From Bacillota bacterium (GTDB taxonomy: Bacteria; Bacillota; GCA-003054495; Carboxydocellales; JAJZTU01): a DNA stretch of 43,622 bases. The position numbers were made by a program, and so were the translations under genes. Below are positions 1 through 43,622 of the stretch, piece by piece (within the stretch, counting starts at the first letter, position 1; each line of letters starts with the position of its first letter). The stretch spans positions 1 through 43,622 of the forward strand of contig JAJZTU010000003.1 of the NCBI GenBank assembly GCA_021848765.1. The letters run 5' to 3'. Under the pieces are notes generated by a model. The model searched no databases. It had not been told where the DNA came from and saw only the letters and a list, made by a program, of their open reading frames with translations.

Positions 1-625
1 GAATGCGCACAGCATCTGCCTGGTCCTGACCATACATGCCGGCCAAGACTTGACGGATAAAGCCGATAACCTGCTGGGCATCTTCCTTGGAAGCGGTCTT
101 CCCGGTCCCGATGGCCCAGACGGGTTCGTAGGCTACAACGAGTTGCTTGACCTGCCCGGGAGTGAGCCCGGCCAAGCTGTTTTCGGTCTGTGCCTTAACG
201 ACACTTTCAGTTTGCCCAGCTTCACGCTCTTCTAGTAATTCCCCGACACAAACAATGGGTAAGAGGCCATATTGATAGGCGGCCTTTACTTTGCGGTTAA
301 CTGTCCCGTTAGTTTCACCAAAAAACTGGCGGCGTTCGGAGTGGCCGAGGATTACATATTTACAGCCCACTTCCTTCAGCATGGTAGGCGAAACCTCGCC
401 GGTGAAGGCCCCTTTTTCCTCCCAGTACATGTCCTGGGCGCCAACGGCAATACTGCTGCCGCTCGCTGCTTCCACAGCCTTGGCTAAGGCGGTAAAAGGC
501 GGGCATACCACTACTTCGACCTCAGTAACCCCGGCTGCCGCTGCTTTAAGCTGGCTGACCAGTTCAGCGGTTTCAGCCACTGTTTTGTGCATCTTCCAGT
601 TCCCGGCAATAATCGGTTTACGCAT
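1..625 (-). CDS. tpiA: Triosephosphate isomerase (3' end outside the window)
   Basis: Missing from the ORF track. Manual translation from ATG at 625 gives MRKPIIAGNWKM ... VVAYEPVWAIGTGKTA. RBS AGGAGGTG at 630-637. Confidence 0.97.
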   Translation of the reverse strand, partial: MRKPIIAGNWKMHKTVAETAELVSQLKAAAAGVTEVEVVVCPPFTALAKAVEAASGSSIAVGAQDMYWEEKGAFTGEVSPTMLKEVGCKYVILGHSERRQFFGETNGTVNRKVKAAYQYGLLPIVCVGELLEEREAGQTESVVKAQTENSLAGLTPGQVKQLVVAYEPVWAIGTGKTASKEDAQQVIGFIRQVLAGMYGQDQADAVRI

Positions 626-655
626 GGAACACCTCCTATTTAAAACTCGTGGTCA

Positions 656-672
656 CGGGGCTGAAAGCCCCG
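656..672. other. GC-rich hairpin near the element's left end
   Basis: CGGGGCT-GAA-AGCCCCG perfect 7-bp stem downstream of tnpC. No clear U-tract. Confidence 0.5.
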
Positions 673-689
673 AAACTACGGTATTTTAT

Positions 690-711
690 CGTCGACTACA
701 TGTAGTCGACG
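690..711. repeat. Perfect 22-bp palindrome, putative recombinase arm/accessory binding site
   Basis: CGTCGACTACATGTAGTCGACG. The half-site CGTCGACTAC recurs at 4272-4281 at the other end of the element. Confidence 0.75.
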
Positions 712-718
712 TACTCTT

Positions 719-1087
719 TTATCCATATAGCAACCCTCGAAGTTGTTCCAGTTCTATGCGAAGCTTCCGGTTTTCTGCTTCCAGTTTTGCTATGCGTTTA
801 TCTTTTGTTTCAATAATCACGTCCTTTGAACGTGATGTTTTGTCATATTTAGCACGTTTGTTCATTTCATTATTCACATCACATGCCCGTTGTTCTTCAA
901 TTCTTGTGCGGATTTCCTTATCCTCATACAAGAAGCTTTTTGAAATCCCACTATGCCTATAGACACTGTTAAAATTCACTTTCTTCCCAGATACAATCAA
1001 CTGGTTGATTGCCTCCAGTGCCTTTGCTTTTGCTTCTTCCGTTCTTTTTCTATCGCTTTCTACCAATCCTTTCATTTTGTCAGCCAT
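719..1087 (-). CDS. tnpC: TnpC-like transposition accessory protein (HTH plus C-terminal coiled coil)
   Basis: VNFNSVYRHSGISKSFLY HTH-like segment and coiled-coil tail. ATG at 1087 follows GGAGG and overlaps the tnpB stop. Confidence 0.75.
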   Translation of the reverse strand: MADKMKGLVESDRKRTEEAKAKALEAINQLIVSGKKVNFNSVYRHSGISKSFLYEDKEIRTRIEEQRACDVNNEMNKRAKYDKTSRSKDVIIETKDKRIAKLEAENRKLRIELEQLRGLLYG

Positions 1088-3026
1088 CGCATTCCTCCCG
1101 GTGGCTTCCATTCTTATGGATCAGCCCTTCCTTCTGGATTCGTGCCAGCATCTTTTCAAGGATTTCAAGATAATTTCGGTTCTTTTCTTCCCATTCGCCC
1201 CTCCCAAGCATTTTGCTGATTTTCAGCTGTTCTCTAACCCTTTCAATCTCTTTCTCATACTCCGGGATATTGTCCCTGCTGGTACAGAAGTTAGCACAGT
1301 CAAGGCACTGGCTTATCTGCTGGCGGCAGGGCAGCTTTGAGGGTTTAAAGCACACCCCGAAAGGCACTCTTACAGCATCCAGATTCTTGCGGATAAATTC
1401 ATACCGGATTTCCTCCCGCTTTTCCTTGTGTGCATTGGGCGGCGTGCTTTCAAGGTGCAGGAGGTTCAGTTTTTCCGTCTCTTTCCATTTCCTGTACAGC
1501 ATGTTTTCAGTGACCTTCGCATAGTGCAACGTCATCTGAAGGCTGCAATGTCCCAGAATCTGCTGAATGATTCCAATCGGCATTCCCTGCTCCGTATATT
1601 CCAATGCCCTCGTATGTCTTAGGGCATGAGCCTTGAAACGGTACCTTTTTCCGTCTCCATCAAGGATACCCTTCCTGTCTATTAACTCCTGCATAGCAGC
1701 TGAAAAAGCCGGTTTGCTTAATGGAAGCCCTTTACAGCGTCCCTCATACGTATTGAACAGGTATTTATCCGGATTATTGTCATCCGTGCTGCGCTCTGCC
1801 GCGTCATCCACAAGCTTTTTTACCATATCCGCAACTTCTTTACGGATTGGAATCTTTAAAAGCGGTATCCCTGTCTTCGTGATCTCTCCGCACAGATAGG
1901 GAATGTACTCCTTTTCATGGCTATTCCACAGATGCTCCAGACAGCTGTCATATCTGAGGTTCAGCACATCTGTCCCACGCCACCCAGTCTCCCGGAGCAG
2001 GACATATACCGGCATCATTTCCACAGGTTTAATCTCGCCAATGCAGGCATCCAGCTGCCCTCTGACCGGTTCCGGCACATATTTTACCTTTCTCATGGTG
2101 TCTGCCGGCCGCTCACGCTTTGGTATGTCATCTTCATAAATCAGGCGGTTTACATCCTTCTGCGGTGCCTGCGGGTACTCTGCAAGCTGGACATAGTCAA
2201 TATACTGCCGGATAAACGAAACTGCCTTGCTGCGGAAGGTGGCATTCCTGCCTTCATAGTCGCCGGCAACCCATCCCAGATATTTTTCAATATCCGGCCT
2301 CGCAAGTTTCTCAAGGAAGCCGTCCGTATATCCATGATCATAAAAAGCCTCAAAAAAGTACCGAATATATACCATCATCTCCGTGCAGTATGACCAGCTC
2401 CGTTTGATGACAAGACGGCTCATAAAGCGTTTCACCATTTCACGGTAATAGGGAGGAACCTTTACAAAGCTTATGCTGGCTTTTTGACGTTTGGCTGCCG
2501 CAGAAATCTTTACACCCGGAATACGGACACCATGCCATACATCCTTTTCCGTCTCGCCTCGGTCATCATAATAATCCCTGATGAATCTTATCACGTCCCG
2601 CTTCAGTATCTGATAAAGCCTTTCCTTTTCCGATACCTTACCAGCACGCACCGCTTTTTCCTCTCCCGTATTGAGGACCGCAAAGCTGTCTGCCGGATGT
2701 CTGCCTCCCGGCAGGATCCCCATCTGCCGGACAGCCTCCCTATAGTGTTCATAGAGGTTCGACACGGACAGAAGCCCATTCTTCATGGAATAGAGCAGGA
2801 AATATTTCATTTCGTTTTTTAGCTGTTCCGACTGGTATCCGCTGAAATCTGCCAGTTTTCCGGCCTTCCTTTTATCTGTATTGATACCAGCCTGCCGGAA
2901 GCTGTCCGCCTCCAGATACCATTGGTCATTGTCAATCCAGTACCTCCCTTCCGATGACAGGTATTCCATCATCCGGCTGTATTTATCATCAAATGCCACG
3001 TATTGGGTGAGGGCTGCTGTTCCCAT
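1080..3026 (-). CDS. tnpB: TnpB-like tyrosine recombinase (Tn554 type)
   Basis: 648 aa. Catalytic motifs ETGWRG, HALRH, LGH and LHYA. C-terminal Cys cluster (GVC..PC..CLDC..FC). Confidence 0.88.
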   Translation of the reverse strand: MGTAALTQYVAFDDKYSRMMEYLSSEGRYWIDNDQWYLEADSFRQAGINTDKRKAGKLADFSGYQSEQLKNEMKYFLLYSMKNGLLSVSNLYEHYREAVRQMGILPGGRHPADSFAVLNTGEEKAVRAGKVSEKERLYQILKRDVIRFIRDYYDDRGETEKDVWHGVRIPGVKISAAAKRQKASISFVKVPPYYREMVKRFMSRLVIKRSWSYCTEMMVYIRYFFEAFYDHGYTDGFLEKLARPDIEKYLGWVAGDYEGRNATFRSKAVSFIRQYIDYVQLAEYPQAPQKDVNRLIYEDDIPKRERPADTMRKVKYVPEPVRGQLDACIGEIKPVEMMPVYVLLRETGWRGTDVLNLRYDSCLEHLWNSHEKEYIPYLCGEITKTGIPLLKIPIRKEVADMVKKLVDDAAERSTDDNNPDKYLFNTYEGRCKGLPLSKPAFSAAMQELIDRKGILDGDGKRYRFKAHALRHTRALEYTEQGMPIGIIQQILGHCSLQMTLHYAKVTENMLYRKWKETEKLNLLHLESTPPNAHKEKREEIRYEFIRKNLDAVRVPFGVCFKPSKLPCRQQISQCLDCANFCTSRDNIPEYEKEIERVREQLKISKMLGRGEWEEKNRNYLEILEKMLARIQKEGLIHKNGSHREECDG

Positions 3027-4150
3027 TACTGACCAGCCTCCCTTCCCATGGAAGGCATTTTCAGGCTTTCTGATGCTTTCCTGAATGCCTCCGCCACTTC
3101 CTCTTTTGATGGATGGACATAGGTATTCAGCGTCGTATAAATGTTTTTATGGCCTGCACGCTGCCTCAGCATCTCCGGCTCCCATCCCGCAGAATAAAGC
3201 AGGCTGAGCGATGTATGGCGGAACATATGCGGCGTCACTCTGATGCCGGTCTTTTTGCGTAGGGTTCGAAAGAGATTATCCACGTCTCTGTAATCCATTG
3301 CGTTTCCTTCCATGCCTCCCTTAAGTTTCAGGAATACATGATTGGTATGGATTTCAGCGGTATGGTGCTCACAGATATACCCTGTAAACAGATCCATCAA
3401 TTCCTGCGTACAATCCAGTCTGCGGGGGCTGGATACTGTCTTGATCTCCGCCAGGTTCTCCATTTCTCCCCTGTCATGCAGAGTGATGGTCAGTCCTGCC
3501 ATATCGAAATCTTCAAGCCAGAGGGAAAGGGCTTCCCCAATCCGCATTCCAGTCTCGAACAGGAGATAAAGCAGGAGGTAATCCCTTAAGTTCGTGCAGG
3601 AATCAAGAAGCCTCGCGGCATCTTCTCTGCTTATGGTGCGGAGCTGCATCCTTGGTACCGGCAGCTTCAGAATATGGCTCTTTATCATTCTGTTCTCTGC
3701 AATCCCATGCAGGAAGCTCCTGTAATTCCTTCCCGGATCCCTGACAAACCTCACCAACTTTTCTGACAGATGGTTTTCCATGCCTTCATGCCGGAGAAGA
3801 TAGTCGTAAAACATGACCACCGTGTCTACCATGGCATTGATTGTCTGGGACTGATGCTCCGGCTCAAATCGAAGCGGTACTACCTTTTTCAGGATGTCGG
3901 GGTTCTTCAGCCACGCCAGAAATCCCGCAATGTCATCAATGTTTACCCGCTCATAATCCTTTCCGGCTTCTCCAAGGTAGGTGAAGAAGTGTTTCAGATG
4001 GATGCAGTGCATTCTGAGCGTGTTTCTGGCATATCCTGCATTGTCCTTGAACTTCAGGTACTTCAGCACTGGCCGCACCGGTGCTCCTGTGTCATCAGCC
4101 AGATAGTACCTGACCTTCCCATCTACTGTCTTTAGTTCAACTACTTTCAT
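3026..4150 (-). CDS. tnpA: TnpA-like tyrosine recombinase (Tn554 type)
   Basis: 374 aa. ETGMRIGE, HMFRH, AGH and TYVH motifs. RBS AAAGGAG upstream. Confidence 0.88.
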   Translation of the reverse strand: MKVVELKTVDGKVRYYLADDTGAPVRPVLKYLKFKDNAGYARNTLRMHCIHLKHFFTYLGEAGKDYERVNIDDIAGFLAWLKNPDILKKVVPLRFEPEHQSQTINAMVDTVVMFYDYLLRHEGMENHLSEKLVRFVRDPGRNYRSFLHGIAENRMIKSHILKLPVPRMQLRTISREDAARLLDSCTNLRDYLLLYLLFETGMRIGEALSLWLEDFDMAGLTITLHDRGEMENLAEIKTVSSPRRLDCTQELMDLFTGYICEHHTAEIHTNHVFLKLKGGMEGNAMDYRDVDNLFRTLRKKTGIRVTPHMFRHTSLSLLYSAGWEPEMLRQRAGHKNIYTTLNTYVHPSKEEVAEAFRKASESLKMPSMGREAGQ

Positions 4151-4201
4151 TGTTCATGCTCCTTTCTTTAGATGCATGAACAACAATAACATTTCTTATT
4201 A

Positions 4202-4311
4202 ACGTTGACTACGTTAACTACTACGACTACACATCACGAGTTTCGAGTGTAGTCCACGTTAAATATACCTACGTCGACTACGTTAACTACTATGATTTAT
4301 GATCACGAGTT
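4202..4311. repeat. Two 41-bp direct repeats at the element's right end
   Basis: 4202-4242 and 4271-4311 align without gaps at 34/41 (ACGTyGACTACGTTAACTACTA...ATCACGAGTT), 69-bp period. Confidence 0.8.
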
Positions 4312-4331
4312 ATCTAGAATCTCTAACGCAT

Positions 4332-5516
4332 CTACTTGTCGGCCAGAGCCTCCACGCCTGGCAGGGCCTTGCCTTCCAGGAATTCCAGGGAGGCTCCGCC
4401 GCCTGTGGAGATGTGGGTCATTTTGCCGGCTACACCCACTTTTTCAACTGCAGCTACGGAGTCGCCGCCACCTACGATAGTGATAGCGCCGGACTCAGCC
4501 AGGGCTTTGGCGACTGCTTCCGTACCCTTAGCAAAAGCCTCCAGCTCAAAAACGCCCATGGGGCCGTTCCAGACTATGGTTTTAGCTGCCTTGACCGTCC
4601 CGGCATACTGTTCAGAAGTCTTAGGGCCGATATCCAGGGCCATCCATTCTGCAGGAATAGCGTTAACATCCACTACTTTGTGCGCTGCATCGGCGCTAAA
4701 GGCTTCAGCGGCAATAACATCTACAGGCAACAGGAGCCGGACTCCCCGCTCCTTGGCCTGGTTGATCAGGCTGCCGGCCAGTTCCACTTTTTCTGCTTCA
4801 ATCAGGGATTTGCCCACCTCATAACCTTGGGCCTTCAGGAAGGTATTGGCCATACCTCCTCCAATAATCAGCGAGTTTACCTTGCCCAGCAGGTTTTCGA
4901 TGACTCCGATTTTGTCGGATACTTTTGCTCCCCCGATAATGGCCACAAAGGGGCGCTCGGGGTCTTTAAGCGCTTTACCCATGATTTCGATTTCCTTCTG
5001 CATCAGGAAACCGGCCACAGCGGGGAGGAATTTGGCTACACCGGCAGTGGAAGCATGGGCCCGGTGGGCGGCGCCGAAGGCATCGTTTACATAGAGGTCT
5101 GCCAGGGAAGCCAAATCCTTGGCCAGCCCTTCGTCATTCTTCTCCTCTCCGGGGTAGAAGCGGACATTTTCCAGCAGGAGGACATCGCCAGGCTGCAGCT
5201 TGCCAACAGCATCCTGAACCTCCGGACCGATGCAGTCACCGGTCTTGGCCACAGGCTGGCCCAAAAGCTCGGAAAGCCGCCCAACCACGGGGTCCAGGCG
5301 GTACTTATCATTGACTTGGCCCTTAGGACGGCCGAAGTGGGAAACCAGAATAACTTTTGCTCCTTTGCCGGTAAGATATTTGATAGTTGGTAGAGCTGCT
5401 CTAATTCTGGTATCATCGGTGACCTTGCGATTTTCATCCACGGGGACGTTAAAGTCCACCCGGACCAGGACCCGTTTGCCCTGGACATCCACATCCTGGA
5501 TGGATTTTTTGTTCAC
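4332..5516 (-). CDS. pgk: Phosphoglycerate kinase
   Basis: [16 protein letters not shown] and [15 protein letters not shown] motifs. Confidence 0.99.
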
Positions 5517-5542
5517 CTTAATAGCACCTCCATTAGTGAAGC

Positions 5543-5565
5543 GCTCCCACCTGCAGGGTGGGAGC
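5543..5565. other. Intercistronic hairpin between gap and pgk
   Basis: GCTCCCACC-TGCAG-GGTGGGAGC 9-bp stem. A role in stabilisation or partial termination is inferred. Confidence 0.5.
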
Positions 5566-5630
5566 TTGCTGTTTCACCAAAATGCTTACAGAGCCTTGTG
5601 ATAAATCCTTACGGACCCTTGTTCTAAAAT

Positions 5631-6659
<1,029 letters not shown>

Positions 6660-6716
6660 TTAATAATTTATGTAGTGAAATGGGACAACCTGGCGGTAAC
6701 CCATTACCTGCTAAAT

Positions 6717-7739
6717 TTAGGTCAGGGCTTGGATAGCCCTGGCTGCACCTTCATCAGTTATCAGGACCTGCTGCGGCTGGTTGGAGACTACCGACTTGAT
6801 AGCCTCTGCTTTCCTGCTGCCACCGGCAACCGCCATCACCGTGCTGACCAGTTTCAAATCATGGACCGGTAAACCCAGGCTGCCCGCAGCCTCCACCTCT
6901 TGACCCCTGCTGTCAAAATAGGAACCCATCGCTTCACTCACAGCGCCCTTGCCCAGCAATTCCGCTGCCTGCTCCGGGCTTGCCCCCCTGCGTTTGGCCA
7001 TTTCTCCGGCACAGCCGATGCCGTGGATCACAATATTGGCTTGATGAATTTGTCTTAAAACATCCTGGATTCCCGGGTCAGTGCTTAATACCTCCAAAGC
7101 CTCCCTGCTGAGGTTATCCGGCACATGGAGCATACGGTAGGTACCACCCAGCTTTTGGGCCAGTTTGGCGGCGATGACATTGGCCTGAATTTCTACTTCT
7201 CCCCCTAAGCCGCCGCGGGCCGGAACTACCAAAAGCTCCTCCTGGCCGGGGTTTTGCGGCATGGCCTCGGCGATCTCCAGGGTGGAAGTTCCCCCGGTAA
7301 TGGCAATTACCATCCTGGGCTTAAGAATTTGTCTGAGATAGCGGGCTGCTGCCTGGCCCATTTCCTTTTTGACTGTTTCATCTTCGCCGGAATCCCCGGG
7401 GACAATGATTACCCGGCTGATATTCAGCTTGTGGGCCAGTTCCTTTTCCAGGGCACTTAGGCCTTTGGCCAAGTGCATAAACTCTTCCAGGCCCCAGAGG
7501 ATGCTTTCGCCTTCCGGGGTAACCCACATGCCTGCCGGGTCGGTGGTGAGAATGCCCTGCTCCTTGAGTAACTCAATATCGCTGCGGGTTAACCGTTCCC
7601 CCAGCCCGAGCTTGAAAGCCAGGACCCTGCGGCCAATGGGCTGGGAAAAATAAATATTTCGCAGAATATTATACCTTCTCTCCATCACTTGTATAAGCTC
7701 CGGTACAATTTTTTCTTGAAGTGTTACCATGTTCTGCAT
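6717..7739 (-). CDS. cggR: Central glycolytic genes regulator (SorC/DeoR sugar-binding family)
   Basis: QPIGRR N-terminal HTH, TGGTS and ITDEGAA. Directly upstream of gap. Start set at ATG 7739 after AAAGGGAG. Confidence 0.92.
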   Translation of the reverse strand: MQNMVTLQEKIVPELIQVMERRYNILRNIYFSQPIGRRVLAFKLGLGERLTRSDIELLKEQGILTTDPAGMWVTPEGESILWGLEEFMHLAKGLSALEKELAHKLNISRVIIVPGDSGEDETVKKEMGQAAARYLRQILKPRMVIAITGGTSTLEIAEAMPQNPGQEELLVVPARGGLGGEVEIQANVIAAKLAQKLGGTYRMLHVPDNLSREALEVLSTDPGIQDVLRQIHQANIVIHGIGCAGEMAKRRGASPEQAAELLGKGAVSEAMGSYFDSRGQEVEAAGSLGLPVHDLKLVSTVMAVAGGSRKAEAIKSVVSNQPQQVLITDEGAARAIQALT

Positions 7740-7764
7740 TGCACAGCTCCCTTTCCAGGGGGGT

Positions 7765-7801
7765 GGTCTAATTATGTCCCATGGGTAAAATAAATGTCCC
7801 G
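7765..7801 (-). promoter_or_regulatory. CggR operator
   Basis: Two GGGACAT direct repeats (plus-strand ATGTCCC at 7774-7780 and 7794-7800) with a 20-bp period, matching the B. subtilis CGGGAC-N6-TGTC-N4 repeat spacing. Confidence 0.75.
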
Positions 7802-7845
7802 CTATAATCAGAAGCAGGGGTAATTTTTCCAATTATCACCCCTAT

Positions 7846-7874
7846 ATATTCGTTACCCCCAGCCAAATTCCTGC
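7846..7874 (-). promoter_or_regulatory. Sigma-H-type promoter upstream of cggR
   Basis: GCAGGAATTT ... CGAATAT, with AGGA-N17-GAAT spacing. Confidence 0.6.
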
Positions 7875-7915
7875 TTTAGTTTATGCAAAAACTTATTTTT
7901 TACCCTGCTTGAGGT

Positions 7916-7946
7916 AAAAAACTTCCCGGGTTCAACCCCGGGAAGT
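7916..7946 (-). terminator. Intrinsic terminator after rpoN
   Basis: ACTTCCCGGG-6-CCCGGGAAGT stem followed by TTTTT on the minus strand. Confidence 0.85.
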
Positions 7947-7977
7947 ATAACTTAATTTCTTTGCCCCTGCTTGGGGC

Positions 7978-9381
7978 TCAATACCTGCGCCGCTTGCCGG
8001 CGGCTTGGATGCCTATTTCATCCCTGTATTTGGCCACCGTGCGGCGGGAAATATTAAGACCTTTGCTTACCAGGATATCGCCAATACGCTGGTCACTCAG
8101 AGGTTTTTTGGGATCTTCGGCTTCTACCAGGTCTCTGATCATCCGTTTGATGCTCTGGGAGGAGATCATGGTCCCCGTAACATCGTCTACACCGCTGGAA
8201 AAGAAGTATTTCATTTCGAAAACACCCTTCGGGGTCTGGATATACTTATTAGAGGTAGCCCTGCTGATAGTGGATTCATGCATTCCCACAATTTCAGCAA
8301 CCTGCTTCAGGTTTAAGGGCTTTAGATAACGGATTCCGTGTTCCAGAAAATCCTTCTGGAGTTCCACCAGGCAGTTGGCGACCTTGTACAAAGTAAGCCT
8401 CCGCTGTTCGATGCTTTTAATTAACCAGGAAGCAGAGTTAAGCTTGCTTTCCACGAATTTTTTAGCTTCCTCATCAGCCTGTGCTCCGGACAGAACGCTA
8501 CGATAGGTAGAATTAATTCCCAGCCGGGGAGCGGATGTGTCATTTACCAGGACAATATACTGGCCCTCTACCCTTTCCACAACTACGTCAGGGATTACAT
8601 AGCGGACATCGTGAGGACTGCCGAATTTCCGGCCGGGCTTGGGGTCCAGGGTTTTGAGGATGTCAGCGGCCTCCTGAATATCCTGGACGGTGGCGTCCAG
8701 ATCCTTGGCAATCTTCTGCACCCTGCCTTCGGCTAAATCCGGGAGGTAATGCTTGATTAGTGTCCTTAAAAACTTGTTCTCGATGTTAAGGCTGTCCACT
8801 TGCAGGAGCAGGCATTCTACCAGGTTCCTTGCTCCTACTCCCGGGGGGTCAAAAGTTTGAATAACATTCAGCACCTTTTCTGCCTGTTCGGGTTGGATAT
8901 CCAGCCCGGTAGTGCTTTCCTCCAGCGTACAGGTCAGGTAACCATGTTCATCAATATTACCGATAATGTATTCACCAATTTTACGCTCTGCCTTGGATAA
9001 ATTAGTGAGACTGAGTTGGGTTAAGAGGGTCTCCTGAAGGGAAGGCGCCTGGGAGAGGAAATTCTCAAAACCAAACTGTTCCGGTTCGCCACCGCGCTCC
9101 CGTTGGGTATAACCCAGGTCACTGCGGTCCTGGAAATACTCCTGCCAATCAATGTCAAACTTGTCCTCCCGTTCGCGGTTCTCGTCAGCAGTTGCCTCCT
9201 CCTGCTCACCCTTTTCTGCCTCTTCTTTTTTTTCCAGAACAGGGTTCTCCAGCAGTTCCTGTTCAATGTATTCGGCAAGTTCCATAGCGGATAACTGCAA
9301 AATTGTAATGGCTTGTCGAAGTTCCGGGGTCATTATTAATTTTTGGGTTTGCTCTAAGGATAGTCCAAAACCAAGACGCAT
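7978..9381 (-). CDS. rpoN: RNA polymerase sigma-54 factor
   Basis: QAITILQLS N-terminus, HESTISRA HTH and RpoN box SRRTVAKYR. Confidence 0.98.
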   Translation of the reverse strand: MRLGFGLSLEQTQKLIMTPELRQAITILQLSAMELAEYIEQELLENPVLEKKEEAEKGEQEEATADENREREDKFDIDWQEYFQDRSDLGYTQRERGGEPEQFGFENFLSQAPSLQETLLTQLSLTNLSKAERKIGEYIIGNIDEHGYLTCTLEESTTGLDIQPEQAEKVLNVIQTFDPPGVGARNLVECLLLQVDSLNIENKFLRTLIKHYLPDLAEGRVQKIAKDLDATVQDIQEAADILKTLDPKPGRKFGSPHDVRYVIPDVVVERVEGQYIVLVNDTSAPRLGINSTYRSVLSGAQADEEAKKFVESKLNSASWLIKSIEQRRLTLYKVANCLVELQKDFLEHGIRYLKPLNLKQVAEIVGMHESTISRATSNKYIQTPKGVFEMKYFFSSGVDDVTGTMISSQSIKRMIRDLVEAEDPKKPLSDQRIGDILVSKGLNISRRTVAKYRDEIGIQAAGKRRRY

Positions 9382-9498
9382 AATATCTCTCCTTCGTACA
9401 TAAACCCATTCGACCCAGACTCTTCACCGGCACCTCAAGTTTAATGAAAGTTCTGACTTGTCCGGGGTTAAATTTCTGTTAAACCTGAAAGTACCTAA

Positions 9499-9528
9499 GT
9501 ATTCTATCCCCCTTGGTTATTCTCCTGC
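9499..9528 (-). promoter_or_regulatory. Possible sigma-H-type promoter upstream of rpoN
   Basis: GCAGGAGAAT ... AGAATAC, AGGA-N18-GAAT. Confidence 0.4.
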
Positions 9529-9545
9529 TTACTAATGAGTTTATT

Positions 9546-10070
9546 CTAATTATGCCTGGTTGATACTTCTGGGTAGGATGTAATATTTTGGTTAGGGCTT
9601 AACACCCTGATCGGTACCCCGCCCACCGTGGTATTGGCCGGGACGTCGCAGTTTACCAGGGAACAGGCGGCTACCACGGAGTTATCACCAATGGTAACTC
9701 CGGGCAACAGGGTACTGTTAGCTCCGATGAGCACATTTTTGCCAATTACCACCGGACCGATATGGTAGGACCGGTGCAGGTACTCATGGGTGAGTACGGT
9801 GCAGTTATAGCCAATTGTGGTATCCTCACCTATGGAGATTTTTTCCGGAAAGAAAATATCCACCATGACCATGAGGCCAATGGAGACACGGGGTGCAATT
9901 TTCATTCCCAAGCCCAGGCGGTACAGCCAACTTTTTACGGTAAGCGACGGGCAGTAACGGCCAATTTGAATTACCGCAAAATTTTTTACCACCTTTAACG
10001 GGCTTACAATGCGGTGCCAGTGCTGCATGGCATTCTTGTCCCGCACCTCAAAGCGCTGGTAATTACGCAT
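9546..10070 (-). CDS. Hexapeptide-repeat O-acetyltransferase (YvoF-like)
   Basis: IGYNCTVLTHE, IGKNVLIGANSTLLPGVTIGDN left-handed beta-helix repeats and GGVP. Confidence 0.85.
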   Translation of the reverse strand: MRNYQRFEVRDKNAMQHWHRIVSPLKVVKNFAVIQIGRYCPSLTVKSWLYRLGLGMKIAPRVSIGLMVMVDIFFPEKISIGEDTTIGYNCTVLTHEYLHRSYHIGPVVIGKNVLIGANSTLLPGVTIGDNSVVAACSLVNCDVPANTTVGGVPIRVLSPNQNITSYPEVSTRHN

Positions 10071-10079
10071 TATCCAATC

Positions 10080-11072
10080 TCAACCCTTTTTCAGATAAGG
10101 AGTCAGGTCAAGGTAGCCCATATCCTGGGCCACCCCGGTCGGGATGCCGGTCATCCCTTCCACATACTCCGCCATCTTGAATCTAATATCCTCAGGCTCT
10201 ACACAACAGTAATTAAAGTGGGACATATAACAAAGCTTGACCTGGGAATCCCTCAGCAGATGGGCCAGCCCGATGGTAGTTATATGCCGGTGGACCCAGG
10301 CATTGTGACTGGTAACATTGGCGATAAGGACATCTACCCGGGAAAAGGCTTCCCTGATATCCTCCCTGAAGCGCTCGACTTTCCGGAAGTCCATTATCGG
10401 CCCAAAACGCTTTACTTCCTGGATGCCGTCCGGGGTGGAGTAAGCGAGGATATAGTTGGTATCCCCGGTATAGCCAAGGCGGAGGCCCTCCGCCTCCAGA
10501 ATAAATCCGTAGTTTTCCGTCCCGTGATAGGCTTGGACGGGAGTAAGCTTTACTCCTTTGACAGTCAAACTGCTGCCTGCCTCCAGGTAAACCACCTGGG
10601 GTCCTCCCAGATAGCCGTATTTTTCGGTTTCTCCCTGGTGAAACTTGCTGATACTTCTTTCGTCCTCAAAGACCTTTTTCGGCCCCATGAGGAGTCCACG
10701 GCGGGTGGACATCGCCCAACACATGCCTTCAATAATGCTCTCCGCCCCGGCGTAATGGTCCACATGTCCGTGGGAGATGTACACGGCATCCAAGGCGCCC
10801 AAATCGACCCGGGCCTCCAGGACCCCTTGCAGGGCCCCCGGACCGGGATCCACATACATAAACAGGTCGCCGAACTCCACCAGAAAGCCGGCTGTCCGGG
10901 GCCTCTGGGCAAGCACTGCCTCAGGGTTCCCCCCTGTCCCTAAAAAGGTTACTCCCCACTTGGGTTTTCTCTGTAGGCGACCCTTGCGGTCTTTCCATTT
11001 TTCTTTGGAATTTAAGATAGCTGCCTTAGTTTTGTCCCGCAGCCATAAATCCAGGTCTTGCATCTTAACCAT
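10080..11072 (-). CDS. MBL-fold metallo-hydrolase
   Basis: FLGTGG, VDPG, HGHVDH (HxHxDH) and GYTGDT motifs. Confidence 0.85.
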   Translation of the reverse strand: MVKMQDLDLWLRDKTKAAILNSKEKWKDRKGRLQRKPKWGVTFLGTGGNPEAVLAQRPRTAGFLVEFGDLFMYVDPGPGALQGVLEARVDLGALDAVYISHGHVDHYAGAESIIEGMCWAMSTRRGLLMGPKKVFEDERSISKFHQGETEKYGYLGGPQVVYLEAGSSLTVKGVKLTPVQAYHGTENYGFILEAEGLRLGYTGDTNYILAYSTPDGIQEVKRFGPIMDFRKVERFREDIREAFSRVDVLIANVTSHNAWVHRHITTIGLAHLLRDSQVKLCYMSHFNYCCVEPEDIRFKMAEYVEGMTGIPTGVAQDMGYLDLTPYLKKG

Positions 11073-11093
11073 GATTGGCTCCCCATTTAAAAA

Positions 11094-11125
11094 ACTCTAT
11101 ATTTAACTGACTCTGTATTTAACTG
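11094..11125. repeat. 16-bp tandem duplication
   Basis: ACTCTATATTTAACTG / ACTCTGTATTTAACTG (15/16) between the whiA stop and the next RBS. Confidence 0.7.
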
Positions 11126-11128
11126 ACG

Positions 11129-12079
11129 CTAGATTGAATTGACTCTTTCCCGCAGCTTCTCAGCCAGCTTTTCCAGCTTGCGGATCCGGTGGTTTACCCC
11201 TGACTTGCCTACTGGGGGGTCCATGAGTTCTCCCAATTCCTTAAGGCTTACCTCAGGATACCGGAGGCGGGCCTCAGCCACCTCCCGCAATCCGGCCGGA
11301 AGTTTGTCCATGCCCAAGGTATTGGCCACAAACCGGATACTTTCCAGCTGGCGCACGGCGGCATTGACGGTCTTGTTTAAATTGGCAGTCTCACAATTGA
11401 CCAGACGGTTCACCTGGTTGCGCATATCTTTGACAATGCGCACATTCTCAAAATTCAGCAGGGCGCTGTGTGCTCCAATTATGTTCAGTAAGGCCACAAT
11501 AGCCTCACTCCCCTTGAGATAGACCACCTGCCAGTTTTTGCGGGAACCTACCTTGGCAGGCAGCTTATAGCGTCTGATTAGGCGGCAGATGGCCTCGGCA
11601 TGCTTGGCGTCATTGGTGATAATCTCCAGATGGTAATCCCCTTCGGGATCGCTGACTGAGCCCCCGCCGAGAAACACCCCCCTCAGGTAAGCACGGCGGC
11701 AGCACTCTTTAGCAAGGAACTCATCATAAATTCCTTCAGCCAAGTCCCCCTCCAGGTCCAATACCCCGATGGCTTTTAAAATGGTCTGGACCTTTCCCGG
11801 CCCGGCAACCCGGACCAGATAGGAATTATGCTTTTTCAACCTGATGCCTTTGCGCATCAGGACCTCGGTATGTATGTTAAACAAATTCTTCAGCATGGTA
11901 AATATCTTGCGGGCCACGGCTGCGTTTTCCGTGTTGATGTTAAGGGTAACCCTGTTGCCGGTACTGATTTGGATGACCCCGTCCATGCGAATCAAAGCAG
12001 CCAGCTCGGCCTTCTGGCAGCAGCGTTTTTCCGGTATAATCCGGGCCAGTTCATTCTTTGTGGTAGCTGAGAAAGACAA
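11129..12079 (-). CDS. whiA: DNA-binding protein WhiA
   Basis: MSFS..TKNEL, YLRGVFLGGGS..DP, NRLVNCETANL and KSGVNHR motifs. Confidence 0.97.
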   Translation of the reverse strand: MSFSATTKNELARIIPEKRCCQKAELAALIRMDGVIQISTGNRVTLNINTENAAVARKIFTMLKNLFNIHTEVLMRKGIRLKKHNSYLVRVAGPGKVQTILKAIGVLDLEGDLAEGIYDEFLAKECCRRAYLRGVFLGGGSVSDPEGDYHLEIITNDAKHAEAICRLIRRYKLPAKVGSRKNWQVVYLKGSEAIVALLNIIGAHSALLNFENVRIVKDMRNQVNRLVNCETANLNKTVNAAVRQLESIRFVANTLGMDKLPAGLREVAEARLRYPEVSLKELGELMDPPVGKSGVNHRIRKLEKLAEKLRERVNSI

Positions 12080-12126
12080 TCCCTACACCCCCTTAAGGGC
12101 TCTTGAACTTTAGTATACCACAATTA

Positions 12127-13575
12127 TTATGCCAGGAAAACATTTGGCAGCCACACTGTAAAGGCGCTCCCCACTCCGGGGGAGCTTTCCACCTCAAGCT
12201 CTCCCCCGTGCTGCTCCACTATCCGGTTGGCAATAGCCAGGCCCAGGCCGGTCCCGCTGCCTACCCTGGCCCGGTCTGCCCGGTAGAAACGCCGGAAAAT
12301 CTTAGGGATATCCTCAGGAGCAATCCCTGTCCCTGTATCATGGACAGTAATGCCGATAAAACCCGGCTTTTGCCGGGTGTCCAGCCAGACCCTGCCTCCC
12401 GCAGGGGTGTATTTAAAAGCATTATCAATAATAATCAGGAATAACTGCTTCAGGTAGTCCGGGTTGGCTGTAACCTGAATTCCTTTGACCTCTGCGGGAT
12501 CCATCCCCCGGAAGGTTGCCTGTCCAGGAATCAGGCGCACCTGGCGGTACAAATCTGCAAGGAACTCCTGCAGGGAAAGAGTTGCTTTGGTTATCTTAAA
12601 GCCGGCGTCTGCCCGGGCCAGGGCCAGGAGGTCGTTAACCAGCCGGGTCATCCGTTCCGTCTCCCCGGCGATATCTGCCAAAACTTCCCGGCGGGCTTCA
12701 GGGTCAATGTCCCCCATCTTTTGCAAGAGTTCAATATTGCCCCTGATGGTGGTCAAGGGGGTGCGCAGCTCATGGGAAGCATCGGAAACAAAGCGCTTCT
12801 GGGTAGCGATGCCCTCCTCCAGGCTTTGGTAGGCGCCGTGCAGCCTGGCCAGCATGTCATTGATGGTAGCGGTAAGTTCCCCAATCTCATCGGCAGGCCC
12901 TTCATAGTGAATACGGCTCTGGAGGTCCCGCGCCTCCTGAATATCCGCCGCAGCCTGGATTAAGCGGTCAATCGGCCGTAAAGCCATTCCGGCCAAAAAC
13001 CAGCCCAGCATCCCCGTCAACAGTACCGTCACCAGCCCCCCTGTAAACAGCACAAAGCTGAGGCGGCCAAGAGCCCTGTCCACCGGGACCAGCGAACGCC
13101 CTACCTGAAGAATGCCGATAATTTGGTCACGATAGGTCAAAGGCAGGTTAAAAGTGCGCAGCCTCTGGTCACCTGCCTCAATGGTCTCGTAAAAGCCCTT
13201 GCCTTTTACTGCATAGAGCAAGGTCTGCCTGCTTAAGGGCAGTACCTGATTACCCAGGTTATTAGACCTGGCCAAAATTTCCCCGTGATCATTTACCACC
13301 TGAAGATAGGTATCCGGCGAGGCAAAAACGTCAACATTAGGCAGAATAACCTGGCTTAAAGGAAAGGGAAATTCTCCCACGACCGTAATGGAGCGCACCA
13401 CTTGGTTTGCCTGGTTGGCAACTGACTGGTCGATCTCCTGGTGAAGATTGTGGCTTAAAAAAAGGTAGAGAAACACCCCTAAAGCCAGTAAGGTTAAGCT
13501 CAGGACCGTGCTATACCAAACAGTAAGCCGCATCCTGACAGACAGTTTCCGCCAGGGATTCTCTATAATGTTCAT
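12127..13575 (-). CDS. HAMP-domain sensor histidine kinase
   Basis: Two TM helices, HAMP domain, H-box ASHELRTPLT, N box DNAFKY and G boxes DTGTGI / GTGLGL. Confidence 0.95.
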   Translation of the reverse strand: MNIIENPWRKLSVRMRLTVWYSTVLSLTLLALGVFLYLFLSHNLHQEIDQSVANQANQVVRSITVVGEFPFPLSQVILPNVDVFASPDTYLQVVNDHGEILARSNNLGNQVLPLSRQTLLYAVKGKGFYETIEAGDQRLRTFNLPLTYRDQIIGILQVGRSLVPVDRALGRLSFVLFTGGLVTVLLTGMLGWFLAGMALRPIDRLIQAAADIQEARDLQSRIHYEGPADEIGELTATINDMLARLHGAYQSLEEGIATQKRFVSDASHELRTPLTTIRGNIELLQKMGDIDPEARREVLADIAGETERMTRLVNDLLALARADAGFKITKATLSLQEFLADLYRQVRLIPGQATFRGMDPAEVKGIQVTANPDYLKQLFLIIIDNAFKYTPAGGRVWLDTRQKPGFIGITVHDTGTGIAPEDIPKIFRRFYRADRARVGSGTGLGLAIANRIVEQHGGELEVESSPGVGSAFTVWLPNVFLA

Positions 13576-13581
13576 CTTAGC

Positions 13582-14295
13582 TCACTCCCTAAGCACATAT
13601 CCGGCTCCCCGTACTGTATGGATCAGACGTTTTTCCCCCGCTTCCTCCAGCTTCTGACGCAGTATACCCACATAGACTTCCAGGACATTGGACTCCCCAC
13701 TGTAGTCAAAACCCCAAATCCTATCCATAATCAGTTCCCTGGTCAAGACCTGGCGGGGGTGCTCCAGGAACAGGGACAAAAGCTCGAATTCCTTGGTGGT
13801 AAGCTGGATAACCCGGCCTCCCCGGCAGGCTTCCCGGGTGCCGGTGTCCAGGCGCAGATCTGCAAACCGGTAGACAGTTGACTGGACTGCCGGGCGCGCC
13901 TTGTTCCCGGAAGGGTTTTCCGGGTTCCCGCCCTTGCCTCTCCGCAGCAGCGCCCTCACCCTGGCCAAAAGTTCCTCCAAAGCAAAGGGTTTTATCAGGT
14001 AATCATCTGCCCCTGCATCCAAGCCCTGGACCCGGTCATTGACCTCATCCCTGGCTGTAAGCATGAGGATGGGCAGGTTGCTTTCGGCCCGCAGGCGGCG
14101 GCATACTTCCATTCCGTCCAGAGCAGGCATCATCAGGTCCAGGATCACCAGGTCAGGAGGATTGGACCAGGCCAGTTTCAGGCCCTCCAAACCATCATTG
14201 GCCACCTGCACCGCATATCCTTCAAAGGTCAGCGCCCGGCGAAGCAGAGCGGTTATTTTGGGGTCATCATCAACTACGAGAATAGTTGCACCCAT
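13582..14295 (-). CDS. OmpR/MprA-like response regulator
   Basis: VVDDD, LDLMMP and DDYLIKPF receiver motifs; winged helix ending HTVRGAGY. Confidence 0.96.
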
Positions 14296-14342
14296 AGGCG
14301 CCCTCCTCTCTGCTGTTATTTTACAACAAACTCAACTAAAAT

Positions 14343-14389
14343 AAAAACACCTGCTCCCATAGGAGCGGGTGAGGCAAAGGAGCAGGTGT
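14343..14389 (-). terminator. Terminator-like hairpin between htrA and the response regulator
   Basis: CACCCGCTCC-TATG-GGAGCAGGTG followed by TTTTT. A second copy of the 5' arm lies at 14379-14389. Confidence 0.65.
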
Positions 14390-14415
14390 ATATTTGAAAG
14401 GCGAGTTGACAGTGC

Positions 14416-15618
14416 CTACTTGTGGCGGTCCTGCTTGGCTTCTATAGTGACCTCCGCGTAGTTGGTATTGCCGTCCCGGAAGACTACCAGGACTACTTTG
14501 TCACCCACCTTTGTTTTCTGAACCAATTCTACCAGTTCATCCTGAGTCTTAACCGGCTTTTTATTAAACTCCAAAATGATGTCACCCCTCTGAAGGCCAG
14601 CTTTCTCAGCAGGACCACCGGGAGCTACCGAGGCCACAATAACCCCTTCGGCCTTATTGAAGCCAAAATATTCGGCCAGCTCTTTGGTTACCGGCTGGAG
14701 GTATACTCCTAACCAGGGGCGCGTTACCTTGCCGTTTTTCAGCAAGTCCTGAAGGATAGCCTGGACAGTACTGGTGGGAATGGCGAAACCGATTCCCTGA
14801 GCCTGAGCGTTTACCGCCGTGTTAATCCCTACAACCTCACCGTTCAGGTTTAACAGGGGACCGCCGCTGTTGCCGGGGTTAATGGAAGCATCAGTCTGCA
14901 GAAGGTTTTCGTACCGCCGGTCCTCGATGTTTACCGGGCGGCCCTTAGCGCTGATGACGCCTACTGTGACGGTGTGGTCCAGGCCATAGGGGTTCCCGAT
15001 GGCGATTACCCAATCCCCCACCAGGATGTTCTCCGATTTGCCCAGGGGAAGGGTGGGCAGTTCCTTGTCTGCCTTGATTTTTAATACTGCCAGGTCTTTA
15101 TCATAATCAGAGCCTGCTAATTCAGCTGTAAAGGGTGTGGCATAGCCGTTTACCGTTACTGTAATTTTGTTCGCCCCGTCGATAACGTGTTCATTGGTTA
15201 GGATATAGCCGTCCTTGGAGATGATAAAGCCGGAGCCCATTCCCTTTTGAATTGACTGCTGCCGGGGCGCTAACTGCTGGTCACCGAAGAATTCCCGGAA
15301 AAAAGGATCGTTAAAAAATGGGTTTAGCCTCTGCATATCTGTGACCCTGACCTGGGTTTCAATCTTAACCACAGCCGGTCCGGTTTTGGCTACAATATCC
15401 CTGATCGTAGTAGGCCCCAGTAAGGTTACCGGACTTGTTACCTGAAAATCGGCCAACCGGCCGGTTTCCGCAGTCTTGGCGGTTTCCGCCCGGGCGGCTT
15501 TGTCCAAGATTCCGGGATTCAGAGCCAGCATCAGCCCACCTAAAGCCAAAATACCGGCTAAAAAGGAGCCAATTACTATGCCTAAAATGGGGCGTTTGGC
15601 CTGATTAGTTTCCTGCAT
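14416..15618 (-). CDS. htrA: HtrA/DegP-family serine protease with PDZ domain
   Basis: N-terminal TM, GSGFII, TNEHV, TDASINPGNSGGPL and a C-terminal PDZ domain. Confidence 0.95.
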   Translation of the reverse strand: MQETNQAKRPILGIVIGSFLAGILALGGLMLALNPGILDKAARAETAKTAETGRLADFQVTSPVTLLGPTTIRDIVAKTGPAVVKIETQVRVTDMQRLNPFFNDPFFREFFGDQQLAPRQQSIQKGMGSGFIISKDGYILTNEHVIDGANKITVTVNGYATPFTAELAGSDYDKDLAVLKIKADKELPTLPLGKSENILVGDWVIAIGNPYGLDHTVTVGVISAKGRPVNIEDRRYENLLQTDASINPGNSGGPLLNLNGEVVGINTAVNAQAQGIGFAIPTSTVQAILQDLLKNGKVTRPWLGVYLQPVTKELAEYFGFNKAEGVIVASVAPGGPAEKAGLQRGDIILEFNKKPVKTQDELVELVQKTKVGDKVVLVVFRDGNTNYAEVTIEAKQDRHK

Positions 15619-15664
15619 GAGTTCTCCCTCCAGAATTCTTTTAGTTTAATTTTGGAGGAGAAAG

Positions 15665-15681
15665 CTGAATATAACCTGAAA
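15665..15681 (-). promoter_or_regulatory. Putative OmpR-family tandem binding box upstream of htrA
   Basis: TTTCAG-N5-ATTCAG, 11-bp period, resembling the MprA box TCTCAG-N5-TCTCAG. Confidence 0.45.
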
Positions 15682-15724
15682 ATAAGGTAAAGCTTTGTTA
15701 AAAGTTTTTTCCTTACTATCGTTT

Positions 15725-16804
15725 TCACAGGTTTTTTACTGCTGCCAGGGCATTAACCAGGCCTGCCCCTTGCTGATCGGAGTTAAGCCCTGGCAGCAGC
15801 TCAGCCTGTTTTTTCAGGTGAGTTATCATCTGGGTAGGATTCAGGGATTTTCTGGCCAGGACCAGGGCACAGGTGCCGGTGACATGAGGGGTAGCCATGG
15901 AAGTACCGCTCATATAGGCATAAGAATTGCCCTTATAGGTAGAGTAGATATTAACTCCGGGCGCTGTCAAATCAACCGAAGGGCCACAGGAGCTAAAGTA
16001 GGCAAAGGAATCATTCTGAGCGATTGCTGTTACTGCTATAACTTGAGGGTATTTGGCCGGATAAATGACCGTATCCCCACTGCAACCGCTGTTGCCGGCG
16101 GCAGCCACCATGGTAATTCCGGCCTGGGCTACTTTGACTATAGCTGCATAAAAAGAGGGGTAATCAAAAGGTGTGCCCAGACTCATGTTAATAACCCTCA
16201 TCTTGTGGTTAATACACCACTGAAGGCCCTCAATCACATCTGACAGGTAACCGCTCCCATATTTATTTAATACCTTTACACCGTACAGTAAAGCTTTGGG
16301 AGCAACCCCAACAACGCCCAGGGAATTATTCAGGGCGGCAACTATTCCGGCTACATGGGTCCCGTGGCCGTTATCATCATGAAAGGTTTTTCCATGATTA
16401 ACAGTATTCACTCCTCCGACAACCTTTAAATCCTTATGTTTCCGGTCAATCCCGGTATCAACTATGGCCACCTTGACTTTTGCCCCGGCGCTGAGCGGCC
16501 ACGCCAAATTAGCTTTTATCCGTTTTATTCCCCATGGCAGCGCCTGAGCCTGAGGATTGAGCTCAGATTCCCGTTCTGCCGCTGGTTCACCCTCAGAAAC
16601 CGCAGTAATCCTGCAGTCATCATCAACTCTCTGCACCCATGGTTCATTGGCAAGGGCAGTTAAGGCAGCTTTCTTGCGTACCTTTACTACCAAAGCGTTA
16701 ATTATGGGCAGGGATTTAATTATTACTCCCCAAGGAAGTACCTGACTCAAGGTTAATTGGTCAAGATTATAATCCGGATTTAAAACAATAATTTTTCTCA
16801 CCAC
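15725..16804 (-). CDS. S8 subtilisin-like serine peptidase, no obvious signal peptide
   Basis: Catalytic triad motifs IVDTG, HGTHVAG and GTSMATPH. Start placed at GTG 16804 after AAAGGGGG (alternative ATG 16825). Confidence 0.93.
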   Translation of the reverse strand: MVRKIIVLNPDYNLDQLTLSQVLPWGVIIKSLPIINALVVKVRKKAALTALANEPWVQRVDDDCRITAVSEGEPAAERESELNPQAQALPWGIKRIKANLAWPLSAGAKVKVAIVDTGIDRKHKDLKVVGGVNTVNHGKTFHDDNGHGTHVAGIVAALNNSLGVVGVAPKALLYGVKVLNKYGSGYLSDVIEGLQWCINHKMRVINMSLGTPFDYPSFYAAIVKVAQAGITMVAAAGNSGCSGDTVIYPAKYPQVIAVTAIAQNDSFAYFSSCGPSVDLTAPGVNIYSTYKGNSYAYMSGTSMATPHVTGTCALVLARKSLNPTQMITHLKKQAELLPGLNSDQQGAGLVNALAAVKNL

Positions 16805-16875
16805 AGCCGCCCCCTTTAAAGCCATTCCGGTTAGGGATCACGTGATTTAACTTCCTAGGTGTGACAGGTATAATA

Positions 16876-16903
16876 TACAATATGAATTTTTTGCAGCTGT
16901 GGT
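16876..16903 (-). promoter_or_regulatory. Possible sigma-K-type promoter for the S8 peptidase
   Basis: AC-N17-CATATTGTA resembles the AC-N16/17-CATANNNT consensus. Confidence 0.3.
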
Positions 16904-16906
16904 TAC

Positions 16907-16938
16907 AACAAAACAACCCAGGTTGCCCTGGGTTGTTT
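16907..16938 (-). terminator. Intrinsic terminator
   Basis: AAACAACCCAGG-4-CCTGGGTTGTTT perfect 12-bp stem just after the lipoprotein stop. Confidence 0.85.
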
Positions 16939-16946
16939 AAGTAAAG

Positions 16947-17483
16947 TTAAGTGGTTGGTTTGGCTCTGTTAAAAAATTCGCCGATTTCTTTGAAGAAATC
17001 AGATATAGGCCTGCCTTCGGCTATACCCCTGGCCATACCCTGGATTCGTCCCACCGCGTCCGGGTCGGTCTCCACCACAGCATTGACAATGCGGGGGTCT
17101 TCCTTGGCCCGGCTGGCGGCCAGTTCCCTGATTCTTTCCACCTTAGCCCCTTCGATGTTCTTTTTGAGGTCCACGCCAATGAGGGCAACATTCCCTACTA
17201 CGACAACATAGGCTCTGTTCACCCCATCAATAGCCGCTGCCTTTCTGGCAATATCATCAGCTGCATCAGCCGCACGGGCCTGGGTTCCGGGTGCAGGAAC
17301 CACCGGGGCCGGAGTAACCGCGCCAGGAGCCGGCGTTGTGGCCGGAGGAGGAGCCGGTGCTGTGGGCGGCGCCGGAGGAGCCGGTATGGGTTTTCTGGGA
17401 GCACAGCCACCTAGAGTTAAGACGGCTGCTACCAGGATTGCTACTAAAGCCAGGCTTAAAAAATATCCAATTCCCTTGTTCAT
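16947..17483 (-). CDS. YhcN/YlaJ-family sporulation lipoprotein
   Basis: Lipobox-like LGGC, Pro/Ala linker, and GVNRAYVVVVGNVALIGVD / VETDPD motifs. ATG 17483 follows GGAGGTG. Confidence 0.85.
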   Translation of the reverse strand: MNKGIGYFLSLALVAILVAAVLTLGGCAPRKPIPAPPAPPTAPAPPPATTPAPGAVTPAPVVPAPGTQARAADAADDIARKAAAIDGVNRAYVVVVGNVALIGVDLKKNIEGAKVERIRELAASRAKEDPRIVNAVVETDPDAVGRIQGMARGIAEGRPISDFFKEIGEFFNRAKPTT

Positions 17484-17617
17484 AGAATTCACCTCCTCTC
17501 CGGTAGATAGCAAAACTTGCCCAGAGGTAAGTTTTTCCCACCGGAGAGAAAATATGCAGCAGTATCCAATGCAACACGGTGTCACCTCAATTTTTTTAAG
17601 TAAATATAAGTAAATAT

Positions 17618-18037
17618 CTAACTTCTGACCACAAAAATGCTCCCAATTAGTATTAAAATACTCCCTAAAAGCAATTGTGTGCTCACCTTTTCCCGCAAGA
17701 ATAGAACTGCTATAACGAGAGTAACTACCACGCTGAGTTTGTCCAAAGGCGCCACCTTACTGGCCGGCGCTAACTTCAACGCCGCGAAAAACGCTAACCA
17801 GGATGCGGCTCCGGATAACCCGGATAAAAAAATAAAGACAAGAGAATGTCTATCTATACTTCTTATTTGTGAAAAAGTGCCGTTAAAAAGTATCAACATA
17901 ATCAAAGACCCGGCCATTATTGTAGCCCTGACCGCTGTTGCCACCGTTGAGTCTATATTTCGTATACCGACTTTTCCAAAAATGCCAACCAAACCGGCAA
18001 AAAAAGCAGAAAGTAGAGAATAAGTAATCCATCCCAT
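17618..18037 (-). CDS. EamA/DMT-family small membrane transporter
   Basis: Five hydrophobic segments, KVGIRNIDS..ATAVR and SKVAPLDKLS motifs. Confidence 0.85.
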   Translation of the reverse strand: MGWITYSLLSAFFAGLVGIFGKVGIRNIDSTVATAVRATIMAGSLIMLILFNGTFSQIRSIDRHSLVFIFLSGLSGAASWLAFFAALKLAPASKVAPLDKLSVVVTLVIAVLFLREKVSTQLLLGSILILIGSIFVVRS

Positions 18038-18079
18038 TTATGATTCCTCACTTTTGGCTCCCCTTCAGAGAGCCCGTCG

Positions 18080-18424
18080 CTATTTTACTTTCTTTTTAGC
18101 ACCATACTGTATAACATTTACATCAACCAGCATAATTAACCCCCGAGGAACCATTTCTTGAACAGCAGGTAAAATTCTCATAATATTTTCCTCAGAATCT
18201 ACTGCTTCGATAACCATCGGTAAATCTGCAGAAAGGTCAAGTATTTTGGCAGAGTGAAGCTGTTTATCTGCACCATAGCCCAGAATCCCCCTATAGACCG
18301 TAGCTCCGGCTATTCCTGCTTCCCTTAACTTCATTACGATTTGATTGTATAGTGTTTTACCGCGCCACTTTTCAGCTTCCCCAACATAAATCTTCAACAG
18401 CTTAGCTTTACCTGTAATGTCCAT
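18080..18424 (-). CDS. DUF190 (PII-like, CrcB-associated) protein
   Basis: LKIYVGE, GIAGATVYRGILGYG and LSADLPMVIE motifs. Adjacent to crcB. Confidence 0.9.
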   Translation of the reverse strand: MDITGKAKLLKIYVGEAEKWRGKTLYNQIVMKLREAGIAGATVYRGILGYGADKQLHSAKILDLSADLPMVIEAVDSEENIMRILPAVQEMVPRGLIMLVDVNVIQYGAKKKVK

Positions 18425-18436
18425 AATCACACCTCC

Positions 18437-18808
18437 CTATAACTGTCCCGCTAAAACAATACCGGCGTATGCTGAGACCAAACCAACGATAATACTGGTT
18501 AAGAAATATTTAACTGCTGTGCTTTTTTCCCCGTCTTCAATTAAACCGATTATTTCGTAACTAAAAGTAGAATAAGTGGTATAAGCACCCAGGAATCCCG
18601 TTGTTGTCAGGTGCTTTAAAAAAACCAATTCGGCACTGGCCCTGGAAAACAAAACATACAGTAAACCCATTACAAATGATCCGGTAATATTTATCAAAAA
18701 GGTGGCCAGCGGAAAATCCCCCCGCCACCTTTGGCCTACCCATTTACTTAGACCATACCTGGATAAGGCGCCAAAGACACCCCCTAAACCAACAAAAACG
18801 TACTCCAT
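18437..18808 (-). CDS. crcB: Fluoride efflux channel Fluc/CrcB
   Basis: GGVFGALSRY, INITGSF and TGFLGAYTTYSTF motifs. Confidence 0.95.
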   Translation of the reverse strand: MEYVFVGLGGVFGALSRYGLSKWVGQRWRGDFPLATFLINITGSFVMGLLYVLFSRASAELVFLKHLTTTGFLGAYTTYSTFSYEIIGLIEDGEKSTAVKYFLTSIIVGLVSAYAGIVLAGQL

Positions 18809-18831
18809 ATTTTTTCGCCTCCCCGCAGGTG

Positions 18832-19242
18832 CTATTCAGCGGATTCCCTTACAGGCCGCGCGGTCATGACCCTGCTCAAAACAACGCCGAACCAGGCAAA
18901 CAATACACAACCAAGTGACGTGGACAGGATATAGGCCAGAGAAAGCCCAGTCAGGTTGCTCCTTAGTAAATTAATTGATTCCAGGGCAAAGGTGGAAAAA
19001 GTGGTATAGGCCCCCAAAAACCCGGTTCCAACAGCCAAGCGCAACTTTGGATTTATTGCCAGCCGGTCTACGGTAAGGGTCAGGAAAAAACTTAAAACAA
19101 AGCAGCCGGTCAAGTTTATGATCAGCGTATTTAGCGGGAACGCGGAAGTGAATCCGGCCTTGATCAGTTTGCCAAGGGCTGCCCTGGTAACTGCACCAAG
19201 AAACCCGGCAATTGCAACTGCCAGATAGTCCAATTTAGTCAC
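18832..19242 (-). CDS. crcB: Fluoride efflux channel Fluc/CrcB (second subunit)
   Basis: GFLGAVTR, INLTGCF and TGFLGAYTTFSTF motifs. Confidence 0.95.
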   Translation of the reverse strand: MTKLDYLAVAIAGFLGAVTRAALGKLIKAGFTSAFPLNTLIINLTGCFVLSFFLTLTVDRLAINPKLRLAVGTGFLGAYTTFSTFALESINLLRSNLTGLSLAYILSTSLGCVLFAWFGVVLSRVMTARPVRESAE

Positions 19243-19252
19243 CTGCCTATCA

Positions 19253-20260
19253 CTATTTTAAGGCTTCTGCTATTTTCACAGCTAAGGCCACCGTTGCCCC
19301 GACCATCGGGTTATTGCCCATACCGATAAAACCCATCATATCTACGTGGGAAGGGACAGAACTTGAACCTGCAAATTGAGCATCACTGTGCATACGTCCC
19401 ATTGTATCGGTCATCCCGTACGAGGCCGGTCCTGCTGCAAGGTTATCGGGGTGCAAGGTTCTTCCTGTGCCACCACCGGAAGCTACAGAAAAGAAAGATT
19501 TACCGTTTTCAATACACCATTTCTTGTATGTCGCCACCACAGGATGCTGAAACCTGGTTGGGTTTGTTGAATTCCCGGTAATTGATAGATCTACCTGTTC
19601 AAGTTGCATAATTGCTATGCCTTCATCAATTGATTCAGCACCATAAATCCTTACATTTGCCCGTTTATCATTGGTAAACTTTTTTTCGTTAACAATATGT
19701 ACTTTCCCGGTTTTAAAGTCAAACTTGGTCTCTACAAAAGTAAAACCGGTCATTCTCCCTATAATATTGGCTGCATCCTTTCCCAAGCCGTTAAGAATGA
19801 CTTTTAACGGCTGCTTCCGCACTTGATCCGCATATTTTGTGATTCCTAATGCCCCCTCAGCGGCAGCAAAGGATTCGTGCCCGGCAACAAAGGCAAAAGT
19901 ACGGGTTTTTTCATCTAACAACATGCTGGCCAATCGCCCGTGTCCAAGTCCAACTTCTCTTTGTTCGGCCACTGATCCGGGAACGGTAAAAGCCTGAAGT
20001 CCTTCCCCAATTGATAGAGCGATCTCTTGAACATTGGCGGATGCTTTTTGTATTGCTATGGCTGCCCCCAATAGGTAAGCCCAGACGGCGTTATCGAAGG
20101 CAATTGGTTGTACACCCCTGACTAATTCTTCGATGTTAATACCCTTGCTAAGCAACAGTTCTCCGGCCTTTTGCAAATCATCCATTTGGTATTGTGCTAA
20201 GACAGCTTTGATTTTATCAATCCTACGTTCAATTCCTTCAAAATGAACCACTGTATTCAC
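19253..20260 (-). CDS. GGGtGRT-family protein (function unknown)
   Basis: Signature SGGGTGRTLHPDN, plus FVAGHESFAAAEGA and GRMHSDAQFAGSSSVP. Confidence 0.92.
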   Translation of the reverse strand: MNTVVHFEGIERRIDKIKAVLAQYQMDDLQKAGELLLSKGINIEELVRGVQPIAFDNAVWAYLLGAAIAIQKASANVQEIALSIGEGLQAFTVPGSVAEQREVGLGHGRLASMLLDEKTRTFAFVAGHESFAAAEGALGITKYADQVRKQPLKVILNGLGKDAANIIGRMTGFTFVETKFDFKTGKVHIVNEKKFTNDKRANVRIYGAESIDEGIAIMQLEQVDLSITGNSTNPTRFQHPVVATYKKWCIENGKSFFSVASGGGTGRTLHPDNLAAGPASYGMTDTMGRMHSDAQFAGSSSVPSHVDMMGFIGMGNNPMVGATVALAVKIAEALK

Positions 20261-20263
20261 CTC

Positions 20264-20947
20264 CTACTCGTTTCTAGGGTCTATAGTCCGAACAGCTTCC
20301 GAAAACCTGCCGTAAGTCCCCACTGTACTGTTGTATGCTTCGTCCGGGGAAACACCTTCACGGATTAAGTTCATCATTCTACCCAAATTAACAAATTTAT
20401 AGCCGATTATTTCATTTTGATTATCAAGTCCTAGTTTCAAAACATATCCTTCAGCGATTTCTAAATATCGTGGACCACCCTCCAGAGAACTATAAACAGT
20501 TCCAATATGGGAACGCTGATTTTTGCCTAGTTCTTCAACCCCTGCCCCGACAGGAAGTCCACCTTCGGAAAAAGCAGTCTGAGAGCGCCCGTAAACAATC
20601 TGTAGGAATAGCTCGCGCATTGCAACGTTAATAGCATCGCAAACAAGGTCTGTATTGAGAGCTTCCAAAATGGTCTTACCGGGCAGAATCTCACCGGCCA
20701 TTGCCGCAGATTGAGTCATTCCCGAGCAACCAATGGTTTCTACCAGGGCTTCCTGAATGATACCGGCCTTAATATTCAGAGTTAACTTACATGCCCCTTG
20801 CTGAGGAGCACAAGCTCCAACACCGTGGGTTAATCCATTAATTTCTTTAATTTCCTTAACCTTATCCCATTTTCCCTCTTGTGGTATAGGTGCCGGCCCG
20901 CGATTTGCACAGCTATGCACACAATACATCTTGCCTTGATTAGTCAT
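20264..20947 (-). CDS. IscU/NifU-like Fe-S scaffold-type protein (GGGtGRT partner)
   Basis: GACAPQQGACKL, ETIGCSGMT and DLVCDAIN give an IscU-like Cys spacing. Confidence 0.75.
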   Translation of the reverse strand: MTNQGKMYCVHSCANRGPAPIPQEGKWDKVKEIKEINGLTHGVGACAPQQGACKLTLNIKAGIIQEALVETIGCSGMTQSAAMAGEILPGKTILEALNTDLVCDAINVAMRELFLQIVYGRSQTAFSEGGLPVGAGVEELGKNQRSHIGTVYSSLEGGPRYLEIAEGYVLKLGLDNQNEIIGYKFVNLGRMMNLIREGVSPDEAYNSTVGTYGRFSEAVRTIDPRNE

Positions 20948-20973
20948 TATAACCCCTCTCTTTCGGAAAAAAT

Positions 20974-21004
20974 AAAAAAACTCCTACCAGTGATCCGGTA
21001 GGAG
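20974..21004 (-). terminator. Riboswitch expression-platform terminator
   Basis: CTCCTACC-GGATCACT-GGTAGGAG followed by T7. The 5' arm is the 3' end of the aptamer. Confidence 0.88.
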
Positions 21005-21050
21005 CTATCAGCTGTGAAAACAGCGGTTAAGGCGAGCCCCATCGCCTTTG
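20997..21050 (-). ncRNA. Fluoride riboswitch (crcB motif)
   Basis: GGCGATGGGGCTCGCC-TTAACC-GCTG-TTTTCA-CAGC-TGATAGCTCCTAC matches the crcB consensus, with pseudoknot GGGGCT/AGCTCC. Lies upstream of an operon containing crcB. Confidence 0.93.
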
Positions 21051-21067
21051 TCTTTATTTGTTTTATA

Positions 21068-21097
21068 TTTATTCTCTCTTTTTCCGTAATTTCCTTC
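21068..21097 (-). promoter_or_regulatory. Sigma-H-type promoter upstream of the fluoride riboswitch
   Basis: GAAGGAAATT ... AGAATAA, AGGA-N17-GAAT, placed so that transcription would start just before the aptamer. Confidence 0.5.
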
Positions 21098-21136
21098 TAT
21101 TCTTCTTGATTATTGAGAGCCTTTGGCAAAAAAAAT

Positions 21137-21493
21137 TCACGGTAACACTAACATCTGACTGGCTTCGGGTTTAACCATTTTAAACTTGCTGGTAGCTACT
21201 TTTTCCAACGTCTCTAGCTTCAAGGCCTTATGTACAGTTAGAGCCATACGCTCGTTTTCCATGCGTAGAGCGGCTTCTGTTTCCCTAAGCCCGGCCAGTT
21301 GTTCGCTGGCTAAGCTAATCCGCAGGTTAAGGGCAATATGGCCGGCGCCGAAAAGTAAGAGCATAGCAGCAGTAATTAGTAATATTCCAAATCTGTTTAT
21401 CTCCCTCGGAACATCCTCGTTAAGTAGGGCTGTAGTGGAGTAAACCGTTTTGCCATCCCATTTGTGGTCCAGATACCCTCTTGCAGTAATCAT
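21137..21493 (-). CDS. FtsL/DivIC-like single-TM coiled-coil protein
   Basis: One TM segment, heptad LRETEAALRMENERMAL and C-terminal LEKVATSKFKMVKP. ATG follows GGAGG. Confidence 0.65.
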   Translation of the reverse strand: MITARGYLDHKWDGKTVYSTTALLNEDVPREINRFGILLITAAMLLLFGAGHIALNLRISLASEQLAGLRETEAALRMENERMALTVHKALKLETLEKVATSKFKMVKPEASQMLVLP

Positions 21494-21512
21494 CCCCATT
21501 CCTCCTCGTAAG

Positions 21513-21845
21513 CTAGTGGTTTCCCTGGTCCGGTGCAAAATAGGCGCTAAGTTCTTTGAGCATATCCTGATTAACCCAGCACCGGACCCAGGGGCCGGTT
21601 TTTTTTACATTAATTAGCCCTGCCCGCCGTAATTCCTTAAGATGCTCCGAAACAGTGGACGGAGATAATTCAAAAATTCTTGCCAGTTCGGTGACCCCCT
21701 GTCCCTCTTCCGGCCTGGCTGAATTTCCCCGGGACTCCGGAGTCTCGGAAGCACTGCCCTCATGACGGAGGTGCTGAAATATTTCCAGGCGGTTTTTATT
21801 GGCCAGAGCCTTAAGCACCTCTACCCAATTAACCAATTTACCCAC
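21513..21845 (-). CDS. ArsR/SmtB-family transcriptional regulator
   Basis: KALANKNRLEI and VTELARIFELSPSTVSEHLKELRRAGLI motifs. Confidence 0.92.
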   Translation of the reverse strand: MGKLVNWVEVLKALANKNRLEIFQHLRHEGSASETPESRGNSARPEEGQGVTELARIFELSPSTVSEHLKELRRAGLINVKKTGPWVRCWVNQDMLKELSAYFAPDQGNH

Positions 21846-21849
21846 TCCA

Positions 21850-21914
21850 TTCGGTAATTCGTGAAATAACGAAATAACTAATTACATCATACTATTTTTT
21901 GATTTATCCGGCAA
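21850..21914 (-). promoter_or_regulatory. Sigma-A promoter and ArsR-type operator
   Basis: TTGCCG-N17-TATGAT (21886-21914) followed by an 11-2-11 inverted repeat TTCGGTAATTC-GT-GAAATAACGAA (21850-21873). Confidence 0.65.
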
Positions 21915-22056
21915 TAGGTTAGCCAATATTTTACCCTTCTTACTTTTGTTATTTACTTTTTCAGCTAATTGTATTATTATAATTACATAATATTTTCGCT
22001 TCTAATATATTTTGCGAAAAGCACGTGACGATCTAAGCTTGAAAGGGTGGGGAGAC

Positions 22057-22719
22057 ATGCGCCAGAATGTTACTTTTAAGGATTATGCCATTGTTGCTTG
22101 TGGAACTATGATTCCAGAGTTAAATTATCTTAAGGCCAACGGCTTTTTAGATGCCAAAATAATTTTATATACCACACCTGGTTTACATCAAGTGCCTTCT
22201 GAATTAGAAAAACAACTGCTTAAGCAGTTAAGTGCGGCGAAAGAACATACTAAAAAGATAATCATTGTATACGGGGGTACCTATTGTTATATCAACATGA
22301 AAGATCCTTATAGAACAATCGATACAGTGATAGACGAAATGAAAGCAGACGGCTTCTACATTTCAAGAACAATGGTGCATAATTGTATAGATATGGTTGC
22401 TTCAGCAGAGGAAAGGGACCAAATTGCCAATGGTAATAAAATTTGGTTCTGCACCCCGGGATGGCTTAAATACCGTGACCTTGAATTTAAGGGATGGGAT
22501 AAGGCCACTGCCAACGAAAATTTTCCACAGTACTCCGGAGGAGCAACTATGTTAGACCCTATTGGTTTTTTCGACCAGTACATGGAAGAAAATCCGGAAG
22601 ATATCTTGGAGTTCTCGGATTGGATGGGGATACCGCTGGAGGCTTACAATGTTTCTTTAGACCGCATAAAAAATATTCTCATCGCTGCAATGGACGAAGG
22701 GGACAGACCCAAACTATAG
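22057..22719 (+). CDS. DUF1638-like protein
   Basis: IVACG..PEL, GLH.VP.EL..QL, YGG.YC, NCIDM and TPGW pattern. ATG follows GGGAG. The only intact plus-strand gene in the window. Confidence 0.7.
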   Translation: MRQNVTFKDYAIVACGTMIPELNYLKANGFLDAKIILYTTPGLHQVPSELEKQLLKQLSAAKEHTKKIIIVYGGTYCYINMKDPYRTIDTVIDEMKADGFYISRTMVHNCIDMVASAEERDQIANGNKIWFCTPGWLKYRDLEFKGWDKATANENFPQYSGGATMLDPIGFFDQYMEENPEDILEFSDWMGIPLEAYNVSLDRIKNILIAAMDEGDRPKL

Positions 22720-22740
22720 AAATGTTGTCAATAAAAGGAA

Positions 22741-22769
22741 AAGACCTACTGCCAACTGCAGTAGGTCTT
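22741..22769. terminator. Probably bidirectional terminator
   Basis: AAGACCTACTGC-CAACT-GCAGTAGGTCTT 12-bp stem between convergent genes. Confidence 0.8.
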
Positions 22770-22874
22770 ATGTATTCCACCCAACTTTCATCAATCGGAT
22801 AGGGTAAGGTACTATAGGTTTAAGAGTTAATTAGCGAGCCGTAAACCTTGAATCCGAGCAAACCTAGCTCCCGG

Positions 22875-23369
22875 CTATTTTACCGGGTAGACGGCAACCG
22901 GCTCGGGCCACTCGAAGTCAGGAGGCGGGTTATATATCTCAGCAATTAACCCCAGGGCCTGCTGGGTACTAAGGTACGTGGCAGTAAAACCGTTCCAGAT
23001 ACCACCCTGGAGGATGCTGTGCCCCTTCCCGCGGAAGAAAGCCATTGCTTGGTCGTAGTTTTCAGTCCCAAAGGCAACGTGGTGCAGCCCCTCACCGTGC
23101 TGCTTCAGAAACTCTGCATAGATGCTCTTGTCGTCCTTCGGCTCAATTAACTCCAACTGTACTCCTCCGATGTCGGCCAGGGCTGCCCGCATGGACCATT
23201 CTTGGGGCTTATCGTGGAGAATCATGTTGTCCAAAGTGTCAGGGTTGAAATCGTAGATGGCCCACGGTCCAATGCCGTATTCATCGGCATATCTTTTGAC
23301 CGAGGCATCCATATCCCTGACCACGACCGCCACCTGCAGTATGCTTGTAAATATTGGCTTTTCAGGCAT
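22875..23369 (-). CDS. VOC-family protein (methylmalonyl-CoA epimerase/glyoxalase-like)
   Basis: QVAVVVRD, QLELIEP and HGEGLHHVAF motifs. Confidence 0.88.
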   Translation of the reverse strand: MPEKPIFTSILQVAVVVRDMDASVKRYADEYGIGPWAIYDFNPDTLDNMILHDKPQEWSMRAALADIGGVQLELIEPKDDKSIYAEFLKQHGEGLHHVAFGTENYDQAMAFFRGKGHSILQGGIWNGFTATYLSTQQALGLIAEIYNPPPDFEWPEPVAVYPVK

Positions 23370-23389
23370 TTTATTACCCCCTTCGATCT

Positions 23390-24202
23390 TTAATAAGCTA
23401 TGGAACTCCTAACCAATGGCCCGGACCATACCTTTTGAAAACCCAGGTCTAAGGCTGACAGACGGTACTTTTCAAACATTTCCGGGGTCAAGTATTCCGC
23501 AACAGGAAGGTGGGCAATCGTTGGCTGAAGATACTGGCCAAGGGTCAGCATGTTACACCCTGCCTGGAGCAGATCTTTCATGGCAGCCAGAACCTCGCTT
23601 TCCTGTTCACCCAGGCCCAGCATTATCCCTGCTTTGATTCGTAGATTAGCTGAAAACCCAGCTGCCTTTTCTATAACTCTGAGTGACCTTTGATAACAGG
23701 CTCCGGGGCGAACCGAAGGGTATAACCGGGGCACTGTTTCCAGGTTATGGGCGAAAATATCCGGCCTTGCCTCCAATACCACAGCCAGACTTGGCTCCGA
23801 TCCTTGAAAATCCGGGATCAGAACTTCTACCGCTTCGATGCCCCCGGCCTTTAACAACCTCACGGTCTGGGCAAAATAACCTGCCCCACCGTCTTCCAGG
23901 TCATCCCTGGTTACTGAAGTAATAACCACTCTTTTCAGACCCAACTTCCGGGCGGCACCGGTAACCCGGAATGGTTCCGCCGGGTCGGGCGGTAACGGTT
24001 TTCCCTTATCCACCGCGCAAAAAGCACAGCTTCTGGTACAGACCGTCCCCAGAATTAAAAACGTAGCCGTCCCGCGGGAAAAACAGCCTCCGACATTGGG
24101 ACAATTGCTCTCCAGGCAAATGGTGTTCACTTTGGCCCGGGCCAGACTTTCCACTGTCGCCTGGTGTTGCGGCAGGGAGGTAACAATTTTTAGTCTGCTC
24201 AT
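23390..24202 (-). CDS. lipA: Lipoyl synthase
   Basis: CLESNCPNVGGC (CX4CX5C), CTRSCAFC radical-SAM motif, GQYLQP and C-terminal LVRSS. Confidence 0.92.
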   Translation of the reverse strand: MSRLKIVTSLPQHQATVESLARAKVNTICLESNCPNVGGCFSRGTATFLILGTVCTRSCAFCAVDKGKPLPPDPAEPFRVTGAARKLGLKRVVITSVTRDDLEDGGAGYFAQTVRLLKAGGIEAVEVLIPDFQGSEPSLAVVLEARPDIFAHNLETVPRLYPSVRPGACYQRSLRVIEKAAGFSANLRIKAGIMLGLGEQESEVLAAMKDLLQAGCNMLTLGQYLQPTIAHLPVAEYLTPEMFEKYRLSALDLGFQKVWSGPLVRSSIAY

Positions 24203-24547
24203 TGCAGGTTCATTGCCTTTTCCATGAACCGGTCCACTTCATTCATGAAGAAAAAGCCACCATCCAGCTTGAATGCTGCCCCGGTAATAAACCCGCTGGC
24301 AGGGGAAGCCAGTAAACCTGCTACCCGGGCAATTTCCCCTGGCTCCCCCACTCTGCCTACCGGTGTCTGAGCAGCAAAGTCCTGCTCACCCATCTCCAGG
24401 AAAGGCCTGGTCAGGTCGGTGCGGATGAGGCCGGGCTGCAGGGCATTGGCCGTAATCCCGAATTGTCCCAACTCCTTGGCAACGGTATAGGTGATTCCTA
24501 AAATAGCGGCCTTGGCAGCGGCATAGTGAATGTGTCCCGAAAGACCC
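24199..24547 (-). pseudogene. SDR oxidoreductase, C-terminal half only
   Basis: YAAAK catalytic motif, NALQPG.I.TD and ITGAAFKLDGG are present. The N-terminal TGxxxGIG Rossmann motif is absent. Confidence 0.8.
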
Positions 24548-24554
24548 CTCCTTT

Positions 24555-24767
24555 TCATTCTTGCATCCTTGCGCTCCATGAAAATTCGAGGTCTTCCGAA
24601 TTAAGTTCCGCTCCATTGCCGCCTTTTTTATATAATGCTCTTCCCGCTTCTTTTGCCCAGATACTGTACCCGAAGACCCTTACAAAGACCAGGATAGCCG
24701 CTTTGGCCACCTTCTGAAAATCAGGTGTGTATGCTAATTCTTTCTCCATGGGTACTCTCAGGCTCAT
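24555..24767 (-). pseudogene. Short remnant ORF, possibly fused E1-subunit fragments
   Basis: ATG overlaps the acoC stop. RVPMEKELAYTP..QKVAKAA loosely recalls an E1-beta C-terminus. Confidence 0.3.
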
Positions 24768-25927
24768 TCTAACAACTCCCTCACAAAACGTGCTACTTCC
24801 TGGTTAAACCGGTCTGCCTGCTCGATGTGGGGACAATGACCACAACCTTCATAAGCTGTCAAACTGCCCTTTGGCAGCAACCCGGCTACTTTAACCCCCT
24901 GGCTTAACGGTGTAATCCGGTCCTCCGCCCCCCAGATCACTAAAGTCGGCAAGCTGATTTGCGCCAATTCCTTGCTGACGTCGATTTTCTGGCCTTCATC
25001 ACCAAGCTGGTTTTCAACAGCCGATTTGAGGGCTTCATATGCCCCCGGGCGCTGGCGATACCGGTAAAGTTCCTCGATGGTCCCCGGAAAAACAAATTTG
25101 GGGTCATGAAAGAGCAGTCCAAGCAGCTTGCTGATACCTTCCCTGCTAACAGAGTCAAGTACTGCCGGCCTCAGTTCGGGTGTGACCTCTTGACCCAGTC
25201 CGGCACAGTCTTCCAAAACCAGACCACTCACTTTTCCCGGAAAATGCCGGGCAAAAGCTACCGCAATCGCCCCGCCTAAAGAGTTGCCCACAATGACACA
25301 GCGGTCGATACCCAGATAATCCAGGAAATCCCCCAAAAACCCGGTGTAAAATTCCAGGGTATACCCGGTCGCCAGGCTGTCGCTTAGTCCCGCCCCCGGT
25401 AAATCCGGGGCCAGTACGCGAAAATAGTTTGCTAAATAGTGGAGATTAGGCTGCCAGGCCGAACCGGATGCTCCCAGACCATGCAGGAGAACAAGCGGAA
25501 AACCTTGACCTAAATCCAGGTAATGAGTCAGGCAATCGCCTACAGGGATAAACCGGCTTCCCGGCCAGCCGGTTTGCAGGGCCAGGTAGTCGAATAAATC
25601 TTCCAGGACGATTCTGCCTCCGGTTCCGGACCCGGAAATTTGGGTGAGGTCAATCCCCCGCTTTTTGGCCAAACTCCTGGCGGCAGGCGTGACTGCTTTA
25701 TTACCGGAAACCCCTGCGGATTGCTCCCGGGTTTCACTACTCCCCGGGGGTCCCTGACGCCCTAAACCCGGCGCTCCTGAGGTTTGGCTGCTTTCCGGGG
25801 CGGCGCCCAGTTTACCGTCCCATTTCTCGTCCACTGCAGTGATTACTGCAATGGGCGCACTCACCGGGGCTGCTTCCCCTTCCGGTACCAGAACCTTCCT
25901 GACAATTCCGGATACCGGAGCTTCAAC
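24764..25927 (-). pseudogene. acoC: AcoC-type acetoin dehydrogenase E2 (lipoyl / E3-binding / alpha-beta hydrolase), 5'-truncated
   Basis: The frame extends upstream of the annotated GTG as VEAPVSGIVRKVLVPEGEAAPV (second half of a lipoyl domain, lipoyl-Lys missing). TPAARSLAKKRGIDL..SGSGTGGRI E3-binding domain and GNSLGG hydrolase motif. Confidence 0.82.
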
Positions 25928-25929
25928 CA

Positions 25930-26112
25930 GAGGTGTTGGTTTTAGTGCTAAAAGGCTGCACCAATCAAGAAATCGCCAATGACTTGTTCATCACTACCCA
26001 CACTGTAAAAACCCATTTGCAAAATATCTTTAAAAAAATGGGGGTCAGCAACAGAACCGGGCTTTGTCATAAGGTGGATTTGATAAAAAGACACAACCGG
26101 GAGCAGCTATGA
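25930..26112 (+). pseudogene. LuxR-type HTH C-terminal fragment
   Basis: Manual translation gives EVLVLVLKGCTNQEIANDLFITTHTVKTHLQNIFKKMGVSNRT...*. No N-terminal domain or RBS. Confidence 0.85.
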
Positions 26113-26163
26113 TACCACATGCCCACAAGAATGGTAAGCAGAGAAAGCAAGACAAGATAAAGC

Positions 26164-26190
26164 AAAAACGCCCGAAATTATCGGACGTTT
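26164..26190. terminator. Intrinsic terminator after the toxin gene
   Basis: AAACGTCCGA-5-TCGGGCGTTT followed by TT on the minus strand. Confidence 0.65.
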
Positions 26191-26203
26191 AATTAACCAT
26201 CAA

Positions 26204-26521
26204 CTATTTATCTGTTCTTTTCTGCGCAATGAGGTAAACCTCGTCATCTGCTCTTGCGGATATTACAACAACCTTCATTACATCATTTTCCCTTACCAGC
26301 TTGTATACCACTCTCAAGCCAAGTTTTTTTAGCTTTATTTTAAGATATCCAGCCAGTTTTGTGTTGTTTCTGTTGCCGAGAGGTTTACCGTATCCGCCTT
26401 CTGTCTGCGGCAAAGGGTTGCTTGATACCTTATCAATCGCTTTAAGCACCTGTAAACGCTGGCTGTAATCAAGCCGTTTTAAATCCTCCACTGCTTCTTT
26501 TAAATATTCCACCTGCCACAT
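26204..26521 (-). CDS. Type II TA toxin, RelE/ParE family
   Basis: W.VEYLKEAVEDLKRLD, YGKPL and GLRVVY motifs; 105 aa, downstream of the antitoxin. Confidence 0.9.
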   Translation of the reverse strand: MWQVEYLKEAVEDLKRLDYSQRLQVLKAIDKVSSNPLPQTEGGYGKPLGNRNNTKLAGYLKIKLKKLGLRVVYKLVRENDVMKVVVISARADDEVYLIAQKRTDK

Positions 26522-26524
26522 TTG

Positions 26525-26854
26525 TTATTCAAGCTCCACATCTGCATTATCAAAGTCTGCTTTGTTTATACCCAGCTCAGACAATAGTTTATCTTGCGGG
26601 ATGAAGTCCTCCGGTTTTGCGTTTTCCATACGTTTTTCGGCTTCCAGAAGCAAACGGTATTCCTCTATGATTTCAAGCATTTGTTCATACACCTCGGGCG
26701 TTAAGAGCACGCACGTTGGCGTGTTGTTTTTCAACACAACCTTAAACCCAGCTTCCTTAACTTCGTCGAATATTTTATTAGCCTCACCTTTGTTAAATCG
26801 GGATATTGGTACCAGAGAATTCATAATGCTACTTACAGAAATGTTTTCCAGCAT
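26525..26854 (-). CDS. Type II TA antitoxin, Phd/YefM family
   Basis: VPISRFNKG.A.KIFDEV and VVLKNNTPTCVLL motifs, acidic C-terminus. Confidence 0.9.
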   Translation of the reverse strand: MLENISVSSIMNSLVPISRFNKGEANKIFDEVKEAGFKVVLKNNTPTCVLLTPEVYEQMLEIIEEYRLLLEAEKRMENAKPEDFIPQDKLLSELGINKADFDNADVELE

Positions 26855-26907
26855 ATTATCAGACCCTTTCTTTCACGATTAACTGTGCAAAACACTCGTC
26901 TGATAAT

Positions 26908-26955
26908 ATTATATGCCGCATCTATAAATTTATCAATATATTTATTAATGGTTTT
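26908..26955 (-). promoter_or_regulatory. Sigma-A promoter of the TA operon with overlapping 12-bp repeats
   Basis: TTGATA-N17-TATAAT (26908-26936). Repeats ATCTATAAATTT / ATCAATATATTT / ATTAATGGTTTT are possible autorepression sites. Confidence 0.65.
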
Positions 26956-27185
26956 ATTTTTTCTATAATATAGCGGGCCATCGCCCTGAATCTCGATTGC
27001 TTCATTCACGATGTCATCTACTGCTGTCTCAAGACTGTGCGAAAATAATACCAAAGCCCTCATACCTTTGCTTTGAAGCAGTCACATCGGCATATAGGGC
27101 AATAACCACCTCCCTACCCCAGTTGTAGATTCTTAAGAAAAGCCAGAAACTTTCCCCGGAATAACCGTGACATAACTTTGACCGG

Positions 27186-27224
27186 AAAACAGAAAGAGGT
27201 AGTCAGAATGAACTACCTCCTTCT
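27186..27224 (-). terminator. Terminator after the formate dehydrogenase operon
   Basis: GAGGTAGT-8-ACTACCTC stem with T-rich tails. Confidence 0.7.
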
Positions 27225-27279
27225 ATTTGTCAACAGCCCCCTTTATAACAGATATATTTTCCGGTACCCTAAACCTTGG

Positions 27280-30021
27280 CTAAACCTTGCTTACCCGCAC
27301 GGCACAGGCCTTCAATTCCGGGATTTTACAAATGGGATCAACGGCTGCGTTTGTCAATAAGTTAGTAGCCGTCTCCTTAAAATGAAAGGTCATAAACAGC
27401 ACTCCCGGGGGTACATGGTCGGTAACCTGGACCTTGGTCTTGACTTTACCCCGGCGGGATTCCACCTGCACGGTATCCCCGTCACAAATGCCGTAATGGC
27501 TGGCATCATCAGGGTTTAACATGGCCAGTTCGTGGTCATGAATTGCCTCCAAGCGCTTGGAACGCCGGCTCATGGTGCCGGTATGGAAATGGTAGAGCAT
27601 CCGCCCGGTAGTCAGCAACAGCGGGTACTCCCGGTCAGGCTCTTCTGCCGGAGGCAGGTGTTCAACCCTGTGGAAACGGCCCTTGCCCCGGGTAAATTTC
27701 TCAGCATGCAGCCAGGGTGTCCCCGGGTGGTCCGGTGTGGGGCAGGGCCACTGGATACCGGTCTCCTCCAGGCGGGCATAACTGATTCCGCCGTAGAGCG
27801 GGGTTACCCGGGCGATTTCTTCCATAATCTCCTCAGGTCCCCGCGGGTAGTGCCAGGGCCGGCCCAGATGATTGGCCAGTTCTACAAGTATCAGCCAGTC
27901 CGGTTTCGCCTCCCCCGGCGGCTCCAGGGCTTTACGCACTCTTTGAATCCGGCGTTCGGTATTGGTAAACGTACCCTCCTTTTCAGCAAAGCTGGCCGCC
28001 GGAAGCACCACATCCGCCAGTTCTGCAGTTTCCGTGAGGAAAATATCCTGGACCACCAGAAAGTCCAGCTTCTTCAAGGCCTCAATGACATGATTGGCAT
28101 CCGGGTCAGACAGCACGGGGTTTTCACCCATGATGTACATGGCCTTGATTTCACCCCGGTCAGCAGCCTTCATCATCTCGGTAACGGTGAGACCAGGCTC
28201 AACAGGCAGGCCGGCTGGCCCTTGCCCATTAGGCTGACCCGGAGCCCCTGCTTCAGGGCTAACCCCCCAGGCCTTTTCCAGGTCCTGCCTGGCTGCGGAA
28301 TCGTCCACAAACCTGTACGAGGGGTAGTAATTGGGCAGAGCCCCCATGTCGCAGGAGCCCTGCACATTGTTTTGGCCCCTTAGTGGCGCTACGCCGGCGC
28401 CTTCCCTGCCAACCTGCCCGGTAACCATCGCCAGATTGGCTATGGCAAACACGTTATTGGTTCCCGAGGTGTGCTGGGTAATGCCCATGGCATATACCGT
28501 GGTGGCTTTTTCCGCCTGGGCATAGAGGTGGGCCGCTTCCTCAATTAACTCCGGCTTGATTCCACAGATATTGGCCACATATTCCGGGGTATACTGCTCC
28601 AAGCCTTGCCGCCATTCTTCAAAACCTTCGCTGCGTTCAGCCACAAACTGCTTGTCCCAAAGGTCGTCCCTCATAATCACATGGGCCAGCCCGTTCAAAA
28701 GGGCCACATTGGTCCCCGGCCTGATGCGCAGCCAGAGATCCGCATAACGGACCAGTTCAATTTTCCGGGGGTCCACCACGATGAGCCTGGACCCGTCTTT
28801 TACCGCCTGCTTGATGCGGTATCCGGTTACGGGGTGGGCTTCGGTGGTGTTAGCCCCTACCAGCAGGATTACATTGGTCTGCAGCAGTTGATTTATAGAA
28901 TTGGTCATAGCCCCACTGCCAAATGCTGTGGCCAGACCGGCCACGGTGGAACTGTGTCAGAGCCGGGCACAGTGGTCCACATTATTGGTATGGATCAGTG
29001 TACGCATGAACTTCTGGAAAAGATAGTTTTCCTCATTGGTACATTTAGCTGAACTAAGCCCGGCCAGAGCCTGGCCCCCGTACTGGTCCCTGATGGAGCT
29101 TAAGCGCCGGGCAATATGGTTGTAGGCATCTTCCCAGGAAACCGGCTCCAGTTTGCCGTTTTTACGCAGCAAAGGCCTGGTCAGGCGGTCAGGAGAATGG
29201 ACATATTCCCAACCGAACTGGCCTTTGACACAGAGATGGCCCAGGTTGGAGCCCGACTTATCCTTGGCCACCCCGATAATGCGCCCGTCCTTCACTTTAA
29301 GTTTAAGCTGGCAGCCCACCCCACAGTAGGGGCAGGTAGTTTTGACTTTCTGCATTTCCCACGGCCGCCCTGCCCACATTACGGATTTTTCCACCAGGGC
29401 TGCCACCGGGCAAACCTGGACACACATCCCGCAAAAAGTACAGGCAGTCTCCTGGTTAGGGTCATCAAAGGCAGAGGTTACCTTGGAATCAAAGCCTTTT
29501 TCCATGAAGTCATAGACATAGGCACCGTTGATTTCCGCACAGACCCGGACACATTTGCCGCACATGATGCATTTGCTGTAATCCCTGAAGAAAAAAGGGT
29601 TTGAGATATCCACCGGATATTTCTTTTGCTCTCCCCGGTAGGGAGTATCCTCCACCTTGTAGCGGTAACAGTAATCCTGAAGCCGGCAGTCCCCGTTGCG
29701 CTCACAGGTCAGGCAGCGCAGGTCATGGCTGGCCAAATAAAGGCGCAGGATGTCCTTCCTGGCCTCCACCACCCGGTCGGATTCAGTCTGGATTTCCATT
29801 CCTTCCGTGACCGGGGTAGTACAGGCAGCCAGGAGCTTTCTGGCCCCTTTGACCTCGACTACACACATCCGGCAGCATCCGGGTATGGATAATCCCTCCT
29901 CATAACACATGGTGGGGATATGAATATTATTGGCTTCTGCAGCCTTTAAAATGGTGCTGCCTTTAAGCGCCTGATACTGGTTTCCGTTGATGGTTACGGT
30001 TATGCGCTCCACTTGTCTCAC
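27280..30021 (-). CDS. fdhF: Selenocysteine-containing Mo/W formate dehydrogenase alpha subunit (913 aa)
   Basis: ORFs 28957-30021 and 27280-28944 are in frame and join through TGA at 28957-28959 as DHCARL-U-HSSTVAGL. N-terminal NuoG-like Fe-S domains, CPYCGVGC and LRGQNNVQG. Confidence 0.96.
28928..28944 (-). promoter_or_regulatory. Bacterial SECIS hairpin
   Basis: GTGGCC-GGTCT-GGCCAC begins 12 nt after the UGA. The GGUCU loop resembles the E. coli fdhF SECIS apex. Confidence 0.8.
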
Positions 30022-30036
30022 CTCCTCTTTAAGGGT

Positions 30037-31821
30037 TTATCCGTGAACAATTGCCTCAAAGGGGCATTTTTTGACACATTCACCACATTTGGCGCATTTC
30101 GCCGGATCAATGACATGGGGCGCCTTCTTCTCCCCGGTTATTGCGCCCACCGGGCATTCCTGCTTACATAACCCGCAGGCCTTGCACTTTTCCGGAATTA
30201 CCCTGTAGTGTTTCAGAGCCTTGCAGACCCCTGCCGGGCAGACTTTTTGCTCAATATGCAGCTCATATTCGGAACGGAAATAACGCAGGGTACTTAAAAT
30301 TGGGTTAGGGGCAGACTGGCCCAAACCGCAAAGGGAGGAATCGATAATATTCCGCCCCAGCCTTTCCAGGGTTTCCAGGTCACGCTTTTCCCCTTTGCCT
30401 TCCACGATACGCTCCAGGATTTCCAGCAGGCGCTTGGTACCTTCCCTGCAGGGGGTACACTTTCCGCAAGACTCAGTCCTGGTAAAAGTCAGGAAGAACC
30501 GGGCCACATCGACCATACAGGTCTCCTCATCCATTACTACCAGGCCCCCTGAGCCCATCATGGCCCCCAGGGAAATCAGGGAATCATAGTCAATGGCCAC
30601 ATCCAGGTGTTCTGCCGGTATACAACCTCCCGAGGGCCCCCCGATTTGCACTGCTTTGAATTTCTTGCCATCCTTGATTCCACCGCCGATATCATAAATA
30701 ATTTCCCGGAGGGTAATTCCCATCGGCACTTCCGCCAAACCAGTGTTGTTGATTTTCCCGGTGAGGGCAAAGATTTTGGTGCCTTTGCTCTGCTGGGTCC
30801 CGATTTTGGCATATTCCCCTGCTCCCATGCCCAGGATAACCGGGATATTGGCCAGTGTCTCTACGTTATTCACATTGGTGGGCATGTCCCAAACGCCCTT
30901 GATAGCTGGAAAAGGCGGCCTGGGTCTGGGCATCCCCCTGTTGCCCTGTATGGATTCAATCAGGGCTGTCTCCTCCCCACAGACAAAAGCCCCGGCCCCT
31001 TGTTTGACCCGGATCCGGAAACCGAAGCCGGAACCCAGGATTTTATCGCCGATAAAGCCTTTCTCCTCCGCCTGCCGGATGGCTGCCAGGAGCCGGCGTA
31101 CAGCCAGCGGATACTCAGCCCGGATATAAATATAACCCTCCTGGGCGCCGATGGCGAATCCGGCAATCAACATCCCTTCCAGCACCGCATGGGGGTCACC
31201 CTCCATGATGCTCCGGTCCATAAATGCCCCGGGGTCTCCTTCATCAGCATTGCAGACCACGTATTTATGTTTACCTGCGGCATTCCTGGCAGTCTCCCAC
31301 TTGATTCCGGCAGGGAACCCACCTCCGCCTCTACCCCGCAGCCCGGACTTCTTGATCATTTCAATAATCTGCAGGGGATCTGCTGCCAGAGCTTTTTCCA
31401 GGGCCTTGTAACCCCCCCTCGCAATGTATTCGTCAATATTTTCCGGGTCGATCAGACCGCAATTATGTAAAACCAGGCGTTTCTGCTTCTGAAAAAAAAC
31501 CACCTCATCCCTGGTCCGGGCCGTAATCCCGGTATCAGGATTGGTATAAAGCAGCTCTTCCACCGGCCGGCCTGCTTTCAGGTGGTCCTGCACAATGGCC
31601 GGAACCTGGTCCGGGTCCACCCGGCAGTAAAAAGTACTGTCCTTCTCCACGATGATGATTGGGCCCTGTTCACAAAAGCCCTGGCAGCCGGTAAAGATTA
31701 TTTGGTACTCTTGATCGAGGTTGGCCTGCTGCAGTTCCTTTTCGAGCCGGTCCATAACCGGCCGGGAATGGGAGGAGATGCACCCTGTCCCACCGCAGAT
31801 AAGAATCCGGTTGGGCATCAT
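30037..31821 (-). CDS. nuoF: NuoF/HydB-like NADH-binding flavoprotein subunit
   Basis: LRGRGGGGFP, NADEGDPGAFMD, AFVCGEET and ESCGKCTPCREG motifs; N-terminal 2Fe-2S and C-terminal 2x[4Fe-4S]. Confidence 0.93.
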   Translation of the reverse strand: MMPNRILICGGTGCISSHSRPVMDRLEKELQQANLDQEYQIIFTGCQGFCEQGPIIIVEKDSTFYCRVDPDQVPAIVQDHLKAGRPVEELLYTNPDTGITARTRDEVVFFQKQKRLVLHNCGLIDPENIDEYIARGGYKALEKALAADPLQIIEMIKKSGLRGRGGGGFPAGIKWETARNAAGKHKYVVCNADEGDPGAFMDRSIMEGDPHAVLEGMLIAGFAIGAQEGYIYIRAEYPLAVRRLLAAIRQAEEKGFIGDKILGSGFGFRIRVKQGAGAFVCGEETALIESIQGNRGMPRPRPPFPAIKGVWDMPTNVNNVETLANIPVILGMGAGEYAKIGTQQSKGTKIFALTGKINNTGLAEVPMGITLREIIYDIGGGIKDGKKFKAVQIGGPSGGCIPAEHLDVAIDYDSLISLGAMMGSGGLVVMDEETCMVDVARFFLTFTRTESCGKCTPCREGTKRLLEILERIVEGKGEKRDLETLERLGRNIIDSSLCGLGQSAPNPILSTLRYFRSEYELHIEQKVCPAGVCKALKHYRVIPEKCKACGLCKQECPVGAITGEKKAPHVIDPAKCAKCGECVKKCPFEAIVHG

Positions 31822-32327
31822 TGTTTCCCTCCCCGCTCCTGATATTGTTCCAGGATGCCCGGGATTTTGTCCGGGGTCAGCCGGCCATGGGTATCGTCAT
31901 TGACTGTGATTACCGGCGCCAGGCCGCAGGCACCGATGCAGGCCACAGATTCCAGGGTGAAGTTGAGGTCCGGGGTAGTTTCCCCGGAGCCTACTCCCAG
32001 TTCCTTTTCAAAGCGGGCCATGATCTCCGTTCCGCCCCGGACATGGCAGGCAGTGCCCTGACAGACCCGAATGATGTTTTTGCCTCTGGGCTTCAGATGA
32101 AATTGAGAATAGAAAGTGGCTACTCCGTAAACTTTAGCTAGTGAGGTATGCATTCCCCCGGCAATCTGTTCCAGGACCTCTCTGGGTAAATACCCTTTAA
32201 GGTCTTGGGCTTCCTGCAGGAGCGGTACCAACCCACCCTCATAACCCCGGTACTTATCAATCAGGGCTGCCACCTTCGGGTCCACTGTCTGCTGATCCTT
32301 TTTCCGGTCCTGACAGACGATACTCAT
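31818..32327 (-). CDS. nuoE: NuoE/HydC-like 2Fe-2S subunit
   Basis: CQGTACH and ACIGACGLAP motifs. ATG at 32327 follows AAGGAGG. Confidence 0.93.
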   Translation of the reverse strand: MSIVCQDRKKDQQTVDPKVAALIDKYRGYEGGLVPLLQEAQDLKGYLPREVLEQIAGGMHTSLAKVYGVATFYSQFHLKPRGKNIIRVCQGTACHVRGGTEIMARFEKELGVGSGETTPDLNFTLESVACIGACGLAPVITVNDDTHGRLTPDKIPGILEQYQERGGKQ

Positions 32328-33261
32328 ACTTGATTTCCTCCTTTTTGGCAGGCTTCGGCCATAGGCCGAGAACAGGACCCGGTATCCTCTGGCTTTCTCC
32401 GGACTCAGATTTATACCGGTGCAGGTAAACAAACCAGTAGGCCAGTCCGACAAATACCGAGCCCCCAATAATATTTCCAATAGTTACAGGAATCAGGTTA
32501 TTGACCAGGAAGTTGCCCAGGGTCAGCGGGGCCAGGTCAACTCCGGGAAATGCCTTAGCAAAAGCAGCCAGGGCCTCAGGTTGAGTTTTCAAAAGCAAAG
32601 CAAAGGGGACAAAATACATGTTGGCAATACTGTGCTCAAAACCTGAGGCCACAAAGGCTGTTACCGGAAAGATAATAGCCAGCACTTTGTCCGTAACCGT
32701 ACGGCCGCTATAGCTGAGCCAGACCGCCAGGACCACCAGGCTGTTGGCCAGGATACCCCTAATCAGGGCAGTCATAAAGTCATACTTAACCTTGCCCAGG
32801 CCGATATTCAGCGACTGCGCGGCAAAGGCAAATTTCCCCAGATGCCACTGCTGACCGTAATAAACCAGGAAGACTACCCCGAGTGCACCGATTAAATTGC
32901 CAATGTAGACCAGGCCCCAGTTGCGCAAAAGTTTGCGCTGGGTGATTTTCCCGGTCATATAGGCAATTACCAGCAGGGTATTGCCGGTAAATAGCTCTGC
33001 CCCGGCAATTACTACCAGAATCAGGCCCAGGGAAAAGGCTATTCCCCCCAGAAGCTTGGCTATGCTGGAACCAACCCGGGCATCAAAAGTAACCATGGTG
33101 TAGAACTCCCCGGCAAAGGCAATAAAGACACCGGCCAGGATTCCCAGCATCACCGTAGTTCTGAGATTATAGTTAGCCTTTTTAACCCCGATACTCTCCG
33201 CCTTGGCGGTTACCGCTTTGGGTGACAGGAGATCAATATTGATCTTAGTGTTTTGGTCCAC
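32257..33261 (-). CDS. fdhC: Formate/nitrite transporter family channel
   Basis: GAELFTGN, GFEHSIANM and GNIIGG motifs. GTG at 33261 follows GAGGTG. The C-terminal tail overlaps nuoE. Confidence 0.92.
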   Translation of the reverse strand: MDQNTKINIDLLSPKAVTAKAESIGVKKANYNLRTTVMLGILAGVFIAFAGEFYTMVTFDARVGSSIAKLLGGIAFSLGLILVVIAGAELFTGNTLLVIAYMTGKITQRKLLRNWGLVYIGNLIGALGVVFLVYYGQQWHLGKFAFAAQSLNIGLGKVKYDFMTALIRGILANSLVVLAVWLSYSGRTVTDKVLAIIFPVTAFVASGFEHSIANMYFVPFALLLKTQPEALAAFAKAFPGVDLAPLTLGNFLVNNLIPVTIGNIIGGSVFVGLAYWFVYLHRYKSESGESQRIPGPVLGLWPKPAKKEEIKYEYRLSGPEKGSADSGPEGGSPD

Positions 33262-33424
33262 AGGCTTCACCTCTTGCTCAGATTGGACTCTAGTAGTTTT
33301 CCCGCAGTGGGGCAGGCTATTCGGATAAAGAAAACTTGGCTTGCGCCAAGCGCCAGCGCAGGCGGAAGCCTTAGTTGCACTTATACTTGTTTCCATTAAA
33401 GGTTTTATAAGTTCCTACAAGTAT

Positions 33425-33457
33425 AAAAAAAACCTCCGTGCACATACACAGAGGTTT
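33425..33457 (-). terminator. Terminator after yvcK
   Basis: AACCTCTGTG-6-CACGGAGGTT followed by a T-tract. Confidence 0.8.
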
Positions 33458-33483
33458 ATCTCGTCTTGTGGTTTGCTAGCAAA

Positions 33484-34872
33484 TTACTTACCCTGTCCCC
33501 TATCCTTAAACCACTCACCTAACAGGTAAAAATCCAGGACACCTGCTGCCTCCTGCTGGGCCTTGGTCCGGAACAGCAAGCCAATAATGGCCCGGGAAAG
33601 TTTATCCGGATGGTGGCGCACCAGGTCTGACTCATAAACCAGTTTTTCCGGCACAACCTGCAGCCCCATTTTCTCCAGTTTCTTGCGTTCAGAACGCACC
33701 GGGCGGGCGCCGCGTTCCAGGTATTTCTTAACTAAACGTTTGGGCACTTCTTCTATGTTGACGATAACATGTTCCACTACCCCTGGCCCCACATGGTCCA
33801 GGATAGCCTGAACGTGGTCTGCCGCACCGTACCCTTCAGTTTCTCCGGGTTGGGTCATAATATTGCAAACATAAACTTTAGCCCCTTTGGCGGCCTTGAG
33901 TTCTGCGGCAATTTCGCTGATCAGCAGGTTAGGAAGCACACTGGTGTATAAACTCCCCGGCCCGAGGACAACCAGGTCTGCCTCTTTGATTGCCTGAAGC
34001 GCCTCCGGCAAGGGCTTACAATCCTCCGGCTCCAAAGCTACCCTCTTGATGGCCTGGCCACAAGCTGAAATAGCGGATTCCCCCACTACTACTTTCCCAT
34101 CACCGGTTTCCGCCCTTAAGGTGATATTTTCGAGGGTAGAGGGCAGTACCTGACCCCGAATAGCCAGAACTTTGCTCATAGCTTTGATAGCCCGGTCGAA
34201 ACTGCCGGTCAGATTCGTCATGGCCGCCAGTAAAAGGTTTCCCATACTGTGCCCTTCTAAAGTTTTTCCGTCCGGAAAACGATACTGGAACAGCTCATCC
34301 ATTAGGGCTTCCGGTTCAGCCAGGGCCACCATGCAGTTCCGGATATCCCCCGGGGGTAAAATACCCAACTCCCCCCTGAGCCGCCCTGAACTTCCTCCGT
34401 CATCAGCCACAGTTACAATAGCCGTAATGTTCGAGGTATACTTTTTTAATCCCTTGAGGAGTACCGAGAGTCCGGTTCCTCCACCTACCACAACTATCCT
34501 GGGGCCTCGCTGAAGGTGCCGCTTCTGAAAAACTGCTTCAGCAAACCCAAAATCCCGCTCGGGAAATACGGCATCCATTATGGAACCCAGGGATTTCCTG
34601 ATTCCCAACAACATAATTGCAATCCCCAGGGCAATAGTAAGCAGTCCGGCCCAGAAGGCAAAGGACCCGAATGACCAGATACTGGCCTGGAGAATTTTGT
34701 TTTCCAGGAAACTTAAAATCTTTTCCTGAGTGGTGATTATCACCCCCAACCCGCTGAGCAGTGCACCCAGGACGGCCAAAAACAGCCATCGCTTAACCCG
34801 CATTCCGGGATAGAGCCACTTGGCCTTGTACAACCAATAATCAAGCCATCGCTTTGCCAAGCTACCGCTCAT
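33484..34872 (-). CDS. yvcK: YvcK/GlmR gluconeogenesis factor with N-terminal TM extension
   Basis: [29 protein letters not shown] and GPGSLYTS motifs. Confidence 0.95.
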
Positions 34873-35771
34873 TTTTTGTCAACTCCCCCGGATTTCTTGT
34901 CAATATCGCGATGTTTGATAACCACCCGGAAGCCCCTGTCCTGCTCCTGTTTCTGTAACATAACCCCCAGCCGGTTGGCCAGGGTAACGGAGCGGTGCTG
35001 ACCACCGGTACAACCTACGGCAATGGTCAGGCTGGTTTTACCCTCTTGAATATAATGGGGAATCAGGAATTTCACCAGGCTGTAGAATTTCCGCAGAAAT
35101 TCACGGGTTACAGGAGATTTATTTACATAATCCTGCACCTGAGCATCATTACCTGTAAAGGCCCTGAGTTCAGGAATATAATAGGGGTTGGGCAGGAACC
35201 GCACATCAATGACCAGGTCGGCATCCAGGGGAATGCCGTACTTGAATCCAAAGGAAACCACCGTCATCCGCAGTTTGGCATTATCCTGTCCCGTGCCGGC
35301 AAACATGGAGTGAATCTCTGCCTTCAACTCCTGAGTCGAAAGATTCGAAGTATCAATAACCTTGTGGGCCCGGCCTCTGAGTTCCTCCATCCGTTTACGT
35401 TCTTCTTTAATTCCTTCCAATACCTGGCCTTGGGGACTCAGGGGGTGCCTGCGCCTGGTTTCCTTAAAGCGCCTTACCAGAGTCTCATCAGCTGCCTCCA
35501 GAAAGAGAATTTCGTAGTCTGAATCCTCCTTGTCCAGGTAGTCAAACATTTCATTAATACTATCGAAAAACTCTCCTCCCCGTATATCGATAACCAGGGC
35601 TATCTTGTCAATACTCCCCTGGTATTGGCCGCACAGTTCAGCGAATTTCGGCAGCAGGGAAGGAGGCAGATTATCCACACAAAAAAAACCCAAATCCTCC
35701 AGGCTCCGCATGGCCTGGGTCTTCCCGGCTCCCGAAAGACCGCTGACGATTACTAATTTAACCTTCTGCAT
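34869..35771 (-). CDS. rapZ: RNase adapter RapZ (YvcJ) P-loop protein
   Basis: [20 protein letters not shown] and [10 protein letters not shown] motifs. Confidence 0.97.
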
Positions 35772-35848
35772 TGCTTATCACCTCAACGAAAACATTCGCT
35801 GTCCCGGGGGATTTTCCTGCCTGTGTGCTGCCTATACTGCCTGGAGTT

Positions 35849-36589
35849 TTACTGTTCCGCTTTAAGGTTGAGGGTTTGTTCAGGGCTAACCCCCGCCCGC
35901 TCCAGGAGTTCTATCCCTATGTCAAGGCGCCCGATGCTCTCGGGGAAGTGAGCGTCACTATTTACTACGAAGGTGACTCCTTCTTTAGCTGCGGTCAGTA
36001 CGTCCTCAATTGTTTGAAAGTTGTGTCCGGTGTTGATTTCATAGGCGCTGCCATATTTATGACAGGCCCGGGCGACTTCCCTAATCTCTACCGGCATTTC
36101 CAGATTGGGGTGGGAGACTATATCTACCGGATACCTGGCCATGGCTTCTACCAAAGCCTTGGTGTTGCGGCAGCGTACCTTTTCCTCCATGCTGCGGGTT
36201 ACCCGCAGGGTCTGGTTACTCAGGACAAAGTCCCACCCATCCTTCCAGGTCTTAGGCCAAACATAGGGATGCAGGCCCACAATCAAAAGCTCCAGGGCCT
36301 CGATGGTCTCCCGGGAGAGGTCAATATCTCCTTCCAGACTGATGATATCCGCCTCAGCTCCCACCAGAACCTGCAGGTCAGGAAAGTTTTCCCTGAGTCC
36401 CCGGACTTCTTCTTTAATCACAAGGTATTTATTTTCATCACCAACACCGACACCAATGTTCTGTGGTCCATGATCGGTGATAGCGTATCTCTCTAAACCA
36501 ATGGCGGCAGCTGCCCGGATATTCTCAGTCACCGTCCCCCGGCCGTCACTGTATGTGGAATGGCTATGCAGATCAGCTATGGCTTTCAA
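35849..36589 (-). CDS. PHP-domain phosphoesterase
   Basis: DLHSHS, ITDH, SHP, EIN and NSDAH motifs. Confidence 0.92.
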   Translation of the reverse strand: MKAIADLHSHSTYSDGRGTVTENIRAAAAIGLERYAITDHGPQNIGVGVGDENKYLVIKEEVRGLRENFPDLQVLVGAEADIISLEGDIDLSRETIEALELLIVGLHPYVWPKTWKDGWDFVLSNQTLRVTRSMEEKVRCRNTKALVEAMARYPVDIVSHPNLEMPVEIREVARACHKYGSAYEINTGHNFQTIEDVLTAAKEGVTFVVNSDAHFPESIGRLDIGIELLERAGVSPEQTLNLKAEQ

Positions 36590-36689
36590 ACCGACACCTC
36601 CTATAACGGTTCAAGGGTTATTATGACCAGAAAACCGGCCCCCATTCCAGCTCATGAAAAAGAAAAAGTCGAAAGTTAGTACTTGCGCA

Positions 36690-36884
36690 CTAATCTTCGA
36701 CCGTGTTTCCGCTTTGATGATGGAGTTGAAGTCTCATGTACTGTACAATTAGTTGATCCAGCTCACGGCTTTTACCGTAGACATCATCATTTCTAAGCCG
36801 CTCCCTTTGATTGGCCACCATTTTAACCAGTTGTTCCTGGTGAAAGCGAATTGTTGAAAGCAGTGCGAGTTTTTTCTCGGTCAC
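36690..36884 (-). CDS. Spo0E-family aspartyl-phosphate phosphatase
   Basis: Two-helix protein with SRELDQLI (SQELD-like) motif. Start uncertain. Confidence 0.7.
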   Translation of the reverse strand: MTEKKLALLSTIRFHQEQLVKMVANQRERLRNDDVYGKSRELDQLIVQYMRLQLHHQSGNTVED

Positions 36885-36958
36885 TGTTGATTTCCCTTCT
36901 TGCCCATTAGCAAACCTCCAGATTAGAAGTATTTTTGGCCGCTGACTCAACTATCTTC

Positions 36959-37011
36959 AATATATAACAAACTGCCCAAAATGTCAACTATTTCCTTATA
37001 TTAATGTCGAA
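36959..37011 (-). promoter_or_regulatory. Sigma-A promoter with an upstream Spo0A box
   Basis: TTGACA-N17-TATATT (36959-36987) and a perfect TGTCGAA at 37005-37011. Confidence 0.65.
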
Positions 37012-37013
37012 AT

Positions 37014-37979
37014 TTACAATATTTTCCTGCTATGAAGTACCAAAGCTGCTGCCCCGTAGGAACCGGCATCATTACCCAACCGGGCCCTCACAACCTGCAC
37101 TGAGGAGGCCGGTACTTCCAAGGCCAGTTCCTTTATTTTTTCCCGAATGGGTTCCAGTAAGAGCGACCCGGCCTTAGACACACCTCCACCGATTACAATC
37201 AATTCGGGATTCAGGATATTCACCAGGTTAGCCAGACCCATCCCCAGGTATTTGGCGGTTTCGGCTACCATCTTTTGGGCCAGGGCATCCCCTTCCCCGG
37301 CAGCCTTGAAGATATCCTTGGCCTCGATGTTGACAACATTGGTTAAAGAGCTCTCCTGCCCCTGAGCCAGGGCTTCCCTGACCCGCTTGACCATCCAGGG
37401 CGCCGAGGTCAGAGCTTCCAGATGCCCTTGAATCCCGCAGTTACAGCGCGGTCCCCCTTCCACCAGGATGGTGTGCCCGATTTCACCGGCGCTGCCTGTG
37501 GCCCCGCGGTAGAGGCGGCCGCCCAGGATAAGGCCGCCGCCCACCCCGGTACCCACGGTAATCATCACCATATGCTGAGCCCCCTGACCGGCGCCTTGCC
37601 ACAGTTCCCCCAAAGCGGCAGCATTGGCGTCATTGTCCAGGTAAACCTCTACGGGTAACTTGCTTTCCAACATGGTTTTCACAGGGACATGGCGCCAATC
37701 CAGGTTAGGCGAAAACAGCACCGTACCGGTCGTAAAATCATGATTTCCCGGAACCCCAATACCGATGCCCAGCAGGTCTCCGGTAGTCAGATTCGCCTTT
37801 TGCAGCAAACTCGTGCCGGCCAGGGCCATCCGGTCCACTACTGTCCCGGGACCGGCTTCAGCTTGAGTGGGAAGCTTAGTTTTTTCCAGGAGGGCGCCCT
37901 GAAGATCAAACAGGGCTGCCTTAATAAAAGTACCCCCCAGATCGATTCCAATTACGTATTTTTGCTCAGCTTTAGTCAC
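37014..37979 (-). CDS. ROK-family kinase (glucokinase-like)
   Basis: GIDLGGT, DNDANAAALGE, GTGVGGG and GEIGH..CNCG..GHLE motifs. Confidence 0.94.
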   Translation of the reverse strand: MTKAEQKYVIGIDLGGTFIKAALFDLQGALLEKTKLPTQAEAGPGTVVDRMALAGTSLLQKANLTTGDLLGIGIGVPGNHDFTTGTVLFSPNLDWRHVPVKTMLESKLPVEVYLDNDANAAALGELWQGAGQGAQHMVMITVGTGVGGGLILGGRLYRGATGSAGEIGHTILVEGGPRCNCGIQGHLEALTSAPWMVKRVREALAQGQESSLTNVVNIEAKDIFKAAGEGDALAQKMVAETAKYLGMGLANLVNILNPELIVIGGGVSKAGSLLLEPIREKIKELALEVPASSVQVVRARLGNDAGSYGAAALVLHSRKIL

Positions 37980-37989
37980 CCATATCACC

Positions 37990-38733
37990 TCACACAGCGG
38001 GAACACCCTCAGGAGGATGCTTCTCGCGCCTTAATTCTAAATAGCGGTTAACTTTTTCCACCGAGGTATTAATAACCTGCTCCTCCCTGACCCCAGCCTC
38101 CCGGCAGAGTTTAATAGCTTCCGCGAAACGGCCTACATGATAGGCAAAATGGGAATCGCTTCCGATAACCAGGGGGCAGCCCTTTTCCGCTGCCAGCCTG
38201 GCGATGGTCAAACAATGAGGAGCGCTTCCCTTGCGGGCAGTCCCCAGGGAACTGTTGTTGATTTCAATGGCTATCCCCAAACGGAGACTGGCTGAAACAA
38301 CGGTCTCCGGGTCTACCGGATATTCAGGGTTTCCCGGATGGACAATAATATCCACAAACGGATTCTCCATGGCCCGCAGCAGGGCTTGGGTATTTTGCTC
38401 AATGGTCCCCACAGGAGAGCAAATTGAATGCAGCCCGGCCAGGACGATGTCCATTCTGCGCAGGTAACATTCCGGGAGATCCAGCCCGCCCCGGTTATCA
38501 ATAATGTTAGCTTCCACTCCGGCCAGCACTCTCACTCCGGAGATTTCGGGGGGCAGGACATGGAGATTGCCAAAATGATACAGGTCAGGTCCGCCAGGCA
38601 TGGTAGGCCCATGGTCGGTAATAGCCACCATGGCCAAGCCCCTGCTCTCCGCAGCCCGGGCAATCTCGAGGATAGTGGAGTAAGCATGGCCACTGGCAAT
38701 AGAATGAACGTGTAAGTCAGCCACCAGATGCAT
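37990..38733 (-). CDS. PHP-family phosphatase (YcdX-like)
   Basis: DLHVHSIASGHAYST, TDHGP, HPGNP and GSDSH motifs. Confidence 0.92.
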   Translation of the reverse strand: MHLVADLHVHSIASGHAYSTILEIARAAESRGLAMVAITDHGPTMPGGPDLYHFGNLHVLPPEISGVRVLAGVEANIIDNRGGLDLPECYLRRMDIVLAGLHSICSPVGTIEQNTQALLRAMENPFVDIIVHPGNPEYPVDPETVVSASLRLGIAIEINNSSLGTARKGSAPHCLTIARLAAEKGCPLVIGSDSHFAYHVGRFAEAIKLCREAGVREEQVINTSVEKVNRYLELRREKHPPEGVPAV

Positions 38734-38763
38734 GGAAAACCTCCTTTTTATAGTGTTTATAGG

Positions 38764-39831
38764 CTACTCTTCTACCAGCTTGCGTTTCAGCAAATCAATC
38801 ATGTTTACAGGAGTAGGGTCAATCCCGTACAGGGTAGCCAGGTAAACACTGACATAATCCCCTATGTATGTCAGGGAAAAGGTGCGGGCCAGGGTAGTGT
38901 TGCCTCTGGAATGAACCTCAGTGATACCGGAGACTGCTTTTCCCATGATAGTTTTACTGATTTCCATGCGCTTCTGGACCCGGGGATGGTCAGCTTGATC
39001 CCGCAGGATGATAATTTCCAGATTATTAAGCAGTTGGCCGGGGGCCTCAAAACCCACGATTTCGTTGTGGTTCATTTCCGGCAGGACATTCCAGTAAGCT
39101 GCGGCCTTGGCATTTTCGTTAATCTGGCCCTTCCAGCGGGTGGCCACAACCTCTGTGGTTCCTGATGCGCCGTAGATGACCGGAATTTTATTATACACCT
39201 TCAGGGCGATTGTTTTGGCCTGGTTATTTTCCACCGGGCTTTCCGGCTTGAGAACTTCCCGCAGCTCTTTCAGGTTGCTAATGGCATCCTCGATTTCTGC
39301 GCTAGCATCAGGAATCAGGCCCAGGCGTTGCAGCACCACCACAGTGGGAATAAACAGGTAGCCGGTAGCGGCCCGGGGAGAAATTCCTCCCGGGATGGTT
39401 ATCACGGGCACCCCGTCATTGCCGGCGAGTTCTTTCAGCTTTCCACCGGTGGTAATTACCACGATTTTTGCCCCTTTGGCAATAGCCTGCTGATAAGCGC
39501 TTAAGGTCTCCTCGGTATTGCCGGAAAAGCTGGTAGCAAACAGCAGGGTCTGCGGACCCACAAAATTAGGCAGGGTATAATCACGGTTGACAATCACCGG
39601 GATTCCCGCTTTATCCCCCACATATACCCTGAGCAGGTCACCACCAATAGCCGAGCCTCCCAGGCCGGTGACCATAATCTGGGTAAAGCCCTGATAGCCC
39701 TGGGGAAGCCCGGCTTCCTTGGCAATGGCCAGGGCCTCAGCACACTGTTCAGGCAGCCTCCAGACGGCCTCCAGCATTTTCCCCGGGTCATTGCCGAGAA
39801 TGGTTTGGACGCTGTTAAGTTTTGAATGCAT
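38764..39831 (-). CDS. Bifunctional phosphoglucose/phosphomannose isomerase (SIS)
   Basis: GLGGSAIGG, SFSGNTEET, QINENAK and PEMNHNE motifs. Confidence 0.94.
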   Translation of the reverse strand: MHSKLNSVQTILGNDPGKMLEAVWRLPEQCAEALAIAKEAGLPQGYQGFTQIMVTGLGGSAIGGDLLRVYVGDKAGIPVIVNRDYTLPNFVGPQTLLFATSFSGNTEETLSAYQQAIAKGAKIVVITTGGKLKELAGNDGVPVITIPGGISPRAATGYLFIPTVVVLQRLGLIPDASAEIEDAISNLKELREVLKPESPVENNQAKTIALKVYNKIPVIYGASGTTEVVATRWKGQINENAKAAAYWNVLPEMNHNEIVGFEAPGQLLNNLEIIILRDQADHPRVQKRMEISKTIMGKAVSGITEVHSRGNTTLARTFSLTYIGDYVSVYLATLYGIDPTPVNMIDLLKRKLVEE

Positions 39832-39881
39832 AGTAAGTACCTCCTTATAAACTTTTGTTTTTATAAATAATGTGGCCCGGA

Positions 39882-40536
39882 TAATTACGACCGGTCGGAT
39901 ACCTGTCCCGGTTCGGTGCTCTTAGTTCCGTACCTAGCAGCTCTAAGCTTGGTGTGCTAATAAAATCGACCAACCTTGCTGATGGGGCATCCGTGCCCCC
40001 AGCAAGGTTGCCGGCGTCCATGCCGGCAAGGTCGATTTTATTGCACACCCGCGCTAAGAGCTGCTACGGTACTCCACCATGAGCACCTAAACCGGGACAG
40101 GTATCCTCCCTGACCAAAGTTTCTGCGTGGTTGCCGCACACTCTCACCGGGAAACGGATAGCAAAACGGGGTAACTCTGCCTGATAAGGGACTGGACCGG
40201 GGCACCGTTCGGGATAACTGTTTTATCAGGCCGGGGCTACCGGTCCCTGGTAACTTATTCGCCCAGGCCGGGGCTACCTGCCGGTGAAGGAGCGACTCGC
40301 GGAGTACGGTAGCAGTTCTTAGCGAAGGTGCGCAACAGAATCGACCTTGCCGGCATGGACGCCGGCAACCTCGGCGGGGGCACGGACGCCCCATCGCCGA
40401 GGTCGGTCGATTCTGTTAGCGCACCAAGCTTAGAACTGCTCTGTGCGGAGCGTGGAGCTCCAAACCGGCAGGTAGTCCCGGCCGGAGACAAAAACGAGTC
40501 CGGCCAGAGCAAAACAGGTATCGACCCGACGAATTA
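39882..40536. repeat. Composite palindromic element: two inverted copies of a ~210-bp branched hairpin
   Basis: Copy 1 spans 39897-40106 (17-bp perfect outer stem) and copy 2 spans 40266-40483. The 132-bp cores align without gaps at 113/132. Imperfect terminal inverted repeats at 39882-39906 and 40514-40536. Confidence 0.85.
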
Positions 40537-40569
40537 GCTTAACAGGCAGTAAAGCGTGCAACATTTCCC

Positions 40570-42534
40570 TCACGGCCTGATCTCCAAAACCTCCTCCGCA
40601 TAGGCCCGCAAAACCTCAGCCACTCCCCAGGCCTGAGCATAACACCCCCTGGGCTCATGGGGATGGTCCCCGTCGAAGATTTCGGATATGCTGCCTACAC
40701 CGTGGTCAAAGAGCTGGCCTTTGAAGGGCTCAATCAGCTTTTCCGCTACCACCTGGCTTTCCTGAGAATAGTCATTGACCTTGCGGTAGGCGCTGATAAA
40801 GGGGCCAATCAGCCAACTCCAGGCTGTCCCCTGGTGATAGGCCCCATCCCTTTGTAAGCGGTCTCCCCTGTAATGGCCTTTGTACTGGGGGTCCTCCGGG
40901 GAGAGGCTGCGCAGCCCATAAGGAGTGTATAGATGCTGCCAAACCTTACGGACGATTTTGACCTCTTTGGAGTGGTCCAGCATGGAAAAGGGGAGCGCAA
41001 CAGCGATAATCTGGTTGGGGCGGATGGAACCATCCTTGCGTTCCCCAATGACGTCATAAAGGCACCCGGTAGAATCATTCCAGAATTCCTGAATAAAGCT
41101 CTTCCTCACTTTTTGGGCCAGTTGATTGTAGGCCTTGGGATTATCGTCAAACTTCTGGGCCAGCTTCTCCATTACCCGCAGGGCATTATACCACAGGGCA
41201 TTTATCTCCACAGGCTTACCATGCCTGGGTGTCACTACCCAATCATCTACCTTGGCGTCCATCCAGGTGAGTTGAAGCCCGTGACTGCCTGCGGAAACCA
41301 GACCGTCTTTATCTACGTGGATATTGAAATGGGTCCCTTTCAGGTGGTATTCCACAATTTGCTTTAACACAGGGTAGATGATATCCCGGATAAAGTCGTA
41401 GTTGCCGGTGTAGCGCAAGTATTTATGCACAGCATGAAAAAACCACAGGGAGGCGTCCACAGTATTGTAATCAGGATTTAACCCTTCGTCGGGGAACCGG
41501 TTAGGTATGAGTCCGTCCTTACAATAGCGGGCAAAGGTGGTAAGTATCTCCTTGGCAGCATCAAAGCGTTTGGTAACCAGGGTCAGGCCGGGCAGGGCGA
41601 TCATAGTATCCCGGCCCCAGTCGGTAAACCACGGGTAACCGGCAATGACTGTCTTAGTCCCGGTTGATTCCCGCCGGACGATGAAATTGTCTGCCGCCAC
41701 CACCAGACGGTTGATAAATTCATGGCCATAGCCGGCCTTTTCCACCAGTTGGGAAAGGCGCTTTTCTTCCTGAACCTGCCAGAGTTGGCTGTTGACAGGC
41801 TTAACCGGCTCAGTTGAAGCCACAATCGCAAAACTGCCGCCGCCGGTTAGTTTTACTTCAAACTCACCGGGCATAAAGTGGTCTTCCCATTTGTCCTCCC
41901 CCCGGCTTTCCTCAACGATATAATGGAGTCCCTCAAACCAATAGCCCGGGCCCTGGCTATACCGGGCGCCCTCTCCTGCCAGATAGAGCTTGGGAGCGCC
42001 TGGAAAGGCTTCAATTACCACTCCGTTTCCTTCCGGCTGCTGGTAAAAGGGCCACTGGTTACGGCGGGTGAGCCAGTGGTAATCCCGGCAGTTAATTAAG
42101 GGAGTAATTTTCAGATCTATTGCTTTATCAGGACTGGTATAGACGTTGTACCGGATTACAGTGGTATTCCGGCCGTGGACCATGAACACGATTTTTTCAA
42201 TTAAAACATCTTGGATGCTGTACAGGTAAGTAGGCAGGGGGTGGGTACTAAATTGCTGCAAATAGCGGTGGCCCTGAGGATACAGCCCATTGGCCGTATC
42301 ATTTACTCCCAGAGCGAATTCCCGGTTTTCTATGCATACCCGTTCCTCCAGTTTGGCCAGCAGGAGTGTGCGGTCTGTAGGAGGGCGTAAAGCAGCGAAG
42401 AGCAGACCGTGGTACCGGCGGGTATTGGCTCCCAGGATGGTGGAAGAAGCAAATCCGCCCAAGCCGTTGGTAACCAACCATTCCTTTTCAATTGCGCGTC
42501 CGAAATCTTTCAACTCCGCCTTACCAAAAGTCAT
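40570..42534 (-). CDS. Glycogen debranching enzyme (amylo-alpha-1,6-glucosidase)
   Basis: EWLVTNGLGG, AGYPWFTDWGRDT, LTWMDAK and AQAWGVAE motifs. Confidence 0.95.
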   Translation of the reverse strand: MTFGKAELKDFGRAIEKEWLVTNGLGGFASSTILGANTRRYHGLLFAALRPPTDRTLLLAKLEERVCIENREFALGVNDTANGLYPQGHRYLQQFSTHPLPTYLYSIQDVLIEKIVFMVHGRNTTVIRYNVYTSPDKAIDLKITPLINCRDYHWLTRRNQWPFYQQPEGNGVVIEAFPGAPKLYLAGEGARYSQGPGYWFEGLHYIVEESRGEDKWEDHFMPGEFEVKLTGGGSFAIVASTEPVKPVNSQLWQVQEEKRLSQLVEKAGYGHEFINRLVVAADNFIVRRESTGTKTVIAGYPWFTDWGRDTMIALPGLTLVTKRFDAAKEILTTFARYCKDGLIPNRFPDEGLNPDYNTVDASLWFFHAVHKYLRYTGNYDFIRDIIYPVLKQIVEYHLKGTHFNIHVDKDGLVSAGSHGLQLTWMDAKVDDWVVTPRHGKPVEINALWYNALRVMEKLAQKFDDNPKAYNQLAQKVRKSFIQEFWNDSTGCLYDVIGERKDGSIRPNQIIAVALPFSMLDHSKEVKIVRKVWQHLYTPYGLRSLSPEDPQYKGHYRGDRLQRDGAYHQGTAWSWLIGPFISAYRKVNDYSQESQVVAEKLIEPFKGQLFDHGVGSISEIFDGDHPHEPRGCYAQAWGVAEVLRAYAEEVLEIRP

Positions 42535-42667
42535 GGCTTTTCCTCCTTAAGCAATTCTCCTTCTATTTTCCCACCGGGAGAAAATACTATGAGTAACCGG
42601 CTAACCAATCTAATGCGCCAAACAGTTTACCTGATAGCTTTCGCTGGGTTGGCTGTCTTTTCCTGCT

Positions 42668-42704
42668 TAAAATGCAAAATTACCCTCCAGAGGGCAATCT
42701 TGCA
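42668..42704 (-). terminator. Likely terminator after the cytochrome gene
   Basis: TGCAAGATTGCCCTC / GAGGGTAATTTTGCA stem followed by TTTT. Confidence 0.5.
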
Positions 42705-42711
42705 AAGCAAT

Positions 42712-43622
42712 TTAAGAATCCGTTCTATTGCCATGGCACGCACTGCAGAAGTTCTGCTGCTTGTGGCAGGTTGTACAGCTATTGGCTTTTACCTTTGCTG
42801 CTTGCTCATGTGTAGCCACCCAATTACCGGGATGCGGATTATTTTTGGTGTGACAATCAGTGCAAAAGTTTTTTGCCGCATATTTGGCATATGGGTTGAC
42901 CGGATTTTGACCGGAATGACAATACAGGCACTTATTTGAATCCGCCTTGGCCAATTCGCCGTGGCCCTTGGCAAAACCTCCGGGATGCGGGATAGGCAGT
43001 TTGTGGCAATCCGAGCAGTTGTTAGCCCGCTGTCCCGCTACCGGCTTGGCTCCTTGTTTATGACACTTATTGCAGACCTCCGGGTTAGCCTGATATTCTT
43101 CGGCATGGACCTGCAGGAAGTTTTGCTGGTGTGGGATTACGGTCTTATGACAATCAAAGCAGAAGTTTTGATTGGATTTGGCATTGGCCGCAACATTTAA
43201 TGCGGCATTTGCTTCTCCATCCGGTAGTTTTGTGCCACCTTGGGCTAAGTTAAGCTGATGACAATGGTTGCATTCCTTAATGTTTTTCAGAGCGTACGTC
43301 CCGTGTGCCAAAGCCCATTTTCCCTTGGGCTGGTGACTTTTGGGGACAATATCTTTAATTTGGAGATGACAAGAGGTACACTCATTAGACTTTGGCACCT
43401 TAGCCTGCTTATTCTCAAGCAGTTTGTTGGTATGACAGCTTTGGCAGGCCGCCATAACCTGTTTGGCATCAACCTTATCACTATGGCCTACACCCACATG
43501 ACACAAGGTGCATTTGGTTTCAATCTTGTCATGCTTGGGGTGGTCAAAGCCGATATGTACCCGGTTTTTATACCGCTCATCCCTGGTTTTCGCCAATTCA
43601 GCGGCTAGTTCCTGGTTACCCA
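42712..43622 (-). CDS. Multiheme c-type cytochrome (5' end outside the window)
   Basis: 11 CxxCH motifs in the visible part. The reading frame is open to the window edge. Confidence 0.93.
   Translation of the reverse strand, partial: GNQELAAELAKTRDERYKNRVHIGFDHPKHDKIETKCTLCHVGVGHSDKVDAKQVMAACQSCHTNKLLENKQAKVPKSNECTSCHLQIKDIVPKSHQPKGKWALAHGTYALKNIKECNHCHQLNLAQGGTKLPDGEANAALNVAANAKSNQNFCFDCHKTVIPHQQNFLQVHAEEYQANPEVCNKCHKQGAKPVAGQRANNCSDCHKLPIPHPGGFAKGHGELAKADSNKCLYCHSGQNPVNPYAKYAAKNFCTDCHTKNNPHPGNWVATHEQAAKVKANSCTTCHKQQNFCSACHGNRTDS

Follow-up and report, generated by a model that had tools for sequence, protein, structure and literature searches.

A conserved IscU-fold/GGGtGRT protein pair as a rare, probable member of the fluoride riboswitch regulon

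Does a protein pair of no assigned function belong to the bacterial response to fluoride? The question is raised by an operon in the window, the whole 43,622-nucleotide stretch of Bacillota DNA analysed here, in which a fluoride riboswitch stands directly before the genes for an IscU-like protein and a GGGtGRT protein. The initial annotation, made from the letters alone, had recognized a canonical crcB aptamer with its terminator, and this holds. The aptamer (crcB motif, RF01734; 20992..21055, minus strand) matches the full Rfam model, positions 1-64 of 64, at 57.3 bits against a gathering score of 34 (cmscan, E 1.9e-13), and scores 61.2 bits with R1, a covariance model built in the present analysis. 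It is overlapped by an expression platform of the ON type (20969..21006, minus strand), made up of an intrinsic terminator and U-run and located by hairpin scan and MFE fold; aptamer and terminator together span 20979-21055 (-). The hairpin (21006-20979) forms 12 pairs, 6 of them G-C, closes on a 4-nt loop, and runs into TTTTTTTATTTT. Its 5' arm, AGCUCCUACCGG, contains the aptamer 3' CUCCUAC, which is the 3' strand of the pseudoknot, and the U-run comes next. The MFE fold of the leader includes P1, P3, and the terminator (z -3.96), and 0 of 200 shuffles fold equally well. As judged from sequence, the leader combines a full-length score above the gathering score with an alternative helix that would compete with the aptamer 3' strand. 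In a standard fluoride ON switch, the terminator stops transcription unless the aptamer folds, and transcription entering this leader would be expected to halt in the same way.

Read-through would yield one packed unit, with the pair first, then two CrcB paralogs and DUF190, and with EamA added in this strain. The six genes lie on the minus strand with gaps of 3, 10, 23, 6, and 42 nt, as first described. The IscU-fold protein, 227 aa with a C-terminal extension (20264..20947), is followed by the 335-aa GGGtGRT protein (19253..20260; PF14057 607.4 bits vs 27). Next are two CrcB/Fluc paralogs, at 18832..19242 (PF02537 88.5 bits, TIGR00494 91.0) and 18437..18808 (97.1 and 90.2; cut-offs 32.9 and 80.45), which probably form a heterodimeric Fluc channel. 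The P-II-like DUF190 protein (18080..18430; PF02641 131.3 bits vs 23.4) is 76% identical to the G067 copy. DUF190 is a frequent crcB companion, and DUF190-like proteins, judged by eye, also lie behind CrcB in L091, L093, L099, and L105. The last gene encodes a single-domain EamA membrane protein of 139 aa (17618..18037; PF00892 76.4 bits vs 28.2); full-size EamA/DMT members have two EamA domains. Terminator scans predicted no terminator 3' of EamA. The scan also marked three weak terminator-like sites within genes of the operon strand (19226-19203, 17999-17983, and 20514-20499), but its total of 11 sites compares with 7.4 +/- 3.2 in shuffles, so these are no more than chance. Independent support comes from a second study, whose assemblies run across DUF190-crcB-crcB-GGGtGRT and, separately, IscU-like-riboswitch-upstream gene. 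EamA does not hold up as a conserved member of the operon. In contigs of X1 and X2, positions 17558-18077 are swapped for 1331 other letters in co-occurring strains, the EamA form in X1 has a depth of 3.9 vs ~16 in the flanks, and EamA is found behind none of 29 other riboswitches described below. EamA is strain-variable cargo.

Set beside classical fluoride-riboswitch operons, the locus is alike in its aptamer, its terminator-overlap ON logic, and its CrcB and DUF190 cargo, but differs in that its first two genes are the IscU-fold/GGGtGRT pair. The classical crcB-motif operons lead with crcB/Fluc, eriC-F/CLC-F, Na+/H+ antiporters, enolase, or pyrophosphatase, according to the accessible sections of PMC2864571 and PMC11139923. 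Among other riboswitches of the phylum, the 29 with the highest scores have a first gene from CRCB (17 loci), CLC (4), Dynamin_N (3), Na_H_Exchanger (2), or Usp, Enolase, and DUF6062 (1 each). All 29 thus fall into 7 recurrent fluoride-associated families, which argues that accidental cargo is uncommon.

The pair itself is highly conserved: proteins of Clostridia, Bacteroidota, Akkermansia, and Methanobrevibacter share 64-70% identity, and clustering at 90% identity leaves at least 7998 clusters. Of 80 loci, 76 have the IscU-like gene immediately before GGGtGRT and the other 4 are cut by contig ends, so the order holds in all 76 assessable loci and the two genes form an obligate pair. Loci such as BT0173-BT0174 of Bacteroides thetaiotaomicron carry the identical two-gene module at this level of identity but have no fluoride switch, and the window proteins differ from them as a divergent, cysteine-poorer subtype. 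In the accessible part of PMC10434189, BT0173-BT0174 (GGGtGRT and a 'NifU' neighbour) are tabulated together as iron-responsive, and pair expression is given as iron-dependent in B. thetaiotaomicron and C. pasteurianum (PMC10434189, PMC5395762, likewise in part). Most of the literature naming GGGtGRT, as far as its accessible text goes, consists of metaproteome or iron-stimulon tables.

The window GGGtGRT protein matches PF14057 over its full length (profile positions 1-327 of 327), with the GGGTGRT motif at residues 262-268. It is missing Cys92, Cys121, and Cys205, which are kept in 75/77, 75/77, and 73/77 of the others, and its subtype is also changed at the otherwise invariant N145, N171, and V215. 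Its AF2 model (pLDDT 87.4) found no clear structural relative; the best Foldseek E was 1.6e-3, and VIA gave Z up to 9.3, tied among unrelated Rossmann-type folds. The GGGTG loop, a tubulin-like motif, prompted a test for a tubulin/FtsZ GTPase domain. Such a domain was rejected, as hhalign (A4 vs 20 FtsZ domains) gave a probability of 1.6% and aligned outside the glycine loops, while the structural likeness to BtubA (VIA Z 9.3) was tied with SDR and GT-B folds.

The IscU-like protein has the fold of an IscU/NifU-N Fe-S scaffold over residues 37-121. Foldseek matched ISCU 5wkp_H (E 6.4e-5, probability 1.0), and VIA matched A. fulgidus IscU, 4eb5_C, with Z 9.0, rmsd 2.2, and 22% identity over 85 aligned residues, with a second match to the IscU fold at Z 8.8. 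The conserved Cys74 of the GC(S/G)G motif aligns with the GC(G/S) cysteine of IscU (Cys63-equivalent). It differs from the scaffolds in several respects. It falls below the NifU_N cut-off (PF01592, 19.1 bits vs 22) and misses the curated cut-offs of TIGR03419 (24.9 vs 187.9), TIGR01999 (19.5 vs 192.4), and a third IscU/NifU/SufU model (16.5 vs 92.5). Only one of the three IscU ligand cysteines is aligned; the first is displaced, aligning with Gln flanked by Cys46 and Cys53, and the alignment stops before Cys103. There is an extra C-terminal domain of ~100 aa, and the gene always shares an operon with GGGtGRT, with no adjoining desulfurase gene. The initial annotation had called the pair possibly Fe-S-dependent; the IscU fold speaks for this and the missed cut-offs and unaligned ligands against, and such dependence may at most be suggested.

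The two proteins are predicted to bind each other. The heterocomplex scored 0.69 against 0.00 for the best of 3 controls; the complex-score mark is reached by 116 of 157 solved complexes and by 2 of 215 mismatched pairs. The runs share at least 26% of contacts, and partner pLDDT is at least 70. The predicted interface includes C46 and residues 73-77 and 100-104 of the IscU-like protein. In the model, C46, C74, and C103 would face invariant GGGtGRT residues around 52-55, 128-132 (HESFA), 159-172, and 301-303. This suggests a single putative enzyme that holds a metal or Fe-S centre between its two subunits rather than a cluster-assembly scaffold. We favour, with moderate confidence, a reading in which the pair genuinely, if rarely, belongs to the fluoride regulon and is probably a heterodimeric enzyme with an interface metal.

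How rare the association is can be seen from the surveys. Of 102 other pair loci surveyed, one lies in a riboswitch cluster, and none adjoins crcB. The R1 scan of available flanks found a riboswitch near 0 of 87 other pair loci, and crcB, DUF190, or EamA lay near 0 of 80. In the window phylum, 8 of 151 genomes bear the pair and the window genome (G000) alone has the switch link; in a second phylum, 14 of 401 bear it and 1 of the 14 (G422) is switch-linked. The initial annotation had named rare linkage among the outcomes that would refute its proposal, and by that test the link is not a property of the family as a whole. With the window that triggered the search set aside, 1/101 alone is not above a crude chance expectation.

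The pair does stand behind fluoride switches outside the window. A pattern scan of metagenomes, which gives cases without a denominator, found three contigs with RF01734 matches directly upstream of the pair (54.2, 53.1, and 45.5 bits). On one of these, L122, a promoter (11/12 positions), aptamer, terminator, pair, 13-pair terminator, and histidine kinase gene follow one another with no crcB, an order that reads as a complete, self-contained promoter-switch-pair-terminator unit. L123, 86% identical to L122, and L124 have a terminator-type leader like that of L122. In G422, a riboswitch (54.5 bits) leads a dynamin-like GTPase gene, and the pair begins 81 nt further on, with no terminator predicted in between; next come an AAA_22 protein, a second riboswitch (40.4 bits), and a Na+/H+ exchanger. 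As the switch in G422 appears to act on translation, it would govern the pair further down only indirectly. A rubrerythrin gene lies within the G422 cluster. Altogether, the pair appears to have come under fluoride switches in three or more settings that differ in sequence. In the IscU-like tree, which has a weak backbone, the proteins with a switch occupy three positions, and a single origin is compatible with the sequences. The nearest switch-linked relative of the window is L124; this comparison, at synonymous saturation, gives pS 0.71-0.73, pN 0.07-0.09, and dN/dS of 0.027 and 0.046, values that speak for long maintenance.

In the source populations, a block of 1882 nt (19259..21140) comprising the promoter region, riboswitch, IscU-like, and GGGtGRT is either present or absent. 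Co-occurring strains are missing it whole, with the joint 19258->21141 seen in contigs of X1 (depth 7), X2 (17), and X6 (5.73, 160 letters on the shorter side) from three studies. The block ends at the stop of the upstream gene and 3 nt before the GGGtGRT stop, and no repeats or recombinase were found at its ends ('both' = 0 with one odd letter). In two assemblies of one study, the pair has lost 187 nt, with a shift of frame, and gained 1 nt elsewhere, so it is dispensable there; the switch is retained. We infer that switch and pair behave as a dispensable 1.88-kb accessory block in the source species.

It is quite possible, if somewhat short of even, that this 1.88-kb cassette was inserted before a crcB operon that had no riboswitch, so that the switch belongs to the pair and gates crcB only secondarily. 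This concerns origin and not function. Gain or loss of the whole block with the ends just described fits such an insertion, L122 shows that an autonomous unit of this kind exists, and the nearest genomes, G003 and G004 of the same family and G001 of the same order, have crcB-crcB without a riboswitch (best R1 score 10.5 bits, filters off). However, the window aptamer is closest to the crcB-linked aptamers of G019, G107, and G067 (similarity 0.88, 0.86, and 0.86), the block ends carry neither repeats nor recombinase, and the frameshifted population keeps its switch, as expected if crcB needs it.

That aptamer likeness also suits a less probable alternative, in which the pair is a passenger with no fluoride role, transferred horizontally between a pre-existing riboswitch and crcB or carried in with the riboswitch and tolerated, the other switch-linked cases being chance or remnants of like accidents. 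The G019, G107, and G067 operons run riboswitch-crcB-crcB(-DUF190) and encode proteins 61-76% identical to those of the window, the pair is missing from the 4 other genomes of the class, and the rarity of the link, the polymorphic block, and the frameshifts would all be expected of a passenger. Against this, two switch-linked lineages show dN/dS of 0.03-0.05 across synonymous saturation, L122, which lacks crcB, is a dedicated unit complete with promoter and terminator, G422 offers an independent setting, and the first genes of the 29 other riboswitches all come from recurrent fluoride-associated families.

Fluoride inhibition of enolase has been measured, and fluoride-inhibited enolase and pyrophosphatase are over-produced. 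By analogy with these two, the pair is most likely a fluoride-impaired central-metabolic enzyme that needs over-production or a detour round a fluoride-blocked step. Enolase is the first gene at L104. Like switch-led enolase and pyrophosphatase, the pair belongs to a conserved, mostly housekeeping family with a small minority behind switches (PMC11139923, accessible part), but it is a putative enzyme and the sole copy found in its genome (83% complete), not an extra. Dynamin-like GTPases, first in L096, L101, and L110 and directly upstream of the pair in G422, are likewise non-transporter cargo recurring behind fluoride switches. The pair is switch-linked in about 1-2% of sampled loci. At 17 of 102 loci, the pair has co-directional glycolysis neighbours, among Clostridia, Selenomonadaceae-like genomes, Akkermansia (eno), and Acetatifactor (pyk). 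That it recurs within gap-pgk-tpi-gpmI-(pair)-eno operons suggests a place in lower glycolysis; this link is guilt by association among kin. A more specific form of the idea seems improbable as a whole: an enzyme of anaerobes that needs iron and works in lower glycolysis or at an adjacent phospho-metabolite step, acting as a fluoride-insensitive detour round the enolase block or as a major over-produced fluoride target, with a dedicated switch and travelling as a 1.9-kb cassette.

Very unlikely is a role in Fe-S assembly or repair, with the IscU-like protein a true scaffold and GGGtGRT a helper induced to rebuild metal centres damaged by fluoride stress: the fold, the conserved cysteines, the iron-responsive expression in other organisms, and the G422 rubrerythrin gene would suit it, but the curated cut-offs are missed, the Cys63-equivalent alone aligns with IscU ligands, no desulfurase or chaperone gene is prominent among direct neighbours (67 upstream, 69 downstream), the predicted interface buries the cysteines instead of leaving them free for transfer, the high metaproteome abundance reported in accessible text suits an enzyme better, and the repair system first proposed finds no support.

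No published mention of the pair-fluoride link was found in the accessible literature, and it could appear in the primary gene list of Baker et al. 2012 or its supplement. Few clues from genome sequence alone name a physiological condition, and a ligand-specific riboswitch before a gene is among them. The pair ranks among the most conserved proteins without a function, and for it the switch linkage is a first experimental handle. Fluoride-switch control in several contexts points to the stress to apply and to the partner genes to watch, namely Fluc, the dynamin-like GTPase, the Na+/H+ exchanger, and enolase. For the fluoride regulon, the link adds a candidate metal-centre enzyme that is no transporter, and the population data indicate that riboswitch and cargo are gained or lost together as a small block.

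The fluoride riboswitch of the window is a full-length match to the Rfam Fluoride model RF01734 (20992-21055, reverse strand; 57.3 bits against a gathering score of 34, E = 1.9e-13). It overlaps a hairpin of 12 pairs (21006-20979, reverse strand) that is followed by TTTTTTTATTTT, and the CUCCUAC strand is common to hairpin and aptamer. The minimum free energy fold of the leader consists of P1, P3, and the terminator (z -3.96), and none of 200 shuffles was equally stable. The leader is the usual terminator-type ON switch, and the canonical aptamer with terminator read in the initial annotation is thereby borne out. Behind it are six genes of the same (reverse) strand, separated by gaps of 3, 10, 23, 6, and 42 nt. 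They encode an IscU-like protein of 227 aa (the partner), GGGtGRT (PF14057, 607 bits), two CrcB proteins that both exceed the TIGR00494 cut-off, DUF190, and a single-domain EamA protein; both the order and the spacing of 3 to 42 nt agree with the first reading. The absence of an internal terminator also held up, as there are only three weak terminator-like sites within operon genes and the scan total of 11, compared with 7.4 ± 3.2 in shuffles, places such sites no higher than shuffle level. No terminator was found 3' of EamA. A long, stable hairpin behind EamA (17484-17560, reverse strand; region z -3.55) covers the ribosome-binding site (RBS) of the gene that comes next, which encodes a YhcN/YlaJ spore lipoprotein. 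The consensus scan listed no promoter upstream of the aptamer on the reverse strand, and TTACGG-16-TATAAA, read by eye in the leader, is a candidate weak promoter. Overall, this is a real operon of an ordinary kind whose cargo is new and rare. Directly upstream of it (21137-21845, reverse strand) are a gene for an ArsR/SmtB regulator and one for a small membrane protein that weakly resembles FtsL. The window also carries two TwoAYGGAY RNAs (39923-40079, reverse strand, and 40297-40453, forward strand; 54.5 and 53.5 bits, gathering score 43), which are about 220 nt apart and point away from each other.

The two leading genes form a pair that also occurs outside this operon. The IscU-like gene is found directly upstream of GGGtGRT in 76 of 80 loci from very different organisms, including Clostridia, Negativicutes-like genomes, Bacteroidota, Akkermansia, Syntrophorhabdus, and Methanobrevibacter, and in the remaining four the contig begins at most 311 nt from GGGtGRT. 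Across these organisms both proteins are 60-71% identical to those of the window. The AF2 model of GGGtGRT (pLDDT 87.4, pTM 0.87) combines a helical N-terminal region with a Rossmann-type region at residues 114 to 321, with the GGGTGRT loop coming after a strand. No relative of solved structure stands out: the best Foldseek match has an E-value of 1.6e-3, with none at E ≤ 0.001, VIA gave a maximal Z of 9.3 with a tie among tubulin, SDR, and GT-B folds, and the GGGtGRT profile against PDB sequences returned no more than two matches, both at chance level (E 0.17 and 0.7). The ESM Atlas yielded no usable match outside PF14057. Kinship of the GGGTGRT loop with tubulin/FtsZ was rejected, with an hhalign probability of 1.6% and not even a weak Pfam tubulin match, at E up to 10, in any of 78 members.

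The partner (AF2 pLDDT 79.7) has an IscU fold at residues 37 to 121 (Z 9.0, rmsd 2.2 over 85 aligned residues against Archaeoglobus fulgidus IscU; Foldseek E 6.4e-5 against human ISCU) and an extra C-terminal domain. Despite this fold, it scores below every curated cut-off for IscU, NifU, and SufU, and Cys74 alone aligns with the ligand cysteines of IscU. Structure prediction of the heterocomplex, a check suggested at the outset, favors binding, as the complex scored 0.69 and the best of three controls 0.00; 116 of 157 solved complexes attain the mark used for this score, as do 2 of 215 mismatched pairs. At least 26% of contacts are common to the runs, and the pLDDT of the partner is at least 70. 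The confident interface of the predicted complex involves Cys46 and residues 73-77 and 100-104 of the partner, and residues 52-55, 128-132, 159-172, 195-196, and 301-303 of GGGtGRT. These models support the two proteins binding each other, and from the predicted complex and its interface we read the pair as what may be one two-subunit protein with a candidate metal or Fe-S site where the subunits meet. Two studies (PMC10434189, PMC5395762) describe the pair or GGGtGRT as iron-responsive. In Anaerofustis, a gene for a DtxR-type iron-dependent repressor is found directly upstream of the pair (L069, 4792-5166), a position that fits the iron-responsive expression reported elsewhere. A tyrosine integrase gene stands directly behind GGGtGRT in 4 of 69 downstream neighbors (L011, L012, L022, and L062). 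The plasmid collection holds 10 records with GGGtGRT, none of them a small mobile plasmid.

The joining of switch and pair is not confined to the window. A metagenome scan with a pattern that couples the aptamer core to the partner's PAPIP motif, at one narrow spacing only, matched three contigs, all of which exceed the Rfam Fluoride gathering score (54.2, 53.1, and 45.5 bits). Contig L124 is related to the window, with identities of 86% and 79% for the two proteins. L122 (73% and 65%) holds a complete switch-pair unit, made up of a promoter (11 of 12 positions), aptamer, terminator hairpin, RBS, pair, and 13-pair terminator; a histidine kinase comes next, and there is no crcB across 5.3 kb of contig. 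L123 (72%) has a leader of the L122 kind and ends within the first gene. In a second phylum, 1 of 15 pair loci has two riboswitches (54.5 and 40.4 bits), forming a fluoride cluster in genome G422 (L141, contig C138, 248-6470). The first riboswitch, which seems to mask the RBS, is followed by a dynamin-like GTPase gene, an 81-nt gap with no predicted terminator, the pair, and an AAA_22 protein; behind the second lie genes for a Na+/H+ exchanger and rubrerythrin. Switch-linked rows are found at three places in the partner-protein tree, namely the window with L124 (on a long branch, 0.54), L122, and L123, although the weak backbone means that there may have been fewer than three origins. Between the window and L124, pS is saturated (0.71-0.73), pN is 0.07-0.09, and dN/dS is 0.027 and 0.046 for the two genes, so the pair has long been kept intact behind the switch. 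Fluoride switches carry a non-random cargo: among the 29 top-scoring other riboswitches of the window's phylum, the gene that comes first is CRCB in 17, CLC in 4, Dynamin_N in 3, Na_H_Exchanger in 2, and Usp, Enolase, or DUF6062 in 1 each.

The fluoride link is not general to the pair family. A covariance model trained on 30 riboswitches of the window's phylum matched the window alone and nothing in the 87 other pair loci (853 kb), so the scan of GGGtGRT loci named in the initial annotation found linkage to be rare rather than family-wide. The expected company of exporters was likewise not seen, with CrcB, DUF190, or EamA near the pair in 0 of 80 other loci. Among 151 genomes of the phylum, GGGtGRT occurs in 8 and a fluoride riboswitch in 61 (E ≤ 0.001); two genomes hold both far apart or on separate contigs, and only that of the window has them together. 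GGGtGRT is absent from the other four genomes of the class. In the second phylum, 14 of 401 genomes encode GGGtGRT, all at 61-67% identity to the window's protein and none above 67%. The proposed fluoride-switch control of the pair therefore stands as an arrangement that recurs in three metagenome contigs and G422, but it is rare and does not extend to the family at large.

Lower glycolysis is the classic site of fluoride toxicity. A same-strand glycolysis gene is found in 17 of 102 pair loci (L004-L006, L018, L028, L029, L035, L040, L041, L047, L048, L052, L058, L059, L067, L078, and L080), which represent about four lineages in the partner-protein tree. The order is invariably gap-pgk-tpi-gpmI followed by the pair, with eno behind the pair in L028, L047, and L048; eno is directly in front of the pair in one Akkermansia locus and pyk in one Acetatifactor locus. 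The other neighbors of the pair are heterogeneous. These same-strand neighbors point, weakly, to a tie between the pair and lower glycolysis. Enolase and pyrophosphatase are known enzyme cargo of fluoride switches, to which the pair may be likened; the over-production of these enzymes probably answers their inhibition by fluoride (PMC11139923).

Relatives of the operon bear on how the pair came to lie behind this switch. Genomes G019, G107, and G067 carry riboswitch-crcB-crcB(-DUF190) operons whose proteins are 61-76% identical to those of the window, and their aptamers are the most like the window's (0.88, 0.86, and 0.86, respectively). This likeness suggests that the pair may have been slotted into such a module. 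Against this, the nearest genomes carry crcB-crcB and have no riboswitch: in G003 and G004 (same family) and G001 (same order), the best match to R1, a covariance model built in this analysis, was 10.5 bits with filters off.

Within the species, the segment 19259-21140, which holds the leader, switch, and both pair genes, varies among strains. Contigs from public runs come from three studies (mine drainage, sediment, and mine tailings), all of DNA. All nine public runs that contain window 17600-21100 are labelled as such metagenomes, and only five of them include at least half of its words. A form that lacks the segment, with the end of the upstream gene joined to crcB, was found at depth 7 in run X1, 17 in X2, and 5.73 in X6 (160 letters on the shorter side), and is the only form in X6; in such strains the small membrane-protein gene runs straight into crcB. 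Depth in X1 is 15.7 over the crcB genes and 6.1 over the pair. X2 and X5 come from one study; their contigs contain the pair with two frameshifts, as the partner gene has lost 187 nt (window 20377-20563) and GGGtGRT has an extra C after 19851, while the riboswitch and crcB are intact. In X1 and X2 contigs, 1331 other letters stand in place of the EamA segment (17558-18077), and only a minority in X1 has the EamA form (depth 3.9 against about 16). From these block-less, frameshifted, and EamA-replaced forms, switch and pair are an accessory block that is absent or being lost in some strains of this species, and EamA is strain-variable cargo. No repeat or microhomology was found at the block ends, and the two forms may reflect either insertion or deletion of the block.

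The window's proteins belong to a divergent subtype together with L124 and a few metagenome proteins (P0003-P0006 at 80-91% identity; P0007, P0009, and P0010 at 71-72%), with common changes at positions near-fixed in the other 77 sequences. GGGtGRT of this subtype has lost Cys92, Cys121, and Cys205 and carries N145D, N171T, and V215I; the partner carries D139E. At position 79 of the partner, the window, L122, and L124 have Gln where 69 of 70 others have His.

A literature search, run outside the primary fluoride-switch gene catalogue and its supplement, returned no paper joining "fluoride riboswitch" with "IscU" or "NifU". Papers with fluoride, riboswitch, iron-sulfur cluster, and regulon were unrelated as judged by title and the opening of the abstract, and none among the matches listed has "GGGtGRT" in its title or abstract. 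As a rare cargo of the fluoride switch, this orphan pair gains its first condition-specific lead.

Follow-up and report, generated by a model that had tools for sequence, protein, structure and literature searches.

The two inverted Y-shaped hairpins located between a phosphoglucose isomerase gene and a glycogen debranching enzyme gene of a Bacillota bacterium are almost certainly divergently oriented copies of the TwoAYGGAY RNA motif (RF01731), in the Bacillota form with an elongated basal stem. The best overall explanation is that the element works as a CsrA-binding RNA and spreads in the manner of a non-autonomous mobile element, a reading to which about even confidence is given. Membership of the family, structure, number of copies, strand bias, the turnover from genus to genus and the co-occurrence with csrA are shown, and transcription, binding of CsrA and the mode of spread are inferred. 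The family (2010), the idea that it acts as a CsrA decoy (2014) and its multi-copy organization in divergent doublets (2026 preprint) were already known, the element is an ordinary family member whose architecture here agrees with what is in print, and its importance as a discovery is accordingly small. Some value remains, because the passages on the family in the three papers concerned (PMC2864571, PMC4333381 and Li et al., 2026) report no experimental test of TwoAYGGAY function.

Family Assignment and Earlier Descriptions

The window, that is, the whole stretch of DNA that was analysed, has a length of 43,622 nt and corresponds to positions 1–43,622 of contig JAJZTU010000003.1 (assembly GCA_021848765.1, Bacillota bacterium; Carboxydocellales; JAJZTU01). 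The genome from which it comes (hereafter G000) is a draft of 374 contigs and 3.33 Mb with 83% completeness. The whole window was scanned against Rfam 15 at gathering thresholds, and three matches were obtained, one to a fluoride riboswitch and two to RF01731. The riboswitch (RF01734) lies at 20992–21055 on the minus strand and scores 57.3 bits versus a cut-off of 34. Both RF01731 matches cover model positions 1–168 and exceed the gathering score of 43 bits, with 54.5 bits for copy A (39923–40079, minus strand) and 53.5 bits for copy B (40297–40453, plus strand), and AYGGAY is found in both terminal loops of both copies. With these two matches above the cut-off, the element belongs to a family described in 2010. 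The preliminary description of this DNA had presented the hairpins as a candidate new structured element without a named family, with the proviso that a match to an already described RNA family would remove the novelty; the Rfam matches therefore remove it.

The TwoAYGGAY RNA motif was catalogued by Weinberg et al., whose discovery table rates it as not cis-regulatory and whose named taxonomic range for the motif includes Clostridiales (Weinberg et al., 2010, PMC2864571). In Rfam, RF01731 is filed as Cis-reg. Later, TwoAYGGAY was proposed to be a CsrA-binding RNA of Clostridia, in passages that also mention tandem G-A motifs in a TwoAYGGAY stem and according to which the decoy class of CsrB/CsrC and RsmX/Y/Z had until then been found in Gammaproteobacteria only (Gardner and Eldai, 2014, PMC4333381). 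Recently, the sections of a preprint devoted to the family described many TwoAYGGAY copies per genome in Pseudomonas, where 68.4% of the doublets are divergent with a median gap of 249 bp, as well as repeats at the flanks and, for Bacillota, a basal stem that is elongated; Csr/Rsm sponging together with mobile-element-like expansion is suggested there (Li et al., 2026, bioRxiv 10.64898/2026.09.22.753630).

Gene Neighbourhood and Architecture of the Two Copies

The doublet occupies a 738-nt intergenic gap, and both flanking genes are on the minus strand. They encode a bacterial-type phosphoglucose isomerase (PGI; 38764–39831, with bact-PGI_C and SIS domains, Pfam E-value 4.9e-61) and a glycogen debranching enzyme (GDE; 40570–42534, with GDE_N and GDE_C domains, Pfam E-value 4.8e-144). 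The minus-strand gene order over 37014–43596 comprises a ROK-family kinase, a PHP-domain protein, PGI, the doublet, GDE and then a multihaem cytochrome c with c7/c3/MtrC-like domains. The doublet thus lies within a glycogen/glucose gene group. A search with PGI retrieved mainly distant phyla at 41–58% identity, and the nearest named records for the neighbouring gene are from Bacillota; the PGI-based comparison (80 loci) served solely to name the nearest records.

Boundaries taken from an alignment of 24 copies place the full unit of copy A, which consists of the TwoAYGGAY core and the extended basal stem, at 39891–40114 on the minus strand and that of copy B at 40262–40485 on the plus strand, so that with 224 nt per copy the element extends beyond the outline first drawn for it. 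Sequence and fold locate the terminal loops of copy A, in the RNA sense, at 40016–40021 (loop 1, AUGGAC) and 39989–39994 (loop 2, ACGGAU) on the minus strand, and those of copy B at 40355–40360 (loop 1, AUGGAC) and 40382–40387 (loop 2, ACGGAC) on the plus strand; in copy B, 27 nt lie from the GGA of loop 1 to the GGA of loop 2. Each unit is followed by a 3′ tail, recognized from conserved 3′ flanks in the alignment and from genome-wide motif counts. The tail of copy A (39871–39890, minus strand) is a short repeat motif, in a variant with a 10-nt palindrome where the tail joins the unit, and that of copy B (40486–40537, plus strand) consists, judging also from its sequence, of one full tail repeat and the beginning of a second. 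Copy B is convergent with the 3′ end of the GDE gene. The 5′ ends of the two copies are separated by a spacer of 147 nt (40115–40261), which is unique in the genome by BLAST and repeats 15 nt of the 5′ end of copy B (40227–40241 matches 40264–40278 as a direct repeat).

A repeat search recovered inverted arms at 39908–40095 and 40281–40468 (188 nt, 81%) with further outer stems, and over the full units copies A and B are only 76% identical. The figures given earlier for the cores were reproduced on recomputation: the ungapped alignment of 39935–40066 (reverse complement) with 40310–40441 matches at 113 of 132 positions, and seven compensatory swaps, each of them Watson-Crick in both copies, account for 14 of the 19 differences. 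The differing core positions are 7, 16, 17, 22, 27, 29, 63, 65, 66, 78, 87, 88, 90, 95, 104, 106, 112, 126 and 132, and of the five outside the swaps, 16 and 17 belong to an internal loop, 78 to a terminal loop and 95 to the junction, while 132 is at the end. Both cores do fold into the Y shape proposed for them, with a long interrupted stem, a three-way junction and two capped arms. Copy A folds at −161.1 kcal/mol compared with a shuffled mean of −76.6 (z = −18.8), and copy B at −174.0 kcal/mol compared with −93.9 (z = −18.4); in neither case was any of 200 shuffles as good.

In contigs from four public DNA runs, the units stand at roughly 15–25 times the depth of their flanks, and the contigs break at 39885–39891, 40112–40118 and 40262, which are the unit ends. 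No clean joint skipping one unit or the whole doublet was found in the four runs, the joints being short-sided or repeat-derived, and these contigs accordingly yielded neither an empty site at strain level nor a target duplication.

Copy Number, Tails and Partial Forms in the Genome

RF01731 has 16 matches in G000, of which 12 are above the cut-off. The copy-number search by BLAST that the preliminary description had called for, run with both extended copies, marked 45 places; 24 full-length copies were used, and 21 partial or contig-end pieces were left out, so that the genome holds at least 24 full-length copies. Aligned with their flanks, the 24 copies have sharp shared boundaries, lengths of 220–230 nt and complementary termini. 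With 28 occurrences, the 12-mer of the terminal stem ranks first among all 12-mers of the genome, and the TwoAYGGAY unit is the most abundant repeat of this genome. All copies are intergenic, and the neighbouring genes vary from copy to copy.

On the 3′ side, most units carry the short tail repeat, which also occurs on its own, with roughly 40 motif hits lying apart from full copies, and in tandem arrays with a period of about 45 nt. A 13-mer search allowing two mismatches gave 142 hits outside full copies, mostly chance hits in coding DNA, and the exact or near-exact ones were used. In the window, one solo tail motif with at most two mismatches is located near 17537 on the plus strand, distant from any TwoAYGGAY unit. 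Forms reduced to the basal stem were found at C13:3461–3499, C115:2584–2628 and C353:6503–6560.

Several other elements were met in the same genome. A second repeat of about 240 nt forms a long hairpin (−112 kcal/mol) and is present in about 10 long copies at 80–94% identity, including C217:3187–3440, C230:20490–20737, C1:8648–8875, C176:1191–1426, C359:4537–4771, C170:621–865 and C244:8396–8619. Its loci have no Rfam match at gathering thresholds. Six full copies precede a TwoAYGGAY unit of like orientation by about 50–95 nt, and on C359 short tandem repeats with a period of 24 nt stand at the 5′ edge of the repeat. C209:1196–1673 (locus L025) is a TwoAYGGAY shell in which the outer part of the 5′ arm (about 70 nt) and of the 3′ arm (about 55 nt) are intact and the 240-nt repeat, in reverse orientation, replaces the two-hairpin head; the same junction is present on C244:16478–16743. 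Another repeat family, often found at contig ends (C32:9160, C313:2878, C322:46, C367:569) and having 16-mers that occur 9–10 times, contains a short GC-rich hairpin and may resemble the 3′ domains of a group II intron. At two other loci (L006 1441–1627, L005 1839–2068), a unit has a lysine riboswitch (123.5 bits) at a distance of about 0.9 kb, and another has three tRNA genes within about 200 nt.

Covariation, Conserved Loops and Strand

Structural analysis was carried out on 36 copies, 24 from G000 and 12 from G001, a relative of the same family and another genus (99% complete); copies of other relatives were left out. RNAalifold on the 24 copies of G000 gave 79 pairs, 43 of them with at least two Watson-Crick types, and two sequential hairpins on one basal stem were obtained in the MFE folds of both copies as well as in the consensus fold of the 36. 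Across the 36 copies, 97.2% of cells are paired compared with 83.6% in shuffles. Changes on both sides of a pair occur in 57 of 76 pairs, compared with 29.9 in shuffles (0 of 500 reach the observed value) and 10–17 with slid partners, which bears out the earlier claim that the structure is kept despite drift of the stem sequence. The capped loops, previously described as the recognised signal, are the conserved part: against a background of covarying stems, the loop GGA is kept in 36/36 second loops and 33/36 first loops.

Counted on the Rfam strand, G-U occupies 91 cells spread over 24 pair columns, and A-C 19 cells over 11 columns (binomial p on columns 0.02). One G-U pair is present in 30 of the 36 copies, and the other strand would read an A-C mismatch there. 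The excess of G-U over A-C on the Rfam strand and the retention of the loop GGA in covarying stems are new here. Taken together, they point to one functional strand with sequence-specific loops. In the basal stem, conserved purine-rich internal loops were observed, and G-A together with A-G are the commonest non-standard cells (32 in total).

The main rival is a purely DNA-level repeat: a non-autonomous element akin to REPINs or MITEs, which a transposase acting in trans (HUH/Y1 or other) would mobilize by cutting its hairpin or cruciform, with any RNA being incidental. We consider it somewhat unlikely. The strand asymmetry of G-U and A-C, the kept G-U pair and the conservation of the loop sequence across subfamilies all argue against it. 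The inner helices speak in its favour: one-sided (G-U) intermediates are nearly absent there although double changes are many, a pattern that would also be expected from DNA-level copying or from few master copies and that weighs against a decoy RNA.

Doublets, Subfamilies and Turnover between Genera

All full-length pairs are divergent, 4/4 in G000 and 5/5 in G001, with 71–361 nt between the units. A further genome, G008, has a tandem pair, which makes divergent orientation a tendency but no strict rule. At the same GDE-PGI junction, G001 also has a divergent doublet, and its flanking isomerase is 85% identical. In the tree of the 36 copies, copy A groups with the copies on C68 and C217 (91% and 88% identity), and copy B falls in a well-supported clade with C262 (88% identity) and C211 that does not include A; both G001 copies at the GDE-PGI junction belong to a third, G001-specific clade. 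Pair members usually come from different subfamilies, and the shared GDE-PGI locus has been hit more than once or overwritten.

The preliminary description had named as its fallback a local duplication with arm-to-arm gene conversion. Such an inverted duplication, homogenized between its arms and without a wider family, would account for copies that are adjacent and inverted. It is refuted by the genome-wide copies and the 36-copy tree and keeps practically no probability: the genome holds 24 full-length copies and 17 other sampled genomes hold more, and A and B resemble each other less than either resembles its nearest relative. Because A and B belong to different subfamilies and their nearest relatives are on other contigs, the pair is not a local duplication.

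Occupied and empty sites were compared between the two genera, as the preliminary description had recommended. Of 7 G001 loci, 2 are clearly empty in G000, 1 is occupied in G001 and G000 alike, 1 ends at a contig break beside a tail motif and 3 are without clear outcome. The two empty sites, both of them doublet sites in G001, are short intergenic stretches on C2 and C7 of G000, each with a tail-like motif. Divergence of 9/9 full-length pairs, occupation of the same junction by other subfamilies and the two empty sites are new here. Since subfamilies are gained, lost or replaced between related genera, the element appears to spread like a non-autonomous mobile element. Its distribution is patchy, with carriers among 9/61 and 18/151 genomes in two samples and up to 26 matches in one genome. 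In the larger sample, of 151 genomes across the phylum, a carrier was defined by a TwoAYGGAY match at E <= 0.001, and 16 of the 18 carriers are above the cut-off.

Much of this would be expected of a DNA-level element as well. It is favoured by the number of intergenic copies scattered over the genome, with their sharp ends and complementary termini, by sites that are occupied in only one of the two genera, by the basal-stem-only forms with the one shell enclosing the 240-nt repeat, and by the short REP-like tails, solo and in tandem arrays. According to the family sections of the preprint, REP arrays occupy a constant position downstream of the motif in Pseudomonas fluorescens SBW25 (Li et al., 2026, 10.64898/2026.09.22.753630), which favours it too. 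The enzyme involved had earlier been suggested to be of HUH/RAYT type (REPIN-like). This suggestion agrees with the enrichment of Y1_Tnp, which is present in 15/18 carriers compared with 83/151 genomes overall (p = 0.008, uncorrected), but it is opposed by three multi-copy carriers without Y1_Tnp at E <= 1e-10, namely G001 (12 copies), G118 (13 matches) and G144, as well as by the strand bias. Nor did the expected linkage to a RAYT/IS200-type gene appear: G000 has three Y1_Tnp matches, on contigs C342, C298 and C324, and none of these contigs has a BLAST match to the unit. In G008, a Y1 gene lies near two copies and is followed by a 374-aa ORF, probably tnpB; the arrangement is that of an IS605-type insertion sequence and speaks against the DNA-level reading. 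The position of this Y1 gene beside the two copies was taken for chance adjacency. Also against a DNA-level element, no target-site duplication was readable at the two filled-versus-empty comparisons, which span two genera, and plasmid and phage collections gave no match to the unit at E <= 1e-5. No autonomous relative was found.

The same loci bear on a possible action in cis, in which the element would affect the genes beside it by blocking or terminating transcription, by stabilizing mRNA through its hairpin or as a leader of PGI. Copy A shares its strand with PGI and has its 3′ end 59 nt ahead of the start codon of that gene, the same junction holds a doublet in another genus, all copies are intergenic and the Rfam class is Cis-reg. 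Against this, neighbours and relative orientation vary (among the 24 copies, 8 have the same orientation as the gene on the 3′ side, 13 the opposite one and 3 stand at contig ends), a barrier needs no conserved loop sequence, the PGI-proximal copies of the two genera are in different subfamilies, and the table of the discoverers speaks for the opposite (PMC2864571). A cis function is therefore regarded as very unlikely.

Possible Link to CsrA and the Proposed Decoy Role

TwoAYGGAY carriers were found to possess csrA throughout. In the sample of 151 genomes, csrA occurs in 18/18 carriers versus 103/151 overall (hypergeometric p = 6e-4, uncorrected for kinship), an association that may be weaker than this p suggests, related genomes not being independent. 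An overlapping first sample had csrA in 9/9 carriers versus 42/61 overall, and the two samples pooled contain 20 distinct carriers, all with csrA. This co-occurrence is new here. It may be indirect, as csrA is a widespread gene of the phylum, present in 68% of the sample, and accompanies flagellar genes. In G000, csrA is located between fliW and a flagellin gene on contig C52.

A CsrA-decoy mechanism, with the Rfam strand as the active RNA, is put forward with slightly less than even confidence. The working form would most likely be an RNA of the Rfam strand whose long stem presents two GGA-bearing hexaloops 27 nt apart, and one CsrA dimer could bind both. CsrA dimers bridge two sites, which fits two GGA hexaloops at this fixed spacing. 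The dispersed copies together would act as decoys for CsrA, the gene of which stands in the fliW-csrA-flagellin cluster. Against the decoy role, a stem of about 90 pairs is not obviously needed.

Signals that could drive transcription of the units were searched for. Among the public runs listed for 39000–41500, none is recorded as RNA. No sigma-70-like site was found in 39700–40700, spacer included, and no promoter signal stands at a fixed place across the copies: scores of at least 9/12 were obtained in 5/35 5′ flanks and in 8/35 3′ flanks (35 of the 36 copies; the copy on C35 was left out, its 5′ flank being cut by a contig end). A terminator scan gave only the first hairpin of the element itself on the opposite strand and a weak candidate at 40515–40528, with no U-tract after the stem. 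Since orientation relative to the 3′ gene is mixed, sense read-through cannot serve all copies.

An RNA of the same strand may also have a partner other than CsrA, with the AYGGAY loops as the binding site of some other protein or RNA. The evidence from covariation, strand bias and loop conservation is independent of the partner, the purine-rich internal loops of the basal stem are unexplained by CsrA binding, and the co-occurrence with csrA, if indirect, would leave room for such a partner. The presence of csrA in every carrier argues against it, as would the hexaloop spacing if it reflects bridging by a CsrA dimer. Moreover, no alternative partner gene is linked to the element, the neighbours varying from copy to copy. 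On balance, a partner other than CsrA is improbable.

The CsrA-decoy proposal can be carried further, to a scenario that we regard as unlikely in its entirety. The units would be selfish non-autonomous elements that insert next to a short REP-like tail motif and favour a head-to-head arrangement with a copy already present. Each of their transcripts would offer two high-affinity CsrA sites, and several dozen copies together would constitute the unfound RNA antagonist of CsrA in Bacillota, with gain and loss of copies tuning CsrA activity. To our knowledge, FliW is the known CsrA antagonist in Bacillota, and we know of no RNA antagonist there. If CsrA binding were shown, a gap in the control of CsrA in Bacillota would be filled. 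For tests of function, G000 and G001 together form a compact natural test set, comprising distinct subfamilies, a junction occupied in both genera by members of different subfamilies, clean empty sites, stem-only forms and a perfect, if uncorrected, co-occurrence with csrA.

Comparison with Known Systems

With MITEs, the units share a non-coding nature, ends that are complementary to each other, interiors that vary while the termini stay the same, and the occurrence of both filled and empty sites. They differ from MITEs in that neither a target-site duplication nor an autonomous parent was found and in that the interior is conserved for structure and loops. The likeness to REP/REPIN sequences mobilized by RAYT lies in dispersed intergenic palindromes, inverted pairs and tail repeats both alone and arrayed. 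However, the unit of 220–230 nt is much larger than REP units of a few tens of nt, and only the 3′ tails are REP-sized; pair members here are usually from different subfamilies. Unlike a REPIN/RAYT system, there is no Y1 gene flanked by the repeats, three carriers have no Y1, and the G-U pairs are strand-biased.

The TwoAYGGAY motif of Weinberg et al. (2010) is described as adjacent hairpins that share a stem, each with an AYGGAY loop, and the core of the present copies is without differences from it. Compared with the 168-position model of RF01731, the genomic unit of about 224 nt extends the basal stem and adds the 3′ tail repeat. The loci in the family sections of Li et al. (2026) resemble those described here in having many copies, mostly divergent doublets, flanking repeats and the elongated Bacillota basal stem. 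The distance of 217 nt between the two Rfam matches here compares with the median gap given for Pseudomonas, the repeats that follow the motif here have units of about 45 nt in place of the REP arrays of those loci, and the Pseudomonadota extension by three more hairpins and a pseudoknot is absent here. The 5′ short-repeat array reported in the same sections is not evident in G000. As a separate observation, the spacer of the orthologous doublet in G001 (L044 1131–1469), upstream of the plus-strand unit, contains several degenerate repeats of about 15 nt, which recall the 5′ short-repeat arrays that the preprint reports in Pseudomonas.

The decoy RNAs CsrB/CsrC and RsmX/Y/Z, named as a class by Gardner and Eldai (PMC4333381), resemble the present element in having GGA in hairpin loops and csrA in the genome. 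Whereas RNAs of the CsrB/RsmZ type come from one to three genes, the element described here, in which no promoter or terminator is recognisable, has two GGA sites per unit on a stem of about 90 pairs and occurs in dozens of dispersed copies.
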